This document shows, piece by piece, positions 1 to 64,000 of a stretch of DNA of 64,000 nucleotides (the first letter of the stretch is position 1; each line of letters opens with the position of its first letter). Origin of the DNA: Promethearchaeati archaeon SRVP18_Atabeyarchaeia-1 (GTDB lineage: Archaea; Asgardarchaeota; Atabeyarchaeia; Atabeyarchaeales; Atabeyarchaeaceae). The notes under the pieces were generated by a model. The model was not told the DNA's origin. It did no database searches and worked only from the letters and a program-made list of their open reading frames with translations. The DNA lies in assembly GCA_037308085.1 (NCBI GenBank), contig CP147779.1:320001-384000 (forward strand), read 5' to 3'. The position numbers and the translations under genes were made by a program.

Positions 1-707
1 TCGCTGTTGCTCATCAGGGTGAATCGGTCCAAACTTGAAAGACGCCAATTCATCGCAGGGTCTGAACTCAAGCCAGTTTCAAGCGCGTGTATGTTCCGCG
101 TCTGATCCTGAAAACAATCCTCAATCCTATCAAAACCCGACCTAGACCCAAACAAACTGAAAAACGGCGTCCACACGTGTGCTGGGATTACCTCATTCCA
201 CTGGTCAATCTCTGTTATGATCGCCGTGAGTTCTGCCGCAGTTACCTTAAGCTTTGGTCTTCCATCCGAATTGAGGTCACCGTATTTGGAGATTCTATCG
301 TTTATCTGCTTCGCAACTTCAAGGTTCGGGCATAGAACTAGAAGGTGAATTCTCTTTGCCTTTTCCTCCCAAGTGAACTCTGTGTCAACTTCTCCAGTTA
401 CCATGAAAAGGGTCGATCCCGATACGCCCCGACCGGTCTTTAAGGTGTACAGCCCGCTCTTGTCAACCTCGGAAAGGGACGATTCACATTCCGTGAGCCA
501 TCTCGGCGAGGTAAAGTGGAGACTCACCTACCTTAGCTTGCCGAAGCATTACATAATGCAGGTCGAGTTGTCTCCTGTGCCGAGAAGACTCAAACCCTTG
601 ACCCTAGCCTGTCTTTCAAGATTGACCAGATTCATGTCTTGGCTGGTAGCCGCCGAATACTTGCTATGAATATGGAGATCTGCGACGACCCTCAGATGGC
701 TGTCCAC
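1..707 (-). CDS. Endonuclease Q family (PHP-domain, TIGR00375-like) protein, interrupted by a 54-nt BHB intron at 516-569; 3' end runs off the window
   Basis: Manual translation from GTG at 707: (M)DSHLRVVADLHIHSKYSAATSQDMNLVNLERQARVKGLSLLGTGD|FTSPRWLTE...TGEVD...RIHLLV...DGRPKL...IPAHVWTPFFSLFG...ALETGLSSDPAMNWRLSSLDRFTLMSNSD. These are EndoQ hallmark motifs. Absent from the ORF track. Confidence 0.9.
516..569 (-). other. BHB intron in endoQ mRNA (54 nt)
   Basis: Central helix GGAG/CUCC, bulges AC^A and AC^U, intron stems ACUC/GAGU and ACCUGC/GUAGGU, exon stem UCUCGGC/GCCGAGA. Contains in-frame TAA and TAG. Removal joins GTGD to FTSPRW in frame. Confidence 0.85.
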
Positions 708-808
708 CTCCGCAGCGAGGCATAACCATTATTATGTGAGATATTGCTTCTTCTCTTTATATCACTTCACTTTAGCGCATAAAATGCATCGCACCTGGAG
801 ATGGTCTG

Positions 809-2080
809 ATGAAAAAGAGAGAGCGAGAAAACCAGGATGGGCGAGACAGCGCGATGAGACAGGAGAATCGCCCAAGAATCTTCGACTTTGTCGAGAAAGA
901 TCCTATACTGGACATAGAAGCCACTACGGAGTATCCAGTCATGTACCGAGCCCTCGGTAGTGAACAGAGATCTGGACATCCCTACCATGTTTACGATGAT
1001 ATCCGGACCGAACCCCAAGCCGTCAAGAAGACACTGGGTATTATCGACAATGACGTCAAACGAATCGCAGGGGAATTCAATAGAAGGGAGATTGACCACG
1101 TAGTTGGCATTGGAATGGGTACAAGTCAATTCGTGGCACAGGCCTGTGGGCCAGCCTTCTGGGAGTGGGCGCACCTGACGACTGAGGATCGTGATAGCGT
1201 AGAGCTCCTTACAGCCGACAAGCCGTATGACTACGAGCACACGGCCCTGATATGTTATAGCGGTAGCGGAAGCACGGTGGACACTATCTCTGCCGCCAAA
1301 AAGTTGACAGAGAAAGGAGCCTACAGTGTGGCTATGACCTCGATAGCAGGTAGCCCACTTACCAAGATAACGAAGGATACAATTGCATGCGCCGGGGGAT
1401 ATGACACAGGTGGATCAGACACATTTCACTACGCGACGCGCCTTGCAGCAAGTCTAGCCCTTGCAATCGAACTGGGGAAGGACAGGGCAGTCAACCACAT
1501 AGACTTCAAGGTTCTCAAATCCCAGTTGATGGCAGTGCCTACGGCAATGGCGGACCGACTTGACGAGACTGATAAGCGCTGCCAGAGCATTGCAAAACAT
1601 AATGCAAGAAGTCGCAGCGCGATCATCATCGGATCTGGTCCTAACTATGGGACAGCTGAGGAGATGGCGCTGAAATTCGATGAAATGGCGCATATCCCCG
1701 CGAAAGCGATGGTGCCGACTCGACACTTACATGGTGCGCTTGGGCTAACGGCCGAAAACATTCAGACAATAATCCTCGCGCCAGAGAGCAAAGCCTCTCG
1801 ATGGATTGAGCAGATTGCAGATGCAACCGTCATGTTGAAGAGCCCATCGATGGCAATCGTACCCGATGGGGAGAACGTGATTTCCCTCGTCATGGACTAC
1901 GTGATCAGAACCCCCGTCACAAACGAGCATCTATTTGCGTTGTACGTTGTTCCAGCCATCCAAATGTATCCGTACTACTGCGCTATTGAACAAGGTGGCA
2001 TCAACCCTGATTGTCAGAGAAGCGACATTCCGAAATATGCCCGAGTTTGGAGGATGGTTCTTCCGAGAGGATCACACTGA
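809..2080 (+). CDS. Double SIS-domain sugar-phosphate isomerase/deaminase (GlmS isomerase-domain, GlmD/FrlB-like)
   Basis: GMGTS, SGSGST and EMALKFDE SIS motifs; no glutaminase domain. Confidence 0.8.
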   Translation: MKKRERENQDGRDSAMRQENRPRIFDFVEKDPILDIEATTEYPVMYRALGSEQRSGHPYHVYDDIRTEPQAVKKTLGIIDNDVKRIAGEFNRREIDHVVGIGMGTSQFVAQACGPAFWEWAHLTTEDRDSVELLTADKPYDYEHTALICYSGSGSTVDTISAAKKLTEKGAYSVAMTSIAGSPLTKITKDTIACAGGYDTGGSDTFHYATRLAASLALAIELGKDRAVNHIDFKVLKSQLMAVPTAMADRLDETDKRCQSIAKHNARSRSAIIIGSGPNYGTAEEMALKFDEMAHIPAKAMVPTRHLHGALGLTAENIQTIILAPESKASRWIEQIADATVMLKSPSMAIVPDGENVISLVMDYVIRTPVTNEHLFALYVVPAIQMYPYYCAIEQGGINPDCQRSDIPKYARVWRMVLPRGSH

Positions 2081-2083
2081 GAC

Positions 2084-2286
2084 GTCAAGAACTCCGTCCT
2101 AAAGGGCGGGGCTTGGATGGTGGTAAAGACGCAAGTCTTGACTAGAGGGCTCGAAGAGAGCAGAGGCGCCGTGGGCTACAATGCCGGCGGAGTGTACTAG
2201 GCTATTTAACCAGAGTATTTTCTACAAGCGGGAGACACCCCGATTTCTCCTCTCTCTGAAGGAAGGGGTCTCCTCAAGGGTTTAAG
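2084..2286 (+). mobile_element. Non-autonomous IS200/IS605-superfamily miniature element with IscB/HEARO-like ends
   Basis: Starts GTCAA with hairpin CTCCGTCC-TAAA-GGGCGGGG, and GTCAAGA pairs with TCTTGAC. Ends with hairpin CCTCTCTC-TGAA-GGAAGGGG, followed by ATGA. No ORF inside. Confidence 0.6.
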
Positions 2287-3297
2287 ATGAAGAAGAGCGG
2301 TTACCGCTTATTGAGGGAGCTGGAGATGCGAAGAATGAGGGTTGGCGTTCTGGGGGCTCTGAATGTTGATATCGTAGTACACGGGTCAGCCCCCCATAAC
2401 CTAGGGGAATTGAGAGGATGGGTCGGTCCATCGGAGATCACTTGCCTTACTGCTGGTTCAGTGGGTTACTTCGCCCAGAACCTCGCCAAAATGGGTTGTA
2501 ACGTGCATCTCGTCTCAACGATCGCCGATGATACTCATGGAAAATCAATCATCTCATCTCTTCAAAGCGCGGGCATTGACACAGACCAAATAAACGTGGA
2601 GCCAAGAACTGAATCCGGGATAGGTGTCTACCTGCTCATCTTTGGAGCATCCAAGCGGCCGATGACTTACAAACTTCCAACCCATCATGCCTGGCCTCCT
2701 CATCTTGCCCCAGAGAACATTGGTTACCTGTTGGATACCGATCTGGTTCATTGTGGAGGCTATCTTCACTTCCCAGACCTTTGGAACAAAGATGTACCCA
2801 GCTTGTTTGCCAAGGCGCAGAAAAACGGACTGATAACATCCTTGGATCCGCAATTTCCACTCTCCCCGCTGGAATCGGCATGGATCGAGGTCCTGAAGCC
2901 AATTCTCGTCCACACAGACGTGTTATTCCTAGATGAGTATGAGGCGCTTGGCGTAGTTCGAGCAGAAGGATTTGACCAAGCTATAGGAAAACTCAAGCGG
3001 ATCGGTGTGGATGAAGTCGTAATCAAACTTGGGGAAAGGGGATGCCTATTACTGAACAAAGGTGCGGAGTTGTATCAACCTGCGGTGAAACCCGCGAAAT
3101 TCGTTGATAGCATAGGGGCGGGTGATTCATTTGATGTGGGATTTCTTTACGGCATCTTGAAAGGTTTCACGCCAGAGAAATCAGCTAAGCTAGCTGTGTA
3201 TGTGGCATCCAAGAGTATTGAAGGCCCAGGAGGAACGATCGCCTTTCCGCGAATCAGCGATATAGAAATCAGGGATTGGGAAAGGGAAGTAACTTAG
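2287..3297 (+). CDS. PfkB/ribokinase-family carbohydrate kinase (true start probably 2326 or 2335)
   Basis: N-terminal GALNVD and C-terminal DSIGAGDSF PfkB signature. Confidence 0.9.
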   Translation: MKKSGYRLLRELEMRRMRVGVLGALNVDIVVHGSAPHNLGELRGWVGPSEITCLTAGSVGYFAQNLAKMGCNVHLVSTIADDTHGKSIISSLQSAGIDTDQINVEPRTESGIGVYLLIFGASKRPMTYKLPTHHAWPPHLAPENIGYLLDTDLVHCGGYLHFPDLWNKDVPSLFAKAQKNGLITSLDPQFPLSPLESAWIEVLKPILVHTDVLFLDEYEALGVVRAEGFDQAIGKLKRIGVDEVVIKLGERGCLLLNKGAELYQPAVKPAKFVDSIGAGDSFDVGFLYGILKGFTPEKSAKLAVYVASKSIEGPGGTIAFPRISDIEIRDWEREVT

Positions 3298-3408
3298 AAA
3301 AGAAAAACGCATCTTATATACGAGGCAGAGTTGTAGAATAGTCTATTAGCGAGTACCGTTCCAGTACCTTGTGGTCTATCCTGCTTCAAGTTGTGCATCG
3401 CCCGTTAG

Positions 3409-4587
3409 GTGGCTAACGACATGTCAGAAAGAATGTTCCAGCAAGCTAAACAGATAGCTGAGGAAGCTGTTAGGCTAGATAATGGTGGCAATTACAAGGC
3501 TGCGCTTCCACTCTATCTTCAGGCGGCCGAGATCCTGGCAAAAATGGTTAGGTTCACTGACAACTCAACTCTTCGTGTCAAGTACTCTGACGCCGCCAAG
3601 ACGTATATAGAGCGTGCTCAGGCACTGAAGACTTTGGCGGCAAGGGCTGCGCCACTTGGGAAAGCTGGCAAGCTTTCAGCCGGAGGGGAACAGGATACCG
3701 AGGAGGAAGCACGGAAGCAGGACATACTGGACACTATTCTCACCGAGAAACCCAATGTCAAGTGGGAAGACGTGGCTGACTTGAAGGATGCAAAGCAGGC
3801 ATTGCGTGAGGCAGTAATCATACCGACGCTTAGACCTGACCTTTTCCAGAGCAAAACTAGACGCGCGTGGCGAGGAATTATGCTCTTTGGACCACCCGGA
3901 TGTGGTAAGACAATGATAGCCAAAGCTGTCGCTACTGAATGTGAAGCCACATTCCTGAGCATAGACGCGGCCTCCATTATGTCAAAGTGGCTCGGGGAAT
4001 CAGAGAGGCTTGTGAAGGAACTGTTCAATGTGGCAAGGGACAATCAGCCAGCAATAGTATTCACAGATGAGGTTGATTCGATAGCGTCGACGAGAACTGG
4101 AGAGGAGATTGGCGGAGAGAGGAGAGTTAAGACTCAGTTCCTCAAGGAGATGGATGGAGTGAGTACAAAGGCAGACGAGAAGATTCTGGTTCTGGGCGCC
4201 ACAAACAGACCCTGGGATATTGACGAAGCGTTCAGAAGAAGATTTGAGAAGAGGATATACCTGCCAATGCCTAACGTCGACGCCAGGAAGGAGCTCTTCA
4301 AAATATACGTTAAGGAGATCGAGATTGATCCAGACTTCAACGCGGACAAACTTGTGGGGGCGACCGACGGTTACACAGGGTCAGATATTGCCATGATATG
4401 CAGGGAAGCATCCATGCAACCGATTAGGGAGCTCGATACCTCGGGGAAGATAACGGACCCAGCAGTTAAGGTGCGACCCGTTAACATGGAAGACTTTCTT
4501 GCTGCAATCAGGCGTGTTAGACCCGTTGTCTCAGCAAGTGAACTAAACAGGTTCAAGCAATGGAACGACGAGTTCGGCGCTTACTAG
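3409..4587 (+). CDS. vps4: Vps4 AAA+ ATPase (MIT + AAA)
   Basis: N-terminal MIT helix pattern (AVRLDNGGNYKAALPLY), GPPGCGKT, SKWLGESE, DEVD, ATNRPWDIDEAFRRRFEKR, C-terminal WNDEFG. Confidence 0.93.
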   Translation: MANDMSERMFQQAKQIAEEAVRLDNGGNYKAALPLYLQAAEILAKMVRFTDNSTLRVKYSDAAKTYIERAQALKTLAARAAPLGKAGKLSAGGEQDTEEEARKQDILDTILTEKPNVKWEDVADLKDAKQALREAVIIPTLRPDLFQSKTRRAWRGIMLFGPPGCGKTMIAKAVATECEATFLSIDAASIMSKWLGESERLVKELFNVARDNQPAIVFTDEVDSIASTRTGEEIGGERRVKTQFLKEMDGVSTKADEKILVLGATNRPWDIDEAFRRRFEKRIYLPMPNVDARKELFKIYVKEIEIDPDFNADKLVGATDGYTGSDIAMICREASMQPIRELDTSGKITDPAVKVRPVNMEDFLAAIRRVRPVVSASELNRFKQWNDEFGAY

Positions 4588-4632
4588 CACAGACCAGCCA
4601 AGTTAGATATTGCCGAAAGAGGAAGGATCATA

Positions 4633-5340
4633 TTGGAGAAGCAGAAGGAAAAGGGGAAAGTGAAAGGGAGCTCCGACAGAGAAGAAAAGAAAGAAGAGCT
4701 GGTGAAGGAAGGACCTGATGTCGACTTGGAGTTAAAGAAGCTGGAACAGCAAGTCGCCAAGGAGAATAGGGAAAACGCGGCGGGATTGCTTCCGGACCAG
4801 TCTGAATCCGGAGCAATCGCCAAGCAGGGAACGCAGCTAGCCGGCAGAACAGCTTTAGAATATCCCAAGTGGATCGACTATCCGTGGATGTACACGAGAC
4901 CCCTAAGGGCTGAATATCTGGATTCATGGTTGAAGGATTGGGGGGATTTCATCCTAAAGTGGTGCCAATTCACAGTTCACCATGTTGTTGGTCTAAAAGA
5001 TTTCAATACGTCGAAACCATTTGACAAGCTACCCGAGAAGGAGCTACGCGACATTCTTCAGTTCATGATCGACAGAGGACTCGGAAAATGGATTGACAAA
5101 GACAGAACTGTCGCCAGAATAATGTGGCGCTCTCTTCAGGAATGGGCGACAGAGTTGTATGAATGGGCTTACCGCAATGGCGTGGAGATACTTGATGTGC
5201 CTATGATCAGAAGCGCAAACAAGGATTTTAGTACGCTCCCAGTCCCAGACATTAGGGGCGTGATGGATGAGATGGTCAAGAACAAGCAGCTCAAGTGGAT
5301 CGACAGGAATCATGAACAGGCGAAGCTAATCTTTCAATAG
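4633..5340 (+). CDS. ESCRT-II Vps25-like tandem winged-helix protein
   Basis: YPWMYTRP...WLKDWGDFILKWC and WRSLQEWATELYEW resemble Vps25; directly downstream of vps4. Confidence 0.75.
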   Translation: MEKQKEKGKVKGSSDREEKKEELVKEGPDVDLELKKLEQQVAKENRENAAGLLPDQSESGAIAKQGTQLAGRTALEYPKWIDYPWMYTRPLRAEYLDSWLKDWGDFILKWCQFTVHHVVGLKDFNTSKPFDKLPEKELRDILQFMIDRGLGKWIDKDRTVARIMWRSLQEWATELYEWAYRNGVEILDVPMIRSANKDFSTLPVPDIRGVMDEMVKNKQLKWIDRNHEQAKLIFQ

Positions 5341-5366
5341 AAAAGTGAGTTTGCTCCCTCAATCCT

Positions 5367-6107
5367 CTACTTGTCTCCAACATTAGCGGGAGTTAAGCCA
5401 GGGAAATACCACCGAGTTCCAGTGGCATAGCTACGCTCAACTCGCGTGATACCAATCTGCTCTAGACTTCTTAGCGTTCTTTCCACGCGCTCCCTTGGCC
5501 ACTGCGTCTTTAGCATTACTTCCTCAGTAGTAAGCCATCCTTTCTCGGCTGCCAAATCTAGTACTCTGTTCGAATCGTCGGTCAGTTCAGCTGGAAGGAA
5601 TTCCACTATTTTTACCCCAGACGGAAGAGTTCTTACACCAGTTATTAGTCCAGCGTCTTTCAGCACCTCAACTGCTTTGACTATCTCTCCCAGCTCTGTT
5701 ATCTTTCCTGATTGTTCATTACTGACTCTCAGCGCCACTTCGGCAAGAGTGAGAACACCGCCGCTTTCCTTCGCTCTACTACCAGTCGCTTCGAGAATTT
5801 CCACTGCCAACAGATTATAATATTTCCCTTTGCCTATGAGCTTCTCAAACACTGTCGGTTCAATCTTTTCTCGCGTTGGAGGCGTCTCCGTCAGACCGAG
5901 CTCTACCTTCAGCGCTTTGAGTTTTTCTCTATATTCAGGAGACGTCATGAGCTCGGAGTACTTCTCCTCAAATTGCTCAATTCTTTGCCTCAGATCCTGA
6001 ATGTTGTTAAACATCCCCTGAAGTTCCTGCATCATCAGCTCTACCTTCTCTTTCTCGAAAGCCTGCTTAAGCTGTATTTTCCGTTCAATCTCATGAAGCC
6101 CACACAT
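5367..6107 (-). CDS. ESCRT-II Vps22/Vps36 (EAP30)-like protein
   Basis: YYNLLAVEILE...GGVLTL...ELTDD...W..ER...YFPGL pattern of the EAP30 family. Confidence 0.8.
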   Translation of the reverse strand: MCGLHEIERKIQLKQAFEKEKVELMMQELQGMFNNIQDLRQRIEQFEEKYSELMTSPEYREKLKALKVELGLTETPPTREKIEPTVFEKLIGKGKYYNLLAVEILEATGSRAKESGGVLTLAEVALRVSNEQSGKITELGEIVKAVEVLKDAGLITGVRTLPSGVKIVEFLPAELTDDSNRVLDLAAEKGWLTTEEVMLKTQWPRERVERTLRSLEQIGITRVERSYATGTRWYFPGLTPANVGDK

Positions 6108-6163
6108 TGTCTGATCAGTACTCCCAAAATCGAAGGTCGTCTACGAAATATGATGACAGCCTA

Positions 6164-7455
6164 GGTTCTGTTACCTCTGCGATTGATAACCGTTTGGGTT
6201 AACTTCTCCGCTTTGGCTCATAGCCTTGTTGAAGGGACTAATCACTGCTACACGTGCGGAGCGATCCAGGGTGAACCGCACCCTTTCATCTTGGGCTTTC
6301 AGCATGCTCAAGCAGGCGTTCACGTGGCGGTCCATCCCGCAGCATTCCACGGTTTTCGCTTTCGGGTCTCGCATCACGCACCCACACACCGCGCAGACCC
6401 TGGAAGTGTCCCAAGCACTCACTTTAGTGATTTTGGCTCCATCCCAGAGAGCCTTGTACTCGATGAAGCCTTGCAGCCTGCGGAAGCTCCACGAGTTCAG
6501 CCTCCGCTTCAGCCTCTTAGAGCGTATGCTGATCATCTGGATCTTCCTGTTGAAATCGTTGACGCCTAGGACTTTCCTGTTGATTGTCCTTCGAATATGT
6601 CTAAGATCTTCCAGGATGATACCTTGCCCCCTGGTTTTCGCTTGCCTGACTATCGCTGAACTCACCTGGTGCAGCATTGTGCTGACCTTGCTGTTCTGAT
6701 TAGCGAACCACCTTCTCTGAATCTTCGTCGCCACCCGTCTATCCTTCGCGTACCTGGCTTGCATCCTCCGCACTCGTTCGAAGTACCCTTGCCTAGCTTC
6801 TGAAACCCCTGACAAGTCGCGGCTTTCAACGGCCAGTCCTCCATCTTCTCTTACATAGGCTCCGTCTATTGAGCGCTCATTCGTGTCGTACGCCACGTAG
6901 CTCCCTAGTTCGGCGACCTCAGCGATCTTCGAGAAAACCACTGAAACCGCGCAGGAAGTCAAAGTTATCGAGCCCAACTTGAGCGTGGCATCCGACAGGA
7001 ACTGCGCCGCCCTCTTATGCAGGGGAACGTAGAAGTACTCTCTTGGCTTGATCGGTATTCTCAGCTTGCCGTCAGCAACTTTGTAACCCTGATTTCCCAG
7101 TTTGGCAATGAGTTTCGTGGCTCTCGGCACTCGAGCATTCTGTCGCCTTCTTTTCGCTTTCCTGTAGTTCTTCAAAATGGCAGTGGCAGCCTCGATGGCG
7201 GAGAGGCTGTACCAGGTGTGGAGACCGTAGTTGCCCAGCTTGTGGTACGTCTCGCTCTGCAGGCTGAACCTTGAAGTCACATTCTTCTCCAGACCAACAC
7301 GAATGCAACAGTTAACCATGCTCCTGAAAGTTTCAAGAAGACTAAGAACATCACTTGTAGGCTCGTATGGTACTTGCACCGCCTTAACTGCCCGCATAGA
7401 ACTAGACAAGTAAAGACTCCTATTTAAACTCACGAACCGCAGAGGTAACAGAACC
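6164..7455 (-). mobile_element. tnpB-only element with 18-bp perfect terminal inverted repeats and an 8-bp near-perfect target-site duplication
   Basis: GGTTCTGTTACCTCTGCG (6164-6181) and CGCAGAGGTAACAGAACC (7438-7455). Flanks ACAGCCTA (6156-6163) and GCAGCCTA (7456-7463). Confidence 0.85.
6171..7397 (-). CDS. tnpB: TnpB-family RNA-guided nuclease-like protein (likely start ATG 7397)
   Basis: RuvC-I AYDTN, RuvC-II ILEDL, WSFRRLQGFIEYKA, TSRVCAVCG zinc finger, DRHVNA. Confidence 0.9.
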   Translation of the reverse strand: MRAVKAVQVPYEPTSDVLSLLETFRSMVNCCIRVGLEKNVTSRFSLQSETYHKLGNYGLHTWYSLSAIEAATAILKNYRKAKRRRQNARVPRATKLIAKLGNQGYKVADGKLRIPIKPREYFYVPLHKRAAQFLSDATLKLGSITLTSCAVSVVFSKIAEVAELGSYVAYDTNERSIDGAYVREDGGLAVESRDLSGVSEARQGYFERVRRMQARYAKDRRVATKIQRRWFANQNSKVSTMLHQVSSAIVRQAKTRGQGIILEDLRHIRRTINRKVLGVNDFNRKIQMISIRSKRLKRRLNSWSFRRLQGFIEYKALWDGAKITKVSAWDTSRVCAVCGCVMRDPKAKTVECCGMDRHVNACLSMLKAQDERVRFTLDRSARVAVISPFNKAMSQSGEVNPNGYQSQR

Positions 7456-7515
7456 GCAGCCTATGAGAAGATAGATGCAAGTTCATCCGCCAAAGTCCTG
7501 TTTTCTGGTCGAAAC

Positions 7516-8373
7516 TCAGATTTCTCGCAACCGCCTTTTGAAATCGTCGAGAAGCCTCGTGGCATCAAGCCCCAGCTTGCTCGTTTCATCAGGGGTCAAG
7601 ACCGCGTCGGCAGGCAAACCCAACAGCTTGTCGTGCCACTCGGTTAACAGACCAAGTCCCCAATAATCCCCACGCGTCGTGGGAAAACTCCGGAGGAGCG
7701 ACAGTACCCTGTCTATTATTGGAATCAGTGATTCGACCTTAACAATGTCTCCGCCCAGATGGGCATAGTCGGATAAAGTAATGAGGTTGGAGACTATCTC
7801 TGCTGTGCTGGAAGCTACGTCGGCCTTGGTGACCGTTAAGCTCTCAACAAACGATTCGAGAGTCTCGCCCGAATCCAGCAGCTTGAACTTCTCGAAAACC
7901 ACGGGATATTCTTCCTGTATCTTTTCATTCACGAGGAAATATTCCATTGATATCCCGCTTCTCTCAAGCATCACCTTGAATTTCATCATGTCCGTTATTA
8001 ATGACTGCACTTGGCGTTTATAGGTTGCGAGTTCAACGTTACCCTTCTCAAAGTTGCACATAAGTGAGTTAAGTGTCGCAATGCAAGCATACAGTTCAGC
8101 TTCATACTCAAGCTGGTCCGGCGACAGCTTTGCCCTTGCTTCGATCGCTTGCGGAGCCACAGCTTCCCCTGGTATCTCAACTTTTCGTTGGACCACCTGG
8201 AAACGAGAAGACTGCCTAGGTTTCTCTTCTTGCTTCCTCTGCGATTCCTCTTGCCTGAGCGGGGGAGGTAGTTGCGGCTTTGCGGGCTCAGCTTCTGCCG
8301 TCACAGGCTTCGAGTCCTTTTCCAGCTTCTTCTTGGCTGATCTTCTGGGCAGTTCTTTCTCCATGTTCTGCAT
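7516..8373 (-). CDS. ESCRT-I Vps28-like protein
   Basis: EAELYACIATLNSL and TAEIVSNLITLSD...W..KL....ADAVLT match Vps28 N- and C-terminal domains. Confidence 0.8.
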   Translation of the reverse strand: MQNMEKELPRRSAKKKLEKDSKPVTAEAEPAKPQLPPPLRQEESQRKQEEKPRQSSRFQVVQRKVEIPGEAVAPQAIEARAKLSPDQLEYEAELYACIATLNSLMCNFEKGNVELATYKRQVQSLITDMMKFKVMLERSGISMEYFLVNEKIQEEYPVVFEKFKLLDSGETLESFVESLTVTKADVASSTAEIVSNLITLSDYAHLGGDIVKVESLIPIIDRVLSLLRSFPTTRGDYWGLGLLTEWHDKLLGLPADAVLTPDETSKLGLDATRLLDDFKRRLREI

Positions 8374-8466
8374 TCCCCAGTGGCTGTCAATCTGCCTGTG
8401 ACTGGCGGGCTAGACTTGATCTAAGAGCTTTCGGAGCCCCTAAATTGAGAAGCCATGATGGTCCCA

Positions 8467-9258
8467 CTACTGTCCTTGGCGTTCTTCGGTGAGTTTCTTA
8501 TCTAGAAGGAACAGTTCTTTCTTGTATTTCCTGTACAGTCTTGCATAATCCGCGGGCGCGATATCGCCTGACTCATATTTCTCCTCTAAGCTCCTAATGA
8601 GGTCTTCAAGGGCGATTTTGTCGCTTTCCATGTCAAGTGTCTGCCTTTGCTTTGGGTCGCTGGGTAGCAGGACTTGGTCAACCCTTTCAGGTCCCTCCTC
8701 CGGAACGTTGTGAGCTGTCATTTTTCCTCTGAGATGGGCAACCTCCTCTTCGAGGGTAGAGATCTGCTGTTTCAGTCTGCTAGCGTCGTCCGGTCTGGGA
8801 GGTGGAGCCTGGGCTGTGCTGGGTGGAGGAGGAGAAGGAGAAGGAGAAGGTTGGTAGCTCTGTCTGATACTGACTTGTGCCTGAGGTTGAGGGGTTCTTG
8901 CAGCAGGCTGCCCAATGCCTGGCTTCGGTGGTATTTGAGCAAACATGCCCTTGACCGTATTGATGACCTGATAGAGGTGATACTCAGGTCTCCAGTTGCT
9001 TATGATTGTAAGCCTCAATGTCCCGGTAGCCTGATCCAAATATGGATGCTCTATCGGAGTGACCATCCTAACTAAAGGCGGAATACTCGGAAATCCATTG
9101 GGTACTACTATTTCCACTTCGAAGCTCAAGTTCCTATAAGGACCCCTGCCAGGGATTGAACCCCTCCACCTTCGAAGGTCCCCGCCTGTGGGCTTGAACT
9201 CCGGCGCACGGCTGTATAGCAGCTGAGCCTCACGGGCTAATGTCAAATCATCACTCAA
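8467..9258 (-). CDS. ESCRT-I Vps23/TSG101-like protein (UEV, Pro-rich linker, coiled coil, steadiness box)
   Basis: UBC fold (FPSIPP...HPYLD..GTLRL) lacking the catalytic Cys; PSPSPSPPPP linker; IALEDLIRSL...YARLYR...ELFLL. Likely TTG start at 9258. Confidence 0.85.
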   Translation of the reverse strand: MSDDLTLAREAQLLYSRAPEFKPTGGDLRRWRGSIPGRGPYRNLSFEVEIVVPNGFPSIPPLVRMVTPIEHPYLDQATGTLRLTIISNWRPEYHLYQVINTVKGMFAQIPPKPGIGQPAARTPQPQAQVSIRQSYQPSPSPSPPPPSTAQAPPPRPDDASRLKQQISTLEEEVAHLRGKMTAHNVPEEGPERVDQVLLPSDPKQRQTLDMESDKIALEDLIRSLEEKYESGDIAPADYARLYRKYKKELFLLDKKLTEERQGQ

Positions 9259-9448
9259 AGGACTACCCCCTGAATAAGAAGCTTGGCAATACCAGAGATG
9301 ATCCCAGATGATCACAATGCTCGTAAAGGAGCCAACATATATAAAAGAGATAGGATTATTGACTTATTATGTCTTTTTGTAGAAAACGCATTCTTGCGAT
9401 GTAAGACAAGGAAATCAGCGAGAGACCGCCATTCATGGGGGGCAGGCG

Positions 9449-9898
9449 TTGGAAAGGCCAAGACCAACACACCCAGTAAAGTTGAAGAAGGAAGTGCTGG
9501 ACGGGATCAGAAAGCAAGCGCAATCTGCCAGCAATGAAATTGCAGGTCTACTCCTCGGAAGAATGCGCGGGAACACGCTCATTGTGACTGACATTGTGAC
9601 TGGCGAACAGTCAGGCTCTCGAACTCATGTTGTCCTAGATGACGAGTTCCTCGCTAGGGTCGCATCCGAATACGGAGAGCAAGGAAAGAAGAAGAGCATC
9701 GTCGGTTGGTATCACAGCCACCCAGACCTTGGCTGCTTCGTTTCCAGCACCGACTTTGAGACACAGAGGAGGTTCCAAGCGCTTTTTTCTGACGCAATAG
9801 GCTTGGTCATCGACCCGAGTCCGCCAGAGAGGCTTGCAGTGTTCCGTGTCGGCGAGGAAAAACCTAAGAGTGTCAAGGAAGAGGCCGCCGCGAACTAG
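9449..9898 (+). CDS. JAB1/MPN+ (JAMM) metallo-deubiquitinase, Rpn11/AMSH-like
   Basis: EIAGLLLG...VGWYHSHPDLGCFVSSTD, an intact E-HxH-x7-S-x2-D motif. Confidence 0.92.
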   Translation: MERPRPTHPVKLKKEVLDGIRKQAQSASNEIAGLLLGRMRGNTLIVTDIVTGEQSGSRTHVVLDDEFLARVASEYGEQGKKKSIVGWYHSHPDLGCFVSSTDFETQRRFQALFSDAIGLVIDPSPPERLAVFRVGEEKPKSVKEEAAAN

Positions 9899-9947
9899 GC
9901 ATCATTGGAGACATCTGCGGCCAGCCCAACTGGCTGCCTTCATACCT

Positions 9948-10748
9948 CTATCGACCGGAGGAATCTTCGTCCACAGCCTGCGCAGTCGAATCCGCTGCCC
10001 GCTCCTTTTCCTTCTTGCCAGTGCTTGGTAGCTGTGGCAATGACCCTGTAATCGTGTCCAACCTTCGTGAAAGACTGGCCAGCGCATCCCCGAGAAACTT
10101 CACCAGATCACTAAGGTCCTCTCTTAATCCTTCGACGGTCTTCTTCGTGTCCCCGACCAGTTGCGAAGCTTCGCCTATTCTCTTGTCAACGTAGTCTCGT
10201 AGACCATCCAGCTTTGCACCGTACTCCCTGGAACTGAGTGGCTCGTCAGCTCCTGACTTCCTGAGCTCATCGGAGAGCTTCTTCTCAAATAGGTTGAGGT
10301 TGTCCGAGAACTCCCTTCTTAGGTTGTTCGTTATGGCGCCTATGTATCTAGCCAGCTCAGTTGATTCCGCCTTTTGGCTTTCGACTGTCTCGACCGCTTT
10401 CCCCAACTTTGGTTCGAGCTCGTTGATTTTTTGGAAAGTTGCTTCAATCGATATTGCTGTCTCGGAGACCAGCCTCTTCATGCTCGTAATATCTTTTTCA
10501 AGATCCTTCATTTTGGATAGAACACTCTTCCTTATTTCCTCGGTCACTGACGAGAACTCAGAGTCCAAGATGTTCAGACCATCTACGACACGCTCCAAAG
10601 ATGAAACCGTGGGAACGTCACCCTTGGGCGTTGATATAGCACTTATCTGGATCTCAACTTTCTTCCTATCGCCGGCAGAAGGCGAGCGCTTCTCCACTTT
10701 CGTGAACTCGATTTCACTACTCTCGTCGGCGTCCTTCATCGCTAACAC
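9948..10748 (-). CDS. Hypothetical coiled-coil protein
   Basis: 266-aa ORF with a heptad-rich helical sequence; no family recognised. Confidence 0.7.
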   Translation of the reverse strand: MLAMKDADESSEIEFTKVEKRSPSAGDRKKVEIQISAISTPKGDVPTVSSLERVVDGLNILDSEFSSVTEEIRKSVLSKMKDLEKDITSMKRLVSETAISIEATFQKINELEPKLGKAVETVESQKAESTELARYIGAITNNLRREFSDNLNLFEKKLSDELRKSGADEPLSSREYGAKLDGLRDYVDKRIGEASQLVGDTKKTVEGLREDLSDLVKFLGDALASLSRRLDTITGSLPQLPSTGKKEKERAADSTAQAVDEDSSGR

Positions 10749-10978
10749 CAGACCTACTTAGAAAGAATCATTCATCCGCAAAATAGTGCAGGGCGAATGA
10801 GTGTCACACTACTATAAGACAATACTTATAGTTGACAGCGGTTATATTTGTTTAGCTAAAGTGTAGATGACTGCAAATCTGTTACTGCCAGCAGCTGGAT
10901 TTCGGTGAAAGTAAGTTGGTGCGCTCAACCCGTTTTGTCGTGACAGGCGTGAAGGTCGTTGGGAAATGGGACTGGGCA

Positions 10979-11167
10979 ATGAAGATGAAGTGCGTAGTCT
11001 GCAACTTGGACATCAAGAAAGGCGAGACGTTGCTTAAATGTCCCTACTGTGGCAACATTTCGCACAAAGTACACTTGCTTGCCTGGCTTCACGTCAAGAA
11101 CACTTGCCCAGCATGCAACCGGCGCCTATCCGAATCGGAACCTCAAGAATTCTCTCTGGAGGATTGA
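10979..11167 (+). CDS. Small RING-finger protein (putative E3)
   Basis: CVVC-x12-CPYC-x4-H-x2-H..W...CPAC, a RING variant upstream of Ub/E2/E1. Confidence 0.8.
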   Translation: MKMKCVVCNLDIKKGETLLKCPYCGNISHKVHLLAWLHVKNTCPACNRRLSESEPQEFSLED

Positions 11168-11459
11168 ACCGAGTATTCGTGAGGGCTAGCCAAAACAAGG
11201 AATGCGCTAGTCTGAACTCTACGTATCCGTTAGTCACTGTCTGCAGAAATCGACGGCTTAGTCGAACTCCCGATTCATGACTCTGACTTACTCATAAAGC
11301 GATCAGGGAGGATGAACCTTGGGAAGATCGCATTTTAAACATTGTAATCGGAAACACAAACGGAAAGGTATAATAGGTTAGGAATCCGTGAGAATTAATG
11401 ATCAATCTACAAAAAGCATTGTGAATTTGATCGCCTTGTAAGGGGTGGAGAAGACAAAA

Positions 11460-11699
11460 ATGATGCTGAAGATCGTTTCTGCAATCGGTGGGGACGTCAT
11501 CGAGATCGACGTGCCACCACAATCGACAGTTGCGGCCGTTAAGAGAGAAATCGCCTCAAAGAAGAAGATACCCGCCTCGACAGTCCTTCTAGTCTATCGC
11601 GGAAAGCAGTTGGATGACGACACTATGCTTCAGGATGCAAACGTGGGTGACTACGACAAACTCTACTTGATTACCAGAACTGAAGGCGGCAACGACTAG
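11460..11699 (+). CDS. Ubiquitin precursor (GG followed by ND)
   Basis: TVAAVKREI...LVYRGKQLDD..ML...LYLITRTEGG-ND: eukaryote-like ubiquitin fold. Confidence 0.92.
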   Translation: MMLKIVSAIGGDVIEIDVPPQSTVAAVKREIASKKKIPASTVLLVYRGKQLDDDTMLQDANVGDYDKLYLITRTEGGND

Positions 11700-11790
11700 A
11701 ATCTTAGGAACGAGAGAAAGGTTTCTCTCTCGAATTTATTTCGGCATAGAAGAGAGCATTGAACTTCGGTGCCACTAGGGGTGACACATT

Positions 11791-12255
11791 ATTCTATCTC
11801 AGAATGAGTATTGGGCGCGTCTTTCCATCGAAGCGAAAATGCTGGAACAAGAGGAGCCGAGCTTCCGCCCAGTGAAGGGCAATATTCGACTCTGGCGAGG
11901 ATACATACTTGGAACAGGAATATATGACGGCGGAGTGTTCCAGCTTGAAATCGAGATAACGGATAAGTTTCCTTTCGAGCCTCCGATTGTAAGATGTCTA
12001 ACTCCAGTTTTTCATCCCAATTTTAAAGCTGAAAGAGTTTGTGTGGGCATCCTAGGCAAGCAGTGGACTCCAGCCTCGTCTGTCGCCGGCGTAATTGAGG
12101 CTATAAGAAACCTGCTGAATTTCCCAAACCCCAACGATCCCCTTAACCTTGATGCGGCTGAGACAATGAGAAACAACCCCGACAAGTTCCGAAGGGAAGC
12201 TATGGATTGGGTCAGAAGATATGCAACCTGGGACAAGGTGAAGGAGCATAACTGA
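11791..12255 (+). CDS. Ubiquitin-conjugating enzyme E2 (probable ATT start at 11791; first ATG at 11839)
   Basis: YDGGVF...FPFEPP...FHPNF..RVCVGIL...W.P..S; catalytic Cys present. Confidence 0.92.
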   Translation: MLSQNEYWARLSIEAKMLEQEEPSFRPVKGNIRLWRGYILGTGIYDGGVFQLEIEITDKFPFEPPIVRCLTPVFHPNFKAERVCVGILGKQWTPASSVAGVIEAIRNLLNFPNPNDPLNLDAAETMRNNPDKFRREAMDWVRRYATWDKVKEHN

Positions 12256-13300
12256 CAATAAGAAGCGCAAGGACGGAGAATCAGCGGAAAAAGAGGGGAG
12301 GTACAGCAGACAGCTTATCGCCGAAGAATGGAAGCAAGACAGACTGAAAGCAGCCAAGGTCTTGATAGCGGGGGTCGGCGCACTAGGATCAGTTGTAGCC
12401 ACTAACTTGGTGTCCCTCGGCGTCGGGGAAACAATACTCGTGGACTTCGACACCGTAGAAATCACCAATCTCAACAGGCAGCTCATTTATAGAGAAAAAG
12501 ACATCGGAAAGCCAAAAGTTGAAGCTGCAAGTAGGTTCCTCGCAGATCTCAACCCAGATGTTAGCATTAGAGTGTACGATCAGGACCTTCACCAAATTCC
12601 CAAGGAAGTATTTGAATCGTGTAGCGTAATTGTTGACTGCCTCGACACCTTCGAGGTAAGGAGATGGCTCAACTCAGTTTGTGTAACCCTAAAGAGGCCA
12701 CTTATCCATGGTGGGTTATACGGTTGGATGGGAAATGTCCAGGTTGTGATCCCCTACAAAACGCCCTGCCTAGAGTGTCAGCCACTGATACCTACTGAAA
12801 GACTACAGAAGGCTTGCACACCGCCTGGAGCAAGAAGACTTATAGAGCAACGAGAGAAGCAGGAAGAGGAGAAGCGCCAGAAGGTTCCCTCCTTTCCGAC
12901 AGTTCCCACGGTGATAGGTGGAATCCAGTCTCAGGAAGCATTGAAGCTTATCATGGGAGGGGAAAGCTTCTCCATACTTGACAATTACTTGTTCTATGAT
13001 GGCAAGAGTGAGTCATTCACACAGATTCAGCTACAAAGGAACCCGGGTTGCATAGTATGTGGAGAAAAATATGCGCTTAAGACGGTTGAGTATGCCATCG
13101 ACAGAGAAGAAAACATACGTTCACTAAAAGATCGGTTGATTGTTTCCTGGGGGCTCGTTGAGCCAATTAGAGTCATCTCAAAAGGGGTAATCCTCGAAGA
13201 CGACATGAGAATAGGAGACCTCAACAAGGGTCAGAGCACAGATCTCTACGTCTACGATCTTTCATTGTACAAGCCGATGCGACTAGTGCTCAAGACATAG
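12248..13300 (+). CDS. Ubiquitin-activating enzyme E1 (ThiF/MoeB fold + C-terminal ubiquitin-fold domain; probable ATA start at 12248)
   Basis: RYSRQ upstream of the annotated TTG, GVGALG, DFDTVEITNLNRQ, PCLEC, KACT (catalytic Cys), CIVC. Confidence 0.9.
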   Translation: MTDNKKRKDGESAEKEGRYSRQLIAEEWKQDRLKAAKVLIAGVGALGSVVATNLVSLGVGETILVDFDTVEITNLNRQLIYREKDIGKPKVEAASRFLADLNPDVSIRVYDQDLHQIPKEVFESCSVIVDCLDTFEVRRWLNSVCVTLKRPLIHGGLYGWMGNVQVVIPYKTPCLECQPLIPTERLQKACTPPGARRLIEQREKQEEEKRQKVPSFPTVPTVIGGIQSQEALKLIMGGESFSILDNYLFYDGKSESFTQIQLQRNPGCIVCGEKYALKTVEYAIDREENIRSLKDRLIVSWGLVEPIRVISKGVILEDDMRIGDLNKGQSTDLYVYDLSLYKPMRLVLKT

Positions 13301-13319
13301 AAAATCATATGATGGGAAG

Positions 13320-13784
13320 CTACGCTGATCCTGTGCCAGTTTCCTCCAGCCATACTGTGTCCTGGTCCTCGTCTATGTCGATACTCAACCATTCGCTCGC
13401 CGGATAATAGAGCGTCTTTTCATGCGCAAGTCTGATGAATGTCAATGATCTGCAATCATAGCAGTAAACTTCGAAATGGAAGCCCCCCTTGACTTCAAAA
13501 TATCTTTTACCACTATCCCAGATTTCTCCCGAGCCGACAATGCTCTTAATGAGCTCTCCTCTCGAGTTGACATGTGCCTTGATCGCATTCTCGATTACCA
13601 CAGATACCTCATTCATCGTTACCGGTATTCTCGTCGAATCCTTAAAGAAGTAGTTGCCTGAATAGACGCTGTACTTGCCTCTTGATTTTCGCGTCATCGT
13701 GGGCGAGCGTATTAGCCCATCGATTTTCGCCAGATAGTCGACGATTGCGTCGTGTAGTTCGCTCGACAATGATGCCATGATCAT
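13320..13784 (-). CDS. Hypothetical protein
   Basis: 154-aa ORF; no motif recognised. Confidence 0.55.
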   Translation of the reverse strand: MIMASLSSELHDAIVDYLAKIDGLIRSPTMTRKSRGKYSVYSGNYFFKDSTRIPVTMNEVSVVIENAIKAHVNSRGELIKSIVGSGEIWDSGKRYFEVKGGFHFEVYCYDCRSLTFIRLAHEKTLYYPASEWLSIDIDEDQDTVWLEETGTGSA

Positions 13785-14108
13785 AAATATGGCGCGAACA
13801 AACCTATTTAATAATTCTTGGTTGACTCAGACTTTAGGCACGGTTTTTATCCATAGACGAGTCTGATAAATTAGATCGCCTGTCTTAAGACTCTCGGACT
13901 CTGGAGTCTCGGAAGTCGCGGTGGCAGTGGATCACCTGATTTATGTCTTACTATTATTCACAGATGAAAAAGAGAGTATACACCAAAAGGCTGACCCCTT
14001 TAGATGATCTCCGTTTACCTTCGACATTAGATTGTGTTATCCTTATTGTATCCTTATTGAAGATCTCTTTATACCATAAAGCGAGAACCAGGTAATCAAA
14101 GTAGGGTC

Positions 14109-14187
14109 AGGTCATCTAGGTCATTTGTTATGCGATTATTTTTACATTTTTGTATTAACCATCGATCAGAAATGACCTCCTTGACCT
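14109..14187. repeat. Inverted repeat of tandem AGGTCA units around an AT-rich spacer
   Basis: AGGTCAtctAGGTCATTT (14109-14126) and AAATGACCTcctTGACCT (14170-14187). Confidence 0.6.
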
Positions 14188-14331
14188 CGCTCCAATCGCC
14201 TTGAGCGCATCGAGTCGTCGAGAAGGCTAAGAAGCAGGGGCTAATCCCATCTCGAGCTAGACAGAGCTCTCTCACTAGCTACTGACTTTGCCGATTGTCC
14301 AGATATCCATTGCAGAATCAGCTTCGTCTAC

Positions 14332-14631
14332 TCAATCTTCCTTGAACCTGTCAACAAATGATGGCTTTCGGGCCACGTCTCGCGTTTTGGCCTTAACCTT
14401 CTCTTTACGGACTTCCTCGTTCGTTATGCAGGTGAGTGTCGCAATGTATTCTTCGCTCAGGTCGAATCCTGAAAGGTACCCAGCCACCCAATCCTTTGTC
14501 CATGGTAAGCCTGTTCCACCCCGCCCCATGGCAATAAGTAAGCCCAGCAGAGCACCGATCTTCTTTCCCAATTCGCGAATCTCATATTGCGGACTTCTGT
14601 CCACGTCTTGACCCCTCCTATTCGCAAGCAT
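14332..14631 (-). CDS. Small hypothetical protein
   Basis: 99-aa ORF with a TATA-like element upstream. Confidence 0.45.
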   Translation of the reverse strand: MLANRRGQDVDRSPQYEIRELGKKIGALLGLLIAMGRGGTGLPWTKDWVAGYLSGFDLSEEYIATLTCITNEEVRKEKVKAKTRDVARKPSFVDRFKED

Positions 14632-14902
14632 GCGTCGTTATGACGCGTAACGGTGTTACTTTGCTCTATATATGCCTCTCTTAGGCAGCGATCTCCGAGC
14701 TGTCTAGCATGGACTGGCTAGTTTCGAACCCTGCATGCGACTGGCTCTGGTTGCATATCAATGGCAGAGATTTCGAGTAAGCTTGGATAAGCGATTCATG
14801 GACTTTCCGCCTGATGTCCTCCTCTTTATCCGGAGCCATCCATTAATTATAACTATCTAAAGGTCCTCATTTGTTGCTGGAGAATGTGAGGTGTTTTGAG
14901 GT

Positions 14903-15709
14903 TTGCCGGGTCTCAAGATTGCAGTGTCAGGCAAAGGTGGAGTCGGAAAGACGACTATAGCTGGTACGCTTGCTAGGCTCTTCGCCAAGGATGGAAACAA
15001 GATCTTGGCAGTCGACGCAGATCCGAGCATGAACCTATATACAGCGATAGGTTTGGATAGAACTGCTATGAATAAGATACACCCAATCAGCGAGATGTCT
15101 AATCTGATTGAGGAAAGAACAGGGGCAAAACCTGGTACGTCCGGCGGGATTTTCGTGGTAAATCCGAAAGTCTCTGACATACCTGATAGGTTCTCAGTTC
15201 TAGGCCCTGATGGCGTGAAGCTTCTGGTAATGGGTTCCATAAAGCCGGCGGGGACAGGATGTTTTTGCCCCGAGAATGCGCTAATAAGGACCTTAGTTTC
15301 TCACATAATCCTCGACAGGGGAGAAATCGTAATAATGGACATGGAAGCCGGGGTGGAGCACCTAACCAGGGGAACTGCTAGAAGTGTTGATCTCATGCTC
15401 ATTGTGGTCGAGCCTGGTCAGAGATCGATGGAATTGGCAGAGACTATCAAGAGACTCTCTTCCAATCTTGGAATCAAGAGGATATGCTTCGTGGCAAACA
15501 AGGTGAGATCGGACAAGGAAGAGGAATTCGTGATCAAGTCAGCTCAATCAGCGAAGACGGACTTGATTGGCATCGTACACTATGACGACGAGGCCAATAT
15601 CGCCGATAGGGAAGGAAGAGCAGTAGTAGACTTGGCCCCAGATTCCAGAATCATAAGAGAGATAAAGGAAGTGAAGGAAAAAATCAGCAGGGTTTACTCG
15701 TTGCCCTAG
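14903..15709 (+). CDS. cooC: CooC/AcsF-type nickel-insertion ATPase
   Basis: GKGGVGKT, DADP, GCFCPEN, DMEAGVEHL. Confidence 0.9.
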   Translation: MPGLKIAVSGKGGVGKTTIAGTLARLFAKDGNKILAVDADPSMNLYTAIGLDRTAMNKIHPISEMSNLIEERTGAKPGTSGGIFVVNPKVSDIPDRFSVLGPDGVKLLVMGSIKPAGTGCFCPENALIRTLVSHIILDRGEIVIMDMEAGVEHLTRGTARSVDLMLIVVEPGQRSMELAETIKRLSSNLGIKRICFVANKVRSDKEEEFVIKSAQSAKTDLIGIVHYDDEANIADREGRAVVDLAPDSRIIREIKEVKEKISRVYSLP

Positions 15710-15769
15710 CCAAAGCGGGCTTCCAACAAGTTCTCAGCCAAGTAAGATGCGCGAAGAAGGTATCGAGCT

Positions 15770-16915
15770 TTGAGCGGAAAAACTGTCATAATCTACAGCG
15801 ATGACTTCATGAAATATGATTTTGGACCTTCACACCCCCTAAGGCCGATAAGGCTCAAACTTACTTTTGAGCTGCTCAAAGCCACCGGTGTACTGAATAA
15901 TCCCCTTGTTGGCGTTCAGTTGCCCCGCCAGGCAAATGAAGGCGAGCTTCTGATGGTACATAGCAGAGAATACGTGGAAGAAGTCAAGGCCTTCAGCAGA
16001 ACTGGTGCAGGCTACTTGGATGCGGGGGACACACCCGCATTCAAGGGAATCCATGAGGCCACAGCAATGGCCGTCGGCGGATCGCTAGTAGCTGCCGACT
16101 TAGTCATGAAGGGAGAGGCGACACATGCTTTCAACCCAGCGGGGGGACTACACCATGCTGGAAGAGATCATGCGGCCGGCTTCTGCGTCTACAACGATAT
16201 AGCAGTAGCAATAAGACATATACAGAAAGCCTATGGAGTAAGAAAAGTGGCTGTAGTTGATGTCGACGTGCACCACGGCGACGGTACACAAGCAATCTTC
16301 TACAGTGATCCAACCGTCCTGGGGATCGATTTCCACGAAGATGGAACATACCTATACCCTGGGAGCGGTTCTGTGCGAGAGACAGGAGAAGGGGCAGGTC
16401 GAGGGTACAAGGTGAATATCCCACTCCCACCTCTGACGGGTAGTGAATGCTATCTACATGCCTTCGATGAGGTGACCCCCGCGCTAATAAGAGCATTCAA
16501 GCCTGAGATAATAGTAAATCAGTTTGGAGCAGATACACATTACGATGATCCACTTGCGCATCTGAGCCTCACAATGGATGTGTACGGGAAAATCGCCTCA
16601 AGGCTGCATTCATTGGCTCACGAAGTCTGTGGAGGTAAGTACTTGGTCCTCGGAGGAGGGGGGTACAAGCCAGAAAGCGTCGCTAGAGTATGGACGACCA
16701 TGTTCAGCAATATCAGCGAAAGCACGATACCAGACAAGATACCCGAAGAGTGGGTGAAGTTCTGCAGAGAGAAAATGAAGAGAGAACCCCCAACCACCTT
16801 CTCAGATGAGTATGAGCGCTCTATCAACAACTCCGAGCGAGAAAAGATAACTTGGACAGTTGAGCAGACACTGAAGGAAATCAAGAGCAAGATATTCCCG
16901 GCATGGAGAATTTAA
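15770..16915 (+). CDS. Histone deacetylase family (AcuC-like) protein
   Basis: HPLRP.R, GGLHHA, GFC.YND, DVDVHHGDG, GADTH..DPL, GGGGY. Confidence 0.93.
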   Translation: MSGKTVIIYSDDFMKYDFGPSHPLRPIRLKLTFELLKATGVLNNPLVGVQLPRQANEGELLMVHSREYVEEVKAFSRTGAGYLDAGDTPAFKGIHEATAMAVGGSLVAADLVMKGEATHAFNPAGGLHHAGRDHAAGFCVYNDIAVAIRHIQKAYGVRKVAVVDVDVHHGDGTQAIFYSDPTVLGIDFHEDGTYLYPGSGSVRETGEGAGRGYKVNIPLPPLTGSECYLHAFDEVTPALIRAFKPEIIVNQFGADTHYDDPLAHLSLTMDVYGKIASRLHSLAHEVCGGKYLVLGGGGYKPESVARVWTTMFSNISESTIPDKIPEEWVKFCREKMKREPPTTFSDEYERSINNSEREKITWTVEQTLKEIKSKIFPAWRI

Positions 16916-17117
16916 CCGTAGCCCGCTATCATCTGGGAGTCTGTTGTTTCACGGAGATTCAGCCTCGATCAACTAGGTTTAAAGGATCTCTACGTTAATC
17001 TACCTAGTTGATGGTTCACTCCAGCGACCACGTTTTTCCGAAGGCGCAATATCAGGGTAGAGATCATCGTCTGCCCTGAAGCATGACGTAACACGCGAGT
17101 GGAGAGGACAGTAGAGT

Positions 17118-20100
17118 TTGACTGGGGACGCTCCGAGTCTTGACGATTATTTTCCTCCAACCAGTAATGGCAAGGAGAATCGAGCCTCCAAGGGCAGCGT
17201 AGGTCCTGGCGGGAAGAAGAAGGTTCAAGGTGAATTGGATCTCGATGTGACAGATCATGAGCCCACCTTGTCGGAGTCTGACGAGGAAGACGAGGAGGAG
17301 GAAGAAGCAGAATCGAAGATCGGAGAAATTGCTGGTCACAAGTACGTAACTGAAGCTCCTCCATCCGTTCTCCTCGCAGTCAGGTACGACGGAGAATCCA
17401 GAAGTGCTTTTGCAAGGCTGTACGATCCTGAGACAAGGCAGCTCTCCGATTGGAAGGACAACACTGGGCACCTTCCATATTGCTTCACAGATATACCGCC
17501 TGACGTGATAAGAAAGAACTTTACAAAGATAGTCAACCACCCCGGCTTCAGAGACCTTGGCGTGGCTGACAAATACGACTTGTTGTCTGACAAACAAGTC
17601 AAGATGACCAAGATTGTGGCCGCTGATCCACTAGCGATTGGTGGAAGAACAGATTCGATAAGAGAGTACCTGCCTGATAACGTGTGGGAAGCGAAAATAC
17701 CGTACCACATATGCTACATATATGACCGAGGGTTAACCCCTGGAATGCTTTACCGAGTAAGCAAGAACCAGCTTCTGCCCGTAGAGAGCAAGATACCGGA
17801 AAGTCTGAGGCATGAGTTTTCGCAGATTTTTGAGAATGACCCCCAAGAATTCAAAGAATTGCTCCCTAGATTGTTGCCATATTTCATAGAACCCACACCA
17901 GACATAAGAAGAGTGGCGGTTGACATTGAGGTTCACGCACCCATAGTGGACCGAATACCAGATGCGACACTAGCTGAGCATAGTGTGTTCGCTGTCTCTT
18001 TGGCTTCAAATGATGGGTTAAAAGAGGTCTATTTGCTCAAACCAGAGGGGGAGGACAGCAATTATCGAGGCTTGCTCAATTCCTCACCCAACGAAGAGTT
18101 TCGAGTGACTTTATTTGATAGTGAGGTAAAGCTTCTGAAGAAGACCTTTGAGGTTCTCGATGATTACCCCATTGTCTTAACTTTCAATGGTGACCAATTC
18201 GATTTACGATATCTTTCACACCGAGCACGGAAGCTCGGCATCGACGTTAACAAGACCCCCATAATCCTGACAAAAGACAGAGCGATGCTGAAGCGCGGCG
18301 AACATATCGATCTCTACAGATTCTTCTTCAATCGTTCAATCCAAGTATACGCGTTCTCGAACAAATATAGAGATCTCTCGCTCGACACTGTATCCAGGGC
18401 ATTGATTGGAATCGGGAAAGCGGAGATCAGCAAACCAATTGACCAGCTTTCACCCACGGAGCTTGCCACCTACTCCTGGCAGGACGCCAAAATAACTTTC
18501 GGGTTAACTCAGTTCAATGGTAACCTCGTTCTCAACCTGATATTGCTGATCATGAGGCTCTCTCATCTGCCGATTGAAGATGTGACAAGACAGGCAGTCT
18601 CAGCTTGGATTCGGAGCCTCTTCTATTTTGAGCACCGCAGAGCAGGGTATCTTATCCCACGACCGCAGGACATTTCCAGGGTCAAAGGCAATGTTGATAC
18701 GAGGGCCATAATCAAGGGAAAGAAGTACCAAGGAGGAATAGTTGTCGAGCCTCAAAAGGGCGTGCACTTCAAAGTAGCGGTACTCGACTTTGCTTCTCTA
18801 TACCCAAGTATAATAAAAACGAGGAACCTCAGCTATGAGACTGTGAGATGCATTCACCCTGAGTGCAGGGCGAACAAGATTCCAGAGACTACTCACTGGG
18901 TTTGCATCAAGCGACGAGGCATATCATCGCTTCTCATCGGATTCTTACGCGACATAAGGGTGAAATGGTTCAAACTCAAGTCCAAGGACAAGAAGCTCGA
19001 CAAAAACCAAAGAGATCTCTATGAGGCAGTATCTCAAGCGCTGAAAGTATTCCTGAATGCCAGCTATGGAGTTTTCGGCGCCGAGGCATTCCCGCTGTAC
19101 TGCCCCCCCGTCGCCGAAAGCACCACTGCAGTAGGCAGATACGCCATAAAGAAAACCATAGAAAAGGCAAAAGAGCTGGGCGTCGAAGTCATCTACGGCG
19201 ACAGTCTTGCTTATGATCGCAGGATCTTCGTCCAGACTCCGGAAGGCGACATCCGTCTCCGAAAAATAGGAGAATTTATTGATGAAAATATGGCCAACCC
19301 AAGTGGGTATAGGACTCTGGCGCTTGAAAACGGAAAAGTCAGATTCCAGCCTATAGCGAGGTTGATTAGACACAGATACGACGGACAAATGCTGAGGATT
19401 ACCGCACAGCACGGCAGAACTGTTGTAACGAAGCAGCACTCAGTCTACACTTACAGGGATGGAAACATAACTCTTTGCGATGCTGGAAAATTGAGGAAAG
19501 GGGATCTTCTCTTTTCTCTAACTAATCCCATTATAGAGTCGACTTACAAAGAGAATCACGTCTTTGATCTGGCAAAACTTAACTGGGAGAACTACAAGGA
19601 CGAAGTTTTGTTATGGAGAGACAACCTCAGATTCCCTAAAAAAGGAGGGTTCTGCCCCTATTGCGGCAAGAATGTAGCCTATCTCTCTACTCACGCTCAT
19701 CTTGAGCATTCAAATCGAAGGCTGCCCCTGTCTTCCAACGTTGATTGGAGGTTCATAGGTGGCAAGAATGCCAAATCCGAAAGGATCCCCAGATTCATCC
19801 AACTGACTCAGGATCTAGCTTGGATTCTAGGATTCTACTGTGCTGAGGGTTCAACCTCAGATGTCGAAACGAGATATGGCAGAAAACGCGTTCTCTTCTT
19901 CGGTGGGCAGAAAAGAAAGCATGTGGAGAGGATAAAGAAGTACTTTGACGAGCTACTAGGCAAGAATTCCAAAATCATAAGAGACGTAGACAAGAGAACT
20001 GGAAATCCGATGTATTATTATCACGTTTCTGGTGTTCCTGCCGTCGCGCTCTTCTCGGAGGCATTCGGGTGTAAGAGCGGCGCATCGCAGAAGAGAGTTC

Positions 20101-21179
20101 CCTACTTCATTTTCGGTTCCGAGGAGAGCTTAAGAAGAGCCTTCGCCGAGGGATATTTGGCGGGAGATGGATATACAAAGATTGCCCCAAGATACAGGAC
20201 TGTTTTTCCAGAATTTTCGACAAAGAGTCTTGAACTGGCCATTGGGATGCAACTCATCCTCAAATCCCTAGACTTTGGCAAGACCAGGTTTGGGAAGCAG
20301 CTTAAGCACTTGTACTGGAAATGGCGAAAGGACAAGCCCGGGATAGTCAATTTAAGGCTGCAAGGAGCCAGAAGTAATGACAGATTAGGCGAGAACTTCT
20401 GTCTGACAGTGGTGACTGACATACGCAAATCGAAATACGTTCATCCCTTCGTCTACGATATTGAGGTTGAGGGAGCACACAATTTTGTTGATGCCGAGGG
20501 AATGATCCTCGTCCACAATACTGACTCAGTGTTCTTGAAGAACCCGACCGATGCTCAGGTGGAGGAGATCTTTGATTGGAGTACCAAGAACTTGGGGATT
20601 GATCTGGAATTAGACAAGAAGTATAGGTATCTGGCTCTTAGTGAGAGAAAAAAGAATTACCTTGGTGTCTACGAAGATGGCGCGGTCGACATAAAGGGAT
20701 TGACGGGAAAGAAGAGGAATACGCCTGAGTTTCTCAAGGAAGCATTCCGGGAGATGGTTCGGGTTCTCGCAGATGTGCATTCGACCTATGACTTTGACGA
20801 GGCGCGAAGAAGGATCAAGGAGATCGTCATGACATGCTATAGAAAACTGGAGAAGCATGAGTACTCGTTGGATGAATTGGCGTTTGGCATTGAGTTAACC
20901 AAGGACCTGGGTGACTACAAGAAGACGACTCCCCAACATGTGAAGGCAGCGAAGCAGCTTCAGGATGGTGGCGCCGACGTCAGGGCAGGAGACATAATCT
21001 ACTTCGTCAAGACCAAGGGACCAGGCGGCGTTCGACCAATAAAGCAGGCAAACGTCAATGACATTGACATAGAGAAATACAAGGATCAATTGAAGAGCAC
21101 TTTCGAGCAGGTCTTAGATGCGCTGGGAATCGAGTTCCATGAGATAATGGGATATTCGAGGCTGGACGCATTCTACTAG
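17118..21179 (+). CDS. polB: Family B DNA polymerase (PolB1-like) with one intein
   Basis: DIE and FNGDQFD exonuclease motifs; DFASLYPS; KVFLNASYG; YGD[intein]TDS. Confidence 0.95.
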   Translation: MTGDAPSLDDYFPPTSNGKENRASKGSVGPGGKKKVQGELDLDVTDHEPTLSESDEEDEEEEEAESKIGEIAGHKYVTEAPPSVLLAVRYDGESRSAFARLYDPETRQLSDWKDNTGHLPYCFTDIPPDVIRKNFTKIVNHPGFRDLGVADKYDLLSDKQVKMTKIVAADPLAIGGRTDSIREYLPDNVWEAKIPYHICYIYDRGLTPGMLYRVSKNQLLPVESKIPESLRHEFSQIFENDPQEFKELLPRLLPYFIEPTPDIRRVAVDIEVHAPIVDRIPDATLAEHSVFAVSLASNDGLKEVYLLKPEGEDSNYRGLLNSSPNEEFRVTLFDSEVKLLKKTFEVLDDYPIVLTFNGDQFDLRYLSHRARKLGIDVNKTPIILTKDRAMLKRGEHIDLYRFFFNRSIQVYAFSNKYRDLSLDTVSRALIGIGKAEISKPIDQLSPTELATYSWQDAKITFGLTQFNGNLVLNLILLIMRLSHLPIEDVTRQAVSAWIRSLFYFEHRRAGYLIPRPQDISRVKGNVDTRAIIKGKKYQGGIVVEPQKGVHFKVAVLDFASLYPSIIKTRNLSYETVRCIHPECRANKIPETTHWVCIKRRGISSLLIGFLRDIRVKWFKLKSKDKKLDKNQRDLYEAVSQALKVFLNASYGVFGAEAFPLYCPPVAESTTAVGRYAIKKTIEKAKELGVEVIYGDSLAYDRRIFVQTPEGDIRLRKIGEFIDENMANPSGYRTLALENGKVRFQPIARLIRHRYDGQMLRITAQHGRTVVTKQHSVYTYRDGNITLCDAGKLRKGDLLFSLTNPIIESTYKENHVFDLAKLNWENYKDEVLLWRDNLRFPKKGGFCPYCGKNVAYLSTHAHLEHSNRRLPLSSNVDWRFIGGKNAKSERIPRFIQLTQDLAWILGFYCAEGSTSDVETRYGRKRVLFFGGQKRKHVERIKKYFDELLGKNSKIIRDVDKRTGNPMYYYHVSGVPAVALFSEAFGCKSGASQKRVPYFIFGSEESLRRAFAEGYLAGDGYTKIAPRYRTVFPEFSTKSLELAIGMQLILKSLDFGKTRFGKQLKHLYWKWRKDKPGIVNLRLQGARSNDRLGENFCLTVVTDIRKSKYVHPFVYDIEVEGAHNFVDAEGMILVHNTDSVFLKNPTDAQVEEIFDWSTKNLGIDLELDKKYRYLALSERKKNYLGVYEDGAVDIKGLTGKKRNTPEFLKEAFREMVRVLADVHSTYDFDEARRRIKEIVMTCYRKLEKHEYSLDELAFGIELTKDLGDYKKTTPQHVKAAKQLQDGGADVRAGDIIYFVKTKGPGGVRPIKQANVNDIDIEKYKDQLKSTFEQVLDALGIEFHEIMGYSRLDAFY
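19203..20519 (+). mobile_element. Intein (439 aa) at the YGD/TDS site with LAGLIDADG homing endonuclease
   Basis: Starts SLAYD, T..H block B (VTKQHS), LGFYCAEG and EGYLAGDG, VYDIEV..AHNF, ends VHN followed by +1 Thr. Confidence 0.93.
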
Positions 21180-21205
21180 CTGAAGCGGGAAGGCTCTGAA
21201 GTCGA

Positions 21206-22000
21206 CTATGGCAGGCTTTCGCCGCAATTGGGGCAAAACCTGGCTCTCGAAGGCAGCTCAGCTCGACAATGAGCGCAGCGCACTGCGCCCTCTTTCTCTT
21301 CTCCTTCCACTTCAGTCCTGTTGTCGAAGGTAAGTGGCATATTACCCGAATGGTTCCATCCACCAAAACCCTTTTCTCTTCTTGCCTCCTCGCTTGGGTA
21401 TGCGCCGCTGCTTCTCGCTGACTGCTCGCCGAAGATAAGGTTCAGATCAATAGGGCCATAGGATTTGCTATCCGGCGTGGAAGCTTCAGAAGACTCGCTG
21501 CCCTCAGAATAGGCGTTTGAGGAACCTCGATAGTGGGAATTTGATTCAGACTGCCGGGACCGAGACTGGTCAACTCGTCTGTCTTCGCCCATGTCTGACG
21601 AAACTTGGAATGTCCATGCAGCGCTCTTAAGAGAGGAAGTGTCAAGAAGTCTCTTGGCGGCATCTATAAAGATCTGGTGGCAAGCCGACTTGATCCTTTG
21701 GTAGTCTTCCATAGTGAGCCCGAGAAGTTCCAGTGCGCCATCCCTGTCCACGCATTTCCTATCCGAGCTACAACAGTATGCCAAGGAGCCATGGCAGGTG
21801 CGAAGCATCGCCAAGTCCTGCACGCTTCTTGATACGGGCTGGATCCTACTCCCTCCAATTACTAGTGATGCTCCTTCAACCTTGATATCAACGTAGGAAT
21901 TGCCTAGCAGGGCGTCGAGGATTTTCTGTGCGTCGTAGGCACGGCCGTTTATTATAATGACTCCTTTTGCCGAGGCTACCTCCAAGAAAAACACTCCCAC
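21206..22000 (-). CDS. Hypothetical Cys-rich protein with a C-terminal zinc ribbon
   Basis: TCHGSLAYCC....C.DRD.AL..LGL motif; C-terminal CAHC...CPNCG. Confidence 0.7.
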   Translation of the reverse strand: MGVFFLEVASAKGVIIINGRAYDAQKILDALLGNSYVDIKVEGASLVIGGSRIQPVSRSVQDLAMLRTCHGSLAYCCSSDRKCVDRDGALELLGLTMEDYQRIKSACHQIFIDAAKRLLDTSSLKSAAWTFQVSSDMGEDRRVDQSRSRQSESNSHYRGSSNAYSEGSESSEASTPDSKSYGPIDLNLIFGEQSARSSGAYPSEEARREKGFGGWNHSGNMPLTFDNRTEVEGEEKEGAVRCAHCRAELPSRARFCPNCGESLP

Positions 22001-22176
22001 ATAATAGTAATATCAAAGCGGAATATATCTCATTCTCTCAACAAAGGCCGACAGCTACCAGTAAGCGCAACTGGTAGTACTTAGAGAAGATCAGCGGAAT
22101 ACGAGACCTCTCTAGAGGTGATCGACCTAAGACCAACAAAGCATGGAACCCTCGTCAAACATGATAGAAAAAGAAA

Positions 22177-22392
22177 CTATCCCAGTGTGCTACTAATGTC
22201 TTCACCTTTGACTTCTGACTCGGGGAACTCGCTCCCACAGAAAGGGCACTTAACATATTTACAGCCGAACGATGATGATGGGCAGCCCCCACACGCGAAT
22301 GTTCTCCCATATGAAAGCGCAAATGATCGTTTACACTTTGGGCAAGTTACCATGGCTGACTCATCACCTTGGCACCTGAAAAGGATCAACAA
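22177..22392 (-). CDS. Small Cys-rich zinc-binding protein (likely start MVTC)
   Basis: CPKC...CGGC...C....CPFC. Confidence 0.65.
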   Translation of the reverse strand: MLILFRCQGDESAMVTCPKCKRSFALSYGRTFACGGCPSSSFGCKYVKCPFCGSEFPESEVKGEDISSTLG

Positions 22393-22414
22393 GTATTAAT
22401 GCTTTCTTGAGAGG

Positions 22415-23938
22415 GTTTCAATCTACGTAGGCATAGGTAGGTATGCATCAGCGTACCTATCGTATTCCACGTAGATCTGGGGCTTCACCTCATCATGTAG
22501 GAGCCTCACGAGTTCATCAGCACCCTTCCGCTCCGCCCCCGTCAGGGCGTACCCACCCACGAGGAGCGTGGGCAGGATGGCTTCATCCCACCGCTGCTTC
22601 CCGCGGGGAACGCCCTCCATCCTCAGGTACAGGTTGATGGCTGCGTTGAGCTGCCTATCAATCCGCAGGCCACAGTTCCCGCACTCGAAGACCGCTCCTC
22701 TCAGGTCTTTGCTGATCCACCCGCATCTGGAGCATGTCTTCGATGAGTACTGTGGGGGCACCTCGACGCCTCCTGCAAGCCTCCTTATTCCACGCCAATC
22801 CGTTCTCGCTACTCGGCGGTTCCACTTCCTGGAGCGCGTGTACAGCTTCTCCTTTCTCAGCGCCTCGAAGCCGCTCCTCTTGGAGAGCACGCGGATCGCC
22901 CTCGCAATCTCCACCTGGTGCTTCCTTGCACGGTTCCTCTCCCTTCTTGCGTACTCTGCGAGGACTCTCTTCGCCCTCTTCGACTTCGAGGCTTTCCTCT
23001 GCACGCTGCGCCTCTTCTCGAAGCTCGACACGTGCACCGAGGCTAGCCTCCTCGTGTCAATCTTCACCCAACCAGTCTCAGGACTGTACCCATCCATGGA
23101 TAGCATGTTCGAGTCCCACGCCACCGCCTCAGCAGTTCTCTCGTCCTCCTCGTCCTTTCTCTCCCCCTCCAATACATGAATGGGCAGGTGTATCTTGTCG
23201 GGCGTGATGACTGGTTCTCCTATGCCCGCGGAGGACACGTTGTCGGGCAACTTGAAGTAGCGTTGGGAGAGGTCGATGTAGACGAACTCACGTGGCTTCA
23301 GGGTGATCCTGAGCGTGTCGCCCTCAAGTTTGAGGAGGGTTTGCTTGACCTGTAGGAAGAGCCGCCCCGCGCGCGGACACGCCCTCTTCCTCTCACCCTT
23401 CTCATAGTTCCTCTTCCAGGAAGCCATGATGCTGAAGGCTGTCTTCAAGGCGGAGTCAACCCAGTGCGCAGCATAGCACCACTCTTCTAGGCACCCGTCT
23501 CTCAACCTCCGCTTGAAGGCATTGTCCTTCCTGTAGCGAGGGTAGAGCCTATGCTGCTTCTTGCCCCTGATCTGGTGCTTCTTCCACTCTGCCGTACGCC
23601 AGATGCACTGCAACATGGTGTTGAGGATGGAATTCTAGGCAGCCATTAGGCCGTTGAGTGCTTCGCCTTGGTTATGGCTGAGTGAATAGGTCCTTAGCGC
23701 CTTCAGCAACCGCCATATATTCGTGGGTTCTCATCCTCTGAGGCTTCTGGGTCTAGGGGTTCAGCGGACACGTCTTCAGTGTCTTCTCCGCCACGCGGTC
23801 TTCACAGGTGGGTTGTCCCTTCCTCGCCACGTCCGCAGTGGACAGGAGCGTCTCTTCACCAGTACTACTGTCCGAGGGTTCTCAATATAAACGACCACCC
23901 TCTTACGTACGCCTACTTATGCCTACGAACCCTGAAAC
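22415..23938 (-). mobile_element. Degenerate tnpB-carrying IS (IS607/IS605-like) with imperfect inverted end motifs
   Basis: GTTTCA-N5-CGTAGGCATA(G/A)GTAGG at both ends in inverted orientation; GC-richer than flanks; short HTH-like remnant (LLSTADVAR) upstream of tnpB. Confidence 0.65.
22423..23709 (-). pseudogene. tnpB: tnpB with an in-frame TAG at 23635-23637 (intact portion 22423-23616)
   Basis: TTG 23709 LKALRTYSL...LMAA*NSILNTM; AWDSN, GFEAL, SKTCSRCG...CGNCG, DRQLNAAINL. Confidence 0.8.
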
Positions 23939-24000
23939 TGTTGAATACGGCGAATGTTAACGCATTCTTAGAAGAGGAGGAGTTTGCGACAATCTGCATC

Positions 24001-26991
24001 CTAACTTTCGATGTATATTGATGGCCTATACGGCTGAGATAGAGCTCCTTTCTTGGTTGGGTCGTAAATCTCTTTCGCCTCAGCGTCGAATACTTTCACA
24101 TCAGCAGAGAACTGGGATCTAATCAGGTTCATTGATTCCTTCAGTGTTGACTCTTCGCTGAATCCGACTTTGAGCCTTCGCTCGATTAGACTCTTTGGCA
24201 TTGTCTTTATCGTGGCGCTGTAAGTGTTCTGAATGTATCTTGATATGATCTTCTCTTTGCCCTTGGCAAAGGGTTGGGAAAGGACCTCCCGGATCAGCGA
24301 ACCTATGATGGTGTCTTCCCCCTTCAGGGCCGCACTTAACATCAGTTTATAGACTTCGGACATCCATCTTGGAGACGTGTAGTAGAATAATGTCTTAGGC
24401 TTGATGTTAGTCACTTTCATTATGGCTCTGGTATCCTCGAGCACCCTCATTAAGTAACTCTCTTGCTCTTCCGCTTCGATATCTATGAGACGCTGGTCCG
24501 CCGACGGCCACGTGGCGTTAGAGATGAAGCCTTTTCCCCCAAACTTCTCCCAAGCTTCTTCGCAGACATGCGGTGCAAATGGTGCCAGCAGTCTGACCCA
24601 AGTCTCAGCCACCTTGGTCAGCACGAAAATCGTTGAATCGCGCCGACCTGCAGATCCTTCATGCCTGTCGGCCGTTTCAGCATTGACTCTTCTCAGGTAC
24701 CAGCCCAGGTCGATGTCTAGCAAGAAGAATGCTTGTTGAAGTACTTCTCGAACCTCGCAGTTCTCCATCGCCTCGGTTGCCTGGGCGACGCGAGTTTGCA
24801 GGATGGAGAGCATCCACTTGTCTATGGGATTCAGTGGGGGGCTTGTTCTTGTCCCTGAAAGATCATTGGCAGCAGATTTGCCCGATGCTGCATCGACTAT
24901 GAATTCGTAGAATTTCTCAAGTCGCTGGCGCATGGTTTCCGCAATAGAATCACTGAAGTTGGCGTCTGAGAGAAGTTCGGCGGAGCCGAGGACAACGATC
25001 TTTATTGTGTCTGCACCATAGCGCCCAATTGCGTCGCGTATTGGGATTGTGTTGCCAATTGACTTACTCATCTTCTTGCCTTCCATCTGAACCATTCCGT
25101 TGTTCACGATCTGTCTAGGCCAGAGATTTTCGGGAAAGATCGCGACATGGTTGAAGATGAAAAACGTCAAGTGATTCGGAACAAGATCACTTCCAGAGTG
25201 TCTTGAGTCCAGTGGATACCAGTAGAGGAACTCATTTCTCATTAATTTCAGTGTGTCTACTTGTAGACCAGCTTTCTTGGCGATTGCACTGGGATTGCCT
25301 ATTCCTAGAAATACATAATCGAAGACATCATCGTTGAACTGCCCTTCCAGCAATTTCAATTCTTTTATGTACTTGGCAATGGTGTAGTAGGCCATGTATA
25401 TCGTTGAATCTGATAGGCTTTCAATTATCCAGGCCGGGTCCTGCGGGAGGTTTGTTCCTAGACCTGACTTCCTGGCACACGCCCTGTATCTTAGCCAATC
25501 GATAACATTTCTATACTCCTGTCTAAGATCCTCCGGGATTATCCGCATTCTTTCCAGTTGCTCATGTACCGTTTTCTTCCATTCGGCATCTCCGTAGTTG
25601 ATGAACCACTGATTCTCGACGATCTTGACCACACACTCGGTCCTACATCTGCAGTAGATGGGGCTGTTAGTCAACTCGTAGAACTTTTCGGCGAATCCTT
25701 CCCTTTCAAGATCGGATTTGACTAGGTCTTTGGCAACAGAGACCTTCATACCGGCATATTTGCCGGTATTGTCTTTCATAACGCCATCATTGAACTCTTT
25801 CAAGTAGACTTCCTTTGTGGCCTCCTCAGCCTTTTCGTCCATTTGGGACTTGATGCTCATTCGTTCGACAACATCGACGGCAGGAAGCTCGGAATAGCCG
25901 TCAACTTTGATGATTGAGATCGGGGAGACCTTTCTGATCCTCGAGGGCTCTAAATGGTATTTCTTCGATAGCTGCTCCAATTCGTTATCCTTCTTCAAGT
26001 CGATCAAAGCCAGATAGTCATAGGGGGCATGCCCTGGAACACTCATAACCAATCCAGTTCCAGTCTTGGGATCAACGAATGATGCTGGCAGAACTATGCT
26101 TTTCCGGCCGGTTAGGGGGTTGGATGCCATAATTCCGACTAACTTGCTTCCAAGTACCTCTTTCTGATCAGAGAAGTCGATTTTCCGGGATTGATATTTC
26201 AGCTTCTCATAGCACTCCTTCGAAGCCACCCATTTCTCTCCATTGACCAAGACGATGCGATACTCAACGTCGGGGTTGACCCAAATATTCGTGACACCGA
26301 AAAGAGTTTCAGGGCGGTACGTCGTCACCGGAAGTACGGATCCGTCGTCCAGTCTGAACTTAACTAAGCACACTTCAGCGATCTCGGGTTCTACGTCTCC
26401 CTGTGTGTCATGCATTCCTACGGGGCCATTATCGGATGGGCACCAGCCGACAGGGTGCGTTCCCTGAACAAGGTAACCTTTACTACTCAGTTTCCTGAAT
26501 TGCCATTGGATGAATTTCTTGTAGACTGGATCTATTGTGGTGAATTCTCGTCTCCAGTCTACCGAGTAACCCATCTCCTTCATTCCAAGTTTTAGTTCAT
26601 TGTGGAAATACTTGGCGAGGGTCATTGGATCGCTAAAGGATTCCACTACACCAGGCGGAACATGATAGATCCCTATGAACTCTTTTATTAGGTCACTGTC
26701 CTTGTTGGCTACTCTCTTTGCCATAGCTAGAACAGGAGTTCCTGTATAGTGGAAACCCTGTGGATACAGGACGTTGAATCCCCTCATCCTCTTGTATCTA
26801 GCATATACATCGGTTAAGCTGTATGTTCTCCCGTGACCAATGTGCTGCGGAGCGTTCACGTATGGATAGGCGACTGTTAAGAAGAATTTCGGTTTCGATG
26901 GGTTTACATCAGCTTCGAAGATTCTTGCTTCTTCCCAACGCTTCTGCCACTTTTCTTCTATTCTCCTGAATTCGAAGTGTTGTGATGCCAT
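24001..26991 (-). CDS. leuS: Leucyl-tRNA synthetase (archaeal type)
   Basis: AYPY..PQHIGH, TYRPET, GTGLVMSVP.HAPYD, KMSKS. Confidence 0.96.
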   Translation of the reverse strand: MASQHFEFRRIEEKWQKRWEEARIFEADVNPSKPKFFLTVAYPYVNAPQHIGHGRTYSLTDVYARYKRMRGFNVLYPQGFHYTGTPVLAMAKRVANKDSDLIKEFIGIYHVPPGVVESFSDPMTLAKYFHNELKLGMKEMGYSVDWRREFTTIDPVYKKFIQWQFRKLSSKGYLVQGTHPVGWCPSDNGPVGMHDTQGDVEPEIAEVCLVKFRLDDGSVLPVTTYRPETLFGVTNIWVNPDVEYRIVLVNGEKWVASKECYEKLKYQSRKIDFSDQKEVLGSKLVGIMASNPLTGRKSIVLPASFVDPKTGTGLVMSVPGHAPYDYLALIDLKKDNELEQLSKKYHLEPSRIRKVSPISIIKVDGYSELPAVDVVERMSIKSQMDEKAEEATKEVYLKEFNDGVMKDNTGKYAGMKVSVAKDLVKSDLEREGFAEKFYELTNSPIYCRCRTECVVKIVENQWFINYGDAEWKKTVHEQLERMRIIPEDLRQEYRNVIDWLRYRACARKSGLGTNLPQDPAWIIESLSDSTIYMAYYTIAKYIKELKLLEGQFNDDVFDYVFLGIGNPSAIAKKAGLQVDTLKLMRNEFLYWYPLDSRHSGSDLVPNHLTFFIFNHVAIFPENLWPRQIVNNGMVQMEGKKMSKSIGNTIPIRDAIGRYGADTIKIVVLGSAELLSDANFSDSIAETMRQRLEKFYEFIVDAASGKSAANDLSGTRTSPPLNPIDKWMLSILQTRVAQATEAMENCEVREVLQQAFFLLDIDLGWYLRRVNAETADRHEGSAGRRDSTIFVLTKVAETWVRLLAPFAPHVCEEAWEKFGGKGFISNATWPSADQRLIDIEAEEQESYLMRVLEDTRAIMKVTNIKPKTLFYYTSPRWMSEVYKLMLSAALKGEDTIIGSLIREVLSQPFAKGKEKIISRYIQNTYSATIKTMPKSLIERRLKVGFSEESTLKESMNLIRSQFSADVKVFDAEAKEIYDPTKKGALSQPYRPSIYIES

Positions 26992-27424
26992 TGTCAGAAT
27001 TGACCCCCGTTATTTTTGTGACCGTCCCACTCGGCAATACTTGCCGATGCTTTGGTGATGAACTGATATTCATATATGGGATCCGAGCTTTCAGAAGACT
27101 GCCATGTAGAATGCAAAACTGGCATGTCTGCTAGCGAGTATTTCTGGTATTCTACATGAAAGAGAAGGAATAGTTGGCGCCTATTATAAGAGTTATCACG
27201 TGAGGGCAGAGACGCGAAGATAGAACTAGAGACCGATGAGATTATAATCCCTCAAAACCATTCTATCTGGTTCCTCCTCTCTTGGGCAATCTCCTATGAT
27301 AGTTGCACATTGTCACTAATTAACATTTGGTCGACTTTGCTTGACTCTCGTTTTGCTAAAGCCTCTCGTCGAGAAGTGAATAAGAGCGACGAAATCTAAC
27401 GAGTGAAGTACGTGAGGCCCTTTG

Positions 27425-29854
27425 TCAACTATATTCAACGGTGCTGCTTGCCCCACCCTCACCACGATGTACTATTGCATAGTTGCCGCCAGCCCATCCC
27501 TTGACAGCATCTAAATGGGAGATCAGGATTGTCAAGCCAAAGAGTTTTGTCAGTTCCTGGATTATATCGATGGTTGAGTTCACTCCTTCACCGTCGAGGC
27601 TTCCAAGATCTCCTTCATCGATTACCAGAGTTCTCATCTTTGATAGTCTCTTGCCAGCTTCGGGCAGTTCGCTCAGAACTTTGCTGACTGCAAGTCGGAC
27701 AGCCAACGCAATGCGCACCTTCTCTCCTCCACTGAACCTTTGGACACCGTATCTGCTTTCCCCGTCTTTTACCCAGATATTCAGTCTCCCGTCTTCCTGC
27801 TCCTCTATGGTGATAGCGTCATACCTCCCATCGCTCAGTTGGGCAAGGATGGATGATGCCTCAGAGGCTACTCTAGGCACTATCCTTCTGAGGATTACTG
27901 ATGGTATGCCATCTCGATGGAAGACTGACTCGAGTCTATTGTAGTCTGAGATCTCGTATTCGAGTTCCTTTTGCTTGCTCAGCAAGTCCTTTATAGTTGA
28001 CTTGTAGGACATGATATTCTCAAGGTTAGCCTGTATTTCCTCTCTTCTGCCCTTCAGGCCATCGAGTTCTTTGCTAAGATCAGCAAACTGTTTCTGTGTG
28101 GTTGAAAGTCTTCCTCTTGTATTTTGGTATTCTTCTTTGATGGGTTTTGTGGACTCTAGTTCCTTCTCTAGCCTGCCATACTCTTCCGTGAGAATTCTGT
28201 GCTCCTCTGTCAGCGATTCCACAGTCCTCTCCAGGGTTGAGACGCTCTGCTTGATCTTTGCTAGCTCTTCTCTTGCGCTGATGCCCTCGCCCACCTTCTG
28301 CCTCAACCGATCATATCTGACTGGATCGTAACCAGATTCGGCGAGATAGCCGATTTTGGCACCATATTCTTCAAGACTCTTGTTTGCGTCTCGCAGATTC
28401 ACTGGACCCTTGCCATCGATTTCACCGACCATAAGAGTTTGCTCATTGAGGGAGCTTTGCCTCTCCGACAGAGCCTTGCAGGCTTCAGCGGTCTGTTTCG
28501 TTATGGCGTCGAATTTAACCTCAAATGTTGAGAGCTTTGGAAGTTCAGTAACAAGGTCATCTAGAGTCTCATTCACGATCTTTCTGGTGGTGCTTAGTTT
28601 CTGTCTCTTCTCTACTGCAACCTTCTTCAGTTCTGTCAACTTTCCACGGTCGTGGGTCGCGATCTTCGCGGCTTCGAGATCTCTCTCTAGTCTTCCAAAC
28701 TCTGTCGCGGTTTCTTCAAGTCTATCTATGCTTTCTTTGTGTTTCCTTGTCAGAACCGAAACAGAAGGTCCACTTGATCTCTCGTCATTTTGCCTCGAAA
28801 GAGACTCTTTCTCATTCAATAGTTCTTCCTGTTCCTCCCTTAGTCGGCTGATCGCTTCTTTTTCTTGGTCAAGCCTGATCCTGACGAGTTTCTCTAGGAC
28901 CTCTTTCTGATTTGTCACCTTGACATATTCATCCCGCAATGCCGACATCGATTCGTATTCTTTCCTTAGTCGTTCTGCCTCGTTCGCCTTCTCCACGTAG
29001 TTGCCAAGTTGTTCTTGAGATTTTGACAATGCAGATCTGTTATCGAGTAATTTTGATTGAGTGTCCTTTACTCTTACTTCCACGAGCTTAGATTTGGTTT
29101 CAGCTACTATGAATTTGTTGACATTGTTTTCGAGTTCAGAGACGCTCAGTTCCAGTGCGTGAAGTGAGGTCTCAGTTTCAGCTTTCTTTTTCTCTGTTTC
29201 CTTGATCAATGGGTCAAGTTCCTTGCGTTTGTCGAGCCAGTTCTTCTCCTGAGCTAGGAATTCCTCTTTCGCCTCAAGGCTCCTGTTTATTTCTGCCAGC
29301 TTCGTCTCAGCCTCGACCCGGCCTTCTTTTGTCTTTTGCAGAGCTTCTTCATATATTCCCAGCCTGAATAGCGATATGAAAATGTCTTTTCTCCGTGACG
29401 GGTCCTCTGCGATTAGTCGCTTCATCTCCTCTTGTCTAATGATTGTGCTATTGACGAATCCTTCGTAGTCTAGACCGATGCGCTCAGTGAGAAAACGCTC
29501 AGCATCCTTGACCTTCAAGTCAAGACGTCTCTTGTTGACTGACACGTCGAGAAAAGTAGCCTTTCTTGTAGTGTTGTAAGTTCTCTTGACATTATAGATG
29601 TCTCCACCCAGTTCAAATTCGATCTCAACGTAACACTCTTTCGAGCCAACTCTGACTAGGTCTTCCTGCTTGTAGCCTTTGAAGTCAGTCACAGATGTTC
29701 GCCCGTATATGCACCATGTTAATGCATCGATGACTAGTGTTGATTTTCCTGCGCCGTTCGCGCCCACAACTGTGACCGATTCCAGGCCGCGGAGGTTGAG
29801 TTCTGCTTCTTTGAAGCATCTGAAGTTGTGCACACGAATTGTAAGAAGTCTCAC
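27425..29854 (-). CDS. rad50: Rad50 (SbcC-like) ATPase
   Basis: GANGAGKS, Q-loop, long coiled coil, FSGGE, IDEG..GSLD, ISH; downstream of mre11. Confidence 0.9.
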   Translation of the reverse strand: MRLLTIRVHNFRCFKEAELNLRGLESVTVVGANGAGKSTLVIDALTWCIYGRTSVTDFKGYKQEDLVRVGSKECYVEIEFELGGDIYNVKRTYNTTRKATFLDVSVNKRRLDLKVKDAERFLTERIGLDYEGFVNSTIIRQEEMKRLIAEDPSRRKDIFISLFRLGIYEEALQKTKEGRVEAETKLAEINRSLEAKEEFLAQEKNWLDKRKELDPLIKETEKKKAETETSLHALELSVSELENNVNKFIVAETKSKLVEVRVKDTQSKLLDNRSALSKSQEQLGNYVEKANEAERLRKEYESMSALRDEYVKVTNQKEVLEKLVRIRLDQEKEAISRLREEQEELLNEKESLSRQNDERSSGPSVSVLTRKHKESIDRLEETATEFGRLERDLEAAKIATHDRGKLTELKKVAVEKRQKLSTTRKIVNETLDDLVTELPKLSTFEVKFDAITKQTAEACKALSERQSSLNEQTLMVGEIDGKGPVNLRDANKSLEEYGAKIGYLAESGYDPVRYDRLRQKVGEGISAREELAKIKQSVSTLERTVESLTEEHRILTEEYGRLEKELESTKPIKEEYQNTRGRLSTTQKQFADLSKELDGLKGRREEIQANLENIMSYKSTIKDLLSKQKELEYEISDYNRLESVFHRDGIPSVILRRIVPRVASEASSILAQLSDGRYDAITIEEQEDGRLNIWVKDGESRYGVQRFSGGEKVRIALAVRLAVSKVLSELPEAGKRLSKMRTLVIDEGDLGSLDGEGVNSTIDIIQELTKLFGLTILISHLDAVKGWAGGNYAIVHRGEGGASSTVEYS

Positions 29855-31167
29855 TGAGCGTCACCACTCTTCTCAAGCACATCCTCGAGGATCTTCTCTC
29901 CAAGCTTTATTACTCGTTTCTTCTCGTCCTCGCTTGCCTTCTTCATTGCGTCCACATATCTGACCAGTTCTTCACTTGGCTTCAGGAAGATTTCACCTGC
30001 TTCCAAGCCAGGGTGAACCTCTTCCTTACTCAACTCATAATCGAGTTCCCAGTGAAAGGCATTCTTCAATAATGCATTGATAGTATCTTGTCTTAGGTTC
30101 AAGTTGGTTTTCAATTCTGCTGTAGCATTACGTATAAGAATTCTGATTATCGCCTCTTTCTCTTCTCCCTTAGCCGTCAGCTGCCCCAAAGTCTTCAGAA
30201 AATCAGCTAACGGATCTCTTCCGTTCTTGTCTGTCCGTTTTTCTGGAACTAGAAACTCAAACACTTTCATTGGGCGAGTCGGAACCTTAACGAATTCCGC
30301 TCCAAATTGATCGGATCCGGACGTGTCAAGAAGAATAAAGCCCTTGTCTTCGTCGTATTCGTTGAAGCTGGTTCTTTCCGTGCTTCCGCTGTAGAAAGCC
30401 ATCCCCCCTTGGGAAGGCTGGCTCACGCGTTGATGCTTGTGGACATGCCCACAGGCAACATAATTGAAATCTCTCATGGGGATTGCTGTTCTTGGAAGAA
30501 CAATGTCGTTGATCACGTGTTCAGTGTGACCTACGTCTGTCCCCTCAATCATGTAATGCATCATCAGAATTGACTTCCTATGTCCCCTGCTCTTAGCTAT
30601 GCCAGCCATGTCGTTTAGAGTCTTCGAAATTGCGTCTACAATGATAGTGTGCCTGTCAGAGATCGTCAACTCTCTTTCAGGCACCTTCAGGTCAATGCGA
30701 TTCTTTGCGTAATCGAACCATCTAGATGGGGGTAGATAGGGGAACGCGTAAATGTCGACCTCATCTGAACTTCCGTTTGCTCTCAGCGCCAAGGGTTCGG
30801 CAGAGGGTCTATGGTAAACACTAACAGAGTCAATATGCTCTAAGAGTTGGAGTGGAGAGGCTGAACCCAGCAACCTAGGAGTATCGTGGTTTCCTCCGAT
30901 TATGACTACCTTGGTTCCCTTCCGGGTTAATTCCGTGAGTGAGTCCAGCACGTCTTTTCTTACTTTGTTGACCGGATCGATCCTGTCAAATATGTCTCCG
31001 CACATTAGAACAGCGTCAACGTGTTCCTTAGCGGCAAATTCCATAACAGAAAGAAATGACTTGGTAAAGTCTTCAGCCCTGATTCGAATCCCGGTTGATG
31101 GATCGATCTTGCTGTACGCTTTTGGGAATATACCGAGGTGCATATCTGAAACATGAATGAGCCGCAT
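29851..31167 (-). CDS. mre11: Mre11 nuclease
   Basis: SDMHLG, GDIFD, GNHD, GHVH, YSGS.E..SF.E. Confidence 0.92.
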   Translation of the reverse strand: MRLIHVSDMHLGIFPKAYSKIDPSTGIRIRAEDFTKSFLSVMEFAAKEHVDAVLMCGDIFDRIDPVNKVRKDVLDSLTELTRKGTKVVIIGGNHDTPRLLGSASPLQLLEHIDSVSVYHRPSAEPLALRANGSSDEVDIYAFPYLPPSRWFDYAKNRIDLKVPERELTISDRHTIIVDAISKTLNDMAGIAKSRGHRKSILMMHYMIEGTDVGHTEHVINDIVLPRTAIPMRDFNYVACGHVHKHQRVSQPSQGGMAFYSGSTERTSFNEYDEDKGFILLDTSGSDQFGAEFVKVPTRPMKVFEFLVPEKRTDKNGRDPLADFLKTLGQLTAKGEEKEAIIRILIRNATAELKTNLNLRQDTINALLKNAFHWELDYELSKEEVHPGLEAGEIFLKPSEELVRYVDAMKKASEDEKKRVIKLGEKILEDVLEKSGDAQ

Positions 31168-31218
31168 ATGTCAAAGGTAGCCTCCGTAATGCGGAAAATC
31201 CTAACCACAATATGAGAT

Positions 31219-32955
31219 CTATAGGCGCTCCGAAACTTCCTTAAGTCTCTTCTTGCTCTCATCAACTGAAGAGGAATCCTTGCCGCTGTCCGTTCCTCCA
31301 TGTCCAGGCTCGTTCTTCCGCGTTTTCATCGGGCTCCATATATCTTTTAGAGATTCATCGTAGTTGCCAACCTTGAATACTGTGTGATTTGGAAAGGCGT
31401 ACCCAAAACCCAGGCACTCCTGTCTTCCGATCCTTGCAAGAACGTTTCTCCACTTAGCAGGTTGCTCGCTCCCACTTAATGCTGCATCGATGTCTCTCTC
31501 CTCTCCCAAGTGAAACAGAAACCTCGTGGGCATTTGACTTATAACCTCATCGTAAATCGCTGATGGGCGCTGATCCACGACGCAGAGCGTGAGCTTGAAC
31601 TTTCTCATCTCGCGAGCGATCTTGCCGAAGACGCTTCTCCTAGAGAGTTCCGGCGACAGGAACTTGTGCCCTTCTTCCACCATGATCTTGGTAGGTTGAT
31701 ACACATCGGGATTAGAAGTGAACTTTTCATAAAGACGGCGAGTGATCATGTTAGAAACCATGACATACGTTCCAACATCCATACCATACTTGCCAAAATC
31801 CAGTACGACACTCTTGCCGGATTTCAGGTAGTTTAATATGTTCTTGACGCTGTCGATCTCGGTTTTCTCCTTAACGAAACTGAGACGCACGATCCTAGCA
31901 TGAATCCTCCTCTGAATTGCAGCCAAAGTTCCCCGGGGGATGTTGCCTGGCGTAGCTTTGCCCTTCTCATCGGTTTGACCTCCAGTCATGGCTAGTAGTT
32001 CATCGAGATCGTAATTGACCAACGCATCAAGCCAATTCTCCTTGATGTACCTTCGGCAGATCAAGTCCAGCGAGTCCTTCATTGTTTCAGTCAGATCCTC
32101 AAAGCTTATCTCCAGGTCCTCAGGTTCGAAAGACGAGTAAGGTACTTCGAATGTTTCGTCATACTCCTTGGAGGATGCTGGGTCAAGAGTCATGTAGACG
32201 ACTCTGTCTTTGAAGAAGTGCTTGAGACCGGGGGAGCCGTCAGCTCTACTCCTCCAACCATACTCTGACTGCATGTCGAAGGCCAAAATGCATCCTTGCT
32301 CCGAATCAACGACACACCCAGCTAGTAGCTTTGCTAGCCGGGTCTTGCCGTAGCCAGTTACCCCGGCAATCATGGCTGACAGTTCCATGAATTTCCCTAT
32401 ATCAAGAGGCAACAACGAGTCTGTGCCAAGTAGAGTTCCGATTGAATATCTGATCTTTCTTTCAATTGGTCCATAAACTAGACTTATGTCTTTCGAGTTT
32501 GCGCGATGGACCTCTGAAAAGTGCTTCGGAACGGTCACGGGCGGGGATATTTCAGAAGTCATCTTGTTGACCATTGACACTGGATTGGCGCTGATGTACG
32601 AGAAGAATATTGAGCCGTATGGGTACTCGAAGGCTTCAAACGAAGAAGCTGCGGCATTGCCACTTTTCCTAGTCGCCGCCTCTCTGAACCCGGCGATTCG
32701 GTCAACCAGACCTTGGTCAGTTGAAGATAGCACAATGTCATTGATTATTGAAAAGAAATCGTATCTCTCCCCTTCGCAGACAACAGGGATCCCTATTTTC
32801 AGGTCCTCAGGTGAGACATTGTCATTGAGTCGGATCAAGAGTCCTTCAGTTGTGCTAGCCCCAACTACCCTACCAATACCATAATCAGACTCGTTTGGAG
32901 CATCTACATTCCTTCTTCTGTTGTTGCCGCCTGACGAGGGCATCGTATTACTCAT
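31219..32955 (-). CDS. herA: HerA helicase/translocase
   Basis: HAS barrel, GVTGYGKT, FDMQSEY, EEGHKF, AREMRKF, QRPS. Confidence 0.9.
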   Translation of the reverse strand: MSNTMPSSGGNNRRRNVDAPNESDYGIGRVVGASTTEGLLIRLNDNVSPEDLKIGIPVVCEGERYDFFSIINDIVLSSTDQGLVDRIAGFREAATRKSGNAAASSFEAFEYPYGSIFFSYISANPVSMVNKMTSEISPPVTVPKHFSEVHRANSKDISLVYGPIERKIRYSIGTLLGTDSLLPLDIGKFMELSAMIAGVTGYGKTRLAKLLAGCVVDSEQGCILAFDMQSEYGWRSRADGSPGLKHFFKDRVVYMTLDPASSKEYDETFEVPYSSFEPEDLEISFEDLTETMKDSLDLICRRYIKENWLDALVNYDLDELLAMTGGQTDEKGKATPGNIPRGTLAAIQRRIHARIVRLSFVKEKTEIDSVKNILNYLKSGKSVVLDFGKYGMDVGTYVMVSNMITRRLYEKFTSNPDVYQPTKIMVEEGHKFLSPELSRRSVFGKIAREMRKFKLTLCVVDQRPSAIYDEVISQMPTRFLFHLGEERDIDAALSGSEQPAKWRNVLARIGRQECLGFGYAFPNHTVFKVGNYDESLKDIWSPMKTRKNEPGHGGTDSGKDSSSVDESKKRLKEVSERL

Positions 32956-33024
32956 TTAGACAATCCCCCATATTTCTTCCCTAAACCTTTGTCTGAAATC
33001 TGAATACCGTTAGACAAATCTAGG

Positions 33025-34233
33025 TTATGTTTTTACCGAACCTCTAACCAGCTGGGATCCTTTCCCTTTCCTTGAAATCCCGTCGAGTTGCGTGTGGAAA
33101 TCACTTCTAGTGGTTCCATAGATGGATGCCAGGTATGAAAGCGCTTCCTGATATGTAAAACCACTCCGTATTGCTGCCTGTAGGCAAATCGATTGAAGAG
33201 CAGGAAACATGTGCCTTAGCGTGACGGCAAGTTGGTGAGCTTCTGCGGACGGAAAAGGGTAGCCAAGACAAAGTTCATTTGACGTATAGTAGGCGATGCT
33301 CTTGATAATGCTTTCAGTGCTATGGCACCACGCCTTGGGGTTTACGGTTTTCTCATTGATGTCTATCCTGAACGGTTGGACAGCCAGGGGGTGCAACTTG
33401 GCATATCTCAATTTTACGTCCCCTGGAACCTCAATATACCAACAACCCTCGAGATTCTTCTTTCTTGCGATTTTTTCTGCATAGATCTCGTCGCGATACA
33501 TGCTGTTAAAGGAGGATTTTGAGGTGCCTTTCACAATGCCTACGAATGCGCTGGAATTACTAAAGCAGTTTCTAGCCGTGGCATCAATGTGTTCCTTGAA
33601 TGGAGCTTCACTTCTTCTGGCCAGGCCACCGTCGATGGCGATAATCGTGTTGCTGTGAACACTCGAGACCTTATCAGCCATCTCGAACTCCTTTGCTACC
33701 ATATACAGCTCGGCGGCAAAATCAGTTCTGTCCTTATTGACATATGAACGAGATGCTGTCTCACTCGACGAGTCCGGTTTGAGTTCAGCGTTTTTCCCAT
33801 GCCTTTCATCATTGTCGGGGGCGGTAATCCCCTTAGTCGTCTCCTCACCTGTCTCTATATCTATAAGGGATGAGGAAGATGAGGTGATGTGGAGGATTTG
33901 CCTCATGGTTCTGTCATCTATGTAGTCGGTGACAGATTCATCAAAGCTCAGAAGCGCTACTCGGTCATCACACACTTGGTTGATTATCTTGAAATCATTA
34001 CCGTAGGTTATCGCGGCGACTCTGACAGCGACAACTGATGTCGCCCCTAATCTCCAGAGAAAAATAAATGATCCATCGATGGCGGTGAAACTACTAGCCT
34101 GACTCGTTTCGGGGAACTCAAATTGGTTATACTGTATCTTCTCGATATCCTCTGTCATTCTGTCCTCTTGGCCAGCCATTGCAGTCTTAATCTTTCCAAA
34201 AATATCCACCAAACTCTCGACGTCTATGGGCAT
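33025..34233 (-). CDS. nurA: NurA 5'-3' nuclease
   Basis: AIDGS, AIDG, VGIVK, GYP.P..EAH; first gene of the herA-mre11-rad50 operon. Confidence 0.85.
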   Translation of the reverse strand: MPIDVESLVDIFGKIKTAMAGQEDRMTEDIEKIQYNQFEFPETSQASSFTAIDGSFIFLWRLGATSVVAVRVAAITYGNDFKIINQVCDDRVALLSFDESVTDYIDDRTMRQILHITSSSSSLIDIETGEETTKGITAPDNDERHGKNAELKPDSSSETASRSYVNKDRTDFAAELYMVAKEFEMADKVSSVHSNTIIAIDGGLARRSEAPFKEHIDATARNCFSNSSAFVGIVKGTSKSSFNSMYRDEIYAEKIARKKNLEGCWYIEVPGDVKLRYAKLHPLAVQPFRIDINEKTVNPKAWCHSTESIIKSIAYYTSNELCLGYPFPSAEAHQLAVTLRHMFPALQSICLQAAIRSGFTYQEALSYLASIYGTTRSDFHTQLDGISRKGKGSQLVRGSVKT

Positions 34234-34414
34234 CTTGTGTTCACCCCAGAAAATACTGGTCCCTTGACCCGTACTTTCAAAGACCAGACAAGCATAGATC
34301 TATGAGATCCTAGGTGGACTGAGATATTTAAGCGTGCCAACCAGGAGATTACTGGATGACAGCGAAAAAGAAGGACGTGATCCGAGGGCAGCTTGCTCGG
34401 TTGGGAATTCTGGT

Positions 34415-35314
34415 TCAGGATTCCTTTGCGATTATCTCAGCTATTCCTCTTGCGACCACATCGATGATCTTTTCCCTATAGGCTGTGTCGATTGCGACTA
34501 GCCCATAGGACTTTACTCCAAGGATAGATTCTATCTCTTGGGGAGACAAGCGATTGGGCAGGTCTTGCTTATTTGCTATGCCGATTAGTGTTGCCTTCGG
34601 CTCAATAGTTTTCACAAGGTTCATAAGGTTCTTTGAACGCTCAACGTTTGTTCTTGAGGAATCTGTTACGAGCAAAACCAGCTTGGAGTTTCTCAGGAAG
34701 ATGGGCCAAGTCCTATGATACTGCTCTTGGCCTGCAAGGTCCCATACTCGGATTCTAGCATTCCTGATTAGTATGTCTTCTCTGTCAACGTTAGCGCCGA
34801 TTGTTGGGAAGTATGCTGCCGGCGCTGCAACTCCCTTTAGCAGTTTGAAAATGGTTGTCTTTCCCACCGCACCGTATCCGGCCAGAGTCAGCTTGATGAT
34901 TTGAGTTTCCTCTTCACCAGCCGAAGAGGATTTCCCTGAAGGCGCTTCGATGACGTCAACCTGCCTCTTCAGAACCCTATCGCCAATCTCCTCGAGCGAC
35001 TTATCGTCGGCTGCAATGCTCTTGACCGAGATTACGTCAGAACCGCTTGAACTACCCGAGCTCCCAGCTGATGCAGCATCTGAGGCGACGCGTCTGAAGT
35101 CACTGGGGCCAGTCGACACCCCTGCCTCTGAACCTGCAACCCCCAAACCCTCAATGCCTGATTGAATCTCTTTGAGCTCGGTACCAAGCTTCCTCAATGC
35201 ATCAATAAGTGAATCCACCAGAGCCTCTAATTGACCAGCTATCTTGGTTACGCGAGACATCAGCTTCTTGTCTGTGTTGCTCACTTCTACGAACCCCCAC
35301 CGCTCACTAGGCAC
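34415..35314 (-). CDS. Small Ras/Arf-superfamily GTPase with N-terminal helical extension
   Basis: GYGAVGKT, PTIG, WDLAGQE, NKQD. Confidence 0.9.
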   Translation of the reverse strand: MPSERWGFVEVSNTDKKLMSRVTKIAGQLEALVDSLIDALRKLGTELKEIQSGIEGLGVAGSEAGVSTGPSDFRRVASDAASAGSSGSSSGSDVISVKSIAADDKSLEEIGDRVLKRQVDVIEAPSGKSSSAGEEETQIIKLTLAGYGAVGKTTIFKLLKGVAAPAAYFPTIGANVDREDILIRNARIRVWDLAGQEQYHRTWPIFLRNSKLVLLVTDSSRTNVERSKNLMNLVKTIEPKATLIGIANKQDLPNRLSPQEIESILGVKSYGLVAIDTAYREKIIDVVARGIAEIIAKES

Positions 35315-35488
35315 AGGGTTCCTCTGACCACTGCTTGAATATGCCAGCTACTGTCCAAAAGGCTAGCAGATGGCCCCTTGCCACATACTATTGAACCTAC
35401 CTATATTTATTAGCTTCCCGCCACCATCGCGCGACTTCCTTGTAATGGGCTAACTTCGCAACTTCTGGAAACTAACACTACAAGGTGC

Positions 35489-36388
35489 TCACTGATTGTC
35501 TCCTTGCTTGCTCTCCTTGTCATCTTTCCCAGTCAGGGAATGAGGGTAGGCATAAGTCTTCCACGGAGTCTGGCTTTGAATAAAAAGAAACTCTATTTCT
35601 GGAGCATCTATACCGAGCAGCTGCGCCAAGCGCCGCATGCCTAGTTCTTCTATAGCGTGCTGGTTTGCGTACACGTAGTTCATGCCCAGCTCAATCGACA
35701 GTGTCGCTACGTCCCGAGAAATACTTCCAGCTAGACACGTGTCAACGCCCTTGTTCTTGGAAAGCCGCAATAGATCAGCCACACCGTAGTCTCCGGCCAG
35801 CACCACCACCTTCTTGACTGAGGCGTGTAGGCTACCTGTGTAAGCAACATCGGTCGACCTAAGCCTCTCAACGACTCTTTCGATAAAATCAGATAGTTGG
35901 ACATCGTCGCCATCTTTTCTGCTTTCTTTCTCATGGTGTCCAGTGAAGTTGCAGACCCTGCCAATCGGAGTCTCCTTGCCCTCTTGCTCAAGGTTCAAAG
36001 GCTCGGTGACGGTAAGACCCAAGACATCTGCAAGCGTATCGTTCACCCCGCATTCTGCAGATAACCAGCTAGTATGAACGACATAGAGAAGTAACCTGTT
36101 CTCGATGAGCAGTCTGGCCTTCTCGAACAACTCATCCGTAATAGACGCCGTTGGATTCGACAAGATGCCGTGGTAGCAAAGCAGGATATTGGCTCCTCCA
36201 GAGACTGCCTTGAGAATCACCTGAGGGCCTGCATCAACGGCAATCGCGCACTTTCTAATTCGCGTTTTATCTTGGATCGCTGGGTCACGTGGACCCACCT
36301 GAATGCCGACGAGATCCCCTAGTAGGGCTAGCCTCGGCGGGCAGAATTTCTCGACGCAACTAATGAATTGTCTTAGATTCATGGCCAT
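35489..36388 (-). CDS. Nif3/DUF34 (YbgI)-like protein, divergent
   Basis: P..A..GD.VG.QVG, IAVD, YVVHT..L, GVND.LA..LGL, GR, H..EE. Confidence 0.8.
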   Translation of the reverse strand: MAMNLRQFISCVEKFCPPRLALLGDLVGIQVGPRDPAIQDKTRIRKCAIAVDAGPQVILKAVSGGANILLCYHGILSNPTASITDELFEKARLLIENRLLLYVVHTSWLSAECGVNDTLADVLGLTVTEPLNLEQEGKETPIGRVCNFTGHHEKESRKDGDDVQLSDFIERVVERLRSTDVAYTGSLHASVKKVVVLAGDYGVADLLRLSKNKGVDTCLAGSISRDVATLSIELGMNYVYANQHAIEELGMRRLAQLLGIDAPEIEFLFIQSQTPWKTYAYPHSLTGKDDKESKQGDNQ

Positions 36389-36607
36389 GTGTAGAAGGTA
36401 CCACGCAGATCTTATAATATCACCGTTTGATTCCGGCCTGAAAATCAACCGCAGCAAACAGCTAGGCAAACAACCGCGCGGACCAAGACTGATTGTAGCT
36501 CGCTATTCGGGAAAGAAAGATTTCGGATCATTGGAGAGCAGTCGAGAAGAACTTTGCGAAGGATAATCTATCCTGCTGTCTTCTTCCAACCCGTAATCAG
36601 GTGGAGG

Positions 36608-36749
36608 TGCGGCGCTCGGGATTTTCACCCTGGAGAGCTGGCATTCCAGCATGGGGATTTGAACCCGAGTATCCACCCTCGACCAGCGTTAAAGCCGAGG
36701 TTTGAGGCTTGGAAGGCCTCAGTCCTAGACCAGACTAGACCAGCGCCGC
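36608..36749 (-). tRNA. tRNA-Gly(UCC) with 2 introns (45/46: 36671-36701; 59/60: 36622-36657)
   Basis: After BHB splicing: GCGGCGC..GAGGC CTTCCAA GCCTC AAAC TCGGG TTCAAAT CCCGA GCGCCGC A. Confidence 0.9.
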
Positions 36750-36884
36750 AAAGCTCACAGTTATTGAACTCTCTTCATGTTTTTGCTTCTTAAGTTTTTC
36801 TCTGATCCCTAGATTGTTCGCCCCTATCCTAAAGTTGTGACGCTCTGGTCGATAGCGAAAAGAAAGAACTAAGAAGTAAGTAGA

Positions 36885-37051
36885 TGGTGCGCCGACCGGG
36901 ACTTTCATTCCGCATGGCAGTCCCCATGCCGGTTTTTGAACCCGGGTTGTGCCGACATGCTGATCTTCCTGGGAGATCAGTGTTATCGGCGTGGCAGGCC
37001 AATGTCTTAGACCATTCCAGATCCCTAATTGGTTGACTGGACCATCGGCGC
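36885..37051 (-). tRNA. tRNA-Gly(GCC) with 3 introns (D-loop: 37015-37034; 44/45: 36949-36984; 59/60: 36902-36934), CCA encoded
   Basis: Spliced product folds as a 78-nt cloverleaf with anticodon loop CTGCCAC. Confidence 0.88.
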
Positions 37052-37145
37052 ACGCACTTCCTATTGGAGGAAGAATTCTAGTTAAGAATTATTTAAATGC
37101 TTTGTATCAAAAGTCTATGTGTATCCGTATCGTCCAAAGTAATAA

Positions 37146-38108
37146 GTGATTATCATGGCTGACGCAACTCCGAGGGAGTTGGCCCAGAAGTTCGGCTACT
37201 CTACTTACCTCGTCGAACGGTATGTCGAATTATTCGGTTTGGATAATACCCTAAGGCTTCTCGAAGCTAATGAGATGGGATTGAAGAGATGCATTAGGAT
37301 AAACACACTTCGCGTGCAAACCGACAATCTGCTACAGAGGTTGGAGCGCAAGGGTTTTAAACTTGGGAGAATAGGATGGGTTCCTTATGGTTTTCGCGTT
37401 CTCGAAGAAAGGTTCCCGCTTGGATCGACTCCTGAATTCATGATGGGGTACTACTACGTCCAAGATGCTGCTTCTATGCTTCCCGCTTATGTCCTGGCGC
37501 CTGGGCCAAATGATTGCGTCGTTGATTTGGGCGCGGCCCCTGGTGGCAAAACCACCCAACTTGCGCAGATCATGGGGAACAGGGGAGTCATCGTTGCAGT
37601 CGATCTCAGCCGTGAGAGGATGAAGTCTCTCCGGTCAAACCTTTCAAGGTGTGGGGTTGCCAACGTCATCGCTTACAGAATGGATGGAAAGGATTTGCCA
37701 AGCCTAGATCTGACAATTAACAAGATTCTTCTTGACGCCCCCTGCTCTTGCGATGGCGTAATCCCCGTCGATCCCTCAAGAAAGAAGAGCAGAACCATCG
37801 AGGACATAAAATTCTGTTCTATGATACAGAGAAAACTTGTCGTTAGTGCCATTAGAAGCCTTCAACCTAAGGGAGAGATGGTTTATTCTACTTGCAGCAC
37901 TGCACCTGAGGAGAACGAGTTTATCATTGCAGACGCAATACGTGAATTTGACGTCGAAGTGATGGATACTGGTCTGGACTTCGGAGATGAAGGACTTCGG
38001 GAGGCGTTTGGAGTGAAACTTCCAGACGAGCTACGACTGGCCAGGCGGTTCTATCCACATAAACATGGAGTTGAAGGTTTTTTCCTCTGTAAACTAAGGA
38101 AGAGGTAA
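37146..38108 (+). CDS. NOL1/NOP2/RsmB-family RNA m5C methyltransferase
   Basis: QDAASM, AAPGGKT, LLDAPCS, YSTCS..PEENE. Confidence 0.93.
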   Translation: MIIMADATPRELAQKFGYSTYLVERYVELFGLDNTLRLLEANEMGLKRCIRINTLRVQTDNLLQRLERKGFKLGRIGWVPYGFRVLEERFPLGSTPEFMMGYYYVQDAASMLPAYVLAPGPNDCVVDLGAAPGGKTTQLAQIMGNRGVIVAVDLSRERMKSLRSNLSRCGVANVIAYRMDGKDLPSLDLTINKILLDAPCSCDGVIPVDPSRKKSRTIEDIKFCSMIQRKLVVSAIRSLQPKGEMVYSTCSTAPEENEFIIADAIREFDVEVMDTGLDFGDEGLREAFGVKLPDELRLARRFYPHKHGVEGFFLCKLRKR

Positions 38109-38117
38109 GGCAATAGA

Positions 38118-38666
38118 ATGTCGGCCATAGAATTCGGATCGATCTCAGTAGATGAGAGAGCAACTATAATGGAGAGCATTGATACCCTCCTGGGCAAAGA
38201 TGTAGCTTCGAACGTCATTGGTCGGCTCGAGATCGTAGTCGCCCGAGGTAAGCGAACCGAGCTCTTCCTTGTGCCCGCGGAAGTTATGAATGTCTTCAAG
38301 AGAACGCGGAACAGACGTAATCCCTACTGCCTGGGCATCTATCTCGGGGATCTCAAGAATGATGATCTATTGCTAAGCATTGAAGGAATCACATTATGTT
38401 CACCTTACACCGAGAAGAAGGTCAAAGTCTCAGACAAAGGCGAACAATCTGTCCTATATGGAAGGGACATCTCGCGTGCCCTAGTTGATGATTACCCCAG
38501 TTCTATCACGAAAGGAGATAGAGTTGTAGTGGTCAACAGGCTTGGGGAGCCATTGGCTCTTGGGAAGGCGCTCATAGATGGCGATAAGTTCAGGAATAGT
38601 GACGTGAGCCTCTGCGTGTTAGAGAATATTCTTGATAGAGGTTGGTATCTCAGAAAAGGCAAGTAA
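38118..38666 (+). CDS. Nip7-like PUA-domain ribosome biogenesis protein
   Basis: EQSVLYGRD...D.GWYLR. Confidence 0.8.
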   Translation: MSAIEFGSISVDERATIMESIDTLLGKDVASNVIGRLEIVVARGKRTELFLVPAEVMNVFKRTRNRRNPYCLGIYLGDLKNDDLLLSIEGITLCSPYTEKKVKVSDKGEQSVLYGRDISRALVDDYPSSITKGDRVVVVNRLGEPLALGKALIDGDKFRNSDVSLCVLENILDRGWYLRKGK

Positions 38667-38723
38667 TGGGGGTCTCAACGAGGCTTCCTCCTTGTTCCCC
38701 AGAAGACTAAGTGAGAGGTTTGC

Positions 38724-39560
38724 GTGACACTACATTTAAATTCAAGTAGGGTGACGAGTGTTCTCCACCTAATCAGCACATGCTTCAAAGACTTGGTGAT
38801 CAGGCTCTTGGTAAAGCAACAGACTGACTCTGGAAGCGAATCTGCAGCAGAGCGGAACGACGCCATAAAGGTAGGCGACTTTTTGCTTGTCGATTACATT
38901 GGGAGAGTCAAGGACACTGGAAACCTCTTCGACTTGACTGTTGAAGAAGTTGCTAAGAAAGAGAAGGTATACCGCGAGGACGAAGCTTACGGACCTAGGC
39001 TCATAGTAATCGGCGAGGGGCTAATGCTCAAAGGCTTTGACGACGCGGTAACTTCGATGAAAGTCGGTGAAAGCAAGACGATCGAGTTACCACCCGAAAA
39101 GGCATTCGGTCTAAGAGATTCGAGCAAGGTAAAGGTTTACCCAGTTTCGGCTTTCAAAAAGAGTGACGTCAGACCGTATGTGGGTGCAAGAGTCACAGTC
39201 GAAGGTAAGACGGGATTTGTTCAAAGCGCTGGGGGTGGCAGAGTTAGAGTCGACTTCAATCCCGTACTTGCTGGGAAGACACTTGTATATGAAATCACGG
39301 TCAGGAAGAAGATCCTAGACGAAAATGAGAAGCTTAATGAGCTAATCAAGCGCCGAATCAGAGGCGCTGAGACCTCCAAGTTCCAGATGAATAAGGAAGG
39401 CGAAATCGTTTCAGTTATCATGCCCAAGGAGACATATCTCGTTGATGGAGTTCAACTAGCCAAAACTATGATCGGTAGAGACATATTGAAGAACATTGAA
39501 GGCGTGAATTCGGTCAGATTCATTGAGGTTTTTGACAAGGAGACATTCAAGCTCAAGTAG
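38724..39560 (+). CDS. FKBP-type peptidyl-prolyl isomerase (long archaeal SlyD-like; start likely ~38808)
   Basis: GDF..VDY.GR, PPEKAFG.RD, VDFN..LAGK.L. Confidence 0.9.
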   Translation: MTLHLNSSRVTSVLHLISTCFKDLVIRLLVKQQTDSGSESAAERNDAIKVGDFLLVDYIGRVKDTGNLFDLTVEEVAKKEKVYREDEAYGPRLIVIGEGLMLKGFDDAVTSMKVGESKTIELPPEKAFGLRDSSKVKVYPVSAFKKSDVRPYVGARVTVEGKTGFVQSAGGGRVRVDFNPVLAGKTLVYEITVRKKILDENEKLNELIKRRIRGAETSKFQMNKEGEIVSVIMPKETYLVDGVQLAKTMIGRDILKNIEGVNSVRFIEVFDKETFKLK

Positions 39561-40002
39561 CTGTAACTCTTCTCAGTTTACATAGGGTGAGTTGCTCATT
39601 ATTCTCACACTTACCTGACAGCCTCTCAACAACCTCTTCGATCCTACATTTGTCGCCCTCATGGAGCCCGAGCGGGTTGCAGTCTTTTGCCTTGTCGCAT
39701 TCAAGGTGAGCGCATTTCTTCGGCTTGTAGGTTATTGAGGAGCCAGGAAAACATGACCTCGAATCCAGTAGAGCCAAGATCGGCGCTTCCTTCACCTCGA
39801 CCAGCGTAACTCCTCCTTCATGAAGGTCACATTGATGAACAATGCCCCTCGACTTTGTCACTTCGTAGACTCTGCCCGGTTCGAGTTTCTGGCATACCTT
39901 GATGAGTTTGCACTCCATGCAGTTTTCGACAACCCCACAGTGCAAGAAGATCGATCCGGTCTTAGCTTGTTTTGTTCCTACCAATGTCAATATTGTGGAC
40001 AT
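39553..40002 (-). CDS. UPF0179 family protein
   Basis: TLVG..QAK.G..F...G...C.EC.L...C..LE.GR.Y, C..HE.GV..VEV. Confidence 0.8.
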   Translation of the reverse strand: MSTILTLVGTKQAKTGSIFLHCGVVENCMECKLIKVCQKLEPGRVYEVTKSRGIVHQCDLHEGGVTLVEVKEAPILALLDSRSCFPGSSITYKPKKCAHLECDKAKDCNPLGLHEGDKCRIEEVVERLSGKCENNEQLTLCKLRRVTAT

Positions 40003-40086
40003 CTGGGGATCGTCTCCAAACTAGATTCTTCTGTTCGACGCCAATCGCGGAGAAACAGTTGCAGGTTCGGGCTCATTGCCCATCTT

Positions 40087-41139
40087 TCAGATCACGCCAG
40101 TGTGCTCTGCAAGTCTCCTGGCCGCCTCTTTGCTCAACCCCTTTTCGCCTAGGATTGTGTATCGCTCAGGTCTTGTCGTGTGAGCTATGTGCAGAGCCTC
40201 GATTACTACTTCGTCGTCGATTCCGAGTTCAGCGGCGGTTGTTGGCGCTCCTATGGTTTTGAGTGCCTGTCTTATCTTCATCCAGTCTCCGTCATGTAAG
40301 TGCTCCATCATAATCGTCCCGACACCGCATTGCGCGCCGTGGAGCGCCGGCTTCGGTGCTATTCGATCCAGTGCATGGCTAAACATGTGTTCCGACCCGC
40401 TAGCGGGTCTACTGCTGCCAGCTATGCACATCGATATTCCGCTTGAGATCAATGCCTCTAAGAGTAGCCTGAGAGCTGATTCAGTCCTCCCCTTGATCAA
40501 AAGAGTGTTTCTCATGACGACCGCGGCGCTTAGTTTTGCGATTGAAGCGGCATACTCCCCATAGTATTCGTTATGAAGCTTGTAGGAGAGCTTCCAGTCT
40601 TTGACAGCAGTCCAGTTGGCAATCGCGTCTCCACATCCAGCAACCAGTAGCTCGTCAGGGGCATGCATTATCACGTCGGTGTCTGCGATCACCGCCATCG
40701 GCGCTTGCGCTTTCACGGAATGAGGCTCGTCGATTCCTCTGACTGATGCTTGAGGCGATGCAATGCCGTCATGAGATGCGGTGGTCGGGATACTCACGAA
40801 CGGTATGTGCTCATTGAATGAAGACAGCTTAGCTATGTCTATGCTTCTTCCTCCGCCTACACCGAGAGCTACCGTTGCCCCCAATTCACGAATCTTCGTC
40901 TGAGCCTTGTCCACATTAGCGAGATCAGCCGCCTCAATTATGAAGACACTTACCTCATAGCCTTCATCATTAAGGGAATCTCCAACACTTCCTCCAGCGA
41001 CTTTCACGGTCGTCTTGTCAGCCACCAACAACGCCGGACCACTCAAGCCAAGCTCTTTGCAGAGCTTTCCCGCTGAAACCAGTACATTCTGGCCAATCAC
41101 TATGTGTCTCGGCAATTGTATTTGGTGAAAAGGAAGCAT
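40087..41139 (-). CDS. egsA: sn-glycerol-1-phosphate dehydrogenase
   Basis: GGGRSIDIAK, PTTASHDG, SRPASGSEH.FSH, HG.QCG. Confidence 0.95.
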   Translation of the reverse strand: MLPFHQIQLPRHIVIGQNVLVSAGKLCKELGLSGPALLVADKTTVKVAGGSVGDSLNDEGYEVSVFIIEAADLANVDKAQTKIRELGATVALGVGGGRSIDIAKLSSFNEHIPFVSIPTTASHDGIASPQASVRGIDEPHSVKAQAPMAVIADTDVIMHAPDELLVAGCGDAIANWTAVKDWKLSYKLHNEYYGEYAASIAKLSAAVVMRNTLLIKGRTESALRLLLEALISSGISMCIAGSSRPASGSEHMFSHALDRIAPKPALHGAQCGVGTIMMEHLHDGDWMKIRQALKTIGAPTTAAELGIDDEVVIEALHIAHTTRPERYTILGEKGLSKEAARRLAEHTGVI

Positions 41140-41396
41140 TCTCTGCCTTATCCTCCCTTACGGCGCCGACCTTGAAACTAAGATATGGTATTAGGCGTTG
41201 ATCCATCTATTAAGTAGTTCTATTTGACATCCTGTGCCACCATTCAACGACCGAATCACGCGACGAATTCGGTGCGAGAGAAAGCGAACTTCACTTCCTC
41301 TGCACGAAATACTTAAATATCGGTTATCTTTCATCTCAAAACATCTTCTGTATATTCTGCGTACTTCTACTTCACAAACTTTTCTCTCGTTTTGGA

Positions 41397-42089
41397 GTGT
41401 GTCAGGTGTTGACGTGGAGGAACACTAGGGACAACATACCAGATAACACGTTGAAAGGAACCACAACTGTTGCCCTAACATGCAAGGACGGCGTTGTTCT
41501 CGCAACCGACAGAAGGGCAACCATGGGATACTATGTTGCTTCCAAAACCGCTAGGAAACTCTTCAGAATAGATGAGCACCTCGCTGCCACCATCGCCGGG
41601 TCGGTTGCTGACGCGCAGAGGGTTATGGACTCTTTGCAGGCAGAGACCAATATCTTCAAAGTCAGAGTGGGTGTTCCTATGCGGGTCAAAGCGGCCGCCA
41701 ATCTTCTATCATCTATTCTTTTTGAGGCAAGACTCTTTCCGTATTTGATGGAGGCTGTCGTTGGAGGAATTGATGAAACTGGGCCTCAGCTGTATGCACT
41801 CGATCCCGTAGGCAGCTTGACTACCGAGAAATTCGTTGCAACCGGCAGTGGGGGTCCAATAGCCTATGGATTGCTGGAGGATTCGTATTCTGAAGATCTC
41901 ACCGTGAAAGATGGGATACCGTTAGTCATCAGGGCCATAAGATCGTCGATGGAGAGAGATGCTGCTTCGGGAAATGGATTCGACGTAGCGTACATCACGA
42001 AGTCAACTTATCATGAACTCTCCGAGAGCGAGATCCGGAAAGTCTCTGAAGAGCTCAATGCAAAAAAGAAGAAGGCTCACTCATCCTAG
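41397..42089 (+). CDS. psmB: Proteasome beta subunit
   Basis: KG/TTTV propeptide cleavage site, GSVADAQ, ATGSG, RDAASG. Confidence 0.95.
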   Translation: MCQVLTWRNTRDNIPDNTLKGTTTVALTCKDGVVLATDRRATMGYYVASKTARKLFRIDEHLAATIAGSVADAQRVMDSLQAETNIFKVRVGVPMRVKAAANLLSSILFEARLFPYLMEAVVGGIDETGPQLYALDPVGSLTTEKFVATGSGGPIAYGLLEDSYSEDLTVKDGIPLVIRAIRSSMERDAASGNGFDVAYITKSTYHELSESEIRKVSEELNAKKKKAHSS

Positions 42090-42152
42090 GGTTTTTTTCG
42101 AAGATGAGTAGTCTAAGCAGAGAACCACGTACTAGGTCGTCAGAAGGAATGA

Positions 42153-44063
42153 ATGATGCAAACAGATGATGCGTTAAATGACATTAGGCAAACGATAGTC
42201 CAAGGACTACCAACGTCGTCTATGGTCACCAGTGTCGAATTTGAAGGACCAGAGATCGCTGTGTACTCCAAGAACCCGAAAGTCCTGCTTGAGGACGGTG
42301 GATTCGTCAAAGAGCTTGCAAAGAAGCTGAGGAAAAGAATAGTTCTGCGTTTCGATCCCAATGTTCGCACGAAGAAAGAGGATTCAGAGAAGAAGATCAG
42401 AGAGATTGTTCCAACTGAGGCGGAGATAACCAAGATATATTTTGACGAGAATGTCGGAGAAGTGGTAATAGAAGCGAAGAAGCCCGGACTTGTCATCGGT
42501 CGAAACGGCAACACGCTGGGAGAGATAACGAGGCTAACTTACTGGAGACCCTCAGTAGTTAGAACTCCACCTCTTGAATCGAGAACCGTGATGCAGATCT
42601 CGAATATCATGCAGAAGGAGAGCGAAAAACGAAAACAGATATTGAGAGAGGTCGGACAGAGGATCTACCGAATACCCGTCTTCAAGAACGACTGGATACG
42701 AATAATAGCGCTAGGTGGATTCAAAGAAGTGGGGAGAACCGCTATTCTTGTTCAGACGCAGGAGAGCTCCGTGCTGGTTGATTGTGGGGTGAACGTGGGA
42801 AGTTCAGAAAACGCGTTCCCAAAGTTATCCGTAAACGAGTTTAATGTAAACGAACTTGACGCCGTCATAATAACTCACGCTCATATCGATCACTCAGGTT
42901 ACCTGCCTTTCCTGTACAAGTATGGGTACAGGGGACCTGTCTACTGCACGAAAGCCACCAAGAATCTAATGACACTTCTTCAACTGGACTACTTGGATGT
43001 CGCAGAAAAAGAAGGGAAACTCCTGCCCTACAGTCCAAAGGATGTAAAGGAGACCGTCTTGCACACCATTACGCTGGATTACGGGGAAGTAACCGATATT
43101 TCGCCGGACATAAGACTCACGCTTCACAATGCGGGACATATTCTTGGTAGCGCCATGGCCCATCTCCATATAGGAGATGGCTTGTATAACATGGCATACA
43201 CGGGCGACTTCAAGTTCGCCAGAACACGATTGCTTGAACCAGCTAACGTCAACTTCCCGAGACTCGAGACTCTAATCATGGAATCCACTTACGGTGGACA
43301 GAACGATATAATGCCGCCAAGAAACAGGACGGAGGAACAACTCGCAAGGATCATCAGAGAGACTATTGGCAGACGCGGAAGAGTATTGCTTCCTGTGCTA
43401 GCAGTAGGGAGGGCACAGGAACTCATGATCGTCTTGGAAGAACTAATCCGTAGAAGGATCATAGATGAGGTCCCGATATACGTTGATGGAATGACCTCAG
43501 AAGCTACGGCTATACACACAACCCACCCAGAGCTATTAGCCCAAGATCTGAGAGAAAGGATTTTTCACCAGGGCCGCAACCCGTTTCTGGCAGAGTACTT
43601 TGTCAAGGTTGAAAGCGGCGTCGCCAGGCCCGAGATAGCTACAGGAGAACCATGCATCATAATAGCAGCATCGGGCATGTTGACTGGGGGTCCAAGTGTG
43701 GAGTACTTCAGGCTAATGGCAAGCGATGAGAAGAACTGTATGATATTCGTGAGTTACCAAGTTGAAGGAACTCTGGGCCGGAGAGTTCAGAAAGGATGGC
43801 ATGAGATTCCTCTTCCACTCAGGGATGGAAGAACTGAAGTAGTCAAGGTCAACATGAGGGTTGAGACAGTCGAGGGTTTCTCGGGGCACTCAGATCGCAA
43901 GCAGCTTCTTGCCTATGTCCGTCAGGTAACACCAAGACCTGAGAGGATAATCCTATGCCACGGAGAGAGCAGCAAATGCTCAAACTTGGCTTCGGCAATA
44001 CATAATCAGTCGAGAATAGAAACCAAGGTTCCTCAGAACCTTGAGGCAATACGACTAAGATAG
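42153..44063 (+). CDS. fttA: aCPSF1/FttA KH-beta-CASP ribonuclease
   Basis: EFEGP, KH domains, THAHIDH, AGHILG, FSGHSD. Confidence 0.95.
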   Translation: MMQTDDALNDIRQTIVQGLPTSSMVTSVEFEGPEIAVYSKNPKVLLEDGGFVKELAKKLRKRIVLRFDPNVRTKKEDSEKKIREIVPTEAEITKIYFDENVGEVVIEAKKPGLVIGRNGNTLGEITRLTYWRPSVVRTPPLESRTVMQISNIMQKESEKRKQILREVGQRIYRIPVFKNDWIRIIALGGFKEVGRTAILVQTQESSVLVDCGVNVGSSENAFPKLSVNEFNVNELDAVIITHAHIDHSGYLPFLYKYGYRGPVYCTKATKNLMTLLQLDYLDVAEKEGKLLPYSPKDVKETVLHTITLDYGEVTDISPDIRLTLHNAGHILGSAMAHLHIGDGLYNMAYTGDFKFARTRLLEPANVNFPRLETLIMESTYGGQNDIMPPRNRTEEQLARIIRETIGRRGRVLLPVLAVGRAQELMIVLEELIRRRIIDEVPIYVDGMTSEATAIHTTHPELLAQDLRERIFHQGRNPFLAEYFVKVESGVARPEIATGEPCIIIAASGMLTGGPSVEYFRLMASDEKNCMIFVSYQVEGTLGRRVQKGWHEIPLPLRDGRTEVVKVNMRVETVEGFSGHSDRKQLLAYVRQVTPRPERIILCHGESSKCSNLASAIHNQSRIETKVPQNLEAIRLR

Positions 44064-44087
44064 GAAGCCAGTCAAACCCGAAATTCG

Positions 44088-44510
44088 TTAGGGTTGCGAT
44101 GTACTCTTTTTATAGATTTTGACGAAAGGCGGTGTTACCACAATATAGTCTTGCCCCAGCTGTGCAATATCGCCACCGATAGTTCTACATACACCCCTCA
44201 GCTGGTCGACAACTCTTCTAAGTTCCCGATTCTGCCCGTACTGCATTCTACCGATATACGCAATCACTATATTGCCCCTCTCCAGCTCGCCCGAAACCTG
44301 CTGGATATTCGACAGGCTTTCAAGATCGACTGACTTGATGTAAATCACATCGGATTCATCTTGATTCACTAGGTCCTTACCCGTCTCGTCTTCTTCGAGC
44401 ACACCAACCTTCTTCTTCAACTCCTCGAGGTCGGTCAACTCCGAGTCTGCCGTGCTCTTCTCACCGTTCTTTTCTTCTCTTCTGCCTCTTAGAAAACGAG
44501 GTAAGGGCAC
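44088..44510 (-). CDS. sepF: SepF (DUF552)-like protein
   Basis: GNIVI...LRRVVDQL....GGDIAQLG...IVVTP. Confidence 0.8.
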   Translation of the reverse strand: MPLPRFLRGRREEKNGEKSTADSELTDLEELKKKVGVLEEDETGKDLVNQDESDVIYIKSVDLESLSNIQQVSGELERGNIVIAYIGRMQYGQNRELRRVVDQLRGVCRTIGGDIAQLGQDYIVVTPPFVKIYKKSTSQP

Positions 44511-44591
44511 TAGTAGCCTAACCCCCACGTTCCACTGTGTTTGACCTATGGTCATGCAGCTATTATAACCTTTTCATAAGCAGGCAGCAGG

Positions 44592-45107
44592 TCACGAATT
44601 CTGCGAGACACGATTCTCCAGACTCTTTGAGAAGTCCCAGATGCTATCCCCTACATAATGCACGTTGATGACAACCTTGCCCTGGCTCATCTCCTCCATG
44701 GTCTTTGCATCAACCAGGCTCACGCCTATGCAGATCGGCTTCAGGTTCTTCTCATCAGATACAATGATTACTTGTTTCGACCTTATCGCCGGATCTATGC
44801 CTCGAATGCCACCCCTAAAAACATCGGCCCCATTGCAGATATGAGGCACAGCCTTCATGTCTACGGTTACTCGAGGCAATTGAAGAGCGGATCTTAATAC
44901 GGACACTAGAAGTGGAAACATCTTTCCGTCCTCGCCCACATAGAAAGTGGGTTGACCATCCACTGCGAAGACTTCTCCCTTCTTCGATGAGAAGCCCTCG
45001 ACACGGCAACCGCGTGGAAGCAGGGAATCGCCCAGACCTATTGCACTATCAATTCTGGTTCGCAGATCCTTGATGTCATCTTTCCTGAGAAATCTGCCCA
45101 AGAGCAA
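44592..45107 (-). CDS. PUA-domain RNA-binding protein (MCT-1/Tma20-like)
   Basis: VDMKAVPHICNGADV..GI...G..L......GK...HYVGD.IW. Confidence 0.85.
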   Translation of the reverse strand: MLLGRFLRKDDIKDLRTRIDSAIGLGDSLLPRGCRVEGFSSKKGEVFAVDGQPTFYVGEDGKMFPLLVSVLRSALQLPRVTVDMKAVPHICNGADVFRGGIRGIDPAIRSKQVIIVSDEKNLKPICIGVSLVDAKTMEEMSQGKVVINVHYVGDSIWDFSKSLENRVSQNS

Positions 45108-45387
45108 TCAACTCCATCCCTCTCAAGGGAATCGCCGAAGAACACGGGGAGAGACGAGGAAATAAAGTTTCCATAACACCCTCGCTTGACTTCGGAGACC
45201 CGCATTCTCAGAGAATCGAGCCCTAAAAAGACGATCGTTGGGTGTGCTTCAGCTTGCATCGTTGCTCGAGAGTGCTCACCTCATCGCTCCGCGAATTCGC
45301 AGGATTTCAAAAGGTTTAAATAGTTTGCACATAGCTACTCATGTTGCAACCATAGTTAGTTCCAGCAAAGGTGCGTGCTTAGAGAAT

Positions 45388-45618
45388 ATGAATCAACAGA
45401 GACCACCTGACCTTCTCCAGAGATCACTCGACTCCAATGTCCTAGTTAAGCTGAAGGGTGGCCGTGAAATCCGGGGAAAGCTTCGCGGTTTTGACATGCA
45501 TATGAATCTTGTTTTGGAAGAAGCCGAAGAGATAGTGGATGACAACAACTCAAAGAAGCTCGGAGCGATCGTTGTGAGGGGAGATAACGTGATCATGATA
45601 AGCCCGCCTCCAAGGTGA
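45388..45618 (+). CDS. Sm/Lsm protein (SmAP1)
   Basis: [24 protein letters not shown]...RGDNV. Confidence 0.95.
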
Positions 45619-45624
45619 CTTTGA

Positions 45625-45810
45625 ATGACAAAAGGTACACCAAGCTTCGGCAAGATGAATCAGAAGGAGCACATAAGATGCCGAAGGTGCGGCCGTAGGG
45701 CCTACCATGTTCGCAAGAAGCGATGTGCTGCATGCGGATACGGCAGATCTAGCAAACTCAGAAGGTACACCTGGCAGACAAAAACCTTGAACAAAGAGAG
45801 ACTCAGATGA
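45625..45810 (+). CDS. rpl37e: Ribosomal protein L37e
   Basis: [16 protein letters not shown]...C..CGYG. Confidence 0.96.
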
Positions 45811-45922
45811 GATCGTGTACGGTTTAGCAGTATTTATTAGGTGTACAAGATCACAAAGCCAGTGCACACCTCAGAAGAACATTGGACTCTGACGATTGGA
45901 ACCAGAGCAGCAGAATTCTTGT

Positions 45923-46061
45923 GGGCCGGTAGTTTAGTTTGGAAGAATGCCACGTTGGCATCGTGGAGATCCTCCTTCCGAAAAACAGAAGGAGACCACA
46001 AGTCGCGAGTTCAAATCCCGCTTGCAGTCGCTGGCGAGGGAAATTCTCGCCCGGTCCACCA
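45923..46061 (+). tRNA. tRNA-Ala(GGC) with 2 introns (45/46: 45969-46001; 59/60: 46016-46044), CCA encoded
   Basis: GGGCCGG...CCACG TTGGCAT CGTGG AG|GTC GCGAG TTCAAA|T CTCGC CCGGTCC ACCA. Confidence 0.9.
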
Positions 46062-46153
46062 CTATTATTCTGTGCAGTATGACCGCATTCTAAGCTAGTT
46101 TAAGGCTTCACCGAAAACGAGAAGCTGGCAAAATGCCTTTCTCAGGCATTGTA

Positions 46154-46350
46154 TGGTGGGCGAGGCCGGATTTGAACCGGCGATTCGGCGCTAAAGGTAT
46201 ACCCGTTTAGCTCCACCGCCGTGTCTACCCAGAGAGTATTTAGATGGCAGTCACGTTGCTGTCTCAGTGCCCAGTTACTCTCCTCAGGGCGGTATCATGA
46301 CCATCCAGAGGTCATCACAGCAGGTGAAGCCTAATCTAGACCACCCGCCC
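46154..46350 (-). tRNA. tRNA-Val(GAC) with 3 introns (D-loop: 46303-46333; 34/35: 46225-46284; 46/47: 46184-46212), CCA encoded
   Basis: Spliced: GGGCGGG TG GTCTAGAT|GGTCATGAT A CCGCC CTG|ACAC GGCGG TGG|TC GCCGG TTCAAAT CCGGC CTCGCCC ACCA. Confidence 0.88.
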
Positions 46351-46541
46351 TTCACGAAAACCCCATAGTCATATCCATATATATTGTTTTTTATCTCCGG
46401 ATTTACTTTGCCCCTTATACCTCTTAGAATGGAGTACACCAATTCAACTAGCTTAATGATGAATAATGGAAGCCAGATAGGGGAATGGAGAGGAACCCTT
46501 ATTTAGGTGACTTAAGAGATTGCTTTCGTCGTTAGAAGAGT

Positions 46542-47027
46542 ATGGGGCCTATTCTATTGTCGATTGTCTTCACTTGGAGGAAAAGAGCTAACATTGGACT
46601 TGCGCTCATGCTCATCGGATTGACAGGTCTTGTGCAGAGTTACGTCGTTTTTAATGCCCAGACGACACTGGGCATAACGGGCATCTATCTTCTGGCCCTT
46701 GTCCCGATTGGGGTTACTCTAGCGCTAAGTGGGGTTGAGCTGTCAGTGGCCGAGACCATCTACAGATGGTCCTATTCTGGCAAAAGGAAGACTTCCAAAT
46801 GGAAGGAGCCTCAGAGGGGTGGTCTCCGCCTCCTCGCGAATAGGATAGAGACGGCTTCCGTATTATCCGCCATACTGGTTCTGACGTTATCATTCTTGTG
46901 TTATTTCTCTGTTCTAGTTGCGTGCGTGGGAACTAGCATCCCCCTTTTCACTAGGTTTGTGCTAGCTGAAAGCGCGTCTATGATCGCAGCTGTCTTCCTA
47001 GGGATTCTTGGACCCAAAATAATCTAA
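46542..47027 (+). CDS. Hypothetical membrane protein (~4 TM)
   Basis: Four hydrophobic stretches. Confidence 0.65.
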   Translation: MGPILLSIVFTWRKRANIGLALMLIGLTGLVQSYVVFNAQTTLGITGIYLLALVPIGVTLALSGVELSVAETIYRWSYSGKRKTSKWKEPQRGGLRLLANRIETASVLSAILVLTLSFLCYFSVLVACVGTSIPLFTRFVLAESASMIAAVFLGILGPKII

Positions 47028-47104
47028 ATGAAGCACTACGATTTTGGGTTCAATTCCGAAGAAAAACTTAAAAGATGAGCCCTCCGAATATAGGAGTTGC
47101 AGAT

Positions 47105-47276
47105 GCCGCCGTAGCTTAGCCCGGGAGAAATCTTCAGATTCAACCGACAGCGCCGGTCAAGTGGAGAGGATGTCACATCCTCACGTTGGGCGAAACTGAA
47201 GATCCGGTTGTCGCAGGAGGATACTCAGAGAGGGTCGTCTGGTATCCTGCGAGTTCAAATCCCGCCGGCGGCACCA
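47105..47276 (+). tRNA. tRNA-Phe(GAA) with 3 introns (22/23: 47128-47148; 30/31: 47157-47194; 53/54: 47218-47253), CCA encoded
   Basis: Spliced: GCCGCCG TA GCTTAGCCCGGGAG|AGC G CCGG|A CTGAAGA TCCGG TTGTC GCAGG|TTCAAAT CCCGC CGGCGGC ACCA (one A-C mismatch in the T stem). Confidence 0.85.
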
Positions 47277-47434
47277 ATTTATGTGCGATATTTTTAAGAG
47301 TCAGTTCTGTGAACGTTGAATTCCCGCAGAGACACGCGATTGGCGGCGTTGGATCAGTTTTGTCAGACTAATTATGGATTGAGCAGAATGCCTATGGCTT
47401 TTCACGCGGTGCCGGACAGGGTGAAAATGGCAAG

Positions 47435-48832
47435 GTGACTTTTTTGGACGTCGAGGATATTTTCCGGGAATATGACATCCGTGGCGTGTTCAACCAAGAT
47501 TTGACCCCAGAGGTTATTTCAAAGATAGGGGTCGCATTTGGAACTTTTCTTCAGGGATCGGGCGAGGTGGTTGTCGGGAGAGACACTAGGGTAAGTAGCC
47601 AAATATTAGAGTCGATTTTCTCGTCCAGCCTAGCGTCCATGGGCTGCGATGTGACCACGGTCGGCATGGTTCCAATCTCAGTGGTCAATTTTTCTACCTG
47701 GAATAGGAAGCCCAAGGCTGGTGCGGTCGTTACGGCATCGCATAATCCTCCCGAGTATAATGGTCTGAGGTTTAGGCACAGCGACGGAACTGGGTACGTT
47801 AGCGAGAACAAGGCCATTCGTGACCTCTACTTCGGCGGGAGGTTTTTGAAGAAACGATGGAACGAAGTCGGAAGAATCGCCAGTATCGCCTCCAGTGAGA
47901 CCTTGACCAATTACTCAGGTTTTATTCGGGACCGAGTAAGGATTGGTAGGAAGCTAAGGGTTGCTTTAGATCCCGGCAATGGTGCGGCGTGTATTGTAGC
48001 CCCCACGTTGTTTAAAGAATTGGGGTTTGAGGTGTTCGCGATAAACGATAGACCTGACGGAACATTTCCAGGCAGGGATCCCGATCCGAGCGTTGAAGGT
48101 AGAGAAGTTCTAAGCGAGCTTTCTGAACTGGTCGCAAAATCGAAAGCTGATTTCGGCGTTGCCTATGATGGAGATGGAGACAGAGCTGTGTTCGTCGACG
48201 AAGTAGGGGAAAGGGCTATTCCAGAAAAGGTGGCAATACTTTTCGCCAATGAGTATCTGAACAAGGGGAAGAAGAAGATTGTGGCAAACGTATCTTGCTC
48301 CATGATTCTCGAAGACGAACTCTCTAAAGCGGGCGGGGAGGTAATAAGAGTCAGGGTCGGTGACGTCTTCATTACTGAGGCCATAAAGGTCTACAAAGCT
48401 GCTTTTGCCGTCGAGATTTCCAGTCACTTCTATTTCCCCGATTTCTATCCTTTCGACGATGGAATCTTGGCGAGCATCAAGCTAGCTGAAATACTGTCAC
48501 ATTCACACGAGGCTTTTTCAGAATACCTAAGGAAAATTAGGACCTACCCGAGCCTTAGGGAAAACGTAGAATGCCCTGACAGAATCAAGTTCAAGGTTAT
48601 TGAAATCATCAAAGAGAAGTACCAGAATGAGGGCTACAAGATCGACCTTGTTGATGGTATCCGCGTCGTCATGAGCGAAGGTTGGGGTCTCGTGAGGCAA
48701 TCCAACACTGAGCCGAAGATAAGGATCACTGTTGAGGGTCGCACCAAGGAGGCAAGCGAAAGATTATTATCTAAATTCAAGTTCGATGTAGCGAATGCCA
48801 TAAAGAAGATTGGAGGACTGCCACCGGCCTAA
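47435..48832 (+). CDS. Phosphomannomutase/phosphoglucomutase family
   Basis: FREYDIRG, TASHNP, DGDGDR. Confidence 0.93.
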   Translation: MTFLDVEDIFREYDIRGVFNQDLTPEVISKIGVAFGTFLQGSGEVVVGRDTRVSSQILESIFSSSLASMGCDVTTVGMVPISVVNFSTWNRKPKAGAVVTASHNPPEYNGLRFRHSDGTGYVSENKAIRDLYFGGRFLKKRWNEVGRIASIASSETLTNYSGFIRDRVRIGRKLRVALDPGNGAACIVAPTLFKELGFEVFAINDRPDGTFPGRDPDPSVEGREVLSELSELVAKSKADFGVAYDGDGDRAVFVDEVGERAIPEKVAILFANEYLNKGKKKIVANVSCSMILEDELSKAGGEVIRVRVGDVFITEAIKVYKAAFAVEISSHFYFPDFYPFDDGILASIKLAEILSHSHEAFSEYLRKIRTYPSLRENVECPDRIKFKVIEIIKEKYQNEGYKIDLVDGIRVVMSEGWGLVRQSNTEPKIRITVEGRTKEASERLLSKFKFDVANAIKKIGGLPPA

Positions 48833-48976
48833 CGCAAACAGGTGTGTGCGACGCCTCAAATCCTGCCTAGGCCCAAAGGAATAATCAAAGAAAGGGCTAT
48901 ATAGTGAAACCCTATTATGCCAATGGCAATCCACTTTCCAATGGTAGTCTACGAATGATAGAGGTGAAGTCATGAA

Positions 48977-49381
48977 TTGCCAAAAGCCTTCACATTCAGA
49001 GGCCTTTCAGTAGAAGAGCTGGAGAAACTGCCAATGGATGAGTTCGCGAAGCTCCTTCCATCTCGTCAGAGAAGAAGCTTATCACGAGGTCTTCCACCCA
49101 GACACAAGAAGTTGCTTGAGAATCTGAGACGCGCGCATAGAGCGCTTAGGAAAGGCAAGAAGGTGACTGTCAGAACCCACGATAGGGACATGGTCATACT
49201 CCCTGAGATGGTTGAGGTGAGCGTGTCAATCTACAATGGAAAGGAGTTCATCCCCATCGAGATAAGGCCCGAGATGATAGGACACTATCTTGGAGAGTAC
49301 TCGCCTCCCTGCAAGAAAGTCTCACATGGCAACCCAGGCATAGGTGCAACCAAGTCCTCAGCTTACGTACCACTCAAGTAA
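48977..49381 (+). CDS. rps19: Ribosomal protein uS19
   Basis: RTHDRDM.ILPEM, MIGHYLGE, GIGAT.SS. Confidence 0.96.
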   Translation: MPKAFTFRGLSVEELEKLPMDEFAKLLPSRQRRSLSRGLPPRHKKLLENLRRAHRALRKGKKVTVRTHDRDMVILPEMVEVSVSIYNGKEFIPIEIRPEMIGHYLGEYSPPCKKVSHGNPGIGATKSSAYVPLK

Positions 49382-49539
49382 AGATCAGAGCTTACAAGTC
49401 GTATTTATGCAGATGCGATTGGTTTATATACTTATTAGAGGTCTCAAAACTCTGCAATTGGAATTGGATTTGTTCAGCCAGTGGTGCCTTCGAGCCACTA
49501 CTACTTCGGGACGAAATACTGGTGAGATGAAAGCCTAAA

Positions 49540-50016
49540 ATGCCAAGTTATGGATACTCAATAATGGGGGTAGACCCAGACAAAACCGTGAAGGCCAGTG
49601 GACGGGATCTACGTATCTCACCCAAGAAAACGGCAGAAGTCTGCAGGGAATTGAACGGAATGAAGCTTGAAGAAGCTAGAGGAATGCTTGAAGAAGTCGT
49701 CAGCATGACCAGAATGATGCCGTTTCGCCGACATAAGAAGAAGCTTGGCCACCATGCCAACAAACTTAGGGAATACAAGTGGTTTGCTGGCGGTTATCCT
49801 GTTAAGGTTGCGACGCGTATCCTAGCGATCCTGAAGAATGCTGAGAGTAACGCTGACTACAAGGGACTTGATGTCGATAGACTCAAGATTATCCATGCCT
49901 CGGTTGATCTGGGACCAAAACTGAGGAGGTTTACGCCCAGGGCTTTTGGCAGAAGTTCGCCGAAATACGAGCAGCTCACAAGAGTCCAAGTGGTCCTCGA
50001 AGAAATGCCAGAGTAG
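49540..50016 (+). CDS. rpl22: Ribosomal protein uL22
   Basis: ISPK...EVC, YP.K, NAESNA..KGLD, PRAFGR. Confidence 0.96.
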   Translation: MPSYGYSIMGVDPDKTVKASGRDLRISPKKTAEVCRELNGMKLEEARGMLEEVVSMTRMMPFRRHKKKLGHHANKLREYKWFAGGYPVKVATRILAILKNAESNADYKGLDVDRLKIIHASVDLGPKLRRFTPRAFGRSSPKYEQLTRVQVVLEEMPE

Positions 50017-50031
50017 AGGTCGAATTCTGAT

Positions 50032-50910
50032 TTGCCCATAAAAACTCATTTCGTGCTGAAGGGTCTGCAGAGAGTTCGCGTAGACGAATACCTTGAAAGG
50101 GAACTCAAGAGAGCTGGGTACGGTGGAGTTGATATTCAAAAAACACCGTTAGGAACGAGGTTTACCATTTATGCCACGAGACCTGGTTTTGTAATCGGGA
50201 GAAGAGGGAAGACTGTGCGTGAACTCACTGAATCTTTGAAGCAAGCTTTCGCAGTCGATAACCCTCAGATTGAAGTTGCAGAGGTTGAGATTCCAGAGTT
50301 TGACGCAAAGATAATGGCAAGCAAGCTTGCCTCATCCCTTGAGCGCGGATTTCAGTATAGAAGGGCAGTTTACTCGGTGCTGAGAAGAATAATGGAGGCC
50401 GGCGCTAAGGGAACTGAGATTACTATTAGCGGTAAACTTTCGAGCCAGCGTGCTCGTTACCAGAAGTTCAAGGACGGCGTCGTCACCAAAAGTGGCGAGC
50501 CAGTCAAAACCTTCGTCAGAGAGGCCACATCTCCCGCCTTCATGAAGCCTGGTGTGATGGGAGTAAGAGTTGTGATAATGCTTCCGGGCGAGCTACCTGA
50601 TAAGATAAAGGTCAAGTACCCTGAAATAGTCCAGCCCGCCGCCCAACCTCCGGCCGCCAAGCCAGAACTTCCTAAGGAAGAGGCCCCCAAGACTCAGGAG
50701 ACAATAGTCAATACTGAAACAAAACCGACTGGAATCGGTCCGGAGGAAATCAAAGAAGGAAAAGCCGTCACTGAGATCAGAGAGACCCAGCCACTGCAGG
50801 AACCAGAAAAGGCAGCTCAAGAGGCTGCGAAAGAACCCAGCGGGAAGAAACCTCGAGAAAAGAAGGAATCGAAGAAGAGTGGGAGAAAGAAGGAGAAGAA
50901 GGGGAAGTAG
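50032..50910 (+). CDS. rps3: Ribosomal protein uS3 with a long charged C-terminal tail
   Basis: KTPLGT, RPG.VIGRRG, GAKG.EI.ISGK. Confidence 0.96.
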   Translation: MPIKTHFVLKGLQRVRVDEYLERELKRAGYGGVDIQKTPLGTRFTIYATRPGFVIGRRGKTVRELTESLKQAFAVDNPQIEVAEVEIPEFDAKIMASKLASSLERGFQYRRAVYSVLRRIMEAGAKGTEITISGKLSSQRARYQKFKDGVVTKSGEPVKTFVREATSPAFMKPGVMGVRVVIMLPGELPDKIKVKYPEIVQPAAQPPAAKPELPKEEAPKTQETIVNTETKPTGIGPEEIKEGKAVTEIRETQPLQEPEKAAQEAAKEPSGKKPREKKESKKSGRKKEKKGK

Positions 50911-50916
50911 TTATCA

Positions 50917-51132
50917 ATGGCGATACTCCGCATGAAGGAGATTAGGGGATTAACCCCCGCGGAAAGAGGGAAGAAGCTTGATGAGCTCAGGGCCGAGCTA
51001 ACAAGATCAAGAGCACTTCGGACAGGGGGAGGGACTGTAGAGAGCCCTGGCAGAATAAAGGAGATACGCAGAGCAATAGCCAGGATATTGACTGTGAATA
51101 GGGAAGCAGAACCTGTAGCCAAAGGGGGATGA
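50917..51132 (+). CDS. rpl29: Ribosomal protein uL29
   Basis: MAILR..EIR...PGRIKEIRRAIARILT. Confidence 0.95.
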   Translation: MAILRMKEIRGLTPAERGKKLDELRAELTRSRALRTGGGTVESPGRIKEIRRAIARILTVNREAEPVAKGG

Positions 51133-51138
51133 CACAGG

Positions 51139-51435
51139 ATCAGAATTACGCCAGAGAACTTGACACGCCAAGAATTGATTGGGTTACACGCAAGGATAAT
51201 ACGGAGCACCCACCAAGGATACGTAGACTTGGAAGGCCCCATAATAATGGAATCGCGCAACATGATTGTTCTGCAAAGACGTGGCCCTACACAAGTCAGG
51301 ATACCCAAGAGATCAGTCATTCTGGAGATCTCGACCCCTGATAACCAGAAGGTCAGGATTCTTGGAAGCGAAATAGTAGGGCGACCAGAGAATAGGATAA
51401 AGATGAAGAAGAGGAAGAACGCCCGAAGATTTTGA
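51139..51435 (+). CDS. rpp29: RNase P protein Rpp29/Pop4 (probable ATC start at 51139; TTG at 51160)
   Basis: RITPENLTRQELIGL...G.I..ESRN...IPK...G..I.GRPE.R. Confidence 0.88.
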   Translation: MRITPENLTRQELIGLHARIIRSTHQGYVDLEGPIIMESRNMIVLQRRGPTQVRIPKRSVILEISTPDNQKVRILGSEIVGRPENRIKMKKRKNARRF

Positions 51436-51605
51436 AACCGGAAAGAAAGCGACTCGAAAGTCTTTTATACGGAAGACCTTATTTTGCCATCCTAAAGGGT
51501 TATCTTCGGTGAGCAGGTAACAATAACCTAACATGAATCACTGATATTCTGCCATCATGGATCCGCGCCGTCACTTGATAGACTCACGATTGTGTTAAGA
51601 GGTAA

Positions 51606-51938
51606 GTGCTCATGAAGCGAAGCATAGGACTTGATGTGAACCCACCCAAGAGCAAGTGTGAAGACGAGTTATGTCCCTTCCATGGAAGCCTTCCTGTTAG
51701 AGGCAGAGTGTTTGAGGGCACAGTCGTAAGCGGAAAAATGCCGAATACCGTTGTTGTCAGAAAGGAATACTTGTACTATGTCAAGAAGTACATGAGATAT
51801 GAGAGGAGAGGAAAGCATCTACACGCGCACAACCCTCCATGCATCTCGGCAAAAGATGGGGATGAGGTGAGGATTGCCGAGTGTCGACCGCTCAGCAAAA
51901 CGGTCTCATTCGTCGTCATCGAAAAGAAGGAGAAATAA
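51606..51938 (+). CDS. rps17: Ribosomal protein uS17
   Basis: [29 protein letters not shown]. Confidence 0.96.
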
Positions 51939-51991
51939 CTCACGATTAATCCAAGACATAGAAGCCCAGACAGGTTAAGGAGGTTCTGAGA

Positions 51992-52411
51992 TTGGCCAAG
52001 AGAATAAAAATACAGATCGGCAACAAGCCCAGAATTAGCAGGGGTTTACCAGTCGGGTCACTCATAACTGCTGCCGACAACTCCGGAGCCAAAGTGCTCA
52101 AGATAATCGCGGTTCCCAGTCATAAGACTAGACTGAACCGTTTTCCTTCGGCGAGTGTTGCAGACATGGTTGTGACTTCCGTCAAAAAGGGTACGCCCGA
52201 AATGAGGAGAAAGATTGTCAGGGCAGTTATCGTCAGACAACGAAAGTCCTATAGACGACCAGATGGAGCTTGGGTTGCCTTTGAAGACAATGCCGCAATT
52301 GTTGTCAGTCCAGAGGGAGAGCCACAGGGGAGCGAAGCACGCGGTCCAGTGGCAAAGGAAGCGGCCGAGAGATGGTCAAAGATCGCAACCATAGCCAGCA
52401 TAGTTGTCTAG
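51992..52411 (+). CDS. rpl14: Ribosomal protein uL14
   Basis: ADNSGAK, VKKG.PEMR, FEDNA, GPVAKEAA. Confidence 0.96.
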   Translation: MAKRIKIQIGNKPRISRGLPVGSLITAADNSGAKVLKIIAVPSHKTRLNRFPSASVADMVVTSVKKGTPEMRRKIVRAVIVRQRKSYRRPDGAWVAFEDNAAIVVSPEGEPQGSEARGPVAKEAAERWSKIATIASIVV

Positions 52412-52473
52412 CAACCTTTGGCGGTTGCCAAATAACGGCGACTACGGCAATTGTCGCTGGAGTAGGAGAAAAC

Positions 52474-52848
52474 ATGAAGTCAAAGAGCCCCAGAAAGCAA
52501 AGAAAAGCTATTTATGATGCCCCACTTCACAGAAGGAGAAAAGCTTTGGTGGCGCAACTGTCAAGAGAACTCAGAGAGAAGTATGGCGTGAGAAATCTCC
52601 CAGTGAGAAAGGAAGATGAAGTGATGATTAGAGACGGCATGTTCTCTGGAATTCAAGGCAAGGTCAGCAAGATTGACCACAAAAATTATGCGATCCTCGT
52701 CGATGGGGTGACGGCCGAGAAGACTAGCGGTCAGTCTTATTTTGTCCCCGTCAAGCCGTCACATGTCACGATTGTCAGATTGAAGATGGATGACTGGCGC
52801 AACAAAATACTAAAACGCAAAGGAGCCGAAATAAAGGAGGAGAAATAG
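52474..52848 (+). CDS. rpl24: Ribosomal protein uL24
   Basis: SKSPRKQRK...APLH, LS.ELR.KYG.R..PVR. Confidence 0.95.
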   Translation: MKSKSPRKQRKAIYDAPLHRRRKALVAQLSRELREKYGVRNLPVRKEDEVMIRDGMFSGIQGKVSKIDHKNYAILVDGVTAEKTSGQSYFVPVKPSHVTIVRLKMDDWRNKILKRKGAEIKEEK

Positions 52849-53622
52849 ATGGCTAGGAAAGGAGCGAGAAGGCACCTGAAGAGACTCGCAGCTCCGAGAA
52901 ACTGGAGAATACCTCGTGGCCGATATTCGTGGGCTGTTCGACCACACTGTGGACCACACCCGATAAACACTTCTATGCCGCTCCTCAATCTCGTGAAATT
53001 GGTCCTCGCCCCAAGCTACACTGCTAGGGAAGCTAGGCATGTGCTGTTTCAGGGGAAAGTCCTGATCGACGGAGTGAAGCGAAGCGATTACAAGTTCCCA
53101 GTCGGCTTGATGGATGTGGTGTCAGTCCCTGCAACGGATAGGGTTTACAGAATTCTTCCACTACCCGTTCGAGGACTTACTCTCCATCCTATAGCGAAAA
53201 CCGAAGCAGGGTTCAAGCTCTGCAGAGTAATTAGCAAAGTATCCACGAGGGGAGGAAACCTCCAGATAAATCTCCATGACGGAAGAAACATTCTAGTAAA
53301 GAAAGATGAAGCAAATAAGGAGCTCTCGAGTGTCAAGACGCATGATACACTGAAGATAGAGGTTCCAAGTCAGAAGATCATTGAAACCGTGAAATATGAG
53401 CAAGGAACTCTTGTCTTGATCAGCGGTGGCAAGAACGTGAGTATGATCGGACGCGTCGAAAAGATTCATGAACCCAAAGGCGCTAACCTGTCCACCGACG
53501 TTTCGCTCAGAATAAGTGAAGAGAAGACCATCGAAGTTCCTAGAGACTATACCTTTGCAATAGGAAAAGAAGAGTCCCTCATATCATACCCGAAGCCAGA
53601 AGAACAGCAGGACAAACAGTGA
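52849..53622 (+). CDS. rps4e: Ribosomal protein eS4
   Basis: HLKRLAAP, GPH, FPVGLMDV, KLCR, LHDGRN. Confidence 0.96.
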   Translation: MARKGARRHLKRLAAPRNWRIPRGRYSWAVRPHCGPHPINTSMPLLNLVKLVLAPSYTAREARHVLFQGKVLIDGVKRSDYKFPVGLMDVVSVPATDRVYRILPLPVRGLTLHPIAKTEAGFKLCRVISKVSTRGGNLQINLHDGRNILVKKDEANKELSSVKTHDTLKIEVPSQKIIETVKYEQGTLVLISGGKNVSMIGRVEKIHEPKGANLSTDVSLRISEEKTIEVPRDYTFAIGKEESLISYPKPEEQQDKQ

Positions 53623-53680
53623 CTCAATGCTGAACTGATCAAGATCCCTACTGGAAGCAACAGAAACAGAAACGCTTTTG

Positions 53681-53827
53681 CTAGGATAGCTTCTTGAAGC
53701 CCAGCTTCTCAGAGACTTCCCTGAAGCAACGGCGGCAGAGGTTTAGCTTATATCGCCTTATTATTGCCTGATGAGAGCCACATCGCGAGCACTGCCTGCT
53801 ACCTTTTCCGTATCGAACTTTGACCAA
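53681..53827 (-). CDS. rps14: Ribosomal protein uS14 (Zn-binding), inverted relative to the operon; not in the ORF track
   Basis: TTG start after GGAGG: [48 protein letters not shown]. Confidence 0.93.
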
Positions 53828-54006
53828 ACTGAGATCCTCCGGTTCATGACCGAGCTAAACTGTTAGGCGAGAAATAATGAGGATTATGCTTAATAAAGCT
53901 TTACATCGCTTGGACAATGCATTACCCAAAACTTAAATGCGAATGCATGTAAATCAAAGATAGCTGGTCTTGTTCAACTGACGGATCATAGGAGGTCGTC
54001 TAGCTA

Positions 54007-54555
54007 ATGGAGAACGTCGACCAAATAGCGAAGAAGTGGGAAGGAAACCCGATGCTTATGCCCAAAATAAGTGGCGTGGTCGTAAATTGCGCGGTAGGAA
54101 AGTCTGGTGAGCCTCTTCAGAAGGCCATGAAGCTAGTCGAGGAGATAACGGGTCAGAAACCTGCTCAATGCAAAGCAAAGCAGACCGTAAGAGAGTTTGG
54201 TATAAGGAAAGATGAGCCAATCTCATGCAAAGTCACTCTTAGGGGAGACCGTGCAATCGACTTCCTGAAGAGGGCATTGAGCGTAGTTGACTTCAAGTTG
54301 AAGGAGCGGAGTTTTGACGATCAAGGCAATGTGTCTTTTGGAATAAAGGAACACATTCAGCTGCCTGGAGTAAGATATGATCCAGATATGGGCATAATTG
54401 GATTTGACGTAGCCATTACAGTGGAGAGAAAGGGCCGTAGAATTTCCAAGAGGCGCCGAATCAGGAGATCTGTCCCAGAGGCTCACAGGGTCGGAAAGAC
54501 TGAAGCAATGGCCTTCTTGCAGAAGACCTTAGGGGTGAAGATTGTTGGTTCGTAG
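54007..54555 (+). CDS. rpl5: Ribosomal protein uL5
   Basis: NPM..P, GQKP, FGIRK.EP, GN.SFGI.EHI, YDP..GI.G. Confidence 0.96.
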   Translation: MENVDQIAKKWEGNPMLMPKISGVVVNCAVGKSGEPLQKAMKLVEEITGQKPAQCKAKQTVREFGIRKDEPISCKVTLRGDRAIDFLKRALSVVDFKLKERSFDDQGNVSFGIKEHIQLPGVRYDPDMGIIGFDVAITVERKGRRISKRRRIRRSVPEAHRVGKTEAMAFLQKTLGVKIVGS

Positions 54556-54918
54556 GGTCACTTTCAGCCAGACCTTCAAGGCAGTAATCCAGTTCACCAG
54601 GTAACCAAGACATTTAACTTTGATTTCTTCGCGCGTATCCCAAACACGCCGCCGACTCTTCTCATCCTTCTCTTGCGATTTCACGGAGCCGGGCTTTGTC
54701 TTCTAAGAAGAACTGCTGGCAGAAGATGCACTTTGAAACCATGACTTCCTCAATAAGCGCGCTAACTCCCATGGTGACAAATTCAAAAACGCCTAAAAAA
54801 AGAGGCGTGTGGAAAGTCCATTTGGATACATCGGTTTTTCTTCAAGCAACCTTTTGTATGTATAGCGCGCGCTATTAATTAGGCGTAATAGCAAAGTGTT
54901 ATTTGAGGTAAAAATGAA

Positions 54919-55122
54919 ATGCCAATAGTTCAAGTTTCTGTTTGGGAGGGCATTAGCCCTGAGAACAAGAAGAAAACAGTCGAAGGGATAACTAAAGTTT
55001 TTGAAGATTTAGGAGTTCCCAAGGAAGCAGTCGAGATCGTCATTTATGAAGCGCCAAAGAGCAATTGGGCAACAGGTGGACAATTGCATTCAGAAAGACA
55101 CGCACACACGCGCTCGCTATAA
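54919..55122 (+). CDS. 4-oxalocrotonate tautomerase family protein
   Basis: N-terminal M-P, ~66 aa, V.I.I.E....NWATGG. Confidence 0.85.
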   Translation: MPIVQVSVWEGISPENKKKTVEGITKVFEDLGVPKEAVEIVIYEAPKSNWATGGQLHSERHAHTRSL

Positions 55123-55543
55123 GCAGCGCCACTTCCTCAGCCATAAAACCAGTGTTAGAACCGCAAACATACTCATATCCACAGACTGACAACTTATGTA
55201 ACGCGCGCGCTGCCATTCCAAGACTGCCACATTAATCCCGTCTGCCCGTACTGATATGCGTACACCATTCCACTAATGTTCTTCAAAAAAAGGGGGGAAG
55301 TTTGAGTGTTGCCTACTACTCCGGTGGATCATCTCCTCCTCCAGACCATCGAAAAGTCTTTAAGGTTTAACTCGGTTCTAATCCGCACCGCAACTGCTCC
55401 GTATACCCGTGTTTGGAACACATATCCTGTGAACGAAACATTTAATTTACAGTGTATTTTATGAGAAATAATACTCCTCCGTTTGGGAATTTGTAATGAG
55501 CTTGTTTGGCTCTGATATTCATCATTTCCATTGGGTGATATAA

Positions 55544-55936
55544 GTGACAAGACTTGACTTGCTGTCAGACGCGCTCTCAAACATCTGGAATCATGAGATA
55601 ATCGGGCATAGGGAGGTAGTCTTGAAGCCAGCTTCAAAGCTGATAGGTGCGGTACTACGAGTCATGCAGAAGACCGGCTACATAGGTGAATTCGAGTTCA
55701 TCGATGATTCCAGAACAGGGATATTCAAAGTTCAACTTCTGGGTAGAATAAGCAAGTGCCGAGTTATCAAACCAAGATTCCCAGTAGGGAAAGACGCGTA
55801 TGAGAACTGGGAAAAGAGGTACCTTCCATCGAGGGACTTCGGACTGCTTATTGTATCGACACCTCAGGGAGTGTTGTCCCACCAGGAAGCTAGAAGCAAG
55901 GGCCTAGGTGGACGCCTACTTGCGTTTGTATACTAG
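55544..55936 (+). CDS. rps8: Ribosomal protein uS8
   Basis: D.LS.AL..I, GYIGEFE.IDD, IVST.QG, GG.LLA.VY. Confidence 0.96.
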
Positions 55937-56008
55937 CATTCGGTTTAAACCAGCTGATGATCTGAAGACTCGATCCATAAGTATAGCATTCCAAGAAGGG
56001 AAGGTATA

Positions 56009-56572
56009 ATGAGCGTTTTGGGAGAAGAGGTAAAAATCCCCCAGGGAGTAACGGCAAAAATAGAAGGAATGAGGATCCAGATCAAGGGACCCAAAGGACA
56101 AGTCCAACGTGACTTCTCGCATGCTAGCTCGATTGAGATTCAGAAGTCAAGCGGAGGTTTGACCATTCGAGCGCTTTCGGATAGGAGGCGTGCCAAATCC
56201 CTTGTGGGAACTCTGAAGACCGAAATCAATAACATGATACTGGGAGTAACGAAGGGATTCACGTATAAGCTCAAGATGGCGAGCTCCCATTTCCCTATTA
56301 GCGTCAAGGTTGATAAAGATAAGCACATAGTCAATATTGAGAATTTCATAGGCGAGCGCTATCCCAGGACTGCCAACATCGATGGGGAAGTCGATGTTGC
56401 AGTCAAAGGAGACGACGTAATAGTCTCTGGAGCTGACAAAGGATCAGTAGGCCAGACTAGCACTAACATAGGAAGAGCCTGCAGAATCAAAGACAAAGAT
56501 CCTAGAGTGTTCCAGGACGGGATATACCTCTACGAGACTTTCTGTGGAGACGAATCGATCGGGAAGATTTGA
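56009..56572 (+). CDS. rpl6: Ribosomal protein uL6
   Basis: GPKG, GVTKGF.YK, HFP, NF.GE, D.RVFQDGIY. Confidence 0.96.
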   Translation: MSVLGEEVKIPQGVTAKIEGMRIQIKGPKGQVQRDFSHASSIEIQKSSGGLTIRALSDRRRAKSLVGTLKTEINNMILGVTKGFTYKLKMASSHFPISVKVDKDKHIVNIENFIGERYPRTANIDGEVDVAVKGDDVIVSGADKGSVGQTSTNIGRACRIKDKDPRVFQDGIYLYETFCGDESIGKI

Positions 56573-56584
56573 GAAGAATATGAG

Positions 56585-57181
56585 GTGCCACTAATGGGTC
56601 AAAAGAAGCCAAGTGACAAAGCACTCCAAGCTAGACGCAAGGTTAAGGCAAAGAAGCCTGACTTCGTTAGGTACGAGAGTTGGCGTTACACAAGACTCAG
56701 GGAGTCTTCGTGGAGAAGGCAGAAAGGTCTGGACAACAAAGTTCGGTTGAAGCTGAAGGGCTGGGAAGTCAGCCCAAATGTCGGCTATCGAGGTCCACGC
56801 GTCGCGCGCGACTTGCATCCATCTGGTTACAGGGAGATTATCGTTCACAATTCGGAGGAGCTTGAGGGAATCGATCCCAAGAAATATGCCGTCAGAATCG
56901 CGCATACGGTCGGGACGAGGAAGAGAATGCTAATACTTGGCAAGACAGAGGAACTGGGCCTGAAAGTCCTGAATCCTGTTTCAGAGATAACGCCCTCTCC
57001 TGCGGAAGTCGAAGCCCCCAGTAAGGGAAAGCAGATAAAAGAGGGAGAAGCTTCTCCGCAGAAGGAAGCTGAGAAGGCGAAGGGAAAGCCAAAAGAAGAG
57101 AAGAAGAAGAAGAAAGGCGCCGAGAGTAAACCCAAAGAGGTCAAAAAGAAGAGTTCGAAGAAGGACAAGAGTAAGAAGTAG
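56585..57181 (+). CDS. rpl32e: Ribosomal protein eL32 with Lys-rich tail
   Basis: P.F.R, WRR.KG, GY, HPSG. Confidence 0.95.
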   Translation: MPLMGQKKPSDKALQARRKVKAKKPDFVRYESWRYTRLRESSWRRQKGLDNKVRLKLKGWEVSPNVGYRGPRVARDLHPSGYREIIVHNSEELEGIDPKKYAVRIAHTVGTRKRMLILGKTEELGLKVLNPVSEITPSPAEVEAPSKGKQIKEGEASPQKEAEKAKGKPKEEKKKKKGAESKPKEVKKKSSKKDKSKK

Positions 57182-57211
57182 GCCTTAACTGCGACACACA
57201 GGAGGTAATCT

Positions 57212-57667
57212 TTGTTGAGTCTGAGAACCCAAAGAAGACTTGCGTCCCACATAATGAAGATTGGCGAAAACAGGGTCTGGATAGATCCTACAAGAATCGA
57301 CGACGTGGCTATGGCTATCCGAAGAGAAGACATGCAGAAACTAATAAAGGAAGGGGTGATTAGGGCACTCCCGGAGGTCGGAGTAAGCAGGGGTAGAGCA
57401 AGAGTTCTACACCTCAAGAGGAAGAAGGGACTAAGACACGGGCCTGGCAGCCGGAAAGGCGCCATGCACTCTGTGATCCCGAAGAAAAGGATATGGGTGT
57501 TGATGGTTCGCCGTCTTCGAACCTACTCCAGGGGACTCAAGAGCATGAAGATGATTGACAGGCGGACATACCGAATGCTTTATAGGATGATCAAAGGCGC
57601 TTTCTTCAAAAGCACCTCTGATATCGATGACTACTTGAAACAGCACGGATTGATTAGGAGGAAATGA
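57212..57667 (+). CDS. rpl19e: Ribosomal protein eL19
   Basis: L..QRRLA, RVWIDP, SRGR, G.GSRKG. Confidence 0.96.
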   Translation: MLSLRTQRRLASHIMKIGENRVWIDPTRIDDVAMAIRREDMQKLIKEGVIRALPEVGVSRGRARVLHLKRKKGLRHGPGSRKGAMHSVIPKKRIWVLMVRRLRTYSRGLKSMKMIDRRTYRMLYRMIKGAFFKSTSDIDDYLKQHGLIRRK

Positions 57668-57673
57668 ACGTAA

Positions 57674-58279
57674 TTGGCTAGAGGTCCAAGGTACAGAGTT
57701 CCTTTCCGCAGAAGGAGAGAAGGGAAGACCGACTACTACCTTAGGCAGAAACTGCTGCGGTCACGCAAACCGAGAGTAGTAGTCAGGAAAACCTTGAAGA
57801 GTATGATCGTGCAGGTGACGCAGGCAAAACCGGAAGGGGATTTCGTGCTTGCCTCGGCCTTCTCCAAGGAACTTCGAAAGAGCGGTTGGCTAGGTGGGAG
57901 TGGCAACACACCCGCTGCTTACCTCACAGGCTACCTAGCAGGTGTGAGGGCCTCAAAAAAGGGTGTTAAAGAGGCAGTCCTTGACATAGGACTCAATGCT
58001 CCGAGCAACGGATCAAGGATCTTTGCTGCGCTCAAGGGATTTGTGGATGCAGGAATCATGGTTAACCATGATAAAAAGATACTGCCTTCAGAACAACGGA
58101 TCAAGGGAGAACACATATCTAGTTATGCAAAAGGATTGGCTGAAAAGAATCCTGAATACTACCAGAAGAGGTTCTCCGACTACTTGAAGAGGGGGCTAGA
58201 TCCACAGCGTTTGCCGAAGCACTTCAGCGAAGTCAAGGAAAAGATTGGCCCGTCAGGAGGAAAACGAATTGAGTCGTGA
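57674..58279 (+). CDS. rpl18: Ribosomal protein uL18
   Basis: [23 protein letters not shown]. Confidence 0.96.
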
Positions 58280-58934
58280 GCGATCACCTCGAGAAAGGGA
58301 AGCCCGGCAAAGGGAGACTGAAGAGTGGGCTCCTAGAACTAGGATAGGAAAACTCGTCAAAGAAGGCCGTATCACTACAATTGAGGATATTTTCAAGTCA
58401 TGTGAGATTATTAGAGAATCGGAAATAGTGGATACGCTGGTCCAGAATCTCGAAGAAGAAGTAATAGACATCAACTTGGTTCAGAAGCAGACCGAATCTG
58501 GTGAGAAGTCGAAGTTCAAGGCAACGGTAATAGTGGGTAATGGAAGTGGCTTGGTCGGGTTAGGAGAAGGAAAGGCAAAGGAAGTGGGCCCAGCGATAAA
58601 GAAGGCTGTTAAGCAGGCTAAGTTGAACATCATCCCTGTTCGATGCGGGTGTGGATCCTGGGAATGCAATTGCGGCGACATCCACTCTTTGCCATTCAAG
58701 ATTGGAGGAGAATCCGGAAGTGTGCGCATTACGCTTGTTCCAGCCCCAAAGGGAGTAGGCCTTGCTGTCGCAGACGTGCCCAAAACGGTGCTTCGCTTAG
58801 CGGGCGTCAAGGACGTCTGGTCCTATGCAAAGGGTCACACACGTTGCACAGTCAACTTCGCAAAAGCGACCTTTAATGCACTGAAGAGAACTTACTCTAT
58901 AGTTTCACCAAAGGATTGGGCAGGGGGAATATAG
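58245..58934 (+). CDS. rps5: Ribosomal protein uS5 (start possibly TTG ~58269)
   Basis: W.PRT..G.LV, CGSWEC, PAPKG.GL. Confidence 0.96.
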
Positions 58935-58937
58935 GAA

Positions 58938-59420
58938 ATGAGCGAAGCTGGTCCGAGATTGCTAGTCCTGCGGCTCAGAGGAGACGTCGACGTGAGGGAT
59001 GAAATCAGACAGACACTGAAAATGCTTAAGTTGCACAAGGTCAACCACGCCACTTTAGTAGAGCATAGTGAGAGCTACTTAGGTATGCTGCAGAAAGTCA
59101 AAGACTATGCGACGTGGGGAGAAGTAAGCGTCGCTACGTTGGAGAAGCTTCTAGTGAAGAGGGGCAGAGTGGCAGGGAATGAACCCCTTAACGATAAGTA
59201 TGTGACTAGTAACTCAAAATTCGGCTCTGTAAAGAAATTCACTGAAGCCCTTGCTACGTCCAAGGCTTCCGTCAAAGATCTTCGTGGTCTAAAACCAGTT
59301 TTCCGGCTTCATCCGCCGAGAGGTGGGTTTGACTGGAAGAAGAAGCATTCTTTCAAGGAAGGCGGAGAACTTGGCTATAGGGGAAAGGATATCAACAGGT
59401 TACTGGAAAAGATGATCTAG
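58938..59420 (+). CDS. rpl30: Ribosomal protein uL30
   Basis: TL.ML.L, GML.KV.DY..WGE, FRLHPPRGG. Confidence 0.95.
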   Translation: MSEAGPRLLVLRLRGDVDVRDEIRQTLKMLKLHKVNHATLVEHSESYLGMLQKVKDYATWGEVSVATLEKLLVKRGRVAGNEPLNDKYVTSNSKFGSVKKFTEALATSKASVKDLRGLKPVFRLHPPRGGFDWKKKHSFKEGGELGYRGKDINRLLEKMI

Positions 59421-59433
59421 AGAAAACACATCT

Positions 59434-59892
59434 GTGAAGAGGAATGGTGTTCCAACATTGCCGCCGAGATTCAGGAGAAAAGTAAGGAGACTACGCGGCT
59501 CAAGAACATGTGGCTGGGGTAGAGTAGCGCAGCACAGAGGATCAGGGCACCGAGGGGGATACGGCAACGCGGGTGGCCACAAACACATGTGGAGCAGGGT
59601 CAATGTAGAGACTCCAGGCTACTTCGGGAAGAAGGGATTCAGGCCAAGGAAATTCATCGTCCGTCCAAGAACGATTGATCTTGAAGGAATATCTCAGGCG
59701 CTGGAGGGAATACCTAAGAAGAGCGAGGGGACTGAGAAGAAGATGAAGATCAACATAGTCGAGTTAGGCTATGAGAAAGTGCTTGGGCGAGGCAGGATCG
59801 GTAAACCCATAAATGTCGAAGCGAGAAGCTTCAGCAAAATTGCAAAGGAGAAGATAGAGTCAGCCGGAGGAAAAGCAACAGTAGTGGCTTAA
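59434..59892 (+). CDS. rpl15: Ribosomal protein uL15
   Basis: RGSRT.GWG...HRG.G.RGG.G.AG, FGKKGF, KIE.AGG. Confidence 0.95.
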   Translation: MKRNGVPTLPPRFRRKVRRLRGSRTCGWGRVAQHRGSGHRGGYGNAGGHKHMWSRVNVETPGYFGKKGFRPRKFIVRPRTIDLEGISQALEGIPKKSEGTEKKMKINIVELGYEKVLGRGRIGKPINVEARSFSKIAKEKIESAGGKATVVA

Positions 59893-59953
59893 AAGTAATC
59901 TCATTTGGGAACTTTTCTTCGACAACCAGAGCAGCAAGGATGGTAGCCAGATA

Positions 59954-61402
59954 ATGGTACGCTTCATAGACGTATTTGGATCCATGGCTAGGGTGATTCC
60001 CACTGTAAAATCACCTGACAGAAAAGTTCAGTTTAGAGAGAAACTTGGGTGGACTGTAATTGTACTTGTTATTTTCTTGCTCATGAGTAACATCCCGCTT
60101 TATGGGATTGCCCCAGGCACACAGACGACTGACTATTTGTATTGGATGCGCGTGATACTGGCTTCTACTCATGGAACATTGATGGAACTGGGAATTGGAC
60201 CCATAGTCACGGCGGGTCTGATAATGCAGCTTCTCGCTGGTTCCAAGATAATCAACATAGATCTCTCGAACACTGAAGACAGGTCAAAATTCACTGCATC
60301 CCAGAAGTCTCTTGCAATGCTGATGACCGGTATCCAAGCTTTAGCCTACATTGTGAGCGGAGCTTACGGGTCATTGGCATTAATCAGTTCGATTGTGGTG
60401 TTCCTCCAGCTCATGGTCGCTGGGCTGGTGGTCGTACTGCTTGACGAGCTGACGCAGAAGGGATGGGGGCTGGGCAGCGGAATAAGTCTTTTCATCGTTG
60501 CCAACGTAGCCCAGCAGATCCTGTGGCGCTCCTTCTCTCCAATTCGGGGAGCCGACTCGTATTATGTCGGAGCAGTGCTCGCCTCGTTCCAAGCCTTGGC
60601 CACTGGAGGTCTTCAGGCACTTGGCACGGTGTTTTGGACGAGACCCAGCGATTCCGGCAGTACCTTTGGGTTATTCGCCACAATAGCTGTCTTCGTCGTC
60701 GTAATCTACTTTGAGACCTACAGGGTCAACATACCTCTCCAATATGCGAAGTACAGAGGCTTCAGAGGCAGCTACCCCATAAAGTTGCTCTACGTATCTA
60801 ACATCCCAGTAATCTTGGTTCAATCCCTGTTTGCCACAATACTGTTCTGGGTTCAACTCGTTGCCAAGGGCAACACTGGCGGCTCAGCAAATCCTTGGCT
60901 AAACCTCCTTGGCGTCTTCAACAAGAATATTGATGCAAGCGGAAATATCACCTACCAGCCTATAGGGGGTCTCATATACTACATTACGCCGCCTGTCAAC
61001 GGCCTCGTTAGTGTAATCCGGGATCCGATCCAGGCCATCGTCTACTTGTCGCTGATGGTCTTCCTTTGCGCAGGATTTGCAAGGATCTGGGTCGAGTTGT
61101 CAGGTATCGCACCTAGGGACATTGCCAGCCAGTTACACAGCTCCGGGATGCAGATTCCTGGCTTCAGACGATCGCCTGCCATTATGGAGCAAGTGCTTCA
61201 AAGATACATCCCAGTAGTCGCCCTTCTTGGCGGGATGATTGTGGGTCTGCTAGCCGCGTTGGCAGACTTCTCTGGCGCTCTAGGAACAGGTATGGGAGTA
61301 CTGCTGACGGTTGGCATAATTTACCAGCTATATCAGACCATTGCCCAGGAGCAGCTCGCTGATATGCATCCTGCTATTCGCGGGATGCTGGGTGTCAGTT
61401 AG
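59954..61402 (+). CDS. secY: SecY/Sec61alpha
   Basis: GTLMELGIGPIVT, GLGSGISLFI, YPIKLLY.SNIP, IPGFR. Confidence 0.97.
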   Translation: MVRFIDVFGSMARVIPTVKSPDRKVQFREKLGWTVIVLVIFLLMSNIPLYGIAPGTQTTDYLYWMRVILASTHGTLMELGIGPIVTAGLIMQLLAGSKIINIDLSNTEDRSKFTASQKSLAMLMTGIQALAYIVSGAYGSLALISSIVVFLQLMVAGLVVVLLDELTQKGWGLGSGISLFIVANVAQQILWRSFSPIRGADSYYVGAVLASFQALATGGLQALGTVFWTRPSDSGSTFGLFATIAVFVVVIYFETYRVNIPLQYAKYRGFRGSYPIKLLYVSNIPVILVQSLFATILFWVQLVAKGNTGGSANPWLNLLGVFNKNIDASGNITYQPIGGLIYYITPPVNGLVSVIRDPIQAIVYLSLMVFLCAGFARIWVELSGIAPRDIASQLHSSGMQIPGFRRSPAIMEQVLQRYIPVVALLGGMIVGLLAALADFSGALGTGMGVLLTVGIIYQLYQTIAQEQLADMHPAIRGMLGVS

Positions 61403-61463
61403 GTAAGACGAAATGTGACAAGTGAGCGGACAAGGAGAATGAATTAGAACAGACGGAAAGGAT

Positions 61464-62006
61464 GTGAAAATAGTGGACTTTGCGGAACTCATATTCATAC
61501 CACCGATTTCAACTCTTTTTGTTCTCCTCATATCTGTGACCATGTCGACTTTCACGGCCTTCGTTACAAGCAGGGTAACCGATCAATCCAAACTCAGAAG
61601 ATACAGAAAGGAAATAGCTGAATGGAGACAGATGATGGCCACAGCGAAGAAAACTGGCGACGAGAAACTGGCTTTGGAAGTCCGGAGGAGATCCAAAATA
61701 GTTCAGAATATGCAAAAGCAGGTTGCGACGCAAGGAATGAAGCCGACTTTGATCTTCTTCGTTCCCTTCTTGGTGATCTGGGCGATCCTCAGTGGCTTAT
61801 ACGGATCACGCATAGTGGCCTATGCTCCGTTCAATCTCAGAATCATACCACTTGTCGGACTCCTAATCTCCCCCGGTAGCCTTGGGATAAACCTCTTTGG
61901 ATGGTATCTTCTCTGCAACTTCTCAATAGGCACGATAATCAATAGGTTATTTGGTGTCAACCAAGTCGCAGGTTTATCGCCGACTGGTGGCTTTCCTAGC
62001 AGTTAG
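61464..62006 (+). CDS. DUF106/EMC3-TMCO1 (Oxa1 superfamily) membrane protein
   Basis: TM, coiled coil, MKP...TM, WY.L; usual position after secY. Confidence 0.85.
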   Translation: MKIVDFAELIFIPPISTLFVLLISVTMSTFTAFVTSRVTDQSKLRRYRKEIAEWRQMMATAKKTGDEKLALEVRRRSKIVQNMQKQVATQGMKPTLIFFVPFLVIWAILSGLYGSRIVAYAPFNLRIIPLVGLLISPGSLGINLFGWYLLCNFSIGTIINRLFGVNQVAGLSPTGGFPSS

Positions 62007-62020
62007 AGTGAACTCGCGAG

Positions 62021-62338
62021 GTGCGGTCAATGCCTAGACCTAGTCTAAGAACACGAACAATCAAGCGCAGGAATCTAAGAACTCCCGGTTCTAGAAGCGT
62101 CGTACACTATGATAGGCTTCTGAAGCCGAGCGATGCCAGATGTAGCTCTTGTGGCGCAATTCTGCCAGGAGTTCCAAGATTGCCTCCTTCTAAAATGGCG
62201 AATATCGGCAAAAGCAGAAAGAGACCAAACAGGCCATACGGGGGGCAGCTCTGCTCAAAATGCCTGTCATCGAAGGTAAGGGCACAAGTCTTTGAGCAAA
62301 CTAAGGTCCCTGTGAAAACAGGCAGGAAGTCGAAGTAA
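62021..62338 (+). CDS. rpl34e: Ribosomal protein eL34
   Basis: RTPG, C..CG..L.GV, RPYGG.LC..C. Confidence 0.95.
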   Translation: MRSMPRPSLRTRTIKRRNLRTPGSRSVVHYDRLLKPSDARCSSCGAILPGVPRLPPSKMANIGKSRKRPNRPYGGQLCSKCLSSKVRAQVFEQTKVPVKTGRKSK

Positions 62339-62468
62339 CTGGGCAGATCTAAGATGTCCCTTTGCAGGCACCCCACGTACCCCCAAGTTACTTACCGACC
62401 ATGCGACGCTTGTTCACTGGTCCTGCCTTCGCACCCGTTCTCCGCAGATTCAGCAGGAGATAATCTTA

Positions 62469-63014
62469 ATGGACTCAGGCATAGTCATAGTGATTGGAGG
62501 ATTGCATGGGACTGGCAAGAGTACTTGCGCGAGGCTGCTGGCCGAGAAGCTCAGTCTTCGGTATGTCTCTTCCGGAGGAATCTTTCGTTCGATCGCTAAT
62601 CAAAAGAAAATGACGATTGAGGAGCTTAGCAAGTACGCCGAGAAGCACCATGAGATCGATCGGGAAGTGGATTCCGAGGTGGTTCGAGCCTCGAGAGAAG
62701 GAAACATCGTTATTGAGGGGCAGATTGCGGCGGGTCTTGTCGAGGCGCCGGACATCAAAGTCTTCCTAACTGCTTCCGAGACTGTAAGGATCGACAGGTT
62801 GTCCTGTCGAGACAGGAAGAGTAAGGAAGAGTCATTAAGAGAGACAAAGTTGCGGGAAGCCAGCGAGAGGCGGAGATACATGGAAACCTACGGCATCAAT
62901 GTATCTGATCTCTCAGGCTACAATCTCGTCATAGACACATCCAAATGGTCAGCTGAAGCAGTCACAAGGATAATTGAGAGGTCCGTCGAGGAGTACCTTA
63001 AAGGAAAGGCTTAA
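62469..63014 (+). CDS. cmk: Cytidylate kinase (archaeal type)
   Basis: GLHGTGKST, S.G.IFR, ID..D, RE..E..RY..YGI. Confidence 0.9.
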   Translation: MDSGIVIVIGGLHGTGKSTCARLLAEKLSLRYVSSGGIFRSIANQKKMTIEELSKYAEKHHEIDREVDSEVVRASREGNIVIEGQIAAGLVEAPDIKVFLTASETVRIDRLSCRDRKSKEESLRETKLREASERRRYMETYGINVSDLSGYNLVIDTSKWSAEAVTRIIERSVEEYLKGKA

Positions 63015-63027
63015 AACACGACATACC

Positions 63028-63145
63028 CTTTCACTTGATGAACCAGCACCCTTTAGCAAGGGGGCAACGCTGAGTGCCTCTACCCATCCCGGATGACGGA
63101 CAAAGACACTGGGATGTGCAAGGCACGCGCTGCTGGAGGTGAAAG
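63028..63145 (+). promoter_or_regulatory. Structured leader upstream of rpl14e that pairs with its Shine-Dalgarno sequence (candidate cis-regulatory RNA)
   Basis: Nested stems CTTTCACTT/AGGTGAAAG, CCAGCA/TGCTGG, CCCTT/AAGGG, GTGCCT/AGGCAC, CATCCC/GGGATG. Confidence 0.45.
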
Positions 63146-63150
63146 CACAC

Positions 63151-63432
63151 ATGGCAGCCATCGAAATTGGTAGAATCTGCGTTAAGACGCACGGAAGAGA
63201 AGTGGGGAGTAAGTGCGTTGTCGCTGACCTTATCGACGACAATTTCGTTCTCATAACTGGACCCAAAGATCTCAATGGAATCAAGAGGCGCAGAGTAAAT
63301 ATCAAACACATAGAAGCTACGAGCGACAAGATCAACCTGAAGAAAGGGGCCAGTGACGAAGAAGTCAAGAAGGCCTTACAGGCGGCCGGAAAACTCGAAA
63401 GCATGAACGAGAGGATCAAGATAAAGGCATAG
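63151..63432 (+). CDS. rpl14e: Ribosomal protein eL14
   Basis: IEIGRICVK..GRE.G..CV...ID.NFVL.TGP...G.KRR..N..H.E. Confidence 0.95.
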   Translation: MAAIEIGRICVKTHGREVGSKCVVADLIDDNFVLITGPKDLNGIKRRRVNIKHIEATSDKINLKKGASDEEVKKALQAAGKLESMNERIKIKA

Positions 63433-63547
63433 CTATCAAGGCTTCAACGCCCAGATAGCGTGCGTCAAATCTGACTTTTTCGTAATCTCCTCAGCTGATT
63501 TTTCGGCATGACTCATCCCCTAGATAAATAGGGAAGGGTACGTCAGT

Positions 63548-64000
63548 ATGTGTAAGGTGGTTTCAGCTATGAAAGAGTCGAAGCTTCCGTATGATGTTAA
63601 GAGAGACTTGTTGAGAAAGACTCGTGATCAAACTGACAGCAGGCATGGGTGCGATCCGTCCAAGCGCCAGATCAACGAGTATGTTAGCAAGGGCGTGATC
63701 AACCTTGACAAGCCGGCAGGGCCTACTAGCCATGAAGTCGTTGCCTGGATAAAGAAGATCTTCGGAATAGAGAAGGCCGGTCACGGTGGGACTCTAGAGC
63801 CACTCAGTGCGCACAACTCCGCATCGAGCGGTGGGGTAATCCTAGGGTGACTGGACTTCTTCCAGTGACTTTGAGCAGCGCGACTAGGCTTGTTCAGGCA
63901 ATTCTGCCTGCAGGTAAGGAATATGTCTGCGTTATGACGCTTCACGGAGATGTCCCAGAAAAGAAACTAGTTGAAGTTTGTAACGAGTTTGAAGGACCGA
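63548..64000 (+). CDS. cbf5: Cbf5 H/ACA pseudouridine synthase, interrupted by a 41-nt BHB intron at 63798-63838; runs off the window
   Basis: LDKP.GPTSHEV..W.K...AGHGGTL|[10 protein letters not shown]...KEYVC.M.LH after splicing; the unspliced frame stops at 63850. Confidence 0.93.
63798..63838 (+). other. BHB intron in cbf5 mRNA (41 nt)
   Basis: Exon stem GGGA/UCCU, central helix CUCU/GGGG, bulges AG^A and UA^A, intron stem GCC-CUC/GAG-GGU. It splits the catalytic Asp codon G|AU. Confidence 0.9.

Follow-up and report, generated by a model that had tools for sequence, protein, structure and literature searches.

Five tRNA genes, for Gly(UCC), Gly(GCC), Ala(GGC), Val(GAC) and Phe(GAA), lie between positions 36608 and 47276 of the window, the 64 000 nt stretch of DNA that was analysed (GCA_037308085.1, CP147779.1:320001–384000; window coordinates plus 320000 give genome coordinates). 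They are real genes, broken by introns (table 1). The genome is that of Candidatus Atabeyarchaeum deiterrae 'Atabeyarchaeia-1' (Valentin-Alvarado et al. 2024, Nat Commun, PMC11291895), and the same paper reports introns in 92–95% of tRNA genes, several introns in over half of them, and positions that are often non-canonical. The initial annotation had assigned to the locus 13 introns (2 + 3 + 2 + 3 + 3), none of them at the canonical site 37/38. A motif-free cloverleaf search, an enumeration starting from the splicing motif and the alignment of orthologues are concordant and converge on this one map. The lengths are also as claimed, from 20 nt for the shortest intron, in Gly(GCC), to 60 nt for the longest, in Val(GAC).

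Table 1. Interrupted tRNA genes of the Atabeyarchaeia-1 locus and their introns (window coordinates; published numbers are those of Supp. Data 4 of PMC11291895; helix fractions are paired positions of the central helix).
Feature	Position	Strand	Length	Site	Characteristics
tRNA-Gly(UCC) gene	36608..36749	-	142 nt precursor, 75 nt spliced		no encoded CCA; published #39
Gly(UCC) intron 1	36671..36701	-	31 nt	45/46	central helix 3/4 (one U.U); inner helix 8 bp
Gly(UCC) intron 2	36622..36657	-	36 nt	59/60	strict BHB TTCA/TGAA; bulges AA|T; T stem is outer helix
tRNA-Gly(GCC) gene	36885..37051	-	164 nt to discriminator, 75 nt spliced		CCA encoded; published #38
Gly(GCC) intron 1	37015..37034	-	20 nt	D-loop 17/17a	CCAG/CTGG 4/4; alternative 4/4 register 37018–37037
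Gly(GCC) intron 2	36949..36984	-	36 nt	44/45	GCCG/CGGC 4/4
Gly(GCC) intron 3	36902..36934	-	33 nt	59/60	TTCA/TGAA 4/4; T stem is outer helix
tRNA-Ala(GGC) gene	45923..46061	+	74 nt spliced		G3:U70, A73; CCA encoded; published #6
Ala(GGC) intron 1	45969..46001	+	33 nt	45/46	GTGG/CCAC 4/4; bulges AG|A, AA|G
Ala(GGC) intron 2	46016..46044	+	29 nt	59/60	relaxed, 3/4; T stem is outer helix
tRNA-Val(GAC) gene	46154..46350	-	76 nt spliced		A73; CCA encoded; published row #37 as 'His GTG possible pseudo'
Val(GAC) intron 1	46308..46336	-	29 nt	D-loop 14/15	GGTC/GACC 4/4; inner helix 4 bp
Val(GAC) intron 2	46225..46284	-	60 nt	34/35, within anticodon	GCCC/GGGT 4/4; inner helix 8 bp
Val(GAC) intron 3	46184..46212	-	29 nt	46/47	CGGT/GCCG 4/4; inner helix 6 bp; coordinates identical in published row
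tRNA-Phe(GAA) gene	47105..47276	+	74 nt spliced		CCA encoded; published #7; shown as example (Fig. 2a, 2026 preprint)
Phe(GAA) intron 1	47128..47148	+	21 nt	D arm 22/23	relaxed, 3/4 (4/4 in Atabeyarchaeia-2)
Phe(GAA) intron 2	47157..47194	+	38 nt	30/31, anticodon stem	CGCC/GGCG 4/4
Phe(GAA) intron 3	47218..47253	+	36 nt	53/54	CGCA/TGCG 4/4; inner helix 7 bp

Neither ARAGORN nor Rfam at its gathering score detects any tRNA in the whole window. Below the Rfam threshold, the Ala and Gly(UCC) genes alone become visible, each with a large insertion. ARAGORN calls no tRNA at the five unspliced loci (0/5), whereas all five spliced forms are recognized as canonical Gly(tcc), Gly(gcc), Ala(ggc), Val(gac) and Phe(gaa); removal of the introns at the bulges thus restores the cloverleaf. 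The program does not discriminate enough to serve as a filter: with genuine acceptor and T arms, many incorrect sets of introns also score as tRNAs. We therefore put the weight on orthologues, identity elements and the strength of the motif. The solution ranked first for the Val locus by the motif-free search was a Lys-like tRNA with two introns; it is false and was rejected because in the Atabeyarchaeia-2 orthologue the D arm is unbroken and leads into the same anticodon stem.

Intronless copies of these tRNAs, named in the initial annotation as evidence that would speak against this picture, were not encountered: a search of the 2.81 Mb genome with the five mature sequences found no uninterrupted copy elsewhere. 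Contigs from four metagenome DNA runs carry the same intron-containing DNA over positions 36500–47400 and none joins across an intron, in a comparison that used contigs alone and whose best-matching run may be the source sample itself. There is a single contig joint near the tRNAs (46064 to 46154, with a 20 nt side); it falls between the Ala and Val genes and is likely to come from another organism. Among RNA runs, none is listed as containing the locus.

The motif at the junctions is the bulge–helix–bulge (BHB), which is defined by two 3 nt bulges on opposite strands and at least one flanking helix. Its 4 bp central helix, formed by exon positions −6 to −3 of the 5′ site and intron positions −6 to −3 of the 3′ site, has all four pairs at 10 of the 13 junctions and three pairs at the remaining three, in agreement with the strict or relaxed BHB junctions described in the initial annotation. 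Arbitrary pairs of start and end points in the same or shuffled sequences yield 4/4 pairs at a rate of 2.0–2.1%, and 4/4 together with a flanking helix at 0.5–0.6%; nine of the 13 junctions combine 4/4 pairs with a flanking helix of at least 2 bp. Over the whole genome, the central helix is 4/4 in 50 of 63 introns. The flanks are weak at the first introns of Gly(GCC) and Phe, the latter having almost no flanking helix. Three of the 13 junctions were selected by the BHB rule itself and provide no independent test of the motif.

Three junctions are uncertain, namely the register of the Gly(GCC) D-loop intron, the relaxed D-arm intron of Phe and the 3′ end of the Ala 45/46 intron. For the Gly(GCC) D-loop intron, two 4/4 registers 3 nt apart are equally good and leave different D-loops. 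We chose 37015–37034, since this register is used in Atabeyarchaeia-2 and LC30 and gives the same D-loop as in Gly(UCC). The geometry adopted for the Ala 45/46 intron is common to four genomes and produces a 5 nt variable loop; the published end (46000, from tRNAscan-SE) is 1 nt before ours.

Comparison with Atabeyarchaeia-2 and LC30 revealed exon identities of 0.88–1.00 and intron identities of 0.27–0.74. The junction geometry is kept across both relatives, and the intron helices show compensatory changes on both sides, although the covariation counts are small because the family comparison comprises three genomes in all. The 8 bp helix of Gly(UCC) intron 1 is preserved in the three genomes with changes on both sides, and for Val intron 2 an unconstrained RNAalifold prediction recovers the helix–bulge–helix. 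Two introns are missing in a relative, so that the compact form of the gene can be seen directly: the Ala 59/60 intron is present in LC30 and Atabeyarchaeia-1 and missing in Atabeyarchaeia-2 and H2M.186; the Atabeyarchaeia-2 orthologue of Val, for its part, lacks the D-loop intron and has an uninterrupted D arm. Two complementarities between tRNA segments, one of 12 nt between the two Gly T-loop introns and the other of 8 nt linking the D-arm intron of Phe to the anticodon loop of that tRNA, are absent in Atabeyarchaeia-2 and LC30 and are probably due to chance.

The published table gives 46154–46350 as a pseudogene of tRNA-His(GTG), following a tRNAscan-SE call of 51.7 bits ('His GTG, possible pseudo') whose introns leave a GTG micro-exon of 3 nt. 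We regard this reading as highly improbable. It requires a 3 nt exon and fails to remove the D-loop insertion, and GTG occurs at the locus only as a 3 nt island within the 60 nt intron. By the rules of tRNA identity, tRNA-His has G−1 and C73. The gene at 46154–46350 carries A at −1 and A73, with neither a G−1:C73 pair nor GUG in a 7 nt loop. Read as Val(GAC), the locus has three strict 4/4 motifs that lead to a canonical cloverleaf, and its anticodon arm is common to the orthologues of Atabeyarchaeia-2 and LC30, the former of which is published as Val GAC. Furthermore, Val(GAC) is otherwise missing from the published Atabeyarchaeia-1 list, and a distinct His(GUG) gene with G−1 is found at genome position 464421–464249, adjoining Ala(UGC) as in Atabeyarchaeia-2.

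Some insertions, chiefly the relaxed ones in the D arms of Phe and Gly(GCC), might be kept as tRNA expansions or mark the decay of the gene. In keeping with this, the Phe insertion has 3/4 central pairs and lacks a contiguous flanking helix, neither of the two is given as an intron by the published tRNAscan-SE analysis, and the main text of a recent preprint (Goswami et al. 2026, 10.64898/2026.10.13.758758) reports canonical motifs at just 33% of D-arm insertions. Retention or decay is nevertheless hardly to be expected here, as Phe and Gly(GCC) are each the sole gene of their kind in the genome. In three genomes the Phe insertion sits at one position and measures 21 nt, with a sequence that differs between them, and in Atabeyarchaeia-2 its central helix is complete. 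An insert of 20 nt in the D arm would also disrupt the contact between the D-loop and the T-loop.

The genome codes for two paralogues of the splicing endonuclease EndA, with PF01974 matches at C1:202619–202873 and C1:624258–624518; both also match PF02778 and thus have the N-terminal and the catalytic domains. The 209-residue protein aligns end to end with the catalytic subunit of Aeropyrum pernix (residues 34–208, E = 5e−46). It has GIDH at the position of the catalytic His that is mutated in structure 3AJV, the His being kept, and is ungapped through the Crenarchaea-specific loop, with K64 and K66 corresponding to K44 and R46 of the A. pernix protein (PDB 3P1Z/3AJV; PMC3241643). In Aeropyrum, this loop and K44 confer cleavage of non-canonical introns (PMC3241643). 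The 241-residue paralogue has Thr opposite the catalytic His of Methanocaldococcus jannaschii, so the catalytic His is present in one paralogue only, as in (alpha-beta)2 enzymes, and the sequence of the longer protein fits a structural beta subunit. It differs from the crenarchaeal beta chains in its greater length, in retaining both EndA domains and in the weakness of its match to those chains (E about 0.1). By sequence, the endonuclease would accordingly be classified as the two-subunit type, a catalytic 209-residue protein with a 241-residue partner, and the broad-specificity enzyme postulated in the initial annotation is predicted from its catalytic His together with residues K64/K66 of the loop. 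The ligase RtcB is also encoded in the genome.

Taken together, the data make it very probable that the five loci are the sole genes for their tRNAs and that their BHB introns are cut by an (alpha-beta)2 EndA, with RtcB joining the exons. Each gene, the only one in the cell for its anticodon, would give a precursor of 136–194 nt with two or three BHB introns. Four exon bases just 5′ of the 5′ splice site would pair with four bases near the 3′ end of the intron, leaving a 3 nt bulge on each strand, with cleavage after the second bulge base. The (alpha-beta)2 EndA, whose catalytic subunit has a lysine loop of the Crenarchaeota type, could cut such bulges at any tRNA site where the motif forms, and RtcB would then join the exons. 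From the gene structures, the junction motif, its conservation in relatives and the enzyme genes, we infer that cutting and joining take place in the cell, and at exactly the predicted bases.

The initial annotation also proposed active intron spread. The turnover part of this proposal stands, as two of the 13 introns, Ala 59/60 and the Val D-loop one, are missing from a close relative and hence reflect recent gain or loss. The copying part is unsupported: the introns are no closer to each other than shuffled sequences. The all-against-all comparison suggested as a check for recent transposition gave a best local score of 10 between any two of the 13, within the range of the shuffles (mean maximum 9.2, up to 11), and no second copy of any of them was found in the genome. 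Near-alike introns across different tRNA genes, the mark of a transposing family, were thus not seen among the 13. The preprint points in the same direction, with cross-tRNA families making up 1.5% of the focal Asgard introns versus 28% in Thermoproteales (10.64898/2026.10.13.758758). Spread by copying between tRNA genes is therefore improbable. Two further ideas of the initial annotation, a spill-over of introns into mRNAs and a shielding of tRNA genes from integrases, are speculative.

As an unlikely alternative, the introns of this lineage could originate in place, by small local duplications or insertions that chance to complete a BHB without a donor copy. The idea comes from the Ala 59/60 intron, missing from the sister genus and from H2M.186: in LC30 it begins with a perfect 7 nt copy of the downstream exon, ends with a copy of the T-stem strand and resembles a T arm duplicated in tandem. 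A general origin by tandem duplication was discarded, the signal being weak and not significant: genome-wide, intron ends resemble their own flanks at 5.89 versus 5.24 of 18 positions, and the ends of T-loop introns at 7.8 versus 6.9, neither difference being significant. Matches of an intron to its own tRNA do not exceed those of shuffles at p < 0.01 in any case.

The five multi-intron tRNA genes are already known for exactly Atabeyarchaeia-1, since PMC11291895 lists the genes and most of the introns and the 2026 preprint figures the Phe gene. Supp. Data 4 has identical coordinates; Ala(GGC), Phe(GAA), Gly(GCC) and Gly(UCC) are listed there with nine of their 10 introns counted, and the published tRNAscan-SE and R2DT results at these coordinates match 12 of our 13 introns. 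The novelty lies in minor corrections of the annotation. The locus listed under 'His GTG possible pseudo' encodes Val(GAC), the actual His gene is missing from the list, and Gly(GCC) has three introns rather than the two counted, the D-loop one having been omitted (tRNAscan-SE itself calls intron 3 alone). In addition, a published 'Pro TGG', the second Pro(TGG) of the table, is a Thr(GGT) gene. These errors in the published tRNA set arise because introns lie in or beside the anticodon. Asp, Ile, iMet, Thr, Leu GAG and Ser CGA are likewise lacking in the Atabeyarchaeia-1 table.

Fig. 2a of the preprint shows the same Phe(GAA) gene, with the 21 nt D-arm insertion missed by tRNAscan-SE. Its main text describes a motif-free census with D-arm insertions overlooked by that program, BHB enrichment, repeated gains, an absence of copying between tRNAs and a two-subunit EndA in most Asgard genomes (10.64898/2026.10.13.758758). 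It differs from the present work in the scale of its panel, and the His/Val reassignment is absent from the main text. Accounts of Thermoproteales (Sugahara 2008; Fujishima 2010) likewise describe genes with as many as three BHB introns, located at non-canonical sites, and an (alpha-beta)2 EndA with a specific loop that cuts them. Introns there form families common to several tRNA types, which points to transposition, whereas the 13 described here do not; each gene also carries a heavier load of introns here than in Thermoproteales (10.64898/2026.10.13.758758).

Work on codon usage, decoding or intron gain that is based on the published table would inherit its errors. Heavily interrupted tRNA genes defeat standard tRNA finders, a general point already in print for Atabeyarchaeia-1. 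Asgard archaea's interrupted tRNA genes bear on the origin and persistence of introns in the prokaryotes most closely related to eukaryotes.

The Atabeyarchaeia-1 genome is a single contig of 2,808,651 bp (GC 0.495), whose bases 320001–384000 form the window. It is published as that of a 2.81-Mb Asgard archaeon from wetland soil, with an assembly stated to be validated by long reads (Valentin-Alvarado et al. 2024, PMC11291895). In that work introns are reported in 92–95% of tRNA genes, several introns in over half of them and many positions being non-canonical, and its tRNA table includes the loci of the window; the 'SRVP_Atabeyarchaeota_1' rows of its Supplementary Data 4 for Ala GGC (365923–366061) and Phe GAA (367105–367276) correspond to window positions plus 320000. 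The Phe gene, including the missed 21-nt D-arm insertion, is also shown in figure 2a of a 2026 preprint (Goswami et al., 10.64898/2026.10.13.758758). Because both the phenomenon and the loci have been published for this genome and the Phe gene has been figured, the presence of multiple introns is already known for Atabeyarchaeia-1. Five corrections to the published table, concerning Val, His, Gly(GCC), Ala and Thr, appear to be new.

ARAGORN identifies no tRNA gene in the unspliced window, and neither does Rfam at the gathering score; below threshold, Rfam reports tRNAs at 45930–46021 with a 34-nt insertion and at 36645–36749 with a 32-nt insertion. The introns were located in three ways: by a cloverleaf dynamic programme blind to the splicing motif, by enumeration of motif-compatible deletions followed by an ARAGORN check, and by spliced alignment against orthologues. 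All three return the map proposed in the initial annotation, with five genes and 13 introns of 20–60 nt, whose splice junctions are predicted positions. Each of the five spliced forms is called by ARAGORN as a canonical cloverleaf with the expected anticodon, and none of the unspliced forms is called. G3:U70 and A73 are present in tRNA-Ala, and CCA is encoded in four of the five genes. The published list contains no further tRNA in the window, and a T-loop pattern scan gave no candidate outside coding regions.

Coordinates of the tRNA loci and neighbouring genes. Loci marked C1 (the single contig of the genome) lie outside the window and are in contig positions; all others are in window positions.
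Feature	Position	Strand	Introns and remarks
tRNA-Gly(UCC)	36608–36749	−	45/46, 59/60
tRNA-Gly(GCC)	36885–37051	−	D-loop, 44/45, 59/60
RsmB/NOL1-type m5C RNA methyltransferase	37146–38108	+	
FttA/aCPSF1	42153–44063		
Ribosomal protein L37e	45626–45811	+	
tRNA-Ala(GGC)	45923–46061	+	45/46, 59/60
tRNA-Val(GAC)	46154–46350	−	D-loop, 34/35, 46/47
tRNA-Phe(GAA)	47105–47276	+	22/23, 30/31, 53/54
tRNA-His(GUG)	C1:464249–464421	−	D arm (junction approximate), canonical 37/38, 59/60; all motif-bounded; G-1, C73
Published #30, 'Pro TGG' (40.2 bits)	C1:808089–808245	−	three introns; splices to canonical Thr(GGT), U73
Published 'Gly ACC'	C1:2474261–2474396	+	two annotated introns with a single base between them

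The bulge–helix–bulge (BHB) motif was defined on the 5' strand as outer helix, four central bases, bulge (cut after the second base) and inner helix, and on the 3' strand as inner helix, four central bases, bulge and outer helix. The central helix has four pairs at 10 of the 13 junctions and three pairs at the other three; at nine junctions the four central pairs are accompanied by a flanking helix of 2 bp or more. When start and end are picked arbitrarily in these precursors or in shuffled sequences, four pairs arise at a rate of 2.0–2.1%, and four pairs plus the flank at 0.5–0.6%. In ten introns the junction is set by the cloverleaf, up to product-neutral sliding, and a single one of the equivalent positions carries the motif. 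The motif helped to choose three junctions (Ala 45/46 3' end, Gly(GCC) D-loop and Phe D arm), and these are therefore not independent tests of it. Positional uncertainty is 1–3 nt at three junctions.

Two further members of the family are present in the collections covered, and the genes were compared with theirs: LC30, a Promethearchaeati MAG of the same genus, and Atabeyarchaeia-2 ('Candidatus Atabeyarchaeum deiterrae ... Atabeyarchaeia-2'), of the same family; the more distant MAG H2M.186 was added for Ala only. FttA/aCPSF1, encoded in the window, is 87% identical to its counterpart in Atabeyarchaeia-2 and 90% to that in LC30. Identity to the window sequences is 0.88–1.00 in exons versus 0.27–0.74 in introns: junction geometry is kept at equal positions, and the intron interiors have diverged. 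The 8-bp inner helix of Gly(UCC) intron 1 is present in all three genomes, and one of its positions is C-G, G-C or A-U depending on the genome. Across the Gly(UCC) introns, both-sided changes affect five base pairs touching introns, mostly in this helix. Unconstrained RNAalifold folding of the Val 34/35 intron yields a 4-bp helix, a stretch of three unpaired bases and an 8-bp helix. LC30 shares both the Ala 59/60 intron and the Val D-loop intron. The former is missing from Atabeyarchaeia-2 and H2M.186; the latter is missing from Atabeyarchaeia-2, where the D arm continues into the same anticodon stem. These compact orthologues identify the extra stretches in Ala and Val as insertions, independently of the motif.

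A genome search with the five mature sequences returned their own exon pieces and short T-arm matches to other tRNAs, and nothing else; the five loci are the only genes for their anticodons in the genome. The Gly(GCC) and Ala loci recur, with 0–2 differences, on contigs from other metagenome runs, and on none of these are exons joined across an intron. By eye, A-rich TATA-like boxes lie 25–50 nt upstream of four of the five genes, and T-runs lie downstream of Gly(GCC), Val and Phe. The motif GAAAAACTTAA, also found by eye, is common to Gly(UCC) (36790–36803) and Phe (47064–47077), about 35–50 nt before the mature 5' end, and is likely a BRE/TATA element. Since no clear TATA-like box is found within 80 nt of Ala, this gene may be co-transcribed with the gene for L37e, a small zinc-ribbon protein, or be served by a box near 45830. 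The 3' end of the L37e gene is about 110 nt upstream of tRNA-Ala. The methyltransferase gene is the direct neighbour of the tRNA-Gly pair and is encoded on the other strand.

Judged from its sequence, the locus published as #37, 'His GTG, possible pseudo', codes for tRNA-Val(GAC). A tRNA-His is marked by G-1 and C73; the locus bears A-1 and A73. The His reading was rejected: it requires a 3-nt GTG exon within a single 60-nt strict-motif intron, the orthologue in Atabeyarchaeia-2 carries the published label Val GAC, and no other row of the Atabeyarchaeia-1 list is a Val(GAC). The tRNA-His(GUG) gene at C1:464249–464421, missing from the published list, lies just upstream of Ala(UGC), and a His gene occupies the same place in Atabeyarchaeia-2. 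Gly(GCC) needs three introns to reach 75 nt; its published row counts two, and that of Atabeyarchaeia-2 three (PMC11291895). The geometry of the motif in four genomes gives an Ala 45/46 intron of 33 nt and thus a variable loop of 5 nt rather than six. A displaced intron boundary beside the anticodon is the probable cause of the wrong isotype given to #30. No convincing cloverleaf could be derived from the 'Gly ACC' locus. No Asp, Ile, iMet, Leu(GAG), Ser(CGA) or Thr(CGU) gene appears in the published list either.

As to the origin of the introns, the best local score among the 13 is 10, compared with a shuffle maximum that averages 9.2 and reaches 11, and none has a second genomic copy. This lack of a copying signal agrees with the Asgard pattern of the preprint, in which cross-tRNA families account for 1.5% of focal Asgard introns versus 28% in Thermoproteales. 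Of the active spread that had been proposed, the two introns that vary among relatives bear out recent turnover, but no intron is seen to have been copied from one gene to another. Local tandem duplication of a flanking hairpin, an idea with no mention in the main text of the preprint, is an improbable source. The LC30 Ala T-loop intron resembles such a duplication; intron ends match their own flanks at 5.89 of 18 positions, only slightly more than the 5.24 of host-reassigned controls (7.8 versus 6.9 for T-loop introns), and no intron matches its own tRNA beyond shuffles at p < 0.01. The Phe D-arm intron (47128–47148) holds ATCTTCAG, the complement of its own anticodon loop CTGAAGAT (within 47195–47210); this 8-nt match shrinks to 5 nt in Atabeyarchaeia-2 and is absent from LC30, and is therefore probably due to chance. 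The T-loop introns of the tandem Gly genes (36646–36657 and 36921–36932) share a 12-nt complementarity with one G.U, which is not kept in the orthologous introns of Atabeyarchaeia-2 and LC30.

The genome encodes RtcB (E = 2e-175) and two EndA paralogues, each with N-terminal and catalytic domains. The 209-aa paralogue matches the catalytic subunit of the heterotetrameric Aeropyrum pernix enzyme over residues 34–208 (E = 5e-46), and the match takes in the catalytic His, the residue that is mutated in the 3AJV chain. At the position of the catalytic His of Methanocaldococcus jannaschii EndA, the 241-aa paralogue has Thr; it would be a structural partner. According to the 2026 preprint, 44 of 60 Asgard genomes have a two-subunit EndA; this form does not account for which lineages gather introns. 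PMC5829648 states that non-canonical introns are cut only by (αβ)2 and ε2 enzymes, and that an (αβ)2 enzyme without the Crenarchaea-specific loop is restricted. This loop, which enables the enzyme to cut D-loop and relaxed introns and contacts RNA through K44 (Hirata et al., PMC3241643), aligns without gaps, K64 and K66 of the 209-aa protein corresponding to K44 and R46 of A. pernix. The EndA pair, the loop residues and the published role of the loop thus lend support, at the sequence level, to the broad-specificity splicing endonuclease suggested by the initial annotation.

Follow-up and report, generated by a model that had tools for sequence, protein, structure and literature searches.

A predicted bulge-helix-bulge intron splits the catalytic aspartate codon of cbf5 in the Asgard archaeon Atabeyarchaeia-1

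We analysed a 64,000-nucleotide stretch of DNA (hereafter the window), which corresponds to positions 320001-384000 of the complete 2,808,651-bp genome of a wetland Asgard archaeon, Atabeyarchaeia-1. We consider it very likely, with a probability of about 93%, that window positions 63798-63838 on the plus strand are an archaeal endonuclease-type intron, of the bulge-helix-bulge (BHB) kind, in the pre-mRNA of the sole cbf5 gene. In the proposed pathway, exon and intron bases of the transcript would fold into a helix-bulge-helix-bulge-helix, the tRNA-splicing endonuclease EndA would cut each 3-nt bulge 3' of its second base, and RtcB would join the exons, so that the GAU codon of the catalytic aspartate is recreated. 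Cleavage and ligation would thus take place on the cbf5 mRNA itself. Only the joined exons would allow translation of the whole of Cbf5, which is the catalytic subunit of the H/ACA pseudouridylation RNP.

The gene, the intron and the splicing machinery

The cbf5 gene is adjacent to two others in the order cmk, rpl14e, cbf5. The cmk gene encodes an archaeal (d)CMP kinase (62469..63014, plus strand; TIGR02173, 171 bits) and rpl14e encodes ribosomal protein L14e (63151..63432, plus strand; NF003320, 127.8 bits). We place the start of cbf5 at ATG 63569 (+), about 10 nt downstream of a Shine-Dalgarno-like GGTGG motif; the resulting start MKE.KLPYD is common to three Atabeyarchaeia genomes. An alternative in-frame ATG at 63548 was rejected as the start and is not conserved among the relatives. 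From ATG 63569 the frame reads ...GHGGTL and, without splicing, reaches a stop at 63848-63850. Removal of the 41 frameshifting nucleotides from 63798 to 63838 gives ACT CTA G|AT CCT AGG GTG ACT GGA, which is read as T-L-D-P-R-V-T-G, and the spliced junction is ACTCTAG|ATCCTAGG. The spliced ORF encodes 333 amino acids and reads on past the end of the window, its last base being genome position 384611. The initial annotation had described a 41-nt frameshifting insert between GGTL and DPRVTG at this very place, and its claim that splicing recreates the catalytic GAU codon is borne out by the joining of G|AT and by the 333-residue Cbf5 that results.

Exon 1 (63569..63797, plus strand) comprises 76 codons and the G of the Asp codon, and it encodes the DKCLD domain and the start of the TruB fold (TIGR00425, Pfam DKCLD). 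Exon 2 (63839..64000, plus strand, continuing past the window to window-equivalent position 64611) opens with the AT of the Asp codon and matches TIGR00425 and Pfam TruB_N, TruB_C_2 and PUA. In NCBIfam model TIGR00425 (Cbf5), exon 1 aligns with positions 6-69 and exon 2 with positions 71-320, with a score of 345.9 bits against a cut-off of 238; NF003280 is likewise over its cut-off. The one TIGR00425 position absent between the exons is the Asp whose codon is split as G|AT. The intron is therefore in phase 1. A tblastn search with the spliced protein against the whole complete genome found no second cbf5 copy. Between the cbf5 exons of the three Atabeyarchaeia genomes, pN is 0.12-0.15 and pS is 0.80-0.86, synonymous differences being saturated; judged from these rates, the exons are under purifying selection. 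The Asgard type of the genome, which the initial annotation had recognised, agrees with the taxonomy of its relatives: Promethearchaeati archaeon LC30 belongs to the same genus and CP147778.1, Ca. Freyarchaeota, to the same phylum.

The minimum-energy fold of 63785-63852 is a strict helix-bulge-helix-bulge-helix, that is, a canonical 3-4-3 BHB (all elements on the plus strand). Its exonic 5' strand (63787..63795) contributes UGGGA (63787-91) to the outer helix and CUCU (63792-95) to the central helix, and is followed by the 5' bulge AGA (63796..63798). Then come the intron-internal hairpin (63799..63832), which consists of the inner helix h' and a loop and is present in the centroid structure too, the intronic 3' strand of the central helix, GGGG (63833..63836), the 3' bulge UAA (63837..63839), and the exonic 3' strand of the outer helix, UCCUA (63840..63844). 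The outer helix (UGGGA/UCCUA) has 5 bp and the central helix (CUCU/GGGG) 4 bp, and each bulge lies 3' of its central-helix strand. The inner helix beside the 5' bulge has just 3 bp and is followed by a 1-nt internal loop, a point against the intron reading. Cutting after the second base of each bulge places the predicted cuts after 63797 and after 63838 (63797|63798 and 63838|63839), and these are the boundaries that were set independently by protein homology. The BHB junctions that had been proposed for the insert are thus upheld by both the fold and the rule-based cuts. As a separate observation, in a 101-nt fold of 63770-63870 (-42.8 kcal/mol) the outer helix is longer by about 14 exon-exon pairs (GAGAAGGCCGGTCAC with GTGACTGGACTTCTTC).

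The genome contains genes for the enzymes that such splicing would use. Two genes, at L121:1474-2103 (minus strand) and L122:1084-1809 (plus strand), encode EndA-domain proteins of 209 and 241 amino acids. The 209-residue protein is closest to crenarchaeal catalytic subunits, those of the crystallised EndAs 3P1Z, 3AJV, 2CV8 and 2ZYZ, which are the Aeropyrum, Sulfolobus and Pyrobaculum enzymes. When the 241-residue protein is aligned with M. jannaschii EndA, Thr replaces the His of KEHS (KKTS), a His that belongs to the catalytic triad. One RtcB ligase gene is present (L123; 583 bits). EndA of this organism is probably an (alpha-beta)2 heterotetramer, a type that its two paralogues would fit; such enzymes have been associated with cbf5 introns and with a relaxed specificity for the BHB (PMC2738675; PMC5829648).

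Distribution of the intron and covariation of its helix

We searched 41 genomes from the phylum of Atabeyarchaeia-1 with the Cbf5 model and inspected the loci. An intron at the same site was found in 12 of the 41 genomes, in five Asgard families. The family of Atabeyarchaeia-1 itself (f1; Atabeyarchaeia / LC30) has introns of 41, 41 and 41 nt. Those of family f7 (Jordarchaeales MAG) have 29 and 30 nt, those of family f15 35, 35 and 30 nt, that of family f17 26 nt, and those of family f18 32 and 32 nt, the last family being represented by Ca. Freyarchaeota CP147778.1 (SRVP19, complete, 3,576,204 bp). In the three Atabeyarchaeia genomes the length is constant at 41 nt and the interior is just 37-56% identical. 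Two further genomes (G035 and G016; loci L038 and L039) were rejected as carriers; in these the flagged stop lies outside the aligned core and the Asp site has no intron.

A wider draw of 201 genomes from 26 families showed split or stop-bearing cbf5 matches at the Asp site in no further family, in a table from which in-frame inserts without a stop would escape. Among 80 named loci (GTDB species representatives), an intron of 17-33 nt is found in nearly all Bathyarchaeia and in some 'Thermoprotei' MAGs. About 50 named loci have the same-site intron, mostly those of Bathyarchaeia, and none was seen in the sampled Hadarchaeota, Hydrothermarchaeota, Hod-, Wukong-, Thor- and Hermod-archaeal cbf5 loci. 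The overall length range of the same-site intron is 17-41 nt. The initial annotation had suggested mapping the intron across TACK and Asgard cbf5 genes, and the same-phylum genomes together with the Bathyarchaeia loci extend its range to Asgard archaea and Bathyarchaeia. Some versions at the Asp site are in frame: 30-nt introns occur in Jordarchaeales and family f15 (L010:1697-1726, plus strand; L021 and L096). A stop codon lies within those of L010 and L021; the Cbf5 protein of L096 is the same as that of L010. In-frame cbf5 introns without a stop would be translated through unnoticed by gene callers.

Two other kinds of insertion were observed in Asgard cbf5 genes. In another Asgard genus (G013, G080 and G044), in which the catalytic Asp codon has no intron, a second intron site is occupied by 41-42 nt in phase 0. 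This insert falls between the Asp of I-N-L-D and the next Lys, with the BHB CUGG-AUA...CCAG-AAA (L029:1463-1503, and L125 and L129 at reverse-strand coordinates 1275-1316 and 1615-1656, the gene being on the minus strand). Two of the three second-site inserts keep the reading frame; in both genomes concerned, the match to cbf5 contains in-frame TGA stops. Separately, Cbf5 of four Asgard genomes (G071, L126:1996-3474; G139; G064; G044) has an in-frame insert of about 490 aa at profile position ~174. It matches Intein_splicing and LAGLIDADG_3 and is therefore an intein.

A BHB-like fold is in itself common. The fold energy of the cbf5 intron region is ordinary (z = 0.16), so that it is uninformative as a criterion. 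Searching for strict BHBs, defined by a 4/4 central helix, an outer helix of 4 bp or more, an inner helix of 3 bp or more and a length of 12-129, gave 6810 and 7006 motifs genome-wide on the two strands versus 6527 in a codon-shuffled strand. On each strand there is roughly one such motif in 400 nt, about as often as in the codon-shuffled control, and because they are equally frequent in the real and the shuffled genome, structure alone proves nothing. At a density of ~0.0024 per position over 118 lengths, a BHB at one prescribed boundary pair is expected at ~2e-5.

The behaviour of the helix among homologues is what decides the matter. In 59 of 60 distinct intron sequences, every pair of the central helix is formed. 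Over the 60 sequences, pair 2 is C:G in 31, U:A in 23 and A:U in 4, and pair 3 is C:G in 55 and U:A in 5, so that the two variable positions show five pair types in total. When the intronic strand was slid by 1-3 nt, 0-1 sequences were fully paired; with shuffled partners the mean was 36 and the maximum 44. The exonic strand of the helix includes the last base of the Thr codon and the first base of the Leu codon, and therefore synonymous changes in the exon are matched by changes in the intron; the GGGG strand at 63833..63836 covaries with these positions. The central helices of Atabeyarchaeia are CUCU/GGGG, CUUU/GAAG and CUCU/AGAG, and within this group a synonymous CTA to TTA change is paralleled by G to A in the intron. 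Almost all 60 homologous introns have AGA or UGA as their 5' bulge, while the sequence of the intron-internal hairpin is not conserved among the relatives.

Codon choice around the site follows the same structure. Intron-bearing cbf5 genes almost always use GGG (Gly), GAT (Asp) and CCC or CCT (Pro), which form the outer helix GGGA/UCCC, whereas intronless cbf5 genes use all synonyms at those Gly, Asp and Pro codons. The choice GGG ACN CTA is constrained solely in intron-bearing genes. At the level of comparative sequence evidence, the conserved covariation excludes chance as the source of the cbf5 BHB. An intron census of the Atabeyarchaeia-1 genome would need homology or covariation, a motif search being insufficient.

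Other readings of the insert and other introns of the genome

The unspliced cbf5 frame ends after 100 aa, which is what would be seen if a 41-nt insertion had broken the gene and left it to decay as a pseudogene. The initial annotation had named an intact second cbf5 copy, with this one decaying, as an outcome that would speak against its reading, and that outcome is contradicted: this is the sole cbf5 of a complete genome, and its exons are under purifying selection. An insert of equal length at the same site in three genomes as diverged as their pS values indicate, together with the maintained covariation of the BHB, also argues against decay, and we regard a pseudogene as extremely unlikely. 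The insert has a negligible probability of being an assembly or sequencing artefact, and nothing was found in favour of one. It is present in the independent assemblies of G001 (JAHPYV01) and G002, same-site inserts occur in dozens of other MAGs, and the source genome was manually curated and validated with long reads (PMC11291895).

Two other readings were weighed. The halves could be separate polypeptides that assemble into a split Cbf5, and GTG 63847 does open the downstream frame. The break falls within the catalytic Asp codon, which would leave both halves without this Asp, and the in-frame, stop-bearing 30-nt versions at the site in several relatives fit removal of the insert, not splitting of the protein; a split Cbf5 is accordingly rated very improbable. 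In T4 gene 60, a short hairpin-bearing insert is bypassed by the ribosome. The cbf5 insert is likewise short and has a hairpin, and the ribosome might pass over the 41 nt by translational hopping or recoding. Four metatranscriptome runs from the associated studies gave no reads at the cbf5 locus, a result that speaks neither for nor against splicing. Matching take-off and landing codons are absent, however, and the break is inside a codon (G|AT). The covariation tracks the BHB register exactly and is lost on a 1-nt slide, and the exon bases on either side are constrained to pair. Moreover, unpublished cDNA sequences of the authors of PMC2738675 are said there to show that the crenarchaeal homologue of the insert is taken out of the RNA. 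We therefore hold ribosomal bypass to be very unlikely, and the BHB intron remains our preferred reading.

The initial annotation had also expected more introns genome-wide and had proposed a scan of the genome for BHB motifs at breakpoints of conserved genes. We scanned for frames merged by a BHB, with a strict BHB, at least 60 open codons on each side and an early stop in the unspliced frame as filters. The scan recovered cbf5 and gatE; it fell short as a detector, since its 386 candidates were mostly adjacent genes or nonsense frames. None of pcm, L39e, glyA, valS and endoQ gave a candidate that passed the filters. The gatE gene has a 41-nt strict BHB intron in phase 1 at genome 2219068-2219108 (+) (L124:468-508). 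Profile NF003107 is matched over positions 3-86 before this intron and 88-578 after it, so one residue is split. In endoQ (TIGR00375-like), an in-frame 54-nt insert with two stops lies between LLGTGD and FTSPRW at window positions 516-569 on the minus strand. A 50-nt strict BHB at this insert was rejected because splicing at it would leave the frame broken; the true motif must accordingly be a relaxed one. With gatE and the endoQ insert, the expectation of further introns is supported.

Relation to known introns and possible origin

Introns in cbf5 were the first to be described in archaeal protein genes. The crenarchaeal cbf5 intron is known from Aeropyrum pernix, Sulfolobales and Desulfurococcales (Watanabe 2002; Yoshinari 2006; Yokobori 2009, PMC2738675). 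It interrupts the catalytic Asp codon after the first base (Yokobori 2009, PMC2738675), so the statement of the initial annotation that introns at this cbf5 position occur in Crenarchaeota holds for both site and phase. The cut after the second bulge base is the rule stated for cbf5, the insert interrupts the catalytic codon and requires splicing, in-frame variants exist, and the intron borders were confirmed in several species by the authors' unpublished partial cDNA sequences (PMC2738675). Since the crenarchaeal intron lies at the same Asp-codon site, the Atabeyarchaeia-1 intron is an element of an already known kind. The two share the gene, the position in the Asp codon, the phase and the cleavage rule, and both are short, with a variable interior and in-frame variants; Atabeyarchaeia-1 also has a two-paralogue EndA, like the crenarchaeal hosts. 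They differ in the host, which here is an Asgard archaeon (Atabeyarchaeia), and in the BHB, which is canonical 3-4-3 in Atabeyarchaeia-1, whereas most crenarchaeal cbf5 ones were called 'unconventional' (PMC2738675).

The cbf5 intron also resembles the BHB introns of archaeal tRNA and rRNA, with which it shares the recognition motif and presumably the enzymes, EndA and RtcB. Unlike these, it lies in coding sequence and its removal is needed to restore the frame. A splicing-endonuclease substrate of BHB type in mRNA has a parallel in the mRNA processing of Haloferax volcanii (PMC7714728). The complete 'Atabeyarchaeia-1' genome was reported as 2.81 Mbp, LC30 being the database label of the lineage, with introns in 92-95% of tRNA genes (PMC11291895). 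The tRNA genes of Atabeyarchaeia and Freyarchaeia are exceptionally intron-rich (PMC11291895; bioRxiv 10.64898/2026.10.13.758758); neither that paper nor the 2026 Asgard tRNA-intron preprint mentions cbf5. The tRNA-intron-rich Atabeyarchaeia, Freyarchaeia and Jordarchaeia are among the carriers of the cbf5 intron. The Haloferax volcanii case reportedly concerns an untranslated region, not a coding sequence whose frame depends on splicing. In the searchable non-subscription literature, we found no paper on a cbf5 intron in Asgard, Bathyarchaeota, Lokiarchaeota or Korarchaeota.

The 2009 study saw the intron in no groups but Desulfurococcales and Sulfolobales and argued that it had been gained by the ancestor they share (PMC2738675). 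On the sequence comparisons above, this published range, with its single gain, is too narrow. On the Cbf5 tree at least 10 changes of intron state are required, in a tree whose deep nodes are weak and whose root is unknown, and the intron interiors share nothing beyond the BHB. It is a tentative and rather doubtful proposal that the Asp-codon intron goes back to one ancient insertion before the split of Thermoproteota (TACK) and Asgard, kept in lineages whose EndA has a broad specificity and lost many times in others. The data allow equally well that the intron was gained several times independently at a hot spot. Such a hot spot is conceivable because the G-T-L-D-P codons themselves can form the outer BHB helix GGGA/UCCC. 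With the Asp site occupied across Bathyarchaeia and in five or more Asgard families, the choice between an ancient and a recurrent origin becomes testable. If the ancient insertion were true, an endonuclease-spliced mRNA intron would already have been present in the archaeal stem of the eukaryotic host lineage.

Among the mRNA introns of this genome, that of cbf5 can serve as a soundly based positive control for less expected ones such as those of gatE and endoQ. Cbf5 is the catalytic core of H/ACA pseudouridylation, and in Atabeyarchaeia-1 it would be makeable only if the tRNA-splicing enzymes process its mRNA. Because Cbf5 would depend on splicing in this way, gene callers may be expected to report a truncated or split gene in intron-bearing Asgard archaea, and likewise in most Bathyarchaeia.
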